Part shown: positions 1-64,000 of the stretch, one piece after another | How positions within the stretch are numbered: position 1 is the stretch's first letter | Layout: the number at the start of each line of letters is the position of its first letter | Assembly (NCBI GenBank): GCA_965235115.1 | Contig: OZ249436.1 | Location: 32,118,001-32,182,000 of the forward strand | Length of the DNA: 64,000 nt | Reading direction: 5' to 3' | Source: Laetmonice hystrix | Taxonomy: Eukaryota | The notes under the pieces: generated by a model | The model's input: the letters and a program-made list of their open reading frames with translations, nothing else | Told to the model about the DNA's origin: nothing | Databases searched by the model: none | Translations under genes and position numbers: made by a program

Positions 1-425
1 CAAGATCAAATAATTATCACTAAAGAATCCAGTACATGTACATTTATAATAAAATAATGTCTCTACTACTGGATGTCTTATTGTTGAGATTACTAAGTGG
101 ATAGTACAAGGGGCAGGGCAGTTTGCTGAGAAAAGTGACAACGCTTTTGCCTGATTAGCCACCCTGAGAATGTATTCTATCCCAAATTGCTAATATTTGA
201 ATAAATGTTTCAAAATACTGACAGGATCTATTAACGCTTTAAATTAAAGTCAACTAGCTTACACTGTATGAAACCACAGTATTGATTGTCAATTTGTCTT
301 TAGATTATTGTATTATTGTTTATTATATCATTGCTGATGTATGTTGTATATTTGCAACATATGATGGAATATTAGTTAACAATTTTGTTACAACTAATCA
401 TGAGAGGGGAATATCGATTACGTAC

Positions 426-2745
426 CTTGAAAATCTTAGTAGTTAGATAGAATAATGCAGAGAGGTTCAAACTAAAATGGTAGGTGAAGACATCTTTTTT
501 GGTAATCTTCCTGCCTTCGTTTCTAATACTTAACTATATCTGCATAACATCTTTCTCTACCTATGCACACTCATAATGGGCATGCCATGGAAAAACAAAC
601 CTGGGAATCTGATTATGAGGGTCAACCAATGACTATTAACATACCGAAACAGGGAATATTATATTGGTCTGAGCTACACCACTATTATCAGGAGACACTA
701 CTTAAAAATTGTTCTACAAAAAGGCGATGGTTATCTCACCTCAGTGTCGACCTCTATGGTCTCTGCTGTCTCCATCTGGTTGAAGAGAGGCAGACAATGT
801 TCACGATGATCATGCGTCTAGCGTAGGCATGCATACCAATGGCAACACAGTAGCATGATGATAGCATGACCAATGTTTAACACATAAAGCTAGCAGCCTT
901 GTAGGGATGTTGAGGCTCCGTATGCTGTTTTGTCTGTAAATTATTGCAATGCAGTATCTTATAATTGTGTACAATACAACACTTATGATAGATGAGCACT
1001 CATAAAAAATAGAAGAAAAAAAAAACAAATTAAATATTAAAGTATTCAATTTAAAGATGAGAATAATCATTTGAAAATGAATTATGTACAATGTAGTAGC
1101 TTTTTTCAGATAGAGTAAGTAGCTTTTTTAGATAGACTACTACAGTTAAAATTTGAAAGGGATTTCTTTCACAAAATTATCATTAGAAAACCACAGAAAG
1201 AGCAATCCAATCCTAAGCTCTAAAAAAGAACAATGTTGAGGACGTCTAAAGAGATTTTCTCATTCAGCTTATTAATATTTGAAGTAACAACCGATGAAGG
1301 TCAATTACCTTAGCCAACAAAATTTGCTGGACAATGTTTTTTTTAATAGTTAGATCCTGCTCTAGGTTCATGCATCAGATACTGGAATTTGAGCCAAATT
1401 ACCACTTTTTGCAAATTTTAATTATCATTTTAATAACATACTGTACATCCCACTTCTCAACAACGGGGTCCCTAGGAGCCTTCCAGTGTACAAAAAGTAG
1501 ACCCCGAACTTAGAAAGTTTTGTAGACAACGATTCTTAGGATTTGTGTGTGTGTGTGGGGGGGGGGGGCACTGGGGGGGGGGGGTGTGACTAAAGCCCAA
1601 CACACACACTGTGATTGCTAAGGGTGAAGAAAACCTGATGGGGGTGGAGTGGGGGATTTGAAGGGAAATTGTGATTTTTCATGCAAAAATATGGCGATAT
1701 TTGGCTCTTGGCTCCAATCACTGAAAGGAGAAGCATAATATTCTTTCAATAGGCCAGACATTTATCATGCTTCTAAATCTACCACTACCACGGCCACTAT
1801 ATGCAAGCATCAAAGATATATTCTTCCATAATCCATGCAGTGTTAACACACCTTTGCTTCTTTGATTTCGGCCAATTCAGGATTCCCTGCATCCAGCCTA
1901 TCCCACCGAAGTGACTCTCGATAGGATGTCTTTGCCACTGGCCACTGGACTGCAGCTGGGCCTAAGGCCACAGCCCTGACAAGCAAGCTATTTCCAATCC
2001 CCACAGCGACGGCTGTTTGAGACCCTGTCCCAGAACTGACTGACAACTTATAAGTTATGTATAATGCTGTTTTCACGTTTTCACCTTATCACATTGGAAT
2101 AGTATGTGTATAACGCTGAAGTAGAAGTATGAACAGACAGTCAGTAGGTGACAGAACACCCTACACTGTGAGCCCCAACGTCACTATGAATTCCTAGTAC
2201 AGCTCAGCTGTCATCCCATCAGCTGCAGTCAGACTCAGTTCAGGCGGGGTCAAACTCAGTCATGCATGCAACATTCCAACACTGTCTGTGTCAGTGTCAA
2301 TGGGACGGGCGACTCCAGAGTGCATTCCGTCTTGAAATCCCTGTCACTGTCAACAAAAGACCACGAATCTGGAGCAGATCGGTGACATTTGGAGCAAGCT
2401 GTTGATAAAGCTCACGTTGAAACTACGTATCCTTGCCACCAGTTCCAGCTGACTTGGATCTAACTCCAGACAATGATAGACCGAGTTTCCCGTTTGACAG
2501 ATGCAACAACAAGGCCAAGCCCGAGGGCGAGGCCGAGGGTGTCCCGTACCCCAAACACAGCCATGCTCATAGCTTCCTACGCGTCAGACCAATCTTTCTT
2601 GCAGTTTCCTTCTTTCACATTAGTAACTTACATCAATATTATCTATCGGGCGAGATAGGAAGTACCTATTCACGCAAATTCTGGCAAATTGTTGCGATCT
2701 TGTAGCATCATCTGATCCAAAACACAAAGTCGACAAATTCACGGA
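426..2745 (-). ncRNA. Putative spliced divergent transcript (lncRNA / snoRNA-host-like), head-to-head with RPS2
   Basis: Series of minus-strand donors TAG|GTACTT (2666), AAG|GTGTGT (1852), AAG|GTAATT (1309), GAG|GTGAGA (740), AAG|GTACGT (426) with plausible acceptors at 1381, 775 (ctctcttcaaccag) and 560; joined exons give only a ~41-aa ORF. 5' end approximate. Confidence 0.35.
871..1001 (-). ncRNA. Candidate box H/ACA snoRNA in an intron of the divergent transcript
   Basis: Minus strand: two imperfect hairpins separated by H-box AGACAA (935-930), with ACA (876-874) 3 nt from the predicted end; ~130 nt; ~95 nt upstream of the acceptor at 775. Pocket spacing imperfect. Confidence 0.3.
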
Positions 2746-2786
2746 GGAAGTCTCGTGGTCTCGGCGAGGTCTCGCCTAGAATACTA

Positions 2787-2803
2787 CTTCCGGCCTCTTT
2801 CCA
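2787..2803 (+). promoter_or_regulatory. Ribosomal-protein core promoter: ETS/GABP site (ACTTCCGG) plus TCT/5'TOP initiator (CCTCTTTCC)
   Basis: acttccggcctctttccag immediately precedes a short pyrimidine-rich exon ending in the donor CAC|GTAAGT at 2821/2822; classic RP-gene architecture. Confidence 0.75.
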
Positions 2804-2821
2804 GAACTCTTTCCAAATCAC
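2795..2821 (+). other. RPS2: RPS2 non-coding first exon (5'TOP leader)
   Basis: CTCTTTCC start, consensus donor gtaagt at 2822; splices to acceptor ttacAG at 4581-4582, 3 nt before the ATG. Confidence 0.7.
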
Positions 2822-3760
2822 GTAAGTAGGGTGAAACATGCTCTGAGATCAATCTATCGTTATTTAAACCATCTTGCACTTTTATATAGTACAGAATATG
2901 TGGTGATATAGTTCAAGAATTGGACTTTCCAGTAGGGTAGTTAATTTAATGCATTACTGACTTGTTCGTAGGGGAATACTTGGTAGAAATTGGTGTGAAC
3001 AGCTTACCTTCCTTCTGATGGCGAGACAGGCTGGCGACATAGCATAACGTAAACGTGTGTTGTTTTTCGTTGGGATCGTTCGTCTGTCAGTGTTACTGTT
3101 GTAATATTAGCCGCGTTATCAGCTATGATCGCGCTCGCCTATCGTCGGTGCCTTTAGAAAAATCCACAAACTGGCGACAAATTATGCATGATGAAGGCAG
3201 GACCTGGGCAAGGGCCACTGATGTAGTGATGATGAGAACCTCGAAACTCAAAAACTTAAAGTGTACTGTAGCATCTTTTAGTTACTAAACCGATTAGTAT
3301 TTGGTGTGGCTTGTAGTAGGCCTACAATGGCTACATACATGATCTGTCAATATGGAATGTCTGGCTAAATGATTTTTTCCAGAATCCGCTTGTTCAATTT
3401 TAACTCTTGGGTTGTCTGCCGGTGTCACGGTCTGTTTTCTCTGCGGTCTGAAATCTCCGGGAGGTTTGCTGCAGAGTCGTGTGTATTTGTATCGTTCTCG
3501 GTAAACTCTCCGAAGTATCAGGTCTGGATTGAGTTTCACGTAATAACCCTTTTCTCCTCCGTCAGTTTTGGTCCTAAATTTGCCTTTCCAGGCTGTCGTT
3601 TATTAATGTTTGGAAGAAAACTCCACTGCCCATCAGCTAGCAGACGACCGGAGATGTGACCCCATACTGCGACGCGCGCATGCTGACTTAGTCAGTTTCG
3701 CCCTCTAAACCATGCACCCGGAGATTGCAGACCGGCAGAGAAAACAGACCGCAACATCGG

Positions 3761-4170
3761 CAGGGGTAGATTTTGTGTGTGATTTTTTAGGAGTCAGCAG
3801 GACTCCCAAGTTGCAAACTCTAGGAGTCCGCCAAAAAAAAGTGGGAGTCCGCTATCCTATAGGGAATACAACGTGACTGGATGTAAAAAAAATCACAGAC
3901 GGTGTCATGCCATAATAGTTTGGCACAAACAATCAAGTAATCAAGCCATGATGGGGGAGGGGGGATGAGTGAAACACATCAGTCCTGTGACCCCTGCGGA
4001 GTAGCAGATATTCGGTTCACCGTGACTGGGCAATCGTCGCCTGGTCCTGGGTTAAAACCTGCATCAATCAATCTAGGAGACAGCCGGACTCCTGGTCAGG
4101 TGGCTGCCAGGAGTCCGTCCCAATTTTTGGGAGTCTCGGACTCACGGACTCCCATCGAAATCGACCCCTG
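3761..4170. mobile_element. Non-autonomous TIR element (hAT-like, CA...TG ends) in RPS2 intron 1
   Basis: TIRs caggggtagattt / aaatcgacccctg; 5-bp direct repeat ATCGG at 3756-3760 and 4171-4175; internal repeated ggagtc/gactcc motifs. Confidence 0.7.
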
Positions 4171-4585
4171 ATCGGACAATGCATATGGAACCTTGGTTGT
4201 CCGCAGGAATTTCTGGTTGTCCAGAATTGTACCACAATGCTTGGAACGTCCTCGCGCTCTTCAGTGTGAAATTTGCGACTCCACACTGAAGAGCGCGAGG
4301 ATTATGTCACCTATCATTTAGATTTGCGCTAGCACCAAAGGTGCAAGGTTTTCAGTTGGCAAGGGGTGAGGGCTGTTTGGTTAGCGCCTTGGTATGAATG
4401 AACGAGGGATGGTATAAGGAGTTTTAAATATGTACATACATTTATCAGATGATAAGCCTAATAAAAATTCCTGCTGGGCGTTAACCTTTTTAGTTTTGTG
4501 CTGGGTGTGATCATTGAACTAGACTGCCCTCAGATATATTTCAGTCTGTTTAATATATAGATTCTTTACTGGTAACTTACAGCAA

Positions 4586-4831
4586 ATGGCGGACGCAGCA
4601 CCAGCCGGTGGTAGAGGAGGTGACCGAGGTGGGGACCGTGGGGGTTTCCGAGGTGGATTCGGTGGTCGTGGCAGGGGTCGTGGTCGTGGACGCGGCCGTG
4701 GAAGGGGTCGTGGCCGGGGAGCCAAAGATGGGGACAAAGAATGGATGCCAGTTACAAAACTGGGACGCCTGGTCAAGGATTTGAAAATAAAAACTCTGCA
4801 GGATATCTATCTCTTCTCTCTTCCTATCAAG
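4586..4831 (+). CDS. RPS2: 40S ribosomal protein S2 (uS5), coding exon 1
   Basis: [12 protein letters not shown]...RGRGRG...[14 protein letters not shown]...IYLFSLPIK; donor AAG|gtgagg, phase 0. Confidence 0.98.
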
Positions 4832-5270
4832 GTGAGGTTTTTCATTGATACCATGATATTATTAGCACATTTCTAGCTGTAATATTTAGATACACACCTG
4901 AGATTATCATGCACTGATATGGTGAAATTGTTAACTTCATATACAAGAAAAAAATTGTTATTATTATAAACTGTCAGGTACAGTGTAAATATTTTTCACT
5001 TTTTCAAAACAAAGCAATGTGAAATCATTCATTAAACAGTTTTCACTATCAACACAGAGCACCCCACTTGATGAAGTGGAATATGGTGAAGGGGGGGGGG
5101 GGGTAAACAGGCTGCGACTGGTACAAAAGGGGTGTTTGGTGGGGAAAAGGTTGGGGACCACTGGCTTAGACTGGTAACAATGACAACATGTTGATTTTAC
5201 ATGAATGTGGGACATACTTTAAGGTCGTTTTTAAAATATTGTTTTGTAAGCCATTGTATTTAACAAGTGA

Positions 5271-5438
<168 letters not shown>

Positions 5439-6579
5439 TAAAGGCAGCGCAAAACAGTAGAGCCTATGGACAGGCTTGGTCAAGGCTGCCGGTGTATTAT
5501 TTTGGGATTTTAGTACGACGACAGAAGGGATGCACCAGTCACTCACAGGCCTTTTGGTGTACTATATACTGGGGAGAACACTGAACTGTGAATGGCTTTC
5601 GCCTTGCCCTCCACCTGTAGGACTGAATGACTTTTGGTCTGTAGCTTGGTCCTCGGGTCTATATTGGCTACGTATAGAGCCTTGTGAAGGCTAATCAAAG
5701 AAAGCATTGCGTCTGTTTCGCAGGGGACCAGGCTATATGGCCTGTAGGGAGGATCAGATAGGGGGTTGTCGTTTGGCCTGTAGGGAGGGTCAGATCGGGG
5801 GGGTCCCCCCCCAACTCTGCATATCTTCTGGCACTTATGATAAATGTTACCCAGTAGTAATGTTCTCTTTTGGCAAGGACAAACAAATATTGTGTGAGGA
5901 CAACTACATTTCAATAGATTCTGATTAGTTTTAGTTTAGACTAGTTTTTGAAGCAATTTTTACAGACCTGATTTAGTCACTCCACTATGATGGGCCTGAA
6001 AAGGTGATCTACAAATCGCCATGAAGCAGCGACTGGTAGTGGGAAATCTTTTAAATTGAAAATAAATTGCCAAAATAAGACTACTTGTAGGCCTAGTTAC
6101 CAGCCCTAATACCAAGAAAAATTTGCTGAAAAATTGGTCTGTGGAGCAGCCTGTGGTCCCTGCTTTTTCCCATAGAAATCAGATTTGGCACCCAGCATTT
6201 AGCGGCCAGCAAGGAGTGTTTTAAAACAAAATTTGTTCAAAATGCACCAGGTCAGTCTTGCGCTCCCATTAAGATGTATTAGCCCTGCCTTTAAAGGGAT
6301 TTTGTGTTTTGGAAAAGTTATGGAAATTCTTACAGCCAAAGCTGTGCCAACCCTGCTATAGGCAAAACAACATTTATTCGCACCTCCTTGTCCCTCGCCA
6401 TTGTCCCCCAAATATTGAAAATGTCCCCTAGTTTTGTGATCAGCGGGACATGGGGGGGGGGAAGAGATATTGGGCTAACAACTCCAAAGTGCATCCCAGC
6501 ATGGGGTTCATGATAGATTAATGATTATATATCTAGTTATACACCACCATTGAATTCATATTATTCTTTGTTAAAATAA

Positions 6580-6840
<261 letters not shown>

Positions 6841-6905
6841 TGAGATCCTGTTCTTCCCTTTACTATTTTGACTAAATATTTGAATTCTGTATTTCTTAAA
6901 AAGTG

Positions 6906-6981
6906 GCTGCAGATGATTAAACAGTTTATGGATCAACCACCTGAAAGAATTGACATGTTGAAACATTGATTATGATGCAGT
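6906..6981 (+). ncRNA. Intronic box C/D snoRNA-like RNA, copy 1
   Basis: Terminal stem gctgca/tgcagt; C ATGATTA (6913); guide TGGATCAACCAC; D' CTGA (6941); C' ATGTTGA (6955); D ATGA (6972). Confidence 0.75.
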
Positions 6982-7384
6982 ATCAGTATGGAATATTTGG
7001 TTAAACTTGATCAAGGATCTGACGATGCTTTTGATATCATGAGCAATCCACCTTTTAGGAAGAGCTTCACTGGAAAAATCTGAAAAAGATCATTTTTTCA
7101 AAGTCATGGAAAATAACCCAATATGTTCAGACTGCATTAATTCATAAAGTTCTCTTTGATCTTTCCGGTAACTGCTTTGAGTAAATGTATTTTTTGAAAT
7201 CTAAACATTTTAAGTGGTACCAAGGAACCAGTTTCTTTTTTAAAAAAAAGGGAAATCCATGAGGGAAGAACAGCATTGGTTTCACGTGTGAATCTACATG
7301 TTTGGGCTGCCCCTAATATATATATTGTAATGTGAACAACATTAAGAAGCATTTATTTTGCTCTGTTTGTTTCTTGTAATCATG

Positions 7385-7457
7385 GCTGCAAATGATATAA
7401 GCTATATAATGGATCAACCACCTGAATTACCTGTTGAGGCATTTGTTTTGATGCAGC
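7385..7457 (+). ncRNA. Intronic box C/D snoRNA-like RNA, copy 2
   Basis: Stem gctgca/tgcagc; C ATGATAT (7392); same guide TGGATCAACCAC; D' CTGA (7422); C' CTGTTGA (7431); D TTGA (7448). Confidence 0.65.
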
Positions 7458-7986
7458 ACAATATTTTATAAAATTAAATGTATCCATGCCCATTTTGAAA
7501 AGTTGCATCTCTGTGACACGTCACGTGAAGGTGTGAAACCAAAATTGTTTGTTCTTACTAGGGATACTTCACCAGGGTTCTGGTGAAGCTCAAAGTCACA
7601 CTGGATGCCCATCTTAAAATGGATGAATATAAGGATGTTTAGTAGTTTCGTCATATGATAACTTGGTACAAGCATCATTGTGACAAATTGAGGGACTAGA
7701 ACTAGTAGTTCAAGTGAAAAGCAGTACGTCATTGAATGGAACCACTGACTAAGGGGAGTAGAGAATTCACTAGCCCGACGTATTCAGGCAGGCCTAAACT
7801 AATGACAACCTGAACATTTATCCAGTAGCCCGACTGGAGAATACAGTAGCCCCGGGCGTCGGGTGATAGAAAGTCAACACTACTGACTATATTATCTTTG
7901 GGACTTCACCCTTCTTTAGGATAAAAGTTTCATTCTTCCAGTTTTACGATTTACTCGTTTTGTTAGGAGTAGGTGTCTTCTCATGT

Positions 7987-8059
7987 TGCTACAGATGATT
8001 AAACATTTTCTGGATCAACCACCTGAATCTTATGTTGAAACAGTAGGTATGATGTAGCA
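7987..8059 (+). ncRNA. Intronic box C/D snoRNA-like RNA, copy 3
   Basis: Stem tgctaca/tgtagca (compensatory change relative to copies 1-2); C ATGATTA (7995); same guide; D' CTGA (8023); C' ATGTTGA (8032); D ATGA (8049); ~90 nt upstream of the 3' splice site. Confidence 0.78.
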
Positions 8060-8150
8060 CTGGAAAGGTATGCGTGATCGTATAGAATTTTACTTGACTT
8101 GCGGGTATGTGTAGCAGTATATTTATAATTTACTATCAATTTATCTCTAG

Positions 8151-8310
8151 GTGACGGGCAAGTGTGGCAGCGTTGTGGTACGTCTGATTCCTGCCCCCCG
8201 TGGTACAGGTATTGTCAGTGCTCCAGTACCGAAGAAACTTCTCCAGATGGCTGGTATCGAAGATTGTTACACAAGTGCACGTGGTCAGACTGCTACACTT
8301 GGCAACTTTG
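8151..8310 (+). CDS. RPS2: 40S ribosomal protein S2, coding exon 4
   Basis: ctct[56 protein letters not shown]|gtaagt, phase 1. Confidence 0.98.
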
Positions 8311-8560
8311 GTAAGTCATATTTAAGGGCAAAAAGTAAACGATGAACATACTTAGCTTTTTTCCTTTGATTTCACGGAATTTACCTAGTGATTTATGTGA
8401 ACTATGAATTTATTTGCACCACTTATGGACAATAGCTTGCAGTAGATGTCTGGCGCTATAATGAAAACATTTTTAAATGTGTAGAACTTTCATTCAGTGA
8501 AACACCGTCAGAATAGGCGTTGAACTAGTGTTTATTGTGGGTGAATCCTTGACTTTCCAG

Positions 8561-8727
8561 CCAAAGCCACCTACGCTGCCATTGCGATGACGTACAGCTA
8601 CCTAACCCCAGACCTTTGGAAGGAGACCCCCTTCAGCAAGTCTCCGTACCAGGAGTTCACAGACTACTTGGCCAAGAACCACACGCGGGTCAACACAGCG
8701 CTTGCCGCAGAGGCCAAGACGTTCTAA
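8561..8727 (+). CDS. RPS2: 40S ribosomal protein S2, final coding exon
   Basis: ttcc[57 protein letters not shown]; total CDS 855 nt = 284 aa + stop. Confidence 0.97.
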
Positions 8728-8789
8728 ATGGAACGCAGGCTCACACACGCTACAGTGCTCACAAGCATTGTAATGGTAAAAATGACAAA

Positions 8790-8795
8790 AATAAA
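8790..8795 (+). terminator. Polyadenylation signal of RPS2
   Basis: AATAAA ~60 nt after the stop, followed by T/GT-rich sequence. Confidence 0.75.
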
Positions 8796-11759
8796 AAAGT
8801 CGAAAATCGAAAAACTATGCATTTGGTGTATTTCTTAGGAAGATCGCAAATCTAGATTGGTATGACAATCATCAACTGTATTTGGATGATTTGTACAGAG
8901 TGACCACAGTACAGAGAAAACCTCCCCAAAGACTCCTTCCAGGAAATTGGTAAAAATGACCAAAACACGGAAAAAGTTGCTGGCCAAAAACATAAATTGG
9001 CAAAGGCGGAAGGACATCAAATGGTTCGTTCAAAATGATTGTGATCTTATTCAAGATTTCTGACCACTATAGTGGGGCCATGAAAACGGCATTCCAAAAC
9101 AGAATTTGTGTGATCACCCTGTTTGTAAAACAAAAGGCGCTGAAAGTATGATTAGATCCCAGAAATGTATGGAAAAGGCACGTCACATAAAGCTTACTCC
9201 AGGAAAAATACAAAAGTGTCGCCCAAAACAACCGGAGAGAAACGTGTTTTCGGATAATGTGGTATCCTTGGAGACAGCCTAGTGTCTAAGTTTGCCGTCA
9301 GGTGGTAGTAGTGCATTGATTATCCGGCGGACTCTATGCCCAGTAGACTACCGAAATCTATGTCGGGATGATTAAGGCAAAATGTATAACTGGCCGTAAA
9401 CCTAGGCTGTAATTTCAGCGGGGGGGGGGGGGGGGAGGATCCAGGAATTTAGGAAATGGAGGGGGTCCTTTTCTGTAGCTCCTGCAGTGGTAATTAACGT
9501 CAAAATTTGTCGGTATAACTTTAACAGGTTTTATAAAAGGTCATTTTGACATTTATAGAGCTAATATCTAGCAGAGCAGAAATGTTCTACCGCCCTGCTT
9601 CCGATCGACGCGCATTATCCGGTACCGACTGACGTCGGCGTCCTTACAACGCATGCCGGACGTCACATCCGGGCAGGACCTTCAGTCCGGTCTGTCAACC
9701 GCGGACAACTTGTGGCTGTGTGTGGGTATCAGGGGCAGTGACCGCCGTGTGACCACGCCCACCTGTGCCACCGGACACCTTGCCATCGGACAGAAGGACG
9801 AGCAACGCGACACTGACGGCGCAGGTGACGTCCGTAGCAATGAGTCCCGGCCCCAATATAACAAATGTGTCCGAACAAAAAGTACCACCTGTTGTATCGT
9901 CGGCCGCACTGAATGGCTGCTGCTTCGATGCCGAGGACAGCATAAAAGGCCTTTAGTATATACAGACAGGCGCGGAAACGAACACGTCGAGAACTCATTA
10001 CTCTTCTCTTTTTTGAAAATACAAGGCCAGATGCCAGTAGCTCAAGCTTCTGTCTGAGAGAGAAAGAGAAAGGCGTTGACACGTGGATGGAAAAAAACTC
10101 ATGTATACATGTAGGAATAATTATATAGGCTAGCAGCATTATACCAAATGACACGCAAATATTAATGACTAAACTAGAATTATGTCGATAAGAATTTATG
10201 TTATCGATGTGTTTATTATCAGAATTATGAGACGTATGATAACATTATGATGCATAGAAGTAATTCACCTGGGCCTATTTAATTCCCATTCCAATCGACA
10301 ACATTTCATTATGCCGGTAGGCCGATGCTATTTTCTTCGCACTGTTTCATTTGGTCAAAGTTTGGCAGCCGACTGGAGGGAGGGCGAGACAGAGACAGAG
10401 AGCAAGCAAAAACCAAATCACCCATGAATGTGGCAGGAGCTATAGGTTTACCACTGGCGCGTGGGGACGCATGCATGAGGCGTGCGCGTCTTCTCAAGAT
10501 CCCGCCCCTCACACGCCGAGAAGACAGACAACCCCGCGTCTGCAGGAGTCGACGCGTTCTTAGCGTTACACTTGGGAGCACAAGAAGAATGGTGGAATAT
10601 ATGAGATTGGAGTCTGGCAGGCACAAAGTGTGCTCGCCGCTGGCGGGGTGAAGAGGTGTACAGATGTTCGCGGTGGGGGTCATGACCCTGAGTTGTTGTC
10701 AGCTGCGGGATCCGCGTGCCGACCACGCGACACAGTGCCAAATATACACGACGTACTCAGTGCGCTTCATTGTCCATGACGACCTCAAGATTGTCAAGGT
10801 GTATAGGGGCCTACCCCCATCTTGCTGTATAGTGTGGTCTGGGCAATTTTTTTCTGTGAGGGACCTGGTAACTTAATAATTAAGTATGCTTAAATCAAAT
10901 ATTCTGACCTTAAAAAATGAAGAAAATTTAATAAAGTGTAAGAGAGAATAAATAATAGACTCTAAGAAACCTTAGATCTAACCTAGGCCTACCTTAACCT
11001 GTAAGGTACCTGTATTTCAATTATAACTTTGCATAACATTGAAACTTTCATGTGCAAAACCTTTCAAACAGGTATTTTACACAGGGGGGGGGGGCAACAA
11101 GTTGGGAGGATGCTGTATGTAGGGCCTATACATGTAGGCTACATTGTATCTCATTGGTGAGTTAAATGGTAATCTCACCGATGATTGTATGAAGCCTGAT
11201 TCATGAGATAAACGCATTAGGCCTATATATTGTGTATCCGTTACCATGGAAGCCCAGTAGGCCTATAGACAGAACTTTTTATACCTGCAGGATCTGAATC
11301 ACAATCATGCACGGATATACCCACGCCGGGTGCACGGGCCTCTCTCTTGGCGTGTCCCCGGGAACTTTCTACTGTCACCCTGAACCCCCACATACCACCT
11401 GCCACTGACGGTGGAACTAGGCCACACCTGCCGTTGTCGGCTCTGACCTTTGCCCTCAAAACGTATCGAGCCCCAAAACCCAGAGCGACCGCGTCTCTGT
11501 AGTGCGGGATATACGTGAACGTCGGCGGCGAGAATCAAAGACAATGAGGGGTGCAGATGGCCAAATCCCACGACCAATCAGAAGTGATTGCTTCGCACAG
11601 GTGATGATCGCCTCCGTATATACAGAGCGGTTACACCTACTTAACCTTTGTGAAGTTTTCAGGCGCATTACAGACGTTTATGTAATGATCAGTCTCAGCC
11701 ACATCGAATTCTATCAAATCACTAAGCCCATGATCTACACATCTTAATTTAGGCCTAAA

Positions 11760-11798
11760 AGAGAGACAGACATTTGGAGAGAGAGAGATAGAGAGGGA

Positions 11799-11885
<87 letters not shown>

Positions 11886-11903
11886 CTCAGAGAGAGAGGG
11901 AGA
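11760..11903. repeat. (AG)n microsatellite
   Basis: Long imperfect GA dinucleotide run. Confidence 0.95.
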
Positions 11904-11915
11904 GTTCTTCATGTA

Positions 11916-12777
11916 TATATCGGGTGGATAAAAAAAACGCCCCGAACTTTAAACTTCAATATTTCAAAAAGTAATGATTGTAATTCAATGAAATTTTTCT
12001 TCATATCACTTCATGATGTTGTCTCTTAGTTGTTAATGTTACAAGTCAAAAGTTTGGATAATATTTCCGTGGGGCTAAAAACAAAAATCATTGTACAAAA
12101 GCGCAATGCCGGGCTAAAGCGACGTGTAGTCGCACCCAGAGTGCCTGGCCTCACACTCGAGTAGGTGGTCAATCGGTCCCCCGTTTTCACTTCATACTGC
12201 TCTCAGTCTCTTTTTCCATGAGCCAATGCACTTCCTGATCTCTGATAGGGAAATATCTTCCCAACATTGGGAAATATGCAACGTTCTGAATGTGTTGCTA
12301 AACGTGATAATGATACGATTTCCCTTGAACTTCTGGTTACAGTCATATCGTCCTAATGTTGCAGTTTCTCTGTAGGGTTTGGCACATTAGACATCTGTTT
12401 TTCTCTAGAAGTACTAGGAATAGCACATAATTTATTATATCTAGTGGTCCACAACATTATACATATTGTAAAACATGCAAAAACTAAATATTGAAAATAT
12501 TTTTACCCAAGGTACAACGCGGTGCATCAAACAGGTATCAAATTGGACACCTGGCAGCTGCATGATATTTGACCTAATTCCGGCATTGCGTTTTTAGACA
12601 CTGATTTTTGTTTTTAGCGCCACGGGATTAATATCAAAACTATTGACCTGACACTGTAACATACCAGAGATAATATCATGAAGTGATATTAAGCGAAATT
12701 TTATTGAATTATAATGCATAGTTTTTGAAATATTAAAGTTTAAAGTTCGGGGCGTTTTTTTTTATCCACCCGATATA
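11916..12777. mobile_element. Tc1/mariner-type MITE with ~200-bp imperfect TIRs
   Basis: tatatcgggtggataaaaaaaacgccccgaactttaaact... mirrored by ...agtttaaagttcggggcgtttttttttatccacccgatata; inner arms also match (gcgcaatgccgg / ccggcattgcg); TA flanks. Confidence 0.85.
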
Positions 12778-14122
12778 AGCCCCTTATTTAGGCCTATACG
12801 TTTTCCAGTATCGAAATGCATGAGGACAAAGCGGACTTGGGTCAATATATATGCCTATCAATGCATGTGTGTCGATATAATTTTGATCAGGAAGAGCATT
12901 ACATTTTTAAAATATCACTGCAGTCATGATTATGACCTTCGGGAGCGGATCCATGATTTTGAAGGGGGGGGGGGGGGGTCACACAAGGAAGGATGGCAAA
13001 GAAGGCGATGCCTCAAAGTATTTTCATACCAGTGCTTGTAAAATATAGAACAGGCCTATACTCCTGATCCACAATAATGCATAGCCTACATGGAATCATG
13101 CATGCAAAACATTGTATAGAATGACCCCTTAGAATACTATGATATCACGGCATGTGCATGGCGTTTTAAAAAGTCCTATAGGTTTGAGAAATCTGCACTC
13201 TAAATTTGTGTGCCTTCACATCTGTGCACGCACGGAGTTGTGGTGTCGCGTGGTCCAACACGTTTCCCCCCGATGCACTCGAAAGGTTTTATCAGATGAA
13301 GAGTCGCTAAGTAGGCTTATGAGGCTGCCATCGTGTCCATACCCTGAACACCTTGTTCCTGTCTGGTTCACGGAATAGGCCTATTTATCAAGCATGCATG
13401 CAAGCAGACGACGATTTTCCATAGACTGAGCAGGGAATCATGATCATTAATTGCATGCACCCTGTGATTCAAAATGCAGATTATATATAGGGGGTCAATA
13501 TTAATGCAGGCTTAGAAAATGTAGAGAAGTCTATACTTACTGTCTATATAAATCTTTAGATGTGACGTACATTGTATAGCCACCATAGGGCGTACCCGGC
13601 GTACGCCCCCCCTCCCCCATTTGGCTTATTTTTTCATATTTAGGCGTGAGAACCGGGGGGGGGGGGGCAAGGGGGAGGCAATATATAGTCCCCCCCATTA
13701 TTTGCCATGCAGTCATATTCTATTAACAGAGATGCGCTATAACACTAAGTACTGCCAGAAGACCCATGCAGATTCAGCTATATAGTCTATATAGGGGCCC
13801 GGGGGGGGGGGGGGGGGTCCGGTACGGGCAATTCAGAAAGGTCTATGGAGAAAATTGCATGGTTGCGAAGGAGGTTCGAACTCCCGAAATTATAGGCGTC
13901 AAAATATCCAGATGAAATGATGTGCCAAATATAATTATGACATTGGGATCAAAAATGTTCTCTCTCTCTCTGCCCCCTCCCCCCCCATCTCTCTCTCGTT
14001 GAACCTGACCGTCGAGAAGACTGTGCGAAATGAATAGGGCCTAAAGGGGCTCACCTTTTTGACCTGATAAGTTAAAAGTTTAAATCATGCATGCATGCAG
14101 TCGGCTATATATAGGCATAGCA

Positions 14123-14455
14123 CAGGCGCGGATCAGGGGGTTCGGATCCCCCCTGCTCGGGACCAACTTATAGGTTGTTGTAATATGTTATCGGGAAAGG
14201 GCCCCAGGCCCCCGGCGGCTCGCACCTTCTGGACCCCCTTCCCCCTGCACAAATTCCTGGATCCGCGCCTGCCATGCACTGGCGGATCCGGGGGGGGGGG
14301 GGGGGTCAGGGGGTTTAAACCCCCCTCAGAGCCACCAATTATAAGCGCTATACACTGGACCCCGGGCGTCCTGTTAGGGCTCCCTCGCTTCGAACTCGGC
14401 ACTGTTGGCGTCTCTGTAACCCCCCCCCCCTGGAAAAAACCTAGATCCGCCCCTG
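14123..14455. mobile_element. Two adjacent short hAT-like non-autonomous elements
   Basis: caggcgcggatc...gatccgcgcctg (14123-14271) and cactggcggatc...gatccgcccctg (14277-14455), with poly-G/poly-C tracts; TSDs not clear. Confidence 0.55.
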
Positions 14456-14543
14456 AACCCATGTGCTTTTTCAACACCTCAATCGTTCTGCCCCCCCCCC
14501 TAGAGTGAATAACCAATTAGGCCTAAATAGTAAAGGCCTATAA

Positions 14544-15380
14544 GGGGCAGACCATTTAATAGCTGGGGGGGGGGGGGGGGTATGGGGTAAAGTTTGTTTG
14601 CCAAGTTTACCCCAAAAAATAGTTTGCTCTCTAATGTGTGTGAAAAAAAAAGTTTGTTTAGCAATGTGTGTGAAAAAATAGATTGTTGACAGGCAGCAGA
14701 TATTTACAAAAAATCTGCCCGATACTGCTAAAAAAAATTGAAAGAAGTCTATTATAAAAGTATACTTCATGGTTCAAAGCTGAGTACAGTACAATCATAT
14801 TCCTAAGGCTGTGTTAGAGACGTTAGATTTTCTTCAACCTCTGTCATAGGCGCCGGAACCGGGGGGGGGGTAGGGGGGCCTGTTGCCCCCCCCCCCCAGC
14901 TCAAAAGCTGGGGGCAAGCATAGATCTATATAGTCCCCCCCCCCAGCTCCAAGGTGGCAGGAGATGGTCAGACCATCAGAGGGCCGAGATTTTATTCCCA
15001 GATGCCAGGGAAAAGTGTATTTGGCACTTTAATTTTCAAATTTTTCTGGGGGAGGGCCCCCAGAGCCCCCGCTCGAGACTTCGCGCCTTCGATGCTCTTA
15101 TCACCAGCATTTTAAACTACTAGGCCTATATGATTTGGTCCCCTCCCCCCACCATCTTCTGGCGCCTATGTCTGTGGAACAGAACGGGATAACATAGGGC
15201 TAATGGTTGCTGCAGAATTATTTCCTCGAAAAAAAAGTTTGTCTCTGCCACGTCGGGGAAAAAAATTGTTTGTTTTAATTAGGGCTAAAAAAAAGAAGTT
15301 TTTTGTTGGAAGCAGAAAAAAAAAAGTTTGGTCAGAAGGAACAACCATACCCTCCCCCCAGCTATTAAATGGTCTGCCCC
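14544..15380. mobile_element. PIF/Harbinger-like MITE with TAA target duplication
   Basis: TIR ggggcagaccatttaatagctggggg / cccccagctattaaatggtctgcccc; TAA at 14541-14543 and 15381-15383. Confidence 0.8.
14845..15170. mobile_element. hAT-like element nested in the preceding MITE
   Basis: TIR cataggcgcc / ggcgcctatg; 5-bp direct repeat TCTGT at 14840-14844 and 15171-15175. Confidence 0.7.
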
Positions 15381-15589
15381 TAATAGGCTTCTGCCTAGGC
15401 TATAGGCCTATAATAATATAATAACTAGGCCTAGGCTAATTGAACTCTCTGGAATTCTATTAGGCCTGAGCTCAAGCCTATAAACTAAAGCCTGCATGGC
15501 TAAGAGACTATTATAGTGAGATGCGTGCTGTGCCCTGTAAAAAGTGCGTCAAGCCCATGCCACCCGCGGGTCCACCCTTTCTGTGATCG

Positions 15590-15790
15590 CGAAACACCCA
15601 CCTGTCACGCCCGAGTAACTTTCCCCCACACATGATGACTCGCCTGCTGCACAACCGCTTGCAACATCGCTGAGTGCCTTTCGAATTCACCCCTTCATGG
15701 ACTTTTCGCGGGCTACCAGTCCCGCCGACCAATCACAAAAACGAATTTCATGTGACGTCACTCACAAGTGTGTACTCGGCACGCCCACCT
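15590..15790 (+). promoter_or_regulatory. Klf9/13 proximal promoter: CCAAT, full CRE and KLF/Sp boxes
   Basis: CCAAT 15729, TGACGTCA 15753-15760, GTCACGCCC 15604, GCACGCCCAC 15779; CpG-rich and just upstream of an ATG-free leader. Confidence 0.6.
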
Positions 15791-16112
15791 AGCACACGAG
15801 GGTTAGTAGGTTAGCAGACTCCGTCGTGGTATACAGCACAAAATCAACGCTGCTACCACATCGCTAATATTTCGAGACAAGGATTTGAGGAGTAAAGATC
15901 GCACCTTCCCAGACTTCTCATCTACCAACAAGGTAGGGGTACGGAGAATCCTGCACCCGTTAAGCCCGTGGGAGATCGCGCCAACGTTTGTGTTGTGCGC
16001 TTTTTGCCGATCGCAGCTGAGAGCGAGTGTTGACCGCGTTGGAAGGACAAAGGGAGGGCGTGTGTCGGCTAGAGTGAATCAGACCACGTACCGCTAAAAC
16101 ACGAGGCCCAAA

Positions 16113-16644
16113 ATGACCCTTTACAACTACGATCATCGAGATGCCGATAGAGATTTGGCAGCTGAGTGTCTGCTTGCCATGTCAGAGCCAGTCGTACATT
16201 CCAGCCCCGAAATCAAGAAAGAACCCGGGAGCGTGGATGGTTGTCGCCCACCCGCGGATGACAGCAACAGCCCGCTCTACATGATCGCTCGCATCCTGAC
16301 AGATCTGAACAAAATCCGCCAAGCCCCCGTTGACGGCTACGATTACAATGGCATCGACATCAAACCTGTCGATCTGTCTTTCCGGGAAGAACTTGGTTAT
16401 GTGACCACGAACAGCACACCCACCAAACGGCGACGGTGTCGGAAACCGAAAGCGACCACGCCTACATTAGCCGCAGACGGGGCGATCATGGAGTCCGACG
16501 ACGATAGCCCCCCAACAAAGGGGCGGAGAATCTCCCGGGAGAGCTTGGCGTCCACTAAAAAAATCCACATGTGTAACTACATCGGATGCATGAAGGTGTA
16601 CGGGAAGAGTTCACATCTGAAGGCACATTTACGGACACATACAG
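16113..16644 (+). CDS. KLF9/13: Kruppel-like factor, Klf9/13/14/16 class, exon 1 (SID motif + zinc finger 1)
   Basis: AAECLLAMS Sin3-interaction motif; [12 protein letters not shown] block typical of KLF9/13; [27 protein letters not shown]|gtaatg. Confidence 0.93.
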
Positions 16645-19600
16645 GTAATGGCTCCAAATGTTTCATCAGTTTGGGGGAGTGGGCTGGCCTATGGGCCGCA
16701 TGGGTGGTGGTGGCTTCGCGAGCACGTGGTCGGAAGCCTTTGTTAGTCCAATCTGTCACACAGTCATGCCGATCGCCAAGCGCATGTATGTTTACCAAAC
16801 CTAGCATTTTGTAATGGCAAGAGGATGGGTTGTCGACATCCTTGAGATGTGGGCGTAAATAGAGTTCGGAACAAAGCGGATACTGTGATATTTTGGCGGC
16901 GTAGTTACATAGATAGGGGCGTAGGCTGGTAGAGGGGGAGGGGGTGTGGGTGGCTGCACCGTGTACCCACCATCCCACGGCCCGTGGTGTTGCAATCTGT
17001 TGGAAGGCGGGGGACCACGTGTTCGCGGGGGTTGCAATGCGTTGATTCGGGGCCCAAGCGTGGATGGGTGTTTGGGTTTTTTTTCTGACTCATATTACAT
17101 GGGTTTATAATGTATCCATGTCGGATCGGGTTGCCAGTAAAACTTGTTGCCGTGTTTAACCAACCTTAGTTCAGTGTTGTGCGGACAGGCACTAACAAAG
17201 AAAAGAGCGGGGAACACTTACTGTTGACCTCTGACCTGGTGCAGTCCCCGCATGTAAATTTGATCGGGCAGCTGCCACTCGGTGTGCTGCAGTGTAGACC
17301 TAGTTATAGATGATGCGTGCACTAGGTCACACTAAACCTCAAATGTTAGGATCAGTCTGAACAAACTTAGGAAGTTAGCTGTGCCTCCATAAAGTTTCTG
17401 TGTATGGAGATTCGGCGTGTATCATCAGATGGGGGTGGGGTCAGGATATCCTATTGTCATATTGAGGGGGCGTGTCAAAGATGAAACTTTAATTATTTTT
17501 TCAGGCTGAAACTGAAAGGGTGTGATATGAAAAATGCGACAGAACTGCATTACATAATAACAGCTGACGATTTTGACTTTATGCCTGTCACAGACTTTGT
17601 CAAAGTGTCAGGCTAAGGATATGGGGCCCAAAGGTCTTTGTCCTCTTCTGACGGTGTCAGGGCTTTGTCCCTCCAAACTCCACGTGGTTCAGCACTTAAA
17701 ATAAACAGTACAGTTTATCACGACAGGGTTATGAGTGGCTGACTTGGTGAGCTGATTTGAAAATTAAACTAAAAAAAAAAGTTTCATCGTGTTTGATGAC
17801 GGTACAGGTTTAAAATGAGAAAACTTTGGTATTAAAATTTTTGGGGTGTTACGAATATTTGAACATGGTGACAGGTTGTGTGTGAAAGATAAGAGTTTCT
17901 AACGTCGGCCACACCCACTCCAGGCATCATACTTTTCTCGAATAAATTTAAGTATATTGCATGGTGGTAAGAAACAATACTTTTCTACATATGCATGACT
18001 AAATCAACTTCTGCTACTTCTGGATATTTTTCTTTATTCGCACTTTTGTGGTCGATCGGATGTCAGGTAGATGACACAGTTTTGGGCTTGGATTGATTTC
18101 TTTGGTTAAAACCACACTGAGATCAGATTCCTTTTTGTCCAGTTCTTTTTTCTTTTCTTTTTTATAGAATCAGTGCTTCCTGATTAGATCAATGCCTGAT
18201 TCATTGTACCTGAGTTTTTTTTCTCTCCAAATGATCGGGTTGGTAAGCACATACCAGAAGGCAGCAGAGTCCGTTGCAGCAACAGGCAGATTCCTTTGTC
18301 AACCTGCCGCCGCAGCCGCCGCCCACAATGGTGCACACCTGTATGCTAATGAGCAGTTGGGTGTACTTCAGCGCTGTCTTTGTGCACGTGTCTGTCGTGG
18401 ACGGGGGTCGGTCGGTCGGAGACACCCACCAGGGCCGCCAGACCCAGCCAAACACTGCCGCCAACAACCATCATAGAAATGACAGATTTTCTACTTCACT
18501 GATGTCTCTATGACCAGCACAGACAAGCCAAACGCTTGCAAGGGTGATTGTTGTTACTGCTTACAGCGATGGAGTTGCCCTCCCTGTAGTGTGGGTGCAC
18601 TCACTAAATAAAAAAATTCATTGTCATGTGAATGCATTCCACTTACCCATTGTCTTTGGGACATATGGAGTCACTGGAGAAAGACAATGGCGTTTGAAGC
18701 CTTGCCTCCTGGCAACATGACGTCAGGTTAATGTCCAAACTGCAGACCAATAACTGGCATTAAAATAGAATGGTGGAGCTTTCATCTATTGGGTGAATAT
18801 TAACTTGTTTTGATAAAGACACGGCATCAGATCCTAGATTTTGATGAGTGAATATAGGTGTTAATGCATCTTCTTGATTCATGAAAGCAATGTATCATAA
18901 AGTACCTGGTGTCACAGCAATCATACCGAATATTATTGTCGGTTTTTTGAGGGTGGAGTGAGAGCTACGTGACTGAGGGTGTGAGCACCCAGCTCCACTG
19001 CAGCAATCCAGGCTGGTCAGGGTTACAGCCAGAGTTAATGACTACAGCGACACTCGGCGGCACTTCTGAGAATCATATCGTTAGGCGTGTCAGGTACCAC
19101 GCCCACATCCAACATCAAGTGTTGACGGACTGGGAGCCAAACATTGGCGCTGCAAGTCTGGGGCCAGGGACAACTTTATTAGTGCTGCACACTTTGTTAC
19201 ATCTTTTTCTTGAGAAACTAAAATTACCTGAAAAGATGGCAGAATAATCATAGAGAATAGCATGTTTGAAATCGGCTAAGAAAGCGACTGGACTATTATC
19301 CCGTAACACCATATTCATTCACGTCTCAGCTGAAAAGCTAAAGGCCAAAGTAAGTTGTTGGTCTGTTTCTTACCAGGATAAATCAAGTCTAACTACTATT
19401 ACAGTTCTGAAGCCTGGCCTTGTAGTCAGACTAAATATTGGTGGTATTCAACAGCCAGTATATAAACAGGGGCGTGGGTGCTCATATGACCATGGTTGTA
19501 GTGGGCTGGTGGCGGGAAAGGCTGGGGGTGGGGGGAGGGGCAGCCAGTCAGCCAACCCTCGCATCTTAAAGGACGAGTCTCATGTGGCCGGCCGGCACCA

Positions 19601-22600
19601 GACATGCTTCTAAAACTGTTAGTAGGTGAGTCTGCCTCCACTGCATCCGACCTCCCATGGTATTCGCCCCAGACTCGTCATTCTAAAGTCAGACGTGGTG
19701 AGTGCTTATAAAGGATCAGTCTGTCATCATCTGTCAGTTAGCCAGTCCTGACATGCAACTTAAAGGAGGAGTCTGACACACCTTTTAATACAATCCTGTG
19801 ATGGAGACAGTTTGGTATAAAATGCCTTCCTAGTGAAGTACCGTGCAACTTGTAGTTTCTGTTTCCAAAAAGTTTGTATTGTTTTCATGGAAAACTTCAA
19901 TTTAGCAGAACTTTATAAATATTTGAATTGCGAATTGTGGCCACGTATTTTTAGAACTGTCGCTTGGACTAAGGACGTATTATGCTGTCTCCTGCATATG
20001 GATGAATGGCTTGGCAGGTGGAGTGAAAGGACCGGGTGTGACAGGATGGCCTCGCCGACCTGCCATAAATACAGCCCATCCCTCATTGAGCAAAATAAAT
20101 CATGTGGAAAACTTCCACGTAGACCTGTTCACTGAGACACAGTCGGATGGCTGAGAGGCGTTGGGTGACCGAGGACCAGCAACTTGTAGTTGCACCAGGT
20201 ACTGCATTAATTGCAGAGCGGCACCTGTTGCGCATTAGTAGCGCTCGTTTCATTAATCATGATAAATGTATTGGTACGAAGTTAAGTACTGTGTACATTA
20301 CCTTCAGAATGACTTTGTCAACAGTTACAAGTCGTTCAGTTGAGGATAGGTTTTGATGTCTGGACGGACTCGATTTGAAGTCCCTGATAATATAAGTGTC
20401 TGTCGGTTGTTGCCAGCTTTAGTGGCACTGGCGGCCAGGGAAATTAAACGATGGCTTAATCTTTTTGGGTAAGTAGGACTAAGGTAAGGGTTCCGGCAGA
20501 TCAAGACATTACCAGATATAGAAAAGAAGCCGGATATATTTGGCAACTGGTGGATGATATTACATCCCCTGATATATTCCCTGCCCTTATCGTGAGCACT
20601 TTCCTCACCGCCTCCCTTCCTCATAATTCTTCCTGGAATATGTTCAGCCCCTAGAGACAGGCCGGGGAAGTGGGAGGCCCCGGTACAGGGAAGGCGGTTT
20701 GAACCCCCCCCCCCCCCCCACGGGTCTCCGTCCCGCCAGACGGGGCGGGCGGGCAGGCGGGACGGAATGAACAGCCCTGCTTTGAAACTTGAGCTGCAGC
20801 TGGTGCCAGTCAGTTGTGACTGTCCGAGATTGGTCGGGTGGCTGTGTTGTGACACACAAAACCTACCCTCACCAGCCCAGCTCCCTCAGTGAAACCAACG
20901 AGACTAGGTGAAACTACCGCCCTAGCACTTGATGACTAATGACAGGAGATGGGGGCTTTATAGGGCAATACGTACAGATTTCTTACAGACAAACGCCATA
21001 TATCACCCATTATTGTGCTCATTTGAAGGTCATACCAGATGGTCCTGTCTGGGTAGGTTCATTGAGAGAGCTTGTTGCTCAAATCAAGGAGTTTAGTTTG
21101 TCAAAGCTTGAAGCAGTGCTTGCTGATGTCAGACTCAAGAGATGATCGTAAGGGGATTGAGGTGGAACATGACCAGCAGGCCTGGCTACAGACTTCCTAC
21201 TCAAGTTGCTGCGCCCTGCCATATTTAGCAAGACACTGCTAACATCATTAACACACAAGTGGCAAGGATGCAGAGTTGAAGTTTCAGGGTTTTGTTTAAG
21301 GAGGTACACCGTAGTATCACGAGACATTTAACCATCCAACGCAGATTTTGCAAGGAGTTACGTCTGCGTTGTTCTAGGCATGAATGAAATCCCCCGACTC
21401 CTCAGTCCTGAGTATTTGAGGTCATCCGATCCATGCTGACCCACTTGCTGGGAATGTTGCAATACTAGGTAAATGGAAAATGATGTCATGGACATGGCTT
21501 ATTGCATAGGACATGTAAAAAAAGTTCTGTGAAAAAGTTTTATACATTGATTCATCTGAAGTTGACCAATATTCTGATTGCACAAACGCATTACTTTAAA
21601 GTATGTGTGGCTTGTTTTGTCAAGTTAACACTTTCAGTTGAACTACCGCTCTAAATTTGCAATATACTTAGAGTAATTCAGGATACAAAGTACAGTGGTT
21701 TGAATGTTGAACTTTCTAGGAGACTTAAAAGAAAACGAGCAGGTAGTCGATGCTGCCCTCATAATAGTTCCTCTTTCCGCATTGAAGTTGAACTGTTGTG
21801 ACTGCGATGAAATGAGTTCCCTGCACCCCCGGAAAGATTTGTAGCAGGGTGACCTGGCAGTCTCCTGCCTGATGTAAGCCACATGAAAGAACCCAGGGCC
21901 ATCTGACCGGCTCATGTGCCAAAAATAGATCTGATGCCGCACAACAGCTTAGGAAGATGGATTTCTTTGGCTGTACCGGTTTTGCCTTTAGGAACTGTTG
22001 AGTGAAGTTCAAAAGGTACGACTTGATAAAACATTGAAAGTGATTATGACAGAGGTATTATCAGTGCTTAATCAATGATGGGCAATCTGGCTTGACATAA
22101 ATTTCTTCAAATGAGAACAGCTGTTAACAAAACGGTTTTGCTCTTTCCTGTCATCCATTTCTTTTGATACTCGACTGCTCAGATATAGAAAGGCGTAATT
22201 AAACTATTTAAGACACTTAGGATTACGCTAGGCAACTGGGGCGTATCAAACTAGTTTTAAAAGCACAGAAAGACAACGGAACTGCTGCAAACATTTCTTT
22301 CTCATTCTTGAAAAGGCATTATTAAACATTTTCGAAAGGAATTCAAGTATTTTTCATTGAAAAACTTACAATTAAAAGTGTATTATTACATTGCTTGAAG
22401 TTGAAGCATGTATATTTACCTTTGTCTGTCAATGAAAATTGGACAAGCAAAAGTAAAAAGTTGGTCCACAGCGCCGCACCAGACAGGTTCTGGCAGGTCC
22501 CTTAAGATATATCTTTTTCTTTGAGGGTGTCTTGTTGAGGTGTTTGGTGTTTACTAAGTTCACTCATGGTGTTGAGCGTGGTGGCGCTGTAGATCTGTGT

Positions 22601-24130
22601 AGGTGGCTGTGCTCCCCCCCCCCCCTCCCAGGGTGTCAGTTTGCAGGTTTCTGGCTGCTGCCTCCGTCTGAGTCTGATGGGCCATATTTAGGGTGCCACC
22701 CTCCAGCCGTCCGGGTCTCTCCTAGATACACCCGGCAGTGGATCCCAAGGCATTCTAACCATGGCACTGGAAATGTGGAAAAAAAAATGGCACATGTTTG
22801 CTAGGCGACAACTAAACAACTCGTAGAGAACTCGTTGTCTACATCATGTAATAGGTGAATGAGGCTGGTGGCGCGAAGGTGGTCTGAACTGGCCTAGTGT
22901 GGGCGGCCGCTGACCTTTGCCTGGAGCTGGGGGAGGGTTAAATAGCTTGGGGAGGGGGGGGGGGGACTTCTGAAGTGGAAAGATTACTTGACCATCATGG
23001 TGGTGAAGAAGCGGAGGAAATGAATGCTTTCTGGAAACCAGGAGGTTTTTTTCGGTTTATTTGGAAAAGCTATTGATTCAAAAATAGTGTGCAAATTATC
23101 AAGCATTCAGGTAAATATTTTGTCTTTAAACTGATAGGGTTTCAATGATGAAACAAGGAATTCTACAGAAGGTACACCGGTATCTTGGAAGTACTGTTCT
23201 CCAAGGACGTACCTACCAGCGGAGTAACCTATGTGGATTTTTTCTGCGTGTTGTGAAGCTCTTGAGCTACATCACATATATGTATATTCACAGTAAGCCA
23301 CCTGTTTTATCGCGAGTATCAAGACATGATGAAAATATCACCATGGAAAAATCAATTGACAGTGGCTAATGTTAGTAGTCAGCATCTATAAATAGAGTGA
23401 GATTGCTTGGTGTGGATGACTGGTACTGGATAATGGATTTGTCAGCCAAAGTTGTAGCAGAAGGACGGTTGGATTCTAAGTTTCATGGTCTGAATTGATA
23501 TCAGGGTTAAAAAATAAAAAGGACAAAGGGGGAAAGAAGTAGGAAAAGAGTACTAAAAGAGAGCGAGTCTACAGGTGGTAAGGTGGGAACCCATACAGTA
23601 TTGATCGAGTACAGGTACCTGAATTCAAATCACAGCAAACTGCTATCAGTTCTAAATATATTAAGGAAGACAGATATTATAAAAATCAACTTAAATTTGT
23701 GTTCTCATGTCTGGTCGAGGTCAAGCAAGTGAGTTTGGTCCTAGTAATGAGGCCGCTTTCGTCGAGTGTGAGAATATAAGTGGATTCACCCTCAGACAGT
23801 GAAGTGGGTGTGGCACTTCGCCCCTGCTGAATACATTACCACAGAGCGGCGGTGGTAGGTGGGGAGGCGCACTTGCCGCCAACACCTACTCGCCCTGGCT
23901 TTTTGTCAAGAGAAGGGTTCGGAACAGATACTCTGTCATACTCAGTGATCGTGAGGCTTTAGGAAAGTGTGTATTCAATTGCAATTCAATCTAAGTACAA
24001 TGTAGATTGCAACTTAAAAACAAAACGAATGATTTACAAAGTGTGATTTCTGGAACATGCAGAAGAAATGAATACAATTTATTTGTACTGGTGTTAAAGT
24101 CTGACCGTTTATATTTTCGCACTGTTACAG

Positions 24131-24220
24131 GGGAACGCCCATTCCCATGCACGTGGTCGGAGTGTGGGAAGAGGTTTGCACGATCAGACGAGCTGGCACG
24201 GCACTTCAGAACACACACAG
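24131..24220 (+). CDS. KLF9/13: Klf9/13 exon 2 (zinc finger 2)
   Basis: ttac[33 protein letters not shown]|gtgagt; 90 nt, phase 1-1. Confidence 0.95.
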
Positions 24221-24454
24221 GTGAGTTACTCTCTGGCTTGACACCCTTTAGTCAACACTTCCATATGGTAACATTAATGGCAGTTGGTGCTATTTTTAGG
24301 AATTCAGAGAGAAAAAACAAACCGTCAGCTTTATATGGTAATTGTATCATAATATTTCAGGTATTGGCAGATGAGAAAACATTAAAACCTTCATTATCTG
24401 ATGTAAGTTTTATATGATCCTAAACTCAATTATTTTTCTTTAATCATTGTCCAG

Positions 24455-24705
24455 GGGAGAAACGATTCTGCTGCCCAATCTGTAACAAACGCTTCATGCG
24501 ATCTGACCACCTCAACAAACACGCACGGCGCCATCCAGAATTTGACGTCGCCATGTTGAAGCGCGGCCAGAACCAAAAACCTGCATCGCTCAGCGACGGC
24601 ATGTCCCACGCATCCAGTCCATCACCCACACCAACGTCAAGCATGAGTCCCACGCCAACAGAGTCCTCCATGATGTTCCCAATGTCACTCGCTTTGTCGC
24701 CATGA
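24455..24705 (+). CDS. KLF9/13: Klf9/13 exon 3 (zinc finger 3 + S/P-rich tail)
   Basis: gtcc[37 protein letters not shown]...LALSP*; total 873 nt = 290 aa + stop. Confidence 0.95.
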
Positions 24706-27315
24706 AAATGTGGGAGCCCACCCCACAAATGACAGTCGTAAGAATGTGATGTGGAAGTGCTGTTGATCGGGGAACTGTTTTTCTCCTCCTGAAGCCGTGG
24801 AGAAACAAAGCATGACGATGATGGCAATCAACATTTGTAAAGACTAGTTGTTAGATACGCACATTTAATTGCACATCCAAATAATATATCCATCCATGAT
24901 ATATATCTATATTTGTGTGGTCTGCTTCTGTGGTTACATTCCCCTCCAAAGACTTGCTGGCCGGGGGAAGGACAGTATGAAGACTGTTGTCCTTGGAACC
25001 GTGCCGGCGACTGGGACCACCAAAGTCCAGGATGAAGGTTGCCTGCCGGACGTATCTGCTCACTGCGATCGCCGCCTTGAAAACCTGAAGGGCTGAAGTG
25101 GCCCTCAGTTTCTGTACAGTCATGCTACTATTTATTGTTTGTGTCATCACATATGGTTCATTTATTTATTGTGTGTGTGTCAAGATTGACAACTAGGCTT
25201 GAAGGATATGTCAGGATTGCAGTATGTTCACGTGCACGGCTCTCGTACTTGGCGTACTTGGGTTGGCGTAAAAGTTAGATTGTGTAATAACAGTCTGGAT
25301 TATGAGCATGATTCTGAACTTTGCAGCTTTGTAGACACGACCTCTAGCCAAGTGTTTTAGTCTTATTGCAGTATTGTCTTAAGGCAGTCCACTATATAAT
25401 CTTTAACATGCAGCACACAAGAGTCTGCAGTCGCACAGTTTCGCACCATATATACATAAATAACTACCAGTAGCAGCACTGAAAGTACCACATAGTTTGT
25501 CCAACTAATCTTGAACATACAAACATGCATTTATCAATCCATTTTTTATGTGTACATACAGGGTTATATTGCAAACATAGCTACATCGGCTGGTTTCATC
25601 TAGTGCACAGCAGAGTAGGGGGGGGGGGGTAGTCCAGTTTTTGCATTGGTTGATACCGGTTCTGGCAACTCAAATGAATACCTTAGACTCATTGCTTATC
25701 TGAAAGAGTTATCTGGAGAACTTTTGAGAGTGCAAAAATTATATGTTTGTAAAAAGAAGTCTTAAGATGAGAAAAAAAATCCTAAAATGTGCCTTGCGGC
25801 CTTCCATGATGGTAGGGCGGTCGAGATGAAGAACCCTTATTACCACGACACCTTGGCTAGGTAAAAGCTTCCTTTGTCCGACTGTTGATTGTCTCAGGAA
25901 TGCATATTTACACTTTAGTTATTGGCAAAAACTAGATCTTGAAAAATTTGGCCTTCTCAGGTATGGGCCACTGATCTGTGTTTGATGGAAATATGCTCTT
26001 GTTGATCCACCATCCTGCTTCAAAGGATGGATGTAGTGATAATTTTGATTTTTTTTTTTACAATAGATGACTGGTAGTTTGATAGGGTAAAATAGGACCC
26101 AGTAAAAGATTTGTCAAATCTGGTGAGGGGCCAGATACAGTAGAGGGAGCATACAGCCTTATGTCTAGAGATGGAATGTGTATGAGTCGAGATTTCCTGT
26201 TATACCCCTTACAAATTTATACCTGCAGATAGCAAATGGTTCGACATTTCCACTGTTATTTTCATGTTGTTAAGATATAAAGCAGAAGACCTTTGGAGTC
26301 TATAGGTTTCCACCTATTAAAGAGGATGAGAATAAGGCGGTTATAGCATTACCAAATGCCGTGTGCGCGGACATGAAATTGCACTAGATTTTTGCAGGTG
26401 TGCAATGAGGGAAGAATTGATCAGATTGTTGATGGGGTTTGAGGACCAAGCAACAGCATTTCTTCACATAATGTTGATGTCCAGGTGGTTTGGCAGTTCG
26501 CTCAGAGGTTAAAGATCCGAACACAAGAACCAAGGGTTCCCTCCTTGTTGGAGAACAGACGGATTCAACAGGAGTCAACTTGACTGCCTCTGCTATTGTG
26601 GACTTTAGTCCACATCTCCACCGCTTAGTCCTTTGGTTATTCTGTTCTGCTTATGTTGAACCACAGTGACTCTATCAATCGGGTCTGCTAGACCCACCTA
26701 GTGTTGATAAAGTAGACTCACTTGTTATAAATTGAAATATATTTTTGTTCATTGTTCAGAGCACCCATAAGGCTTACATTCGCTCAGTAAGAGTTCATAG
26801 GTCCTACAAGGTAGAAGCGAAGACTTTTCTTCCCTTTAGAGTCAGTGGTGAGGCTTATTTTTATAAAGGTTGGAGGTAATTGTATATAACCTCTGAGTCC
26901 CTTTGGCTATTCGCGTCATTATACAAAGTGTTCTAAAACCGAAATTTCATATGGTGCTTTGAAAAGTCTTAACTGAAGATGGTCACTTGAGAACCTTAAG
27001 TAAAGGCAATGCTGCCAGCTCACTTTATCAGGGTAAGAGCCCTACAAATACACATGTAGGGCTCAACCGTCGGTGGACAGGCTCTTTATAAGGTTTAACA
27101 ATATCTTACCCGTTACATATTCATGGGTATTTTCGATGAACAAGCCACAAGTTTTTTAAAGTAAAAGATTGACATGGTCCTTTGGATTACCGATACCAGG
27201 TATTAACATTGTCCACTAGATATTTTGGGTAACAGATTAGCTTCTTTTAGAGAAATTACCGTGAAAGGATCAAGTGCTATGACCTTTGATGAGCAGGTTT
27301 GATTGTTGATAAGTA

Positions 27316-27440
27316 AGTGTGTAAGGAATCTGTCTATAATAGACAGTGATCATGAGTGTGTGAGGAATCTGTCTATAATAGACAGTGATGATGAGTGTGT
27401 AAGGAATCTGTCTATAATAGACAGTGATAGTGAGTGTGTG
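27316..27440. repeat. 39-nt tandem repeat x3 with an internal palindrome
   Basis: Unit gtgtgt(a/g)aggaatCTGTCTATAATAGACAGtgat(n)a tga; period 39. Confidence 0.9.
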
Positions 27441-29454
27441 CTGTTAATGAGAGGGCTGCCTGGTGTGGAGTGTGCGAGTTGTTACGAATGTAGATATTGA
27501 CATACAGAAGCAGGTCTTTTGGCGACGTGAATGGTGGTTTGGTTTGGCCTGGTTTGGCCTGGCCTGGTTTGGTCGGAGTGAGAAGTTGACTGTTAGTGCT
27601 GTGAAGCTCGTACGCGCGCAGAACCCCGGCCAGTAGGGGGAGCCACGGGTGGCGGCAGATAGAACGAGCTGGTTACTCAGATCTGGCAGAGAATACGCGG
27701 TTGATTGTTGAGCGAGGTTGCCTTCGAATGAGAATGTGATATGAATGAATGAATTGTGAATTATTTCCTCTCTTCACTGACTGAATGTATCCTAGATGAG
27801 ATATATATATATTATATCTATATATGAAGTGTTCCCGAAAAATCCTCTTTAGATGTTGCTATATGAATGTACATGTACTTAAAACCTTGCCCCATGAGTC
27901 CAGCTCTTAGAGACCACCGTTGTCGCATTTGGACATCGTGTAGATATAGAATCAGGTATAAAAATAATGCACTGCCAGAGACACTGTACCAGTTCTAGGG
28001 TACCCACTGATTCCTTACAAATGGCCTTAGGCATGTTCATGTGATATCACAGAATTCAAAATTTGTTCCCAGTTTTATTACCGCACATTACCAAGAAGTG
28101 AACAACATATCAAACTCGACCCACGTTGCTTGTCATCTCCCGCATGATAGTGCCAAGGTGTATATGGAATGATTTTAGTTTGTTTTCTTTTGTGAGAAAT
28201 GTACTGTTTACAATTTTATACAGTTTTATACTTGGATATTGGAGGGAGAGTTTACTAAATACTTTACAAGCACATGATCTGCATGTAAAGCCACAATATT
28301 AACCCTTTGCTACTAAGAAAGTTGTTCATGTGAGAGAGAGAGAGCGAGAAAAAATCTTTTCTCTTTTGTGGGTTTCTTCTCTACAGATTTTATCAAGTAC
28401 TCAAAATTAATTCAGGGTTTGAGGGGTTTTAACGAATCGTGCGGCTGCACGCAGGTCCACGCGTCCACCCCAACACACGCCATGCTTAATAGATATTAAG
28501 TTGTCCATGGAATCAGGTTTAAACCAATGAATTCCCTCGTATGACATGTTGGGATTTACCAGTAGATGAAAACTATCCGATTGTGATTAGTTAACTATTA
28601 ATCCGTAACTCCAGTATTTTGTGTTGTCGTCATTTACTACACTACCCACATATATATCTGTATAAGTTATAAGTTTATTTAATGCGGAAAAGAAAACGCA
28701 CCGCTATCTTTGCTGTCAGTGTGCTTCATATACTAGCATTATGATTTAGTGATTATTTATTATGAGTAAAGTACTAGTGTCAACTATGTGTGTGCATAGT
28801 ACAGCTCGGTATTGAGGCTCCTACAGCTCAGAGTGTTAATGTGTAGGTATACGGTATGTACCGAGTACAAAGATTGTGGGAATGTGACGTATCACGAATA
28901 GGGTGTGTGACTGATGGTGAGATAAAGAACAAGAAACAAGCAGGGATATTGATCAAATATAAAGGACTCAGGCAGGGTTACCTCAGATGGTCAGGGCTGG
29001 AGAAATGCGAGGGGATTGGTTTGGGGCAAGTGTTGTACTTGTGCATAAGACACTAGCACTTTGAAAGAGTGTCTGGAACAACCGACATGAAGTGTTACCG
29101 TCGGGATAGGTAATTATGATGTTTCCATGTTGAAAACATTGAATGAGTTTTGAGTAGGAACGAATAGGACGAGGGAACCCGATGTTGCTGGTGGCGAGTC
29201 AGTGTGACGTGTTGATGTTGAATGATGTGATGATGAAGATGTGATGTTTGATGATGATGAAGACGGATGATGATTGGTGATTGATGGTAGTCATGGTGAC
29301 TGAGTGGTATCTGCAGGACCACACCCCCACAGTCCAGGGGTGTGACGTCAGACTCATGGTACCCTGACTGGGGGATGGGGTAAAATACCACTGAACTAGG
29401 ATTGTATTCAGCTGTCACACTGAGACACTCATTTGTACCAGAGTTATTTATATC

Positions 29455-29460
29455 AATAAA
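29455..29460 (+). terminator. Candidate distal poly(A) signal of the KLF gene (~4.7-kb 3'UTR)
   Basis: First canonical AATAAA I found after the stop, followed by GT/T-rich tgtttgcttgtttgt. Confidence 0.45.
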
Positions 29461-32400
29461 CAAAATTTGCAATTGTAATTGCACATGCCATGTTTGCTTG
29501 TTTGTCACACCTGGTGGGGACATTAGGGAAATGACACGTTACGTAATTACAGAAGAAGTGCCTCTCCACTTGACTTCCCTTTGTAACGAAGTGAATCTTA
29601 TTACAGTCTGATACGTATTCATTTTACGAAAACAATACTCAAAGAAAGACGAAGATCCGTATAACAAAACCCGATCGTAAATCATTGATGAATAAATCCG
29701 ATTCCTTCGGTAACATAATTATCAATTTGTATTGAACGCGACAAGACGGGGGTCCTGAACGAGGTCACCCCCCCCCCCCTCCTCGTCCTCAACCTCGTGT
29801 GTGGGTTTTCACGCACTGGGCGAGCCTTTTGTTTGGGGACGCTAGTACGAATGGCGCTCACCAGGGGTCCGGTTCCCCGGCAACAGATGGTGACGTAGTG
29901 AGGTGGAACGCTCACAGACCGAGGTCGGGACCCAACAAAGGATCGGTCGGTCTCAAGTCTGCCAGGCAGGCGGTAACAGGGTCCGCGTGTGTCCGGGGGG
30001 TGAACTGATCACTCAGACCTCCCCACCCCCCTTCCACCATGACTAACGTTATAACTGTTTCCTTACTGGTAGGAAATACCCAGTTGTGTTATGAATTTAT
30101 ACCCCTAAACGTGTTTCTATGTCTTGTTCCTCGATAGAAACTTGTAAATGTGTCTTGAAAAAAGTGTGGTTGAGAGAGGTATACATGTATATGGCATATT
30201 ACAGCAAACGAGAAAATAATCAAGCATTTCAACATTTTAACTTGATATGTTTTTGCTCTTTTTCTCAATACTACGAAAATGGACTTTAATAGCCTTGTTG
30301 TACTGACCCCTTCAATTAGGAATTCGTGTTTCCCATTAAAAATGCCGAGAGATCCATGAATTAAAGGGCCTCCAAAATGATGGCCATCCAATCCATTCTG
30401 ACTTCAGGTGGAGGACAGTTGATATGGAAACACGATATGCAATTGTTATCAAAGAAGAGCATTTATCTCTCCATCTGTATTTCAGGAAAATGTCTCGAGA
30501 GAATGTCCTTTCGCCCTGTCGCTCTGTCGTCCTGCCGTCCTATACCGTCGCCCTTTCCTTTTGTGTCTTGGCTCTTTGTCCATTTCCCGCGCCATGAATG
30601 TGGGTCTCTGGTACAGAAATAACGTACCAATGATGCATGCAGGTTGGATGAGGACGGGGTGGGGTGGGGGGTGGGGGTTACATCGCCCATGGTAACTTAA
30701 CCCCCACGAAATTTTGTCGGAAATAAATATCTATCACTATCCAGCATACCCATGACCTTATATCCCTAACCCCTAACTCCGGCGCCTAGACCTCCGAACC
30801 CAAAGATTTTGTGGAGAGAACAACCTGACGGGGGAAAGTTTGCCTATAACACAGATAAGGACTTTATCTGTGTTTCATCAATGGATTTGCTAATTTCAGG
30901 GCCTCACTGCCGGCTGATGTGTTCTCTGCTTGGTTTAGTTAGCCTAATGAGTTAATGATGGGATATATCTATTGATGAGCTGTAGAGTACAATAATAGGA
31001 CTAAAGAGGGTGCCGGAAAGGTTTAGACTCTATGTACTATGGGGTGTAAACTTGTCACCATAATTTTTATATAGGGAAGTAGAATTGACACTTTTTACAT
31101 TGTGCGGCTTTTCTGAGTCTTATTTAGGCCTTTAATATAATAGGCCTACTGAACAAGCAGTAGGCTTACGGAAGTCGACTGAAGCAATTATAAGGAACGG
31201 AAGTCATAAAACAGAAACCCTTAACTGGGATCAGTTTAGGTCGTCACCCCATCCCCCTACATCCCAGATCCTCGGAGAGACATGTGTCAACGCGTTTTGC
31301 CGAGTTCTTTGTCCCTTTGTCTGTTTTCCCGCGTTCGAGATCTAAGTAGGTCTTTGGGGTAACGGTGACCTCTGGTGATACAGCGGTGGAAGTGACAAGT
31401 CAAGTGATGGTGGGCGACGCGCATGTCGGTCCCGCACCCCCTTATACCCCCGCCGGGATCGTAGACTGCGGGTAGAGCGGGCAAGGTGACAAAGAGAACC
31501 ACGTGGTTGGTGTCGTCCGTATGGCCTGAACGCATGGCCGGGCCACGTGCCACACACGCCGAGTAATTCCAGCACCGCTGAGATGACACAGGAAACGACC
31601 TGATAGAAAATGTATTTCCTGTAACCTGATGTAGCGGTCAATCTTAAAGATTTAGCCTATTTTATCTGATATGCCCATACCTCAAACACAGGCGATAAAA
31701 GTCTTGACTGCAGTGGGGGTGGGGGTCCTACACAGTGGTCATCACAGCCGATCGATAGGCCTACAGACACCCAGGGGCGGATCTAGATTTCAGGAAGGGC
31801 CGGGGGGGGGGGGGTGATGTTTGAGTGAATAAGGTTTACTGAAGTGACCCCTGAAAAGCCAAAAGGGTCCGGAAGCATGCATGTTGCCTAGTTTTGTGCT
31901 CTATTTTAGTAGTACCATAACATAATACTTAATAGTCAGCAGCTGAAGGGGTGGGTGCAACCCCTAGATCCGCCACTGGACATGGGGTTGCGTACTATAT
32001 ATTAGGCTAAAAAAGAGCTAGGACAGAAACTGCATGAGAAAGGATTAAAAAAAAAAATCAAACCAACACAGGGATCATCACAGCATTATAGGTCTATAGG
32101 TCACACAAAGGTAGAGTTTTTCGTGCGGATGAATCCCATAGAGTCTATATCTAGGCCTAGGCCATATTGTTTAGGGGTGAATCCGTTTTCAGGGAAGTGC
32201 AAGACCTCGGAAGTCCTCTATAATACAGACCTAGGTAAGTAAGCCATGCACTTTGCCTCAGTGTTATCATCTTTCCTATCGTGTTACTGTTAAGCAATTC
32301 TGTTTGTTTGTCTTACCGTACTGATTTAATAAGGTTGGCACAATCTTCTTTATATTCTCCCTCTCGATCTTTCATTTGCCTCTCTTTCTATTCATTTTTG

Positions 32401-33172
32401 TCCTAGTGAGAATTGCCTTCTTGTAAAATACCTTGCTTTTTATTAATGCAAGTATTCAACCCTGAAAACCCTGAGAAAAACCGAAATAGTGTATTTATTG
32501 AGTGTTTGGCATGGATATATTGAGGTGGGGGGGGGGGGCTATCGATTGAACTGCCATCTGGTAGACAATGCCGCAAGCAGAGAGGGGTGCACAGCCTCCC
32601 CGCTCACTCCCTAGGTGGCTCTGTGGTCACTCGCGGCGTCGATCACAGAGCCACCTAGCGAGTAAACCGGGAACCAGCTTAGGGCTAGACCGGAAACAGT
32701 CCACTCGCTATGCTTTGGCTTTGCCCTTGGTGGGTCCGCTTGATCATAGACGTCCCTTTACGTCTATGGCTTGATGCATTCGGAACACCGAGGCCCACCT
32801 AACCCAAACAGGACCCCAAACACACTGTCCCGCATCATGGATACCAAGGATAATACTGGACTGTGTGTGTTATGTTTAGAGATCCCCAGCAACAGGGCAT
32901 ACACAACGGTAACACAACAAAAACACGGTGTTTTTTCCGAATATTTTCGGGAATTAGGTAGACCAGACGTTTTGACACTAGCATGGAGCAGAAGCATCAT
33001 ATGTCGATCTTGTTCACGCCTTCTTGGGAGAAGGCTAAAACTTGAGGAAGATTACAGAAATAGACATTCGATGTTCGACCGTATACGGCTACCAGTTCAA
33101 GATACAATGAATAATACGCTGCACATGGGGCCGGCAGCTCCACAATCTCGGTGTGACCTCTTAGACTTAGAA

Positions 33173-33502
33173 TCACCAAAAAAAGAACCTGCCGACTCGC
33201 AGTGGCTAGGCCTCTCAGACTCAGTATCACCAGAAAAGGAACCTGTTGACTCTCAGGAATACACGGCATATCTGGGCCTCTCAGCCTCACCAGAAGAAGA
33301 ACCTGCCGACTCTCAGTATCTGGGCCTCCCGGTATCACCAAAAAAAGAACCTGCTGACTCTCGGTGTCTGGGCCTCTCGGTATCACCAAAAAAAGAACCT
33401 GCTGACTCTCGGTGTCTGGGCCTCTTACTCTCAGTATCACCAGAAAAAGAACCTGCCGACTCTCAGTGTCTCGGCCTCTCAGTATCACCAGAAAAAGAAC
33501 CA
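33173..33502 (+). repeat. Coding tandem repeat, ~48-nt unit encoding SP(K/E)(K/E)EPADSxxLGLSV, 7 copies
   Basis: Repeated tcaccaaaaaaagaacctgctgactctcggtgtctgggcctctcggta; all length variants are in frame. Confidence 0.9.
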
Positions 33503-35053
33503 GTAACTCAGACTGGAACTTCCAGTGGAAGACATTCTGCTCTAGGTGAAATGAATGCCAGTTCTGGAAATAAAAGAGTATTAATAATATCTCCTATCAT
33601 CAACCCTCCAAAATTAGCCAAAAAATCTAAGGCAGAGACTTGCCTTAGATTTACTGATAAATGGGACAAACGCACACAAGTTGCACCAGAAACACGCAGC
33701 TGTGGGACATCCACCACCACCATGGGACCGACAGCGAGGGCTGATGCAACGACGCAAACATCACAACGACGAGAATTTCATGAGGCAATGGTAAGCTTCT
33801 CTGCTCATGTTTTATTTTCTGCCTGGAAAACGAGGCCCTAGATCTTTTTTTCTTTTGCATGTATTCCACTTTCCAGTCAAATCTATGAATAAGCCAAGTG
33901 CTCGGATCAGTAGCCGCCCAGTGCTCTTTAGCCGCCCAGCACAAATCCAAAAAGTGCCACCCAGCAGGAATTTTTATTAGGCCTATCATCTGATAAATGT
34001 GTGTACATATTAATTTGATTGAATGTGTTTACATATTAATTTCTCATACCGTCTCTTGTTCATCCATACAAAGGCACTAACCAAACAGCCACCACCCACA
34101 CTTCTTGTGAAATGAAACCTGTGTGCTTCAGTGCTAGCCCAAAACTACTGCGCGACACTCAATTTTTTTCTGGGCACATCCCTGGACAGTTTATCCGACA
34201 TGATATATTTTCCCTTAGCTTAACTTAAAGGAGAAGTCCAGTCAAAAATCACATTTGGACAGCTGCAAGGCCTCTATATATACACTCACCTTTCAGAGTA
34301 GTGGTTGGAAATAAATGTCCCCCCATTCCAAGAAGTGATAAGTTGAACATGACAACCGTGTCAAAATCACTGGCTTCAGCGGCGCAGCCATTTGTTACTA
34401 TTGGGCTGGCCGGAAGTGACGTTCCAGGGCCCATCTATTGCATGCCGGGGCTAAGCTAGACTAGACTAAAGTAAAGGCAGCCGAGGCGGGTCGGCAAAAT
34501 CAACGGGGGTCAGTCCCACAGTCACAGTCACCACTAAAACAGGTCTGTGCTGAACTGACCACAGAAGTCTGACACTGCCAGCACCTGCCCGCGGTCGGAG
34601 CCACGGTCAGGGCCTGGCCCTTGGCCCATTGGCCCTGCGGGCCACTGGGCCGAGTCGACCCTGATATACCGGGTCCATTCTGATTTATCCCCTGACATCA
34701 GTAGGCTTAATTCCTAGCCATTCCTCATCACTATGACCGATGGTTTTCGTCTATGTTCTAACAAATTTTGCTTGTATAAATAAGCTGTCAACGTTCACTC
34801 AACGCAACAGGTGCGTCAGTTTTTCGTTCCTCCCAACCTGAAAAGCAGTGGTCGGAGCATGCGCAATGTGAGATTAGCCCAAGGAGCTTTGTAAATTGCT
34901 TAGAATATCACGGCCTGTGTGCCTGGCCTGTACACACTGGCGGTGGACAAAAATCACACTTGGACCACTGCAAAGCCTCCAAGCAGGTATCCAAGGGGAG
35001 TGTGCAGGGGTGCGTGCCACCTCTTTTTTTTGAGAAGTGATTTTTTTTTTCAG

Positions 35054-35615
35054 TTAAAGATAAACCGGCGTGGGACGGTCACTACATCTGGTGGCAGAGA
35101 ACGGTACTAATATTTCCTATTGGATTAAACTGGCGTGATATTCAAAAAAATGAAATTTTTTGTGTATAGTATATAGTCATAGTATAAGCTTTCAAATAAA
35201 CCATAAAAAATGATAGGTTTTTATTCTCATTTTCGAGAAAAGGATGGTTTAAGAATGGTCAATTTAACATTGAACTCAATGAAACCCGTTTTTTGCATTG
35301 AAGCTTTTCCACTCTAGATCAAAAATTAGAATGGTGGCCTACCTTTTTCTCTCGTTTAAAATGATCAATATTGTCCTAGGATGAATATATAATTTGGAAG
35401 AATGTTATTAGCAGAAGTAGTTCAGCGGAAGTAAAAACGTCCCAGAAGGTCTATATCCCCATTGAATGACAATCCTATGTTAAATTGATCAATCTTTACC
35501 CGTCATTTTCCCTAAAATTTATTTGAAGCTTATACTATGACTATGCTATATACAAAAAAATTAGAACTTTGGTATTGTTTTTCATTTTTGGCCTATGACG
35601 TCGGTTTATCTTTAA
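35054..35615. mobile_element. Kolobok-like non-autonomous element (TTAA TSD, AG...CT ends)
   Basis: TTAA-agataaaccg ... cggtttatct-TTAA; internal inverted arms tagtcatagtataagctttcaaataaa / tttatttgaagcttatactatgacta. Confidence 0.75.
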
Positions 35616-36575
35616 GCTGGACTAAAGTATTCATCAATTTTATGAGTGGTGGCAACACTGTCATGCCGGTCCTCCCTCTAACAAAGGCAGCTGTTTCCGT
35701 TAGATATACACTTTCAAATACCATTGGTCATTATTCTCTAGGGGGTTTATGACTTCCATAAAGTCTTGTTTAATTAACACCCAATGTGACACTAAAAGTC
35801 AAACATAATTAATTAGGCCAACCTGGCCAACTTTAGAACCGTTAACCGTGGATGTTTCTTCAGGTCTATTGTAAAAGGGCAAATCCATCTCAAAACAAAA
35901 TTAACAAATATAGAAGTAAAGCTTTTTTTTTAGGATACTAAAATGGGATACAGTTTTAATTAATGGTAAATAGTTATCTGCATAAGATTGTGTGGTTTCA
36001 TTACAGATTTTAGTCAGGAAATCAACAGGGGTTCACAACTGCTTTCTCAAAGAGCCTATCTACACCCGCCTATGTAAAGCCATCGCACGTGGAGAAAAAA
36101 AGGATTTCATTGCAAGGTAGGCTGTACAATTTGGGGGTTATCTAGCATAGTATGCTAAATTTTGAAATATTTACAGTACTTAGCAACACACTGACAATCT
36201 ACAGTGATTGTGATTAACATTGACAGAAAGGAAGAATTTTGATCAAAAACAGAAGTGATGGTGGTGGTGGTATAAACTTGTTTAAGTTATTAGGGCATGT
36301 TCAATATGTTGTGCCCTAATTAGGTTTAAATGTTTCAGACTTCTCTTCAATGATGCAGAAATAGGTGAACATTTGAAAGATTTGTTTCTGAAGAAGCTCA
36401 ACCGTGAGGCTATCAAACTCAGTTCAAAATCAACCAACTGCCTGACAATGAGGAAGGATGTCGATTCATTAACCAACATTCCCATAGATGACATCTTATC
36501 TGATTGGAAGGAGTTGAATCCTCTCGTGTTAAGGTAAAACTGAGTGACTGATACTGCATAAATGTAAAGCTAATA

Positions 36576-37300
36576 CAGTAAAACCTCTCTATTACGGACA
36601 CCTTCAATTTGGTACTGGGCCTAGGCAGGGGTGAAAATTGGGAGAAATCACCTACTAACCAGCAGGGCTAGTTAAGTAGAAACTTACCTAGCCCTGCTGT
36701 AAATGAACTAGCCAGCAGGGCGAGTTTAGGTGAGAACTCTATGCAGTAGCAGGTGCTGCCTTCACTAGAAGGTCTGGTATTGTTACTTAGATTTCGAACC
36801 TACTGAACATTCTAAGTTCTCTGCCTCTGAGTGCCCCCCTGCCAAATACATGTACATGTACTCCGCTGTTCCCAGTCCTCTCCAACTGGTTCATGGCTGG
36901 GTGTCTGCTCGTCTGCGCCCAGGTATTCTGATTCGGTGAGAGGCTCAGGAAGTTTCAGGGCTAACTGAGCCTTCTCAAACATCTGGACCAAGGGGGTGTC
37001 ATCCTCATCACCTTGGCTGAAGGTCTCTGGATCACCAGGGAGACTGACTCCGACGAAACACTTTTTTATAGTGGATGGCTTGACTTCCTTGATGGCCTCA
37101 CATATTATGATATGTTTGGGGCATTTTCCCCCCATTTTTAAGGGGTCTCCAGGGGGTGTCCTCTGGGTGAGGGACCCCCCCCCCCTGGAGGGTTTCCGGA
37201 TTGCGGAGGGGTTGCTATAATAGAAATGTATAAAAAAAACCATCAGGACTGACCCTAACTATTCGTTAATACGAAGTGTCCGTAAGTAGAGGTTTTACTC
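36576..37300 (-). mobile_element. pogo/Tigger deletion derivative with a transposase C-terminal remnant
   Basis: TA-cagtaaaacctctctattacggacac ... gtgtccgtaagtagaggttttactc-TA; minus-strand EAIKEVKPSTIKKCF...ESEYLGADEQTP resembles the Tigger DDE C-terminus. Confidence 0.75.
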
Positions 37301-37681
37301 TACATGTGTACATGTAACCGAAAAATGTTTAAAAATGTAATTGTATTGTAATGTTGGTAACAAAACTATGGAAAATTAATAATCAATTACAGCAAAACAA
37401 TGAGATTTCATTCCTACTTCAGGACATTTGAAGCGCTGACCAGGAAAGACAAACCAATTACCACATTGAGTTTGGGGTCACTTTGCCTGTTCAGTCAAAA
37501 CCCAGAAAACAACAGACTGCAAACTGCAATTGGCATAATCCTGAATGATGGAGGTGCCCCAAATAAGGTAAAAAAGTTGTGGACGGAAGCGTTTATAAAG
37601 GTAAACCTCCACCCATACTTCTCTATTGAATGGGTGTAATCTCAACAGATATATTTCTTTATATTTCTTCTCTATCCTTTG

Positions 37682-38250
37682 TACAGGGCATCTCAGAAAA
37701 AAAACCCACGAAATTCTGAAATATCATCATTTTGTGAGCAAATGATACTAACACGATATAAGTTACCAAGTGTATTTGGTAGGCGTAAACCTCCTCTTTC
37801 CAATGGTGTGTCGATCTCCTCAATCGAGTCAGAGTTGACCAAAATTATTATTGTTTCCCTGCCACTACCAGAATGCAGCCTGGGACCGAGTTAATTTGTA
37901 TGAAAATCAGTGCATGAGATGTAATTGGAACAAAGGGTGAAGACGAAATCTGAATGTTATACATTTGTACTCAATTTTATTCATCATTAATATGTCTGCA
38001 CTAACCATGTAAAACTTGTCAAATGATAAACAAATTGATTATCTAACAGTAATTTCGTCTTTCCCGTTTGTTCCAATTGCATCTCATGCACTGATTTTCG
38101 TATACCTGGTCCCAGGCTGCATTCAAGTTGTGGGAGGAAAACATTAATTCGGTCAACTCTGACTCAATTGAGGAAATTGACACACCATTGGAAAGAGGAG
38201 GCGTTGGCCTATCAGAGACACTTGGTAACTTATATCTAATTTCGTTTTGT
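37682..38250. mobile_element. Foldback/Tc1-type MITE with long inverted arms
   Basis: Starts tacagggca; gatataagttaccaagtg...cagagttgacc mirrored by ggtcaactctg...cacttggtaacttatatc; right end disrupted. Confidence 0.7.
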
Positions 38251-38259
38251 ATATGCAGG

Positions 38260-38336
38260 CATGGGCGTCGCCAGAATTTTTTCCGGGGGGGGGGGCATCC
38301 AGGGGGGCATGTGCCCCCCCCCTTGCGATGCCCATG
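38260..38336. mobile_element. 77-bp hAT non-autonomous element with 8-bp TSD
   Basis: TIR catgggcgtcgc / gcgatgcccatg; TATGCAGG duplicated at 38252-38259 and 38337-38344. Confidence 0.85.
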
Positions 38337-38454
38337 TATGCAGGGCTCTAAACATTTGAAAAATCTCTGGTGACAGTGTGTCGATAGGTTGACATGTAGA
38401 GTTCTGAGTAATAGTCAATATTTTGCAACTGGTGTCTTAATTTGATTCAAAATA

Positions 38455-38661
38455 CCGTATACAGTTGTGTATGTCCCTTTAGCCGCGCACTACCTATTTG
38501 CCGCGCACCCCCGCATTTTTTCAAACAAGGTGCGCCGGAAACCCATATTCGACGCGCCACCTAGTGTAAAATTTTGTAAGCTCCCGGCACAACCTTCCTA
38601 TTGCCGCGCACTGCTTTTCTGCACACGCACATGCGCGGCTAAAGTAAAGGGACATATACGG
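38455..38661. mobile_element. Short Tc2/pogo-like MITE
   Basis: ccgtata...tatgtccctttagccgcgca / tgcgcggctaaag...ggacatatacgg; internal gccgcgcac repeats. Confidence 0.5.
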
Positions 38662-41565
38662 CAGACAGATTTTTGCATGCAAATTGTGATGTGAACGTGG
38701 TCACTATGTCAATGCAAAGGGAATGTTTCAATCTTTAAATGTTTCCGACTTTTCATGTCGAAAATAGGTCATGTCAGTCTGCAATGCATATGGGTTCAGC
38801 GTTTCCCGGAACACTGTCATGCGGCAGAAAAAGCGGGTGAATGAGAAGAACTCCAAAGTAACAGAAGATCTTGTGGATGAGAAGAAGGAAGAGATACAGT
38901 CTGGAGCTTCACTTCAGGAACAGCGTACAGACATGCAGTGGTTGGAATCGACTATTGAAGAGGAGCCAGGCACTGAAGATCTACATGATCATGGTATGGA
39001 CTTCGTTCCAAATTACTTTGACAACAGGCACTTTTGACATACCTGTATTTGGCAATGGGGAACATGGTCGCCGCCTTTTCCGCATGGCGGCAGCACTGTG
39101 CAAGCGGTTCAGGAGGCGACATTTTAGCATAGAATTAGATAGGCTGATATCTGCTGGTTGCCATACCGACATTTGTTCTAAAAAGGTCTGACAATTTTTA
39201 AACTTCTTTCATTCACTTTAGTCCAACTGAGTTAATATTATTTAGTAATAATAAGGTTAAGTCATCCTACAGCACATTAGCATTTCGTCGTCCTATCTAA
39301 ACTTATGCTTCTTTGTCACCACAGCGTAACACTCTTTTATAGTGCTGCGCAGGAAAATTCAGGCAAAGTATCAATGGGATCATCTTCAAATCAGGATTGC
39401 ATGAAATATGCTGAATCTTCTACTGATGATGCTGAATATTCTCAAACTTCTATCATTAGAACTGAGACTTGTGTGAAAAATCAAATTCAAAACCAGAAAG
39501 AATCAATGCACATTGAAATTCTTGGTGATAATTTTGATCTTTTGGTCAGTCCCACTCACATGACGAAAGAAAAACAAAGAGAATCATGGCATTGGTTTCT
39601 TAAAATAATAAAAAAAAGAAATTTGTTCTTGCTCCAAAAGGAGATATACTCCGGTACTCAAACTAGATTCTAACTGCTGGCTTCCACCTGAAGATGATGT
39701 GATGAGGTTTGACTCAGATACATACTGATTTCCACGTTGTGTATTTAAAACGCTACACTGTCTTTTAGGCTGCCACAATGTCTCTTGAACAGCGTAGTGG
39801 TAAAATCTTGTCTAAATCCAACACAACCTACTACTAGTAAAATGTCAATCGTTTACTGTCCAAATTAGAAAACCTTTCTCATCTAGAGTGCAAGATAAGG
39901 CACTAATAGCCTAAATTACCAGAATATTAAAGCATCTTAACCTTTTAAAAGGATAACAAATTTGGGTATTTGATTTTTATCAAATGGTCTGTTATTTCAG
40001 CTGATACCAGTTGCTCTACAAAAGATGTGCTATTGAGGAACATTGTACCAGTTGAGGAATGTAATCAACAGGAGGAATGTGACCAGTGCTGATGCTGTCA
40101 CTAAGGATTCCAGGTATATGTCATGACATATGTCATGTAATATTAAACATTTGTATATGTTTTCTTTTTCTCCTTATTTCAGATGTATTTAATAAAGTAT
40201 CATATTAGGAAAATAATTTTTTTTTACTATATATAAAATTAAATGCATTTTGAGCAATATCTATTCACAGAATGCTAAAGCACGAAACTTGTATGCTTCC
40301 AGGTCTCATCATAAATTCTTGTTGGAAGTAATGGAAGCATGTATATTCTGGGTGCTGCATACGATCATTTCGGCATCCCACATGTCGCCAACTCACAGTT
40401 AGCTTTCAAATCCGAGCTCCTGCATATCGGTATGAGTGGATGCTCAAAAAACTTCTGCAAGATGGACAGGCTACCAACTGTGTGCAAACGTCAGTTACTG
40501 ATGCGGATACACTGGGATAATGTTGTGGAAAGTTTGAAACAAGCCGATGGGAAATACAAGTGTTCACACTGTCCAAAATCACATGTATACTTATAAAGCA
40601 TTACAAACACATTTGTTTTAAAAACATGTTGAAGATGTCAGGACCTGAAATAGAAAGCACACGAAGCATGTCAGTGATACCAACAACAATGAAGCTGCTG
40701 CTCCTACTGTATGACACAACAGACGCTTACAAATAGGGAGATGGGGACCAAACAATGAAGAATGCAAAATGGAATGTTGCGAAGAAGCACACCAAGTATC
40801 GACTGTGGTTATGGCGGATGTAGGCGTATGACATGGCAGTGCTTTCTCCAGGGAAGGCAGAAGGAAGGCCAGTTACACCCCAGGGGTTATTTCGGGCTAG
40901 ACAAGAATATACTCCCCTAGCCCATTTTATACCCCTATTGGAATGTAACCCCCTTCCCCTTTTTTATAATGATTTTTGATCCCTAAAATGATATGCCATT
41001 GCTCCATTGTTGAGAGTTGGTGGAATACATTAGCATTACATTTACTATTAGTTCTTCTCCTTCTCCTCCTTGAGTGTCTTCTTCTCCTTGATTTTCTTCG
41101 TCTTCGTCTTCTTTATCTGCTTCTTGATCTTCTTCCTCTAAATCTTCCCCATGTATGTGCGTCCTTGTCAACGCCTACGGTATGTTCAGGGAGTGAGTCC
41201 CTTGATGAGGTAGTACACAAACGTACTCGAACACTTGCTGTCATTGCCGCAAGAGGGCGTGCGGTGCACCAATGCCGCCAACTATGAATCGGTATTAAAA
41301 CTTTTTGAAAGTATAATACATGTATAAACTAGTCGATGTAACAAAACTAACATTAGCTGGGATTGGCTACATAAGACGGTTCCTTTAACACTAAAGGTGG
41401 AGTAGGAAAAGGGGGAGGGGGGTACGTATTATGGAGAAGATGGGGTATTTTTGCCATAGGTTTTATATTGTCTAGGTGACCTAATTTGGGAGGTACTGGT
41501 GCTTACTAACGTCGCCAAAAACAATGGGAAAGGGAGGAGGCAAAGTCATTACAATTTTCTTGGCT

Positions 41566-41785
41566 AATATCTATTACAACAATGGTTTGTTTCAAGTCTT
41601 ACCGCTAGGTGGCAGCACAATTCACAGTCATCCCAGGTGGGATCAGATCGGTTTCTGGTACGCGCGCGAGTCACTTCAGATGCCGCGCATCAGTGCTTTT
41701 TTTCTTGATCTCACCTTGGATGACTGTGAATTGTGCTGCCACCTAGCGGTAAGGCTTGAAACAAACCATTGTTGAAATAGATATT
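41566..41785. mobile_element. Near-perfect palindromic MITE (~80-bp arms)
   Basis: caacaatggtttgtttcaagtcttaccgctaggtggcagcacaattcacagtcatcc mirrored almost exactly at 41718-41774. Confidence 0.85.
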
Positions 41786-41986
41786 TCATTAACACTGCAA
41801 CAGAAGTGTGTTGTATTCCTTGTCTGAGTTCATTTTACATGATAATTCTTATGCGGCTTACCATTTTAGCCAGCTATCACCACACCACTTTTGAAATGTT
41901 CTTCAGACCAGAAACCGGGAATTTTCCTTTTTTTGGTGGCCTTACACTAACACGTACGAATCTTTAATCTGAAACCTGACACCCAG

Positions 41987-42390
41987 TGTGTAGGCCTGAC
42001 CTCACCCATTGTGTAGGCCTGACCTCACCCATTGTGTAGGCCTGACCTCACCCATTGTGTAGGCCTGACCTCACCCATTGTGTAGGCCTGACCTCACCCA
42101 TTGTGTAGGCCTGACCTCATCCATTGTGTAGGCCTAAACTCACCCATTGTGTAGGCCTGACCTCACCCATTGTGTAGGCCTGACCTCACCCATTGTGTAG
42201 GCCTGACCTCATCCATTGTGTAGGCCTGACCTCACCCATTGTGTAGGCCTGACCTCATCCATTGTGTAGGCCTGACCTCACCCATTGTGTAGGCCTGACC
42301 TCATCCATTGTGTAGGCCCGACCTCACCCATTGTGTCGGCCTGACCTCACCCATTGTGTAGGCCTGACCTCACCCATTGTGTAGGCCTAA
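41987..42390. repeat. 23-nt minisatellite, ~17 copies
   Basis: Unit tgtgtaggcctgacctcacccat. Confidence 0.97.
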
Positions 42391-43289
42391 ACTGACACCA
42401 GTAATAGTTACGAAGTTTATCCTAGGTGTCGCCATCTTGTGGCAGAGAAGTAAACATTTTCGCCTCTTTTGCAAAATTAATGCGCCACCTACTGTGAAAG
42501 AAGTGAACCAATTGGTCGTAAAGTGCTGTCCTAGTTACGTATGGAAATGGAGTGGGCAAGAAGTATATCGCATAAGAAACATTCTGGCTTAAATGACTTT
42601 ATGTGGGAATAGGGTAATCGTTCCAATATGAATGTCAATGTATCGATACAAAACGATAGGTCTATACGGCCATGAGTCATGGCATATACATAGGAATACC
42701 TGCAACTACGATAATTGTGCACCCTCTGAAAGAGTCCGTGCTCAGCTGCTTGGGACATTACTGCTTGAAGGCTATAGGCACTGCTTGCCCCCTCTCAGCT
42801 ATTAAAATGTTTAAAATTTAAACGTGTTTTATTCTTTTTTATTTTCAGCAGTACCCTTTTAGTTTCATTGAGAAATATCGTGATAGTGTGACGAACTTGA
42901 GTCATCTCTTAACTATATTTTGTATTGCTGTATTTGTTGTGCACTGTTTGACCTCACCGTTGCCATGACGTCAGCTGCCCCCTCCCCCTCACACCGCCCA
43001 GTCAGCCCTACCCCACACCTTCTGTCCAGAAAAGTAGTCAACCTGAAGTCAACCGAGTGCGGGTTTTTCACGTTTCTTAAGCATTGTTATTTATTTGTTT
43101 ATAAGGTATTCAGATATACCCCATCTTAATTATCTGAGTAATTATCGTCCCTTTTATTCCCAACAGTATTCTGAACTTTTATAACTGCGCATTGCGCAGT
43201 TTCCCTGTTTGTAAATTCTCCCAACCCTCCTGGGAGTATAAATATAGGCCCGTTTTCCCCTGTCCAGTCTAACTCAGAGTCTGCCTTGG

Positions 43290-44350
43290 ACCCGCCAGCC
43301 GAGAACCTAGCACCCCCTCGGCCGAGGCTGCCTCCGGGCCCGCCAGCCGAGAACCCACTAGCTCCCCTCGGCCGAGGCTGCCCCGGGCCCGCCAGCCGAG
43401 AACCCACTAGCTCCCTTCGACCGAGGCTGCCTCCGGGCCCGCCAGCCGAGAACCCACTAGCTCCCCTCGGCCGAGGCTGCCCCCGAGCCCGCCAGCCGAG
43501 AACCCACTAGCTCCCCTCGGCCGAGGCTGCCCCCGAGCACGCCAGCCGAGAACCCACTAGCTCCCCTCGGCCGAGGCTGCCATCGGGCCCGCCAGCCGAG
43601 AACCCACTAGCTCCCCTCGGCCGAGGCTGCCCCCGGGCCCGCCAGCCGAGAACCCACTAGCTCCCCTCGGCCGAGGTTGCCCCCGAGCCCGCCAGCCGAG
43701 AACCCACTAGCTCCCCTCGGCCGAGGCTGCCATCGGGCCCGCCAGCCGAGAACCCACTAGCTCCCCTCGGCCGAGGCTGCCCCCGGGCCCCCTAGCCGAG
43801 AACCCACTAGCTCCCTTCGGCCGAGGCTGCCCCCGGGCCCGCCAGCCGAGAACCCACTAGCTCCCCTCGGCCGAGGCTACCCCCGGGCCCGCCAGCCGAG
43901 AACCCACTAGCTCCCCTCGGCCGAGGCTGCCCCCGGGCCTGCCAGCCGAGAACCCACTAGCTCCCCTCGGCCGAGGCTGCCCCCGAGCCCGCCAGCCGAG
44001 AACCCACTAGCTCCCCTCGGCCGAGGCTGCCCCCGAGCCCGCCAGCCGAGAACCCACAGCTCCCCTCGGCCGAGGCCGCCATCGGGCCCGCCAGCCGAGA
44101 ACCCACTAGCTCCCCTCGGCCGAGGCTGCCCCCGGGCCCCCTAGCCGAGAACCCACTAGCTCCCTTCGGCCGAGGCTGCCCCCGGGCCCGCCAGCCGAGA
44201 ACCCACTAGCTCCCCTCGGCCGAGGCTACCCCCGGGCCCGCCAGCCGAGAACCCACTAGCTCCCTTCGACCGAGGCTGCCCCCGGGCCCGCCAGCCGAGA
44301 ACCCACTAGCTCCCTTCGACCGAGGCTGCCCCCGGGCCCGCCAGCTGAGA
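43290..44350. repeat. 50-nt GC-rich minisatellite, ~21 copies
   Basis: Unit gccagccgagaacccactagctcccctcggccgaggctgccccc gggccc; period 50; contains the palindrome CCTCGGCCGAGG. Confidence 0.97.
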
Positions 44351-44674
44351 TCCCACCAGGTCCCGTCGGTTGTGGCTGCCCGTTGGGCCCGCCACCCGAT
44401 ATGACGCTCCCGTGCCCGCCTATACCCCGTTCCCCGCCATTCCTTGCCCCTGTTGCCGGCCGTGGTTTCCTTTGGACCCGTCACCTGGCGTCTCTGGCCA
44501 CTGAGCACTGATCTCAATAGCTGAAGTTGTACATGACATAATGTAAACGTTTCAGTCGGCCAATTAAACTAGTCCACATATTTTTATATACCTCTGTTTT
44601 AGAGTTTTTCACTTCACGGTGCATTACTGCGTGCTAATACCATCCAGTAAAACGTATCTAGTTGTCTCGGTTAA

Positions 44675-46676
44675 AGGGAATAGAAAAGTTCAAACTATCA
44701 ATATAAGGGTGTTCAGCATGAACAAGCTTGTTCTTACCTACAATTCTGTGATTATCTGATCTTTAATAAAGGAATAATCAACCGAAATGTAGAGACATTC
44801 TCCCGCTGGCTTCGTCCGTTTGTTTACCCTATTTGGCCCTTATCTCAGTCTATTAAAGAGGCATGCTAAAATGCACGGTTTTGGGGGATTTCCGGCGATT
44901 ATCCAACATGACCGTGTACTAGGGGACTAAGTAAATAATCCTACCACAGCATTTTGTCCTCCGACGTGTTTTCGCTGCGTATGCAGCACAAGTAGGTTCT
45001 ATACATGTACTACCAAACTGATAGATTTCTCCCAAAACATCTCCCGCCATAACTTGGGAGACAACCTCCCATCAACCCGTATAATTGCGTACTGCGTCAC
45101 ATCCTGTGTGTGCACTCTGCAAACTTGTTCCTACCGCGCATGCACGACCTTTGACCTCTGCCGTTGGAGAGTGGGTGCTGGGTCACGTGCTTCGCTTAGT
45201 TGTAAACAATTCAGCAGCTGTACTCGGCATTGTTCGGCATCAGAATGCCACCCAAAAAATATTTTACGGAATCGGTAGGGAACCGGGCAAGGAAAGAAAG
45301 ATACAGAAGTTGAAAAAGATAGTAAGTCAATCTCGGAAACCAAGGCAAGTGGGTCGTTGGCGAAGTGGACCTCGAGTGTCGAGCGCGGGGATTAGCGGGC
45401 TGACCAGCGTCTGGCCTAGGCTGCCATTCGGGATTCCCTCAGGCATATGACGTCATATCTGCATATACCCTCGGGTGAAATGGGCGCCATTGGCAACCAG
45501 ATACATGGCGAAATCGACCTGTGTAGCGAGGCACTGAGTGAACCGTCATATCCCATCGAGCCAGAAAGTAGTGCATTATTGAAACCTGCTTCTTGGCATC
45601 GTATGTGCAAATATATATTTTGTGGTATGAAGGGGAACGTTTGAACTGAAAAAATCAATTACCTAATTTGCCTAAATGGGCGTGATACGGTAATTTATCA
45701 AATTATGGGAAGCAATATGGCCGCGCCCATGAACGACAGCACCACGACATGATGAACATGATACTCTCGTAATATTGCCCACTGACTATGGGGAAAACAC
45801 TGGAGGCCTATTTTAGTTGCTTCCATGTCTGATGCAGGCAAATGCTGGCGAAAGTCTTAACTAAATGTACCCGAGATGCAATGCTCAAAATGGCGCCTAT
45901 TTCACCCGAGGCTACATTCGAAGATATGGCCGAGGATTCCCGAATGCTCGGCTGCCTGGAGTGTAGATGCGGAGGGGGGAGGGGGGGAGCGACACGCGGA
46001 ACACGCTCGATTCGTTCCCGAGCCGCCATTGTTTCCCGACTCCTTCCACCACGATCGAGTGTCAGACAATTTCCTGACTGATAAAACTAAACGTACACGC
46101 GAAATATTCGGCGTTTATGCTCGCCATCTTAATGTCCCGTTCGTAACTTCGTCAGCCATGCTTCAAAACAAACCGTCAGAGCATGCGTGAGGGTTCTGCG
46201 TGTCACGTGCGTCAATAAAATCCACGTGCAAACGATGGGCAGAGCTGTTTTTCCAGATGACCAGCAAGGGGGCTCCGAAAACTTCGATTTTTCACGCAAA
46301 ATGGAACTGATAGGTCTGTCTGTGTTTACCAAGCAATTTTTATGAAGGATCTCTTCATGAAAACAGCAAAAGTTCTTTGAAATACCGATTTTCCATGTTT
46401 CCCCACAATAGGCCTAGACTCTATGCACCTTAAATAGATATAGGCCTAGCTCCTTCTTTCTCGCGTGGGAAATAGCGAATGGCCCGGGCGATATTTTTAA
46501 AAAGTCGCCGTTGACAGTGTTCCACTTATCAGTGCATGTGACCTTAGACACTTTATATGGTGTTACTGGTGTTCAAAGGTATACGTTAGTGAGGAGCATT
46601 TCTATTTTAATGTTTAATTGTGAGATTCATGCTGAACACCCTTATATTTTAAAGTAATTGAATCTGCAGTATGCCT
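44675..46676. mobile_element. ~2-kb Kolobok-like non-autonomous TIR element
   Basis: 23-bp perfect inverted repeat aatataagggtgttcagcatgaa (44700-44722) / ttcatgctgaacacccttatatt (46626-46648); left end TTAA-AGGG; right TSD degraded. Confidence 0.6.
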
Positions 46677-46924
46677 TTGGAGCCGCCTTACAAAACCCCT
46701 AAAGCGTATATTTGAAGGGTATTCCTATATATCTCCTATATGATCCGCACCAGGGGGCAGAGGGGAAAACGCTACAATACGTATCGTATAGCCTATCTTG
46801 AAAACTAAGTGAGGAACCACCATTGTCTAACTACAATAGTGTACACGAAACCATACAATTTAGAAATCCCGTATGGAGTAGATCTAATGAGCAGAAGCAG
46901 CAGAAATCCCGTTTGGAGTAATAA

Positions 46925-47000
46925 GCAGAAGCAGCAGAGACAGCAGAGGCAGCAGAGGCAGCAGATGAAGAAGAAGAAGAAGAAGAAGAAGAAGAAGACA
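46925..47000. repeat. CAG-rich and (AAG)n microsatellite
   Basis: gcagcagag repeats followed by (gaa)~11. Confidence 0.9.
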
Positions 47001-48285
47001 TGCATTTACCTCTATTAGGCCTATGTGGTTCATGCATGCAGAGACCTTTTGCTGCATAAGGGACCTATAAAAGGGCATCCATGTAGTAGCTAAATTGTTC
47101 TGGAATATTAGTCCTTGTTGGAGGGGAGGGGGGGGGGGGTGTAGACGTATTGGACCTCCGACCACAAATGGCCTAATTTCAGCTGTTCAACCTACTGGTA
47201 AACAAATAAAACATAGGCCCCCCTTTTAGAAATACTGTTCCACAGATTGCACATGTGAGGAATTCGAGACATTAAGGCCTAATCATTCGTTTATTTGGCG
47301 CCGCACATGTATAATGTTACAGGGGCTATAGGCCTACTGTAATTTATCAAAGAGTTACACGTTTCAATAAAAAAATTAAATAAATAAGTAAAAATATAAA
47401 AGAAATAATTTAAACAAAAAGCAGAAGCACTTTACATACGTATCAAGAGTTCAAGTTCAACCATCAGCCCATTGGCAATTTCCAGTCTTGCCCACCTTTT
47501 CTGACTGGTCTAGGTCGTATAACACGCCTCAACACATTCTTTGCAGGTCTACCTGTACATGTTGCTCATGTAAAACAATAAATAGGGGATTATTTGAATA
47601 TGACTTTACTCGCACATTATATGACCAGTATGCTCCAGGTAAATGGAATGAATTTATTACTATAATAATATTAATATCCTCATTCATATTTCTAGGCTGC
47701 ACCTTGCGTTAGTGAACTGATCCGGTTTACTTAGTGACTGTGACCACTAGGGCTCACCATGAGATTAACTTTTTCTTGAATAAAGATAAAGTAGATTAGG
47801 GACCATAATATCTAATCGACCGAAAGCAGTAGGCGTGGTTCACAGTCCACGTATAATAGGCTTACTTTGTCACTGAATACTCTGGTATGTAAGCGGGGGA
47901 GATCGTTGCCAGAGATTGTAGGCCTAAGTATAGCAGTATCTTTGATTATAATACGTCATGATATTTTCTCTCCAGTTCTGAGTTTCCAGCATAGAACTGT
48001 TCTTTCAACTTTCCAGAGTTTGGTGTTTCAGTGTCAAGCGATGTAAATTATGGTAGGCCTGGTATGTGCCTTGTTTATAATAGACTTCACTGATTGGATA
48101 GACTAGGTATACCATTTGAAAAAGCCGGACATAGGCGATGTTTTATTTCCGTTTTGACCTATCCGATCTCCTCTCTCAAGTCACAAGTGATAAAGCCAAA
48201 CCCAACGATAACACGCAGGGCCTATTGTTATGAGTCTTTAAGGTTTTTAAGCCAATTCAGTTTCATTCAGAAGGTAGGCCCAGAT

Positions 48286-48813
48286 TTAATCACTGTCTGG
48301 TTTAGTTTTCAGGAGGAGCGAGTCGGAGGCAATGGCCTTGTTAATGACAGTGGCTTGACGGATAGGATCCCGTTCGGCCCGGAGCCGAGACGTGTGAGTC
48401 GGGGCCGACAGTCTCTGAGCGATGTCTTCTCGTTCGGCCGCCTCCACACGACGCAGTCCCATGTACTTTGGAGCCGAATTCCTCCTGTCCGCCATGCATC
48501 GTTCGTCTGCGCTCTGCGTGGGACCTTTGCTGGCTACGGTCGGTTTCCGCACACGGTCGATGATACCTTCTACGTCATCCTGTGATACTATCCGGAAGGC
48601 AGGGGCTGCCGGGATTGTGTAGTTCCGGTACGTCGTCGTCTTACCTAGTAAAATCCGTTGTTTGAGTGCACGATTTTCCTCTGACTGTCGAATTTGTTCC
48701 AGCTTCGGATGCCCACTTCCATCGCGGAATTCCAGAGCAATCGGCCGTCCGTAATACGTGTGTTTGATGTCGTTTTTCAGCATGGAGTGAAACGTTGTGC
48801 AAAACGCCGCCAT
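48286..48813 (-). CDS. Uncharacterised 175-aa protein with two RxxxPTxxS motifs (possible microtubule/cilia-associated)
   Basis: ATG in good context (AAAATGG), coding-like GC content, internal repeat DVEGIIDRVRKPTVAS / EREDIAQRLSAPTHTS, minus-strand AATAAA at 48147-48142. Confidence 0.7.
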   Translation of the reverse strand: MAAFCTTFHSMLKNDIKHTYYGRPIALEFRDGSGHPKLEQIRQSEENRALKQRILLGKTTTYRNYTIPAAPAFRIVSQDDVEGIIDRVRKPTVASKGPTQSADERCMADRRNSAPKYMGLRRVEAAEREDIAQRLSAPTHTSRLRAERDPIRQATVINKAIASDSLLLKTKPDSD

Positions 48814-51800
48814 TTCTGCTTCAAACCTGTCTGATACACCCAGGCCTACAAACGCCTTTCTATTAAATGATATCGCGTCCGTAGATCAGCCACTGGCGAG
48901 AGAACCACGAACTACAATACACGGTGAATTGAAACGAGGCTTCCTGTTTTATGACACCCAATAAGAACGCTGTAAAATGCACGTGCTAAGAATCAAGCAA
49001 GTTGATACGCCATGTATGAGGTCCGGCTTAGAACTACGGTACCTATAGAAATAGGCTTAGTTATGTAACAAATCCTGAATGGTAACCATAAACACACGTA
49101 GGCCTAAACCTGATACCTAACATTTTAGTCTACTGGACATCCCGGCCAGTAAAGCCGAAGTTAGTGCTAGGTCCAATGTTTAAAAAAAGTCGCCTCTCTT
49201 TATGGGCTACATCACAAGATTAGGTTACACTCGGTTTTATTTTCCACCTTGTGGCTGACTTTGGAAGCTTCAGTCGTCTGGGCCAATTACAACTTGAGGT
49301 AAGAGGACTATGGGCAGGCAGGAAAGTGGCCGTTATTATAATGAAGCTCATTATCAACTACACTGTCGATATAATGGGGATTGCCTCCATACGGACAAAC
49401 AGGAAGCCTAATTTCCTGACGCCACAGTTCCTAGGACAAAGGATCGATTAAAGGGATGGTCTATTCCCGAATTTTCTCCACTTGGTTCTGTCTTATCCTA
49501 ACTGACGAGAAACATGTAATCTTACCAAATTTACCCCAGAAGCTTTATTTAGGCCTATTCGTGATTCTTGCGAAATTTGATGAGCACCCCTTGATCGGCT
49601 CTGAAAATCGCGGCACGCGTTTTTCAGTAGGGTGTTTACAGTCATCCACTCACAACTCGTGACGTCGTATACACAGATTCGCCTCGAGCTAAGCACTCGC
49701 ACCCAGGGTGCATTGCGCGAGACAAAAGCGAGGCTGCGCACCAGCACATGGATGAAGAAGGCTTTCCCAACAACATGCCGCGTGCTAGTACAACTGAATC
49801 AGTGAAGAAACGTTTGCTCGGGATCAGGATAGATCGAAACGCTGAGTGTATATTAGGGCCGCTTTTAATCGCTTGGTGAATTTACGGGAAGTTCTTGGCT
49901 TTCGAGCAGCTGACAATGCCGGTGCTGCTTCGGTGCCTCCAGAGTTAACGTTGGGTGTCACCTAACGCCTGATGTCCAAACCGTCCTCCCCCTCCCTACC
50001 TTCCCGCGGAAAACATTTCATCGACCTTCGACCAGCTTAAGGCATCGACCCAAAGTACCATCATTCTTTTCATGGAATACATTTCCAACCAGTGGATCAG
50101 CGGCCGCTGGTCAACCTCTGACTGGTCTATGTACGGCCGGTCAATCCGGACACCGCCGCCTCCCCAGTTGCGGTTTCAGTTCAAACGTAACATATTTGTT
50201 ATTAGCCTACCAAATTCCAACAATTTCAAGCAACAAAAATACAGTAATGGAGTTGGCGTTGTCTAGAAACAAAACAGTGCTGGCGTTAGCGTCTGCCATC
50301 GCCGGTCATATGACCCCATCGAATCATGTGACTGGAAGTAGGCTAGTTTCAACATGGCAGCGCCCAAAATACATTCGAGGTGTTTTGCGTACGGAAAGCC
50401 CGAAATGTTGCGATTGGGTGAGCACGAGGCGAGGCCGAGGGTAGACCAGGAGATTGCAATCGGTGAAACCCTCTCATGCTGGATTGTCAACAGCAAATAA
50501 TATCACCCATGGAGGCTTACTCGTCCCCCCTCCTGTCTGAATACAACAGATGTATTTCGTTGTACTATAAAATACGAGTTAGATCTAGGCTACTTCTGTT
50601 GGGTGATCGCTATTTGGCTTGCCCGACGATGAGGACGCCATCTTGTTCGGCTGCGTCATCAATAACTGCGTAGAAAGTCACGTGAGGGAATTCCCTTCCA
50701 GTTCAAATCCAACGTGGTGAAATCATAGCACGTTTTTCTCTCTCGATTGATCGCGATTTTCGGTTGTACTGCAGGTAACACGCAGGTTTTGTCCCTATTG
50801 GACATTGCAAATATTCGTACACGTCTTTGGTAACATGCAGGAAGTAATATTAGAAAATTGCTAAAATTTCCCTACATTCCACGCTATCATCTAGCTTTAA
50901 CTGTATAATTATACCTAACTCTAAATAGTAGCAATAACGGACGTTTGTGATACTCCCCATAACAATACAACCTACCCCACTGATCTATTTCCCTGTTCGT
51001 TCAAACCTTACATTAGACCTAAGACGCAAAGGCTATACTTATTGACTGCGATGGGAAATTTTATTATTAGCATGAATTGGCGAGAGCTATTTATTAACCA
51101 GTGCTAATTACATATCATTCGCGAGGGGCCGCCGGTTGCGTTTTGTTTTTCTCAATGTTTCCAACGTTTGACCAGCGGCCGTGGCACAGCTGTACCCACG
51201 ACGTTCACTCAATAACTTGAAAGAAAATGGCCGAACTGTCTCGAAATTGGCAATTAAACTGATTCCCTTCGCCGCCAGGTCAAGCCTGAAAATCGGTTTG
51301 GATCAGCCAACAAAAAACTGGCGACTAATTTTTGCTATAGGCTTAGAGCTGTCATTTCGTAGAATACAGGCATCTTATAGGGACAATTTATTAGGGGGAG
51401 AGAGAAATTAAAATGTTAAATTATAATGCCTGTAATACAGTATCTTTTACAGTGACAGTTCATCTGTTGTTTCTTGTTTAAAATGACGCATGAACAAAAT
51501 TATTGCTCAAATTAAAAGACCAAGTGCCTAGTTTTAATTTGCAGGTTCTGTTTATGCATGTCCAAGAAGTGATTTGATGTTATCCATATATCTTTTCTAA
51601 CATTTATATTAATGGGCCTAACATGTAGGCTGTGTTCTGCGAAGAAAGACATTTAGAGAGATATAGAGAGAGATATATGGAAATAAACAATGCCATGAAT
51701 GATGCGTTCCATACATGTTATTTAAAGCTACATTTTTAAAACCTGTAATATCGACCCCCTGCCATATAAATCAGCTTAGTGTCATATGTAAAACTCAAAT

Positions 51801-54559
51801 AAATTGAAGTGAGACCAACCAAATGTAATTGTGAGAACGCTCAGCTGACGCCGTTACAATCTAACGCTCTACCTTCGAACCGCTTGGCCATTTTGGATAA
51901 CCGTGTATAGCAGGGGAATTCCCTGATGCGCGCCTGTCGAGCACCTAAGCTCGTTTTCCCCACTGCACTGTCACGTCTTCTGTCCAACTTCTTCTTTCTC
52001 AGCTTTTTAGCTGATTCTGATTGGCATATTTACAAGGCAAGCGTAGGCCTATGATGATGATCAAATGCAGTGGAGCAATACCAGAAGTTAGCATGGGATT
52101 CCCCCAGGACCTAGGACTATTATGGGATATTGTTCGACGTCATTTGCAGCACCACTTTCGGAGAGAGGAGGCAAATTCAAACTCCTGCTATTATCATGTT
52201 ATATAGCTTCCGCCCGAATTCTAGTTAACAAAGATCATCATACTACAGCAACGGTGTGTCTTCACATATGTCAATGGGTTGCTATCGGTGACAGGCAAGT
52301 GTTTTATTTTCGAAGTTACATACGATGTACCTTTAAGGCCTCCATTCAAATTATAACAGAACTGTTGCCATCTCGCGTACCCATGAGTGGCTGGGGTGGA
52401 TAAGATGAAATGGTGCCTCATAGCTGTTCGTACTATAAAGCGACAGCAGGAAGAGAAATATCATATTGATAATTCTCAAATATCGGCGAAATTTTAATAG
52501 GACAATTTGGCTATGTTTAATAACTCTTAGATGTCTGAGACGTGACACTCCCAAACGATGCTTTATTTTCATTTTCTCGTCTTTTCCCCTTCCGTCCCTC
52601 TTCTTATTGTGATTCTTGTTATTCTTTTTTTTTCTTCATCTCCGCCCTTTTCTCTTTCTTCCTGTTTTCATTTTCTTCAATCTTCAATCATTTTCTTCAA
52701 ATTTTCAACCGACCTAGGCGCTTGACAGTGACACACTGCCTTAAATGAGAATGAGCATAAGCATACACACTTGTCAACATCACAATATATGTTTTATTTC
52801 CTGTGTAGAACGTTTCCCACCTTGTTTAATCATTTCATCTTCATCAAGAGTTCAAGCACTTGGTATTCAAACGCAACAGCGTGTCCAACTTTTTGATATG
52901 TCCACACATTCCACAGTACAATGCGTACATACTACGCAGACAACAGTCAATATCTAAACAGTGACTGCCCTCCCTAACCCCCAAGGGATGACGTCACTGT
53001 TAACCCTAGAACTGAGAATGCGCAACTTCCTATATATCTGAACACTTTGGTTCTGACAACAAAAGAAAGGAAGCTACAACATGGTAACACATTCCATAAT
53101 CAGGTCAACATAAAATATAATATGTTACAGCCTTCTGATGAGACAAAAAGTGTATGCATACAAATGATAATCCTTGCACAAAAATGATAGGGATATACCT
53201 AGATACGTTAATTAAAAACGCTTTTACTATATAGTACGACACGACGGCAGTGAAATACATACATGTTGTATTGAGTGAAGCATTGTCTACCATCGGATAC
53301 TTGAGATCATTTTTATATTCAGCAGTGCTCGCTTGCGCATGATACGCCCAGCAGCACCCTATGTAAAATTATGATCGTTAAAAAAAAAGTTAAACTAGTT
53401 TTATCGTGTGCCATATAAGTTAGGACGTCAGGCAAACTTGAGAAAATGTTCCCAGTTGTAACTCAGTCTAAATTAAGAATATAGATAAGCTATAATTAGG
53501 ATCCTGATATATCAGGCAAGTAAGAGGCCATTCATTATGTCGTTTAAAACAAGTTATAGAAAATCCACGGTTTGTATGGCAGCAAATTCACAGATTTGAC
53601 GATGGCAATCTCCCGGAGAAACAGGACACACATCACAGTGTTAACTAGAGGAGGGTTTCCATGTATACACATACGTTTTCGTTATCCCTTTCCGATTGCC
53701 TATTTCCTATTGGCGCGTTCCCATGTGTAAAATAGGACTTCGAAACGGAGGCATAAACGACCGAATCGGAAACAGATAACGGAAACGTTCTCATGGAATC
53801 CCAGCTTAATGTTTTTTTCTCTCGTCAGGAATTCACCAATAACCTGGCTACCTACGGCTTTTTGGGGGGCCTCAGTTTGCAACCCCTTTCTGGTCGTATA
53901 ATACAGGCCTTGTGAATATAACCCTTAATTTGCTGACTGGAATTGTTGACATGCTTACGCCATTGAAATAATATAATCAATTTGTTATCTATAATAGCAG
54001 TAAAGTTGAAGCCTCTCGGCGTACATTCACCATATATTTTGTATGTTTGTATACATTGTTTCACCTTGTTACAGCACAGGTTGTCCAAGTGTATATTTTA
54101 TACAACCACCTTTGTGTTGCTAACAAACACGGCAGTGCAGAGCTGGTCTAAACTTACAACGATCTTAAATCTCATAACTCGGCTTCGCCAACACCCAAGC
54201 AAATCAGAATTTATTTGTTCGCAGTATTCACAATTCAAATGACAATTACTGAGATAAAGCGTTCTTAGTGAAATCGGTAGAATCCTTATTTCCTCAATAA
54301 TGGCTCTGCATTTACCCTGCAAACTATTTTAGTTCAAGATTCTATATAAGCAGAATCCATAAATTCACCCGTAATATTTTGCTAACCTTCTAAGAAGCAT
54401 TCCCTTGGCCTTGAACTTTTTGCTGACATTCTGATGGCACCTGGCAGTTAACGTTATCATAAAGGAAACCAACACTGCATCTCGCCAGACCAATACTGGG
54501 ATGTCGGCGATAAACTAACAGAATGAATGATCGTCTCCTCGCCTCGGTGATTACAAGTT

Positions 54560-54901
54560 CAGTGACGATTATAGCGTACTCAATGGGTGAGGTTAGGTTT
54601 TAAGGTATCGTGTTAGTGTTAGTGTCTACATGAGCCCCTGAACAGGCTGGTCAGGTTTACACGGTGTCAGTGACGATTATAGCGTACTCAATGGGTGAGG
54701 TTAGGTTTTAGATTAAAGTATCGTGTTAGTGTTAGTGCCTACATGAGCCCCTGAACAGGCTGGTCAGGTTTACACGGTGTCAGTGACGATTATAGCGTAC
54801 TCAATGGGTGAGGTTAGGTTTTAGATTAAAGTATCGTGTTAGTGTTAGTGTTATTGTTAGTGCCTACATGAGCCCCTGAACAGGCTGGTCAGGTTTACAC
54901 G
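54560..54901. repeat. ~110-nt tandem repeat x3
   Basis: Units begin cagtgacgattatagcgtactcaatgggtgaggttagg at 54560, 54668, 54781. Confidence 0.93.
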
Positions 54902-55325
54902 CTGTTAACACCACGTGAAAGGATATGACATTTGTAAATCTGTAAAATCTGCTTAATCAACCTATTATTTAATCATTTTATATAAGAGATTTGTATTGGC
55001 TACTAAATCATCAGTACTGTGTTACGCAAACAGGTTCCTAAATCGCCTGGAAGCCAAATTTTGTGTTATAGTATAAAACAGTACTGGATGTTCGACCAAA
55101 AATTCCTCCAAATATATTCCACCTATAGGCCGATATTCTGGTCACATAACATTCTTTATTTTCACTAAACATATCTGTTAACAGATCTGCTACACGGGCA
55201 GATATGTTCACAGATCTGTTTTATCTCTGGTGTTAACACGGTTTTAACACGGTATTTAGGCCTGACGTCAGAAATTAATGTTAGTGTAACAAATTTGATA
55301 ACAAACGGAACACACACTGAAATCT

Positions 55326-55797
55326 GAACCTCACCCATTTGTATGACTGCACACGACGTCACGCGTAGGCTCCGTACAGAACCTCACCCAATGTATGACT
55401 GCACACGACGTCACGTGTAGGCTCCGTACAGAACCTCACCCAATGTATCACTGCACACGACGTCACGTGTAGGCTCCGTACAGAACCTCACTCCATGTAT
55501 GACTGCACACGACGTCACGTGTAGGCTCCGTACAGAACCTCACCCAATGTATGACTGCACACGACGTCACGTGTAGGCTCCGTACAGAACCTCACCCAAT
55601 GTATGACTGCACACGACGTCACGTGTAGGCTCCGTACAGAACCTCACCCAATGTATCACTGCACACGACGTCACGTGTAGGCTCCGTACAGAACCTCACC
55701 CAATGTATGACTGCACACGACGTCACGTGTAGGCTCCGTACAGAACCTCACCCAATGTATGACTGCACACGACGTCACGTGTAGGCTCCGTACAGAA
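55326..55797. repeat. 52-nt minisatellite, ~9 copies
   Basis: Unit gtaggctccgtacagaacctcacccaatgtatgactgcacacgacgtcacgt. Confidence 0.97.
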
Positions 55798-55837
55798 ATC
55801 GTACCAGCGTCAGGGAGCTGAAAACGTTTTGATTGTG

Positions 55838-55998
55838 CAAGAAACTGCGTCACCAGGCCTTCAGACACGTGCAGGAAAAGCGCAACTGGTCAAGAAACTG
55901 CGTCACCAGGCTTTCAGACACGTGCAGGAGAAGCGCAACTGCTGTCAAGAAACTGCGTCACCAGGCTTTCAGACACGTGCAGAAAAGGCGCAACTGGT
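55838..55998. repeat. ~54-nt tandem repeat x3
   Basis: caagaaactgcgtcaccaggctttcagacacgtgcag... at 55838, 55891, 55946. Confidence 0.92.
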
Positions 55999-57454
55999 AT
56001 CTAGGCCGGGTTCCCCGTCTTGTTAATATTTTGGACAAGAACTCCTACAGTAGGGAATAGACTCTGCGTAGGGTGTAGATGGCATACTGTCGAGGCTCTG
56101 ATTGTGAGGCAAGCAGGTCTTGTTCCAGTTTGATTGAACTTTCCCCCGGTTATAGTCGCACAAATACCACAAAATAGCAAGATATAGTAAGGGCAATCGC
56201 TTCGGCTGCTTTACTGATACCTTGATGTAGAAGTGGAGGTCTTGGAGAGCGGAGACTATCTTCAAGTAATTGATGAATATTATGACATGGCCATTGATCC
56301 GTTGGTAATCACAAAATAGAAACTACTATGAATCTAGAGTTTAATCAAGTTGGAGGCAAGTAACCGTCCTGAAATTTATCCATTTAGATTTATAGCGGTT
56401 TAACCGGAATAACAACTTGACCCCGGTGGTGCTGAATGCATTCTTTGATATGCGAATCTTAAGGCAGCTGACCAGTATTCCGTATACATAGACCCCCTTT
56501 TAAGGGAATTTTTCTTTTCAATACCTGTTTATCCGCACAATAGATCTGTGATTCTGCCAAAAGAACTTAGTTATTATAATAAATCCCACTGATAGGCCTT
56601 TCGTCGTTGAATAGTGAAGGATTATTCATCGTTAGGGAGAAGTCGTTTCCCAAGAAAACAAGATAAATTCACCCTACCGATTAAAATTTGGCTCTTCAAG
56701 TTCGATAATCATGTAGTGAAGCTATAGGCCATGCATCAGTTAGCTTGCACTTAATATTGTAGCTCGTGGACTTTAAAATGTCGACAGTGATTTTTTACAT
56801 GATAGGAATTATGTCCTGGAACATCTTGTTCATCCAATCTGTTCAATCATTCATAATCCAGGTAAGACTTCGGGCGATGTTTTGGCATGTTTGGGGCCTT
56901 ATGTTTCACCCAAATTCGGACTAATATATTAGTCCAATATCCACGTTTGTAGTCTGCCTTTGAACTATATTCCGGTAAATTCCCTCAGCATAGGGGGGGG
57001 GGGGGGTTGACTCCGCGAAGTGAACATTCCTCTTTTGTCAGCCGGTAATCACTTGCTTGATACATATCTATAGAAGGCTCTTCATCGAAGGGAGAAGTCA
57101 AATGGTGCTGTCTCACGCAGTCTAAAAAGAGGGACAGAAGAAAAACGTGTTCTTTACCCAAATCAACGTGAAGGTATATCCACCAACGTAGAGGAAATAT
57201 TATGTGGACACGTAGGACCAAATGTACCAAAAAGTTTCACGTAATGGACTCAGTATTGTGATCAAAACTCGAGCTCGATCGCAAGTGAAATGGTTTCACG
57301 AATGGTTAATTACACCAGATTAGCCGCGGCAATATTTCACGTACGAACGTGTACACTTAGGTATATCATTTAAACACTAGAAGTTGAGCAGAGTCATGGG
57401 GCGGCGGCAAGTGGCGGCGTTAGTGTGGACTGTTGGCGCGTCCTCCATGCAGAC

Positions 57455-58174
57455 CTAGGATATACAACAGTCGTTACGGGTCGGGTCACCCGTATGTTTC
57501 ACCTTGGGTTTGTTAGATCTCCGCATCAGACTCCTGCTCCTTGACAACCCCTTGCCTTCCTCTTGATGCCGCAGTCGTTCTCGTGCGTGACCTAGGTTTG
57601 CTGAATTGGCACTAAGGCGGCGTTTGAGAATTGGTTCTAACTTTCTGATATCGGGAAGATTAGCCTGTTCAAGAAGCTTCTGAAAGATCTGGGGAATACT
57701 GCAATCCTCCTTGGCACTGGCCTCCATGTAGGCCGACTCCATGCCCTCTGAGCGGGCCCATCCCCGTCCATCCTCGGAAGACACTTTCCGTCGGGGCTCA
57801 AGGTCCAATTTGTTGGCCACAATGACACAGGGTAGGTCCTGGAAGTTACTTCGCAGTTCTTTCACTTGTTCCCAAAGGTCGCGGACCTCCGCGAACGAGT
57901 CCCTGTTGTCGATGGCGTAGACCAACATGAAGGCATGCGCGTTCGTCATACTTAGTCTGCGCATGGCCGGGAAGACGAGGTTACCGGCCGTATCCAAAAT
58001 GTCCACCTTGACAATTGAACCATTTATATCGTAATCTCGACAGTGAAGGTCTTCTACTGTTTGCTTGTAGGCGTCGGTGAAGGTTCCAAAGAGAAATCGG
58101 TTTACAATGGCACTCTTACCCACCCGACCAGCACCCAGCACAACCAGCCGATGGCGCTCGTCGGTTTCTGCCAT
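57455..58174 (-). CDS. Ras-family small GTPase, RASD (Dexras1/Rhes)/DIRAS-like, 239 aa
   Basis: G1 GAGRVGKS, switch I YKQTVEDLH, G3 DTAGN (N at the Ras Q61 position, as in RASD), FPAMRRLS, G4 NKLD, G5 EASAK, basic tail, CaaX CCIS. The ORF-track start at 58195 is TTG; the first ATG is at 58174. Confidence 0.92.
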   Translation of the reverse strand: MAETDERHRLVVLGAGRVGKSAIVNRFLFGTFTDAYKQTVEDLHCRDYDINGSIVKVDILDTAGNLVFPAMRRLSMTNAHAFMLVYAIDNRDSFAEVRDLWEQVKELRSNFQDLPCVIVANKLDLEPRRKVSSEDGRGWARSEGMESAYMEASAKEDCSIPQIFQKLLEQANLPDIRKLEPILKRRLSANSANLGHARERLRHQEEGKGLSRSRSLMRRSNKPKVKHTGDPTRNDCCIS

Positions 58175-58436
58175 GACTGGGAGCAGCGGCACCAAATATA
58201 ACTATACAAATGTGATCAAGTACAGCCGATGCCTATATCCAGACAGCAATACACGTTCACCTACGTCTGTTCACCTGTTAAAGCAGTTTATGTATCACGA
58301 CGTCGCTGGCTTCCATTTATGTGCAAAATGACGGGGGTCCGACGTTAGAGTGGCACGATCACTCCTGATTGAAGAGCAGGTGGTCCACACGACAAACGCA
58401 GCTTCTAGTTGAATATAATCCGATGTGGTTTACTTT

Positions 58437-58887
58437 CTGAATAAAGAAATGTATTCTACATTGACTTGACCGTCGTCCTAAAACCGGCTTTGTCAAAGCA
58501 AAGGGGACTTGCAAGCATATCGGCGAAAGTGATAAGCTTCAGTACATTGCGAAATACGCTTTCCTGCATCAGAGGCTTCAACGTGATGGGATTCTTTTCA
58601 AACGACCCACGTCTGGGGACGACCGAGGGTAGCTCGTCCACAATGGAGGTACCCCGTCCCGGGTAGGCCTACTAGTTCAGAATGATGCACTTCACCTAAG
58701 CCACGCGCTGTACATCCAACGTTCATTGCTATCCTTTCAAGGACTGGAGGCTTACATACATATATCATTAGTCTTATCACTGCCTTAAATGTAGTTAGTG
58801 ATTTGCGGCAGCGGCAGCCGTCCGATGTCCAATAGGTGATGGCATGCCTCGCCAATTACCACCATTGTCAGCCGCCTGTCTTCGTAC
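58437..58887 (-). other. Probable 5'UTR intron of the RASD-like gene
   Basis: Minus-strand donor TAG|GTACGA at 58888/58887 and acceptor tttctttattcAG at 58438-58437; CpG-rich region 58900-59280 upstream. Confidence 0.5.
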
Positions 58888-59980
58888 CTACTCTGGTCTT
58901 CCTTAACTCACTCACACCTTTCCCCGCCAATGGACGCTGCAAGTAAGCGGGTAACTTGAAAATGACGCCGTCAGATATCCGCGGCGCAGTTGTCAGTGAC
59001 TCGCGGTTGCCATGGTCGCAGGGCCCGGCTGAGCGGAGTGTCCAGCCGATATCAGACACAGCGTCAGTGGAGGTCCGTCTGCGGGCTGAGCAGCAGCCTC
59101 GCAGGCCGTACTTTGGTGCTCGCAGTGTGCTGATGGTGCCTTATCATCTCCACACGTGCAGGCCTGTTGTCAAGTGGGAGGACAGAGAGTCGGAGGACAG
59201 CACTGCCCTGCAGATATCCGATCGGTCGCCGTGTCTCTCACTAAACAGCCTGCAGGAACACCGCGGGGCGTCTGAAACCAGATAGAATAATAGTCTAATT
59301 TCATACAGGATTGGCACGGTAAAGTGATAATGAGTTGACATTACCCGGTCGTTCCCCTAACAGGTTATATTATATACGCTGGCCGCACTATATGGCTAAC
59401 GAAGGTAAAATGGCTAGATCTGATTTCAGATTTTTCTTGCCCGGAGTGGACTTGGCAGATTAGTGGCACAGTGGCGCTGCCCGCGTCTATAGTCACAATG
59501 ACAGCTACTTGTTGAAGCTAAGAGGGCAGAGGGCTTCAGGATATTGCATGGACGATAATTATTTTTGATAGTAGGCCGACGCGGTTTTATCGCCGTACTA
59601 CAGTTGTATTGGTAAAACGCAGAAGTATACGCGTCCAGTCAAATTATGTACATGTATAGGCAGGGGAAGGTGCAGGTTTATGCAAGGGGGCGAGGTTAGA
59701 CCCATTGAATATTGCAAGTTTAGCAAGCTGGGGTGGGGGTGTGGGGGGGGGGGGAATCCCCCGAAATCGTCTCCACTGGATCCCCCTTTGGTAGGGCCGA
59801 AATCTTCCTCTCTGAGCCATTTTAACCACATTTCCAGTTTATATTTCCAGTTTTTATCGTGTTACTCCATCATTCATGTCATCAAATAATAACAGCTGAT
59901 ATTTGTTCTTGAAATACCAAGACGGATATTTCTGTTGTGTCTCGACGATGCCAGGATTTCTCTTCGATTTCTATGAATGA

Positions 59981-60092
59981 AAACATACTCCTTCCTGTAC
60001 TATGATAAAAATATACTCCTTACTGTACTATGATAAAAACATACTCCTTCCTGTACTATGATAAAAACATACTCCTTCCTGTCCTATGATAA
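59981..60092. repeat. 28-nt tandem repeat x4
   Basis: Unit aaacatactccttcctgtactatgataa. Confidence 0.92.
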
Positions 60093-63000
60093 TGTTTAGT
60101 GTGTGGCAGCCCAACTTGCAAAATATTCAATGTGTAAATTGGGGCGATCAAATCCCAGATGTTACCAACATCTCAATGTATCAGATGGGAGGAGGAAGAG
60201 GCCTTTAGATAAATAATTGGGGCATTTCCCCAATCAGCATCGAGAGAAAGTGATAGATGATGTAGATAAAACCCGGTTTCCAGTATCATTTTGAATGCTG
60301 TGCCCCAGGTTCATTATGATTATAGGCCTATCGGACAGTTGAACCAGTTTATGAATGCCTGATGCTCGAAGGGAGATTTTCCAGTGACCGACGGTGCTAC
60401 CGTCAGGGCAGGGCGTTGACGGTCGATATTGTACATTATGTGGACCTATAATAAGCTCAAACAACGTGGAAAAAAGAGAGAAGGACTCAGCAATGACGGA
60501 ACGTAAAGGAGCCTTCACCATGCACTAGTCTCAGAGTTATCGTGTCGTTCATGATATCCCCAATTTCATCAAAAGTTGACCAAATATGTCAAAATATAGT
60601 ATCCACCATGACGACAAATACGACGATAGCAACACCCAATTTACTCTCAATTTTATAGTTACGGCTTTGTCTGACGTGTTGATTTATAAGCCATAGCAAG
60701 CTGCTCCTAGCCGAGATCCGGCGACTCCCCGCCTCAAACTAGCGCACCACAAGATCTAGTCTATACTGCGGGAAGAGACTATTCATCAAAATGACAAATC
60801 AGTCACTGTCACTTCATTGGCTTCAAACGAGATGGAACAGCAAAACGAGGTCGTTGAGCACAGACGATCAGCGACCACGCGCTTTTAACACGATCCTATC
60901 ATCGACTATTTCGAAATAATTATTAACCAATCTACGGTTTGATTTTAGGGCAGCGGGGAGATGCTATCTGTGGATTGTCAATGAAAAGGCAACGACTGGA
61001 AATATCGCACCGTAAAGATTTCCTCAAAGATTTATTTCGATGCATTGAATTCCGTTTAAGAACGTAATCATAATAACCATGGGGATGAAATAACATTTAA
61101 CACTAATGCTGGCATGATGATTAATCCATCATAATATACGACAGATTGAAATCCTGATGCTTTTTGAAAGGGAATTTTAAAGGAAAAGCATTAACAGAAA
61201 GTTATGTAACTGGCATCGCCCACATTAATTATCCACAACTGAAAACAACATGCATCAGCTCCAGGATGATAGAGTTAATAGAGTGATGTGGAACTAATAT
61301 AATTGACAGGTCCTGCCGAGAAACGAGAAACTTTTCAACAGCAAAACACCACCTTGAAGGAAGCAGAGAGGTGTCATATTCAATCAACAGAGGTGCAATT
61401 TGTCTGGCGGTTCAGAATATTGTCCTTCCCATTTTTTTTCCACCGTACTGCTCCCTTCAAGATTTTCTGCACCAATGCTTGGAAACTCGTCAACCATAAG
61501 TAAAAGTTGCTGTCAATCAAGACGTTCACGGCAATGAGCCTCTGATTTCCAACACACTCATTACGACATCGATAAGAATAATCCGGGAACAGGGCTCTTA
61601 CATGAAGGATGCAGCCTCTCTGAAATCCCATCATCTTTGAAGCCATAGCTTTGATAGAACAAGAACAAAAAATGTGGCTGGGAAGAGGGAGCCAATAATT
61701 GCGTCAGCAAGAACACCGAGTGTCTTAAAAGGCCAACGCTGGCCACATGCCAGACACAGATGAAAGAAGAAGCTGGAAGTAGATACAACGCTTTCATATC
61801 ATACTCATTGTTCCTTGCGTTATCCTAACACAAGAGATGTAGTCTCTCAGAGCACGCGACGTGACGGCGAACGGTCTAACGGGGACGACAGAAGAGGAAG
61901 ACAGGAAGAGCAGAAAGCAAGGGCACTGAGATAATCGTGGGGTCTTTGATGACCATTGTTGAATTTTTACTTCGGGAAAGAAAACGAGTTTTGTAGACAA
62001 GGCAAGACTTGGCAAACTGGTGCTAAGATCAAATTGCAACTTTAATTGGTACCTGGTACTTTACTGACAATAAACGGCAATTAAAGGCGGAAATGACTAG
62101 AAAGTAAAAACATGTTGAGCTTGTGAAAAAGTATCATTCATGAGAGAGGCTTACGCCAAACTTTGAATCTCTGTGGAAGTGCATTAAACGTAGAACATGC
62201 AGGCCCTTTCGCAGACAGTGCTTGTTGGACGTCGAACCTTGCCTCACCCTTCCATTGGATAATTATGAGGGATGTTTGGGGTCTGCGTCCTACTTCCGAC
62301 TTCGGTCCAAACAGGAAAGACATTTCCAAGCCTTGTCATGTCTTCCAGCTAACATGATTAGTGTCCTGTTAACGTGTCAGAGAGCACTGCCCTAATGTTT
62401 GCATGGAATAAGGGAGTGACTTTCAATATGGGACTGCATAGTCCGAAATGTGGTCTAGTATAGAAGGATCCTGAATTAAAGACGCGTTGAAGCAACATGT
62501 TGTTATTTTCTTTTACATGTTACTTTAACCCCTGATGAACCTTTCTAAAATCCAGGTTCGCAACACAAGGACTCTTTTCGAACGGATCTCGATGAGGATG
62601 CCTTGTATCTGAAAGTAATCCTGTTAGTGAGAATTGGCGATGGGCAAAGTTTGGAATTCATTCGGCACGTCACATTTTATATCAAGGATCGAGGGATTTC
62701 GAAGGACCAGACCCAATGGCAGAGCATGGCACTCTTGCGAGAAAGCTGATCTTCGAATTAATAACGCCAGGCTGGATCGAGGAGAACCTACTCGTAATTC
62801 AGGAGAGGGCCATTTTCGGTCTTCGGTCGATGTTGCTTGATCGAGTGTCGGGCCTCGAAGTTTATGGCTGCACTTCCGCCCGGATTATACCCGCTCCTTT
62901 TGAGATTAGGGGCCGGAATATGTATAGGTTGTGTGCGACAGGAAATGTCGCAGAGCCTTATACTGGAGTGTTATCGTAGGCCTGAAAGACACAAAGCCTG

Positions 63001-63852
63001 CTATTCCCAAATCTTTTTTCTCCTCCCGTTGATGAGCCCGTGAAAACCCGGATATTCCGTATGCGAGCTGGCGGCGGTAGCTTGAATCCTGCGGTCACAG
63101 GACTACAAGTACACGGGGGAAGTCTGGGGGATCAGCAACCTCTTGCGATTAAACAGAGAGGACGTGACCCAGGTGGAGCCGATGTGCTGACGCCCATGAC
63201 CACCCCAAGACCTCATTTATCTTCTGTGAGCCTCCATTCACTGGGCGCCTTTCTTTGAAAGCCCGAGGCTCGATGGCCAGTCACACTCGGGCGCCCACCT
63301 TTATAGGTCATCGGCTGGCCGGAACCCGTAATGCTCGTATAAATCCTTCATACATTCAGTTAGGGTTCAGATTCCGTGAGACTGGAGAGAAGGGGTCCCT
63401 GGAGGCAATTGGCAGATCGACTAACTCCGGAAGGCGGGTCCATTATTTAAAGGTACATAACGGTAGGGTCAGAACATGCAAATTGTATTGGGGTAATTTG
63501 AGATAGTGAGAAAGTGACCGAGTGTTGGTGGCTTTACGCCATGTCAATAACTAAGGCCATCTTCACGGCAAAAAGATGGTGGAGAGAGAGAGGGGGAGGG
63601 GAGAAAAACAGCGAAACAGAGACAGAGACAGAGAGCCCATAGACCAGCAGAATTTCGGATAGTCGGGTAGTGGGACCGTAGAGTCGGTATGTACGAATTT
63701 CAGATTGTTTCAGACTTCAGCCAGTTAGAAAGCGGGAGCATGTCACATGATGCCAGCTGAAAATGGCGTCCGAGGCATGGGTATGAAATTCCCGCCATGT
63801 TTTTCCGCCGGAAATCGTGCAGTGTGCACATACATCCCAGAAGGACGATCTG

Positions 63853-63991
63853 GGGCCCGTTTCACTAAACACTCGTATTTTACGAGCTCGTATTTTCTAT
63901 AAATCATAATAGCAAAATGTAAATGAGTTTTTTCTTGTTTACGAGCTATAAGGCCATAGACGAGTTCGTACAGTCTTAGTGAAACGAGCCC
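63853..63991. mobile_element. PIF/Harbinger MITE with CTG TSD
   Basis: TIR gggcccgtttcactaa / ttagtgaaacgagccc; CTG at 63850-63852 and 63992-63994. Confidence 0.85.
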
Positions 63992-64000
63992 CTGGCCGAT

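Follow-up and report, generated by a model that had tools for sequence, protein, structure and literature searches.

Why should a single intron of the ribosomal protein gene RPS2 (uS5) carry three copies of what appears to be one small nucleolar RNA, all with the same guide against the extreme 5' end of 18S rRNA? The locus came to attention through a reading made from the DNA alone (the sequence-only reading), which proposed three paralogous box C/D snoRNAs directing 2'-O-methylation of U8 and considered an undescribed guide family. Here, we ask whether the three units are snoRNAs, whether U8 is their likely target, and whether the guide is new. The window referred to below is the whole 64-kb stretch of DNA that was analyzed.

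Anatomy of the three copies and their host gene

The features of the host gene and of the three copies are as follows.

4586..8727, + strand: RPS2/uS5 coding region, five coding exons (4586-4831, 5289-5396, 6637-6810, 8151-8310, and 8561-8727), 284-aa translation
6811..8150, + strand: RPS2 host intron with the three snoRNA copies, third intron of the coding region, 1340 nt, GT..AG
6906..6981, + strand: snoRNA copy 1, stem 6906-6911/6976-6981, box C ATGATTA 6913-6919, guide 6930-6939, box D' CTGA 6941-6944, box C' ATGTTGA 6955-6961, box D ATGA 6972-6975
7385..7457, + strand: snoRNA copy 2, stem 7385-7390/7452-7457, box C ATGATAT 7392-7398, guide 7411-7420, box D' 7422-7425, box C' CTGTTGA 7431-7437, box D TTGA 7448-7451
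7987..8059, + strand: snoRNA copy 3, stem 7987-7993/8053-8059, box C ATGATTA 7995-8001, guide 8012-8021, box D' 8023-8026, box C' ATGTTGA 8032-8038, box D ATGA 8049-8052

Three of the four RPS2 exons scanned matched Pfam Ribosomal_S5 or S5_C, a protein search with exon 5 returned exclusively animal matches (72-83% identity), and exon 3 has one genomic match, pointing to a single RPS2 gene in this invertebrate. At 4576-4585, directly before the start codon, lies the 3' splice-site-like motif CTTACAG, implying an untranslated first exon upstream. Also 5' of the start codon lies a near-perfect 21-bp hairpin (4248-4302; z = -8.7), for which all miRNA matches were below threshold and which could be a small foldback element. 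A high-copy interspersed repeat occupies ~7750-7885, between copies 2 and 3, where contig depth reaches thousands compared with ~45 around it; resembling repeats are found at 4400-4550, at 5000-5170, and in RPS2 intron 2. The same intron 2 holds a further C/D snoRNA candidate (6515-6604; box C ATGATTA at 6521, D' TTGA at 6550, D CTGA at 6596) with a weak terminal stem and a weak match to snoZ221_snoR21b (RF00300; E 4.4). Its D' guide is complementary, apart from a single mismatch, to 18S starting at nt 1294, and the +5 rule would place its target at G1298.

Each copy combines terminal K-turn boxes, internal D' and C' boxes, and an antisense element of at least 10 nt with a location on the sense strand of a housekeeping-gene intron. 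Pairwise, the copies are 71-81% identical and 51 of 84 alignment columns are invariant, so that the earlier statement that they diverge almost everywhere was too strong. All 16 columns of guide plus D' are invariant, whereas the D-guide region has 4 invariant columns out of 10 and the spacer between D' and C' has 2 out of 10; TGGATCAACCACCTGAA is shared unchanged by the three copies. A run of 17 invariant columns arose in 379 of 200000 permutations, in a test that takes in the D' box itself. The guide followed by CTGA occurs three times in the 64-kb window against an expectation of 0.02, and none of 100 shuffles contained three or more occurrences. Similarity between the 60-nt flanks on each side of the copies stayed at shuffle level in six of six comparisons, and therefore only the snoRNA unit is conserved.

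The C and D boxes of all three copies form a kink-turn with a 3-nt bulge, G.A, A.G, and U.U pairs, and a Watson-Crick fourth pair, next to a terminal stem of 5-6 bp. Consensus boxes have G-C as the fourth pair, and the copies have U-A, A-U, and U-A (copies 1, 2, and 3, respectively). The odd C and D boxes thus covary, which argues that a working K-turn has been kept, and the copies provide a neat natural illustration of C/D box covariation within a K-turn. The sequence-only reading had contrasted non-canonical C and D boxes with a perfect D'. The D' box is indeed a perfect CTGA in the copies, whereas the C and D changes are compensatory rather than defective, and its C box ATGATTA applies to copies 1 and 3 but not to copy 2 (ATGATAT). 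The reported G-C to A-U replacement in the terminal stem is real and belongs to copy 3. What had been overlooked is a degenerate but invariant C' box (TGTTGA), located 5-10 nt 3' of D'. Fold z-scores of the units (-0.15 to -1.52) are unremarkable, as is usual for C/D RNAs. In the contigs of three DNA runs, all taken from a single sample and free of spliced joints, the three copies lie at flat single-copy depth; the assembly itself may derive from these runs. At the level of sequence, this anatomy confirms the three units as real box C/D snoRNA paralogues, with coordinates, intron, and invariant guide and box as first proposed.

Elsewhere in the genome, the guide with its box has 13 matches in total, 10 of them outside the RPS2 intron. 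These 10 were rejected as paralogues, since inspection by eye of 40-50 nt of flank revealed neither a C box nor a stem. Five of the 10 belong to one tandem repeat (G000:C20:23555044-23555584; L009-L013) with a unit of ~48-54 nt containing GGATCAACCATCTGA, a chance look-alike. A genome DNA search with copy 1 recovered copies 1 and 3 alone and is therefore too insensitive to rule out diverged copies. On 19 sources, the covariance model R1 returned nothing else convincing.

Pairing of the guide with the 5' end of 18S rRNA

The 18S rRNA has 13 genomic matches, and its 5' end is alike in six of six copies and begins TATCTGGTTGATCCTGCC. It thus starts with TATCTGG rather than with the TACCTGG quoted in the sequence-only reading, a difference that leaves nt 5-14 unaffected. 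With nt 5-14 of this 18S, the guide forms ten Watson-Crick pairs, and in all three copies the +5 rule points to U8, so that the predicted Um8 holds on the animal's own rRNA. This stretch is the sole perfect 10-mer match and forms the strongest duplex (-17.1 kcal/mol; the next ones, -13.8 to -15.8) in a comparison covering the animal's own 18S, 28S, 5.8S/ITS, 1500 nt of 5' ETS, 3' flank, U2, U6, and U3; the better duplex with another RNA that could have overturned the assignment did not appear among them. A loose scan of the RPS2 introns gave many chance pairings with scores similar to that of the 10-bp duplex, and the case therefore rests on the triplicate invariance and on homologues. The D-box guide regions have no common target, their matches being weak and different in each copy, and within the 1500 nt of 5' ETS compared, no complement to the copies exceeds 6-7 nt.

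In the 18S sequence, nt 4-8 pair with nt 16-20, with U8 opposite G16, a pairing that we take to be helix 1, beside the central-pseudoknot loop. Nucleotides 17-22 of the animal's own U3 (GGATCA) are complementary to 18S nt 9-14, in agreement with the earlier remark that the target overlaps a stretch that U3 can bind. Since U3 and the guide share nt 9-14, they cannot bind there simultaneously.

The same guide in other eukaryotes and in archaea

No Rfam family reached its gathering score in the 64-kb window. A relaxed search (E up to 10, region 4000-9000) gave 15 matches, and copy 3 matched TtnuCD24 of Tetrahymena (RF02300) at 20.8 bits (18.6 bits in the genome search), below the gathering cut-off of 75. 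Although this is a subthreshold match, guide and target are the same: TtnuCD24 has the identical 16-nt guide plus D' (TGGATCAACCACCTGA) at the same D' position, and its predicted target is UGGUUGAUCC in 17S (17S/18S nt 5-14). This RNA, cd24, came from a cloned small-RNA library. In a comparison with plant, yeast, and human, supplement file 2 of PMC3273799 lists it as "Not Conserved (conserved Trypanosoma brucei)", in keeping with the sequence-only reading, which knew of no human or yeast site, and adding plant to it. TtnuCD24 differs from the copies in being 58 nt long with canonical boxes, whereas the copies measure 73-76 nt, have a longer stem and boxes that covary, and are intronic and triplicated; beyond boxes and guide there is little similarity.

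In trypanosomatids the position itself has been measured. According to supplement file 11 (row 162) of PMC13487219, SSU_8 is positive by mass spectrometry and cryo-EM but negative by RibOxi-seq in L. donovani, positive in every cryo-EM column for L. major, and positive by RibOxi-seq at the aligned position 36 of T. brucei, with LD/LM33Cs2C1 and TB10Cs2C1 as assigned guides. Positions 8, 18, 28, and 38 of the L. donovani SSU share the pattern of a negative RibOxi-seq and positive mass spectrometry and cryo-EM results in that source. Like the copies, the assigned guides address SSU position 8 with a mid-molecule guide ending in AACCR-N-CUGA; unlike the copies, they are ~95-180 nt long, and the guide, the part compared, is longer, differs in several letters, and includes a G.U pair. 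T. brucei TB10Cs4C3 and TB11Cs2C1 were rejected as homologues because their targets differ.

A metagenome scan returned at least 119 loci with the guide; among the matches listed, one (L061) has C/D anatomy and none is an animal homologue. None of 89 viral contigs showed C/D anatomy. At locus L061 (78-145), the same guide is part of a complete, canonical C/D snoRNA that lies ~60 nt away from a telomere repeat of ciliate type (CCCCAAAA), which suggests a location on a ciliate nanochromosome. The main text of the Euglena paper does not mention the site, and the accessible part of the Oxytricha paper has nothing on U8. Given TtnuCD24, the trypanosomatid SSU_8, and L061, both site and guide were already known. 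The sequence-only reading was therefore right about the feature and its target and overstated its novelty.

The guide is also found in archaea. A scan of 185,579 prokaryotic genomes for the pattern box C, 0-14 nt, guide, and CTGA yielded 112 loci, 53 of them with a one-nucleotide gap (a subset of L152-L263). Fifty-two of these 53 are labeled archaeal and one bacterial, and the archaeal loci span Thermococci, Desulfurococcales, Sulfolobales, Bathyarchaeia, Nitrososphaeria and relatives, as well as Methanomethylicia, Culexarchaeia, and Aenigmatarchaeota. Complete two-guide sRNAs were present at 50 of the 53 loci, compared with 0 of the 59 others (58 labeled bacterial). Of the 50 complete sRNAs, 34 carry the guide next to D and 16 next to D', and the partner guides are varied. 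Loci L170, L234, and L242 adjoin tRNA genes. Known sRNAs of this kind are archaeal sR14 (RF01145) and Ignicoccus sR155, which resemble the copies in having GGATCAACCR-N-CTGA one nucleotide after box C or C'. Judged by guide sequence, the archaeal C/D sRNAs are aimed at the same 16S position, but they are ~55 nt long and carry two guides, with this guide at D or D'. The sR14 cut-off (38 bits) was passed by 2 of 20 loci tested (L152 and L193), with 18 below it, and the copies themselves gave no match to RF01145 at E up to 10 in region 4000-9000.

The 16S 5' end was recovered from three of the five source genomes searched, and each time a guide G faces C5, whereas the animal guide has A opposite U5, i.e., guide and target covary. 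Across the 53 loci, 38 have G and 15 have A at the position facing nt 5. PMC4644070 lists Ignicoccus Iho sR155, found by RNA-seq, without a predicted target, and cautions that shared guides may be convergent. Evidence against methylation at this position comes from the P. abyssi 30S cryo-EM structure, whose table contains no methyl-U for helix 1 (PMC7005279). Given that the guide switches between D and D' and that its partner guides vary, the pattern would fit either common ancestry or convergence.

Among rRNA maps of animals and other eukaryotes, two count against methylation of U8: it is absent from the 24-site planarian RiboMeth-seq list for 18S (PMC11649923) and from the Dictyostelium table, which makes a comparison with human and yeast and begins with Am28 (PMC8817022). 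The text of the Drosophila preprint PMC13228274, whose site tables are in its supplements, does not mention U8. Um8 did not appear in 12 of the 14 supplements of PMC11156624 or in the text and 4 of the 5 supplements of PMC11698992, and the accessible portions of PMC7994747, PMC6411936, PMC2978370, PMC3177221, and PMC7672448 have nothing on the site. Full-text searches, which leave out supplements and most subscription journals, turned up no paper in which Um8 is named for an rRNA. The trypanosomatid site surfaced only in a supplementary spreadsheet, and such searches skip supplements; "first in an animal" is therefore provisional. With this proviso, an animal carrier of the U8 site looks new, as does a spread over archaea, Discoba, ciliates, and an animal.

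Proposed role and comparison with known guides

We hold with good confidence that the copies act as ordinary single-guide C/D snoRNAs, which would methylate U8 in early small-subunit assembly while nt 5-14 are free of U3 and helix 1. This builds on the observed anatomy, K-turn covariation, complementarity, and +5 register; methylation of U8 is what we infer from the homologous sites. Protein assembly, processing, and timing would follow established C/D biology. The three duplicated snoRNAs would be released from the intron of the RPS2 pre-mRNA, and each would form its C/D kink-turn and recruit Snu13, Nop56, Nop58, and fibrillarin. The D' guide would then pair with 18S nt 5-14 in the pre-rRNA, setting fibrillarin on U8 for 2'-O-methylation; U8 pairs with G16 (U.G) to close helix 1. 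Given that the guide overlaps the U3-pairable nt 9-14, it would have to act before U3 docks, or after U3 exit but before helix 1 closure.

The overlap with U3 could alternatively mean that the RNAs are expressed mainly as chaperones, which keep 18S nt 5-14 open and set when U3 hands over and when helix 1 and the central pseudoknot fold, with methylation absent or incidental. The triplication, suggesting that dosage matters, would suit such a role, and a Leishmania methylation guide for another site doubles as a chaperone (PMC13487219, in the part available). We nevertheless consider it rather unlikely. The chaperone-only alternative, already raised in the sequence-only reading, is weakened because guides in the same register methylate the U8 site elsewhere: the exact +5 register on U8 recurs in the guides of the animal, of ciliates, of trypanosomatids, and of archaea, and methylation was seen where the site has been measured. 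Moreover, the copies show no second conserved antisense element beside their weak, copy-specific D-guide matches and the short complements to the 5' ETS. That the 18S match is coincidental and the true target another RNA (such as U1, U4, U5, a minor snRNA, a tRNA, or an mRNA) appears extremely improbable. A 10-mer is frequent in a 627-Mb genome, and the duplex comparison was confined to rRNA, its flanks, U2, U6, and U3, but 18S nt 5-14 was the sole perfect 10-bp match among the RNAs tested, and the same guide is aimed at the same site in other lineages.

Methylation of U8 by all three copies has its own difficulty, in that three snoRNAs from one intron would need extra cleavage or hidden exons, which counts against this otherwise best explanation. 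In vertebrates, an intron usually carries a single snoRNA, placed 70-90 nt from the acceptor, and copy 3 ends 91 nt from the 3' splice site of the RPS2 intron, near that spacing. One could thus imagine that a single copy, most likely copy 3, is processed and that the others are silent or decaying duplicates. This is very unlikely in our view, as copies 1 and 2 retain guide, four boxes, and stem at 71-81% identity and copy 2 shows a two-sided K-turn change, which together point to selection on each copy. Acceptor-like AG sites at 7058 and 7561 lie 77 and 104 nt 3' of copies 1 and 2, paired with weak donors at 7167 and 7582; both AGs score no better than other AGs of the intron. Hidden exons at these sites are possible and might give each snoRNA an intron of its own.

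If U8 is the target, as predicted here, a site methylated in trypanosomatids and predicted in Tetrahymena is extended to an animal, and the locus is a case in which a common binding site for a methylation guide and U3 can be put to the test. That many archaeal lineages have this guide points to very deep ancestry or else to recurrent selection for a methyl group at the closing pair of helix 1, adjacent to the central pseudoknot. It is tempting to speculate that the U8 guide is among the oldest RNA guides and came down from the archaeal ancestor of eukaryotes, that thermophilic archaea, Discoba, ciliates, and some invertebrates have retained it while vertebrates, yeast, and plants have lost it, and that it marks an overlooked, U3-competing step at helix 1; we advance this tentatively, as a possibility to be taken seriously but not as our expectation. 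Sequencing-based maps may miss U8 because it is eight bases from the 5' end, and the L. donovani discrepancy at SSU 8 between RibOxi-seq and mass spectrometry or cryo-EM suggests that other invertebrates may carry the site unnoticed.

Among known systems, U3 (RF00012) shares with the copies the C/D class and the ability to pair with 18S nt 9-14. U3 serves as a chaperone in processing and not as a guide for methylation. It differs in its length of ~218 nt and has 19 separate matches elsewhere in this genome, whereas the copies, at 73-76 nt, have no 5' extension and no complement longer than 6-7 nt in the 1500 nt 5' of 18S. In contrast, the copies probably work like TtnuCD24 and the trypanosomatid SSU-8 guides, although they fall below the threshold of every Rfam family. 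The snoRNA triplet contains no new mechanism; what it adds to these systems is an animal carrier, covarying boxes, and the archaeal spread of the guide.
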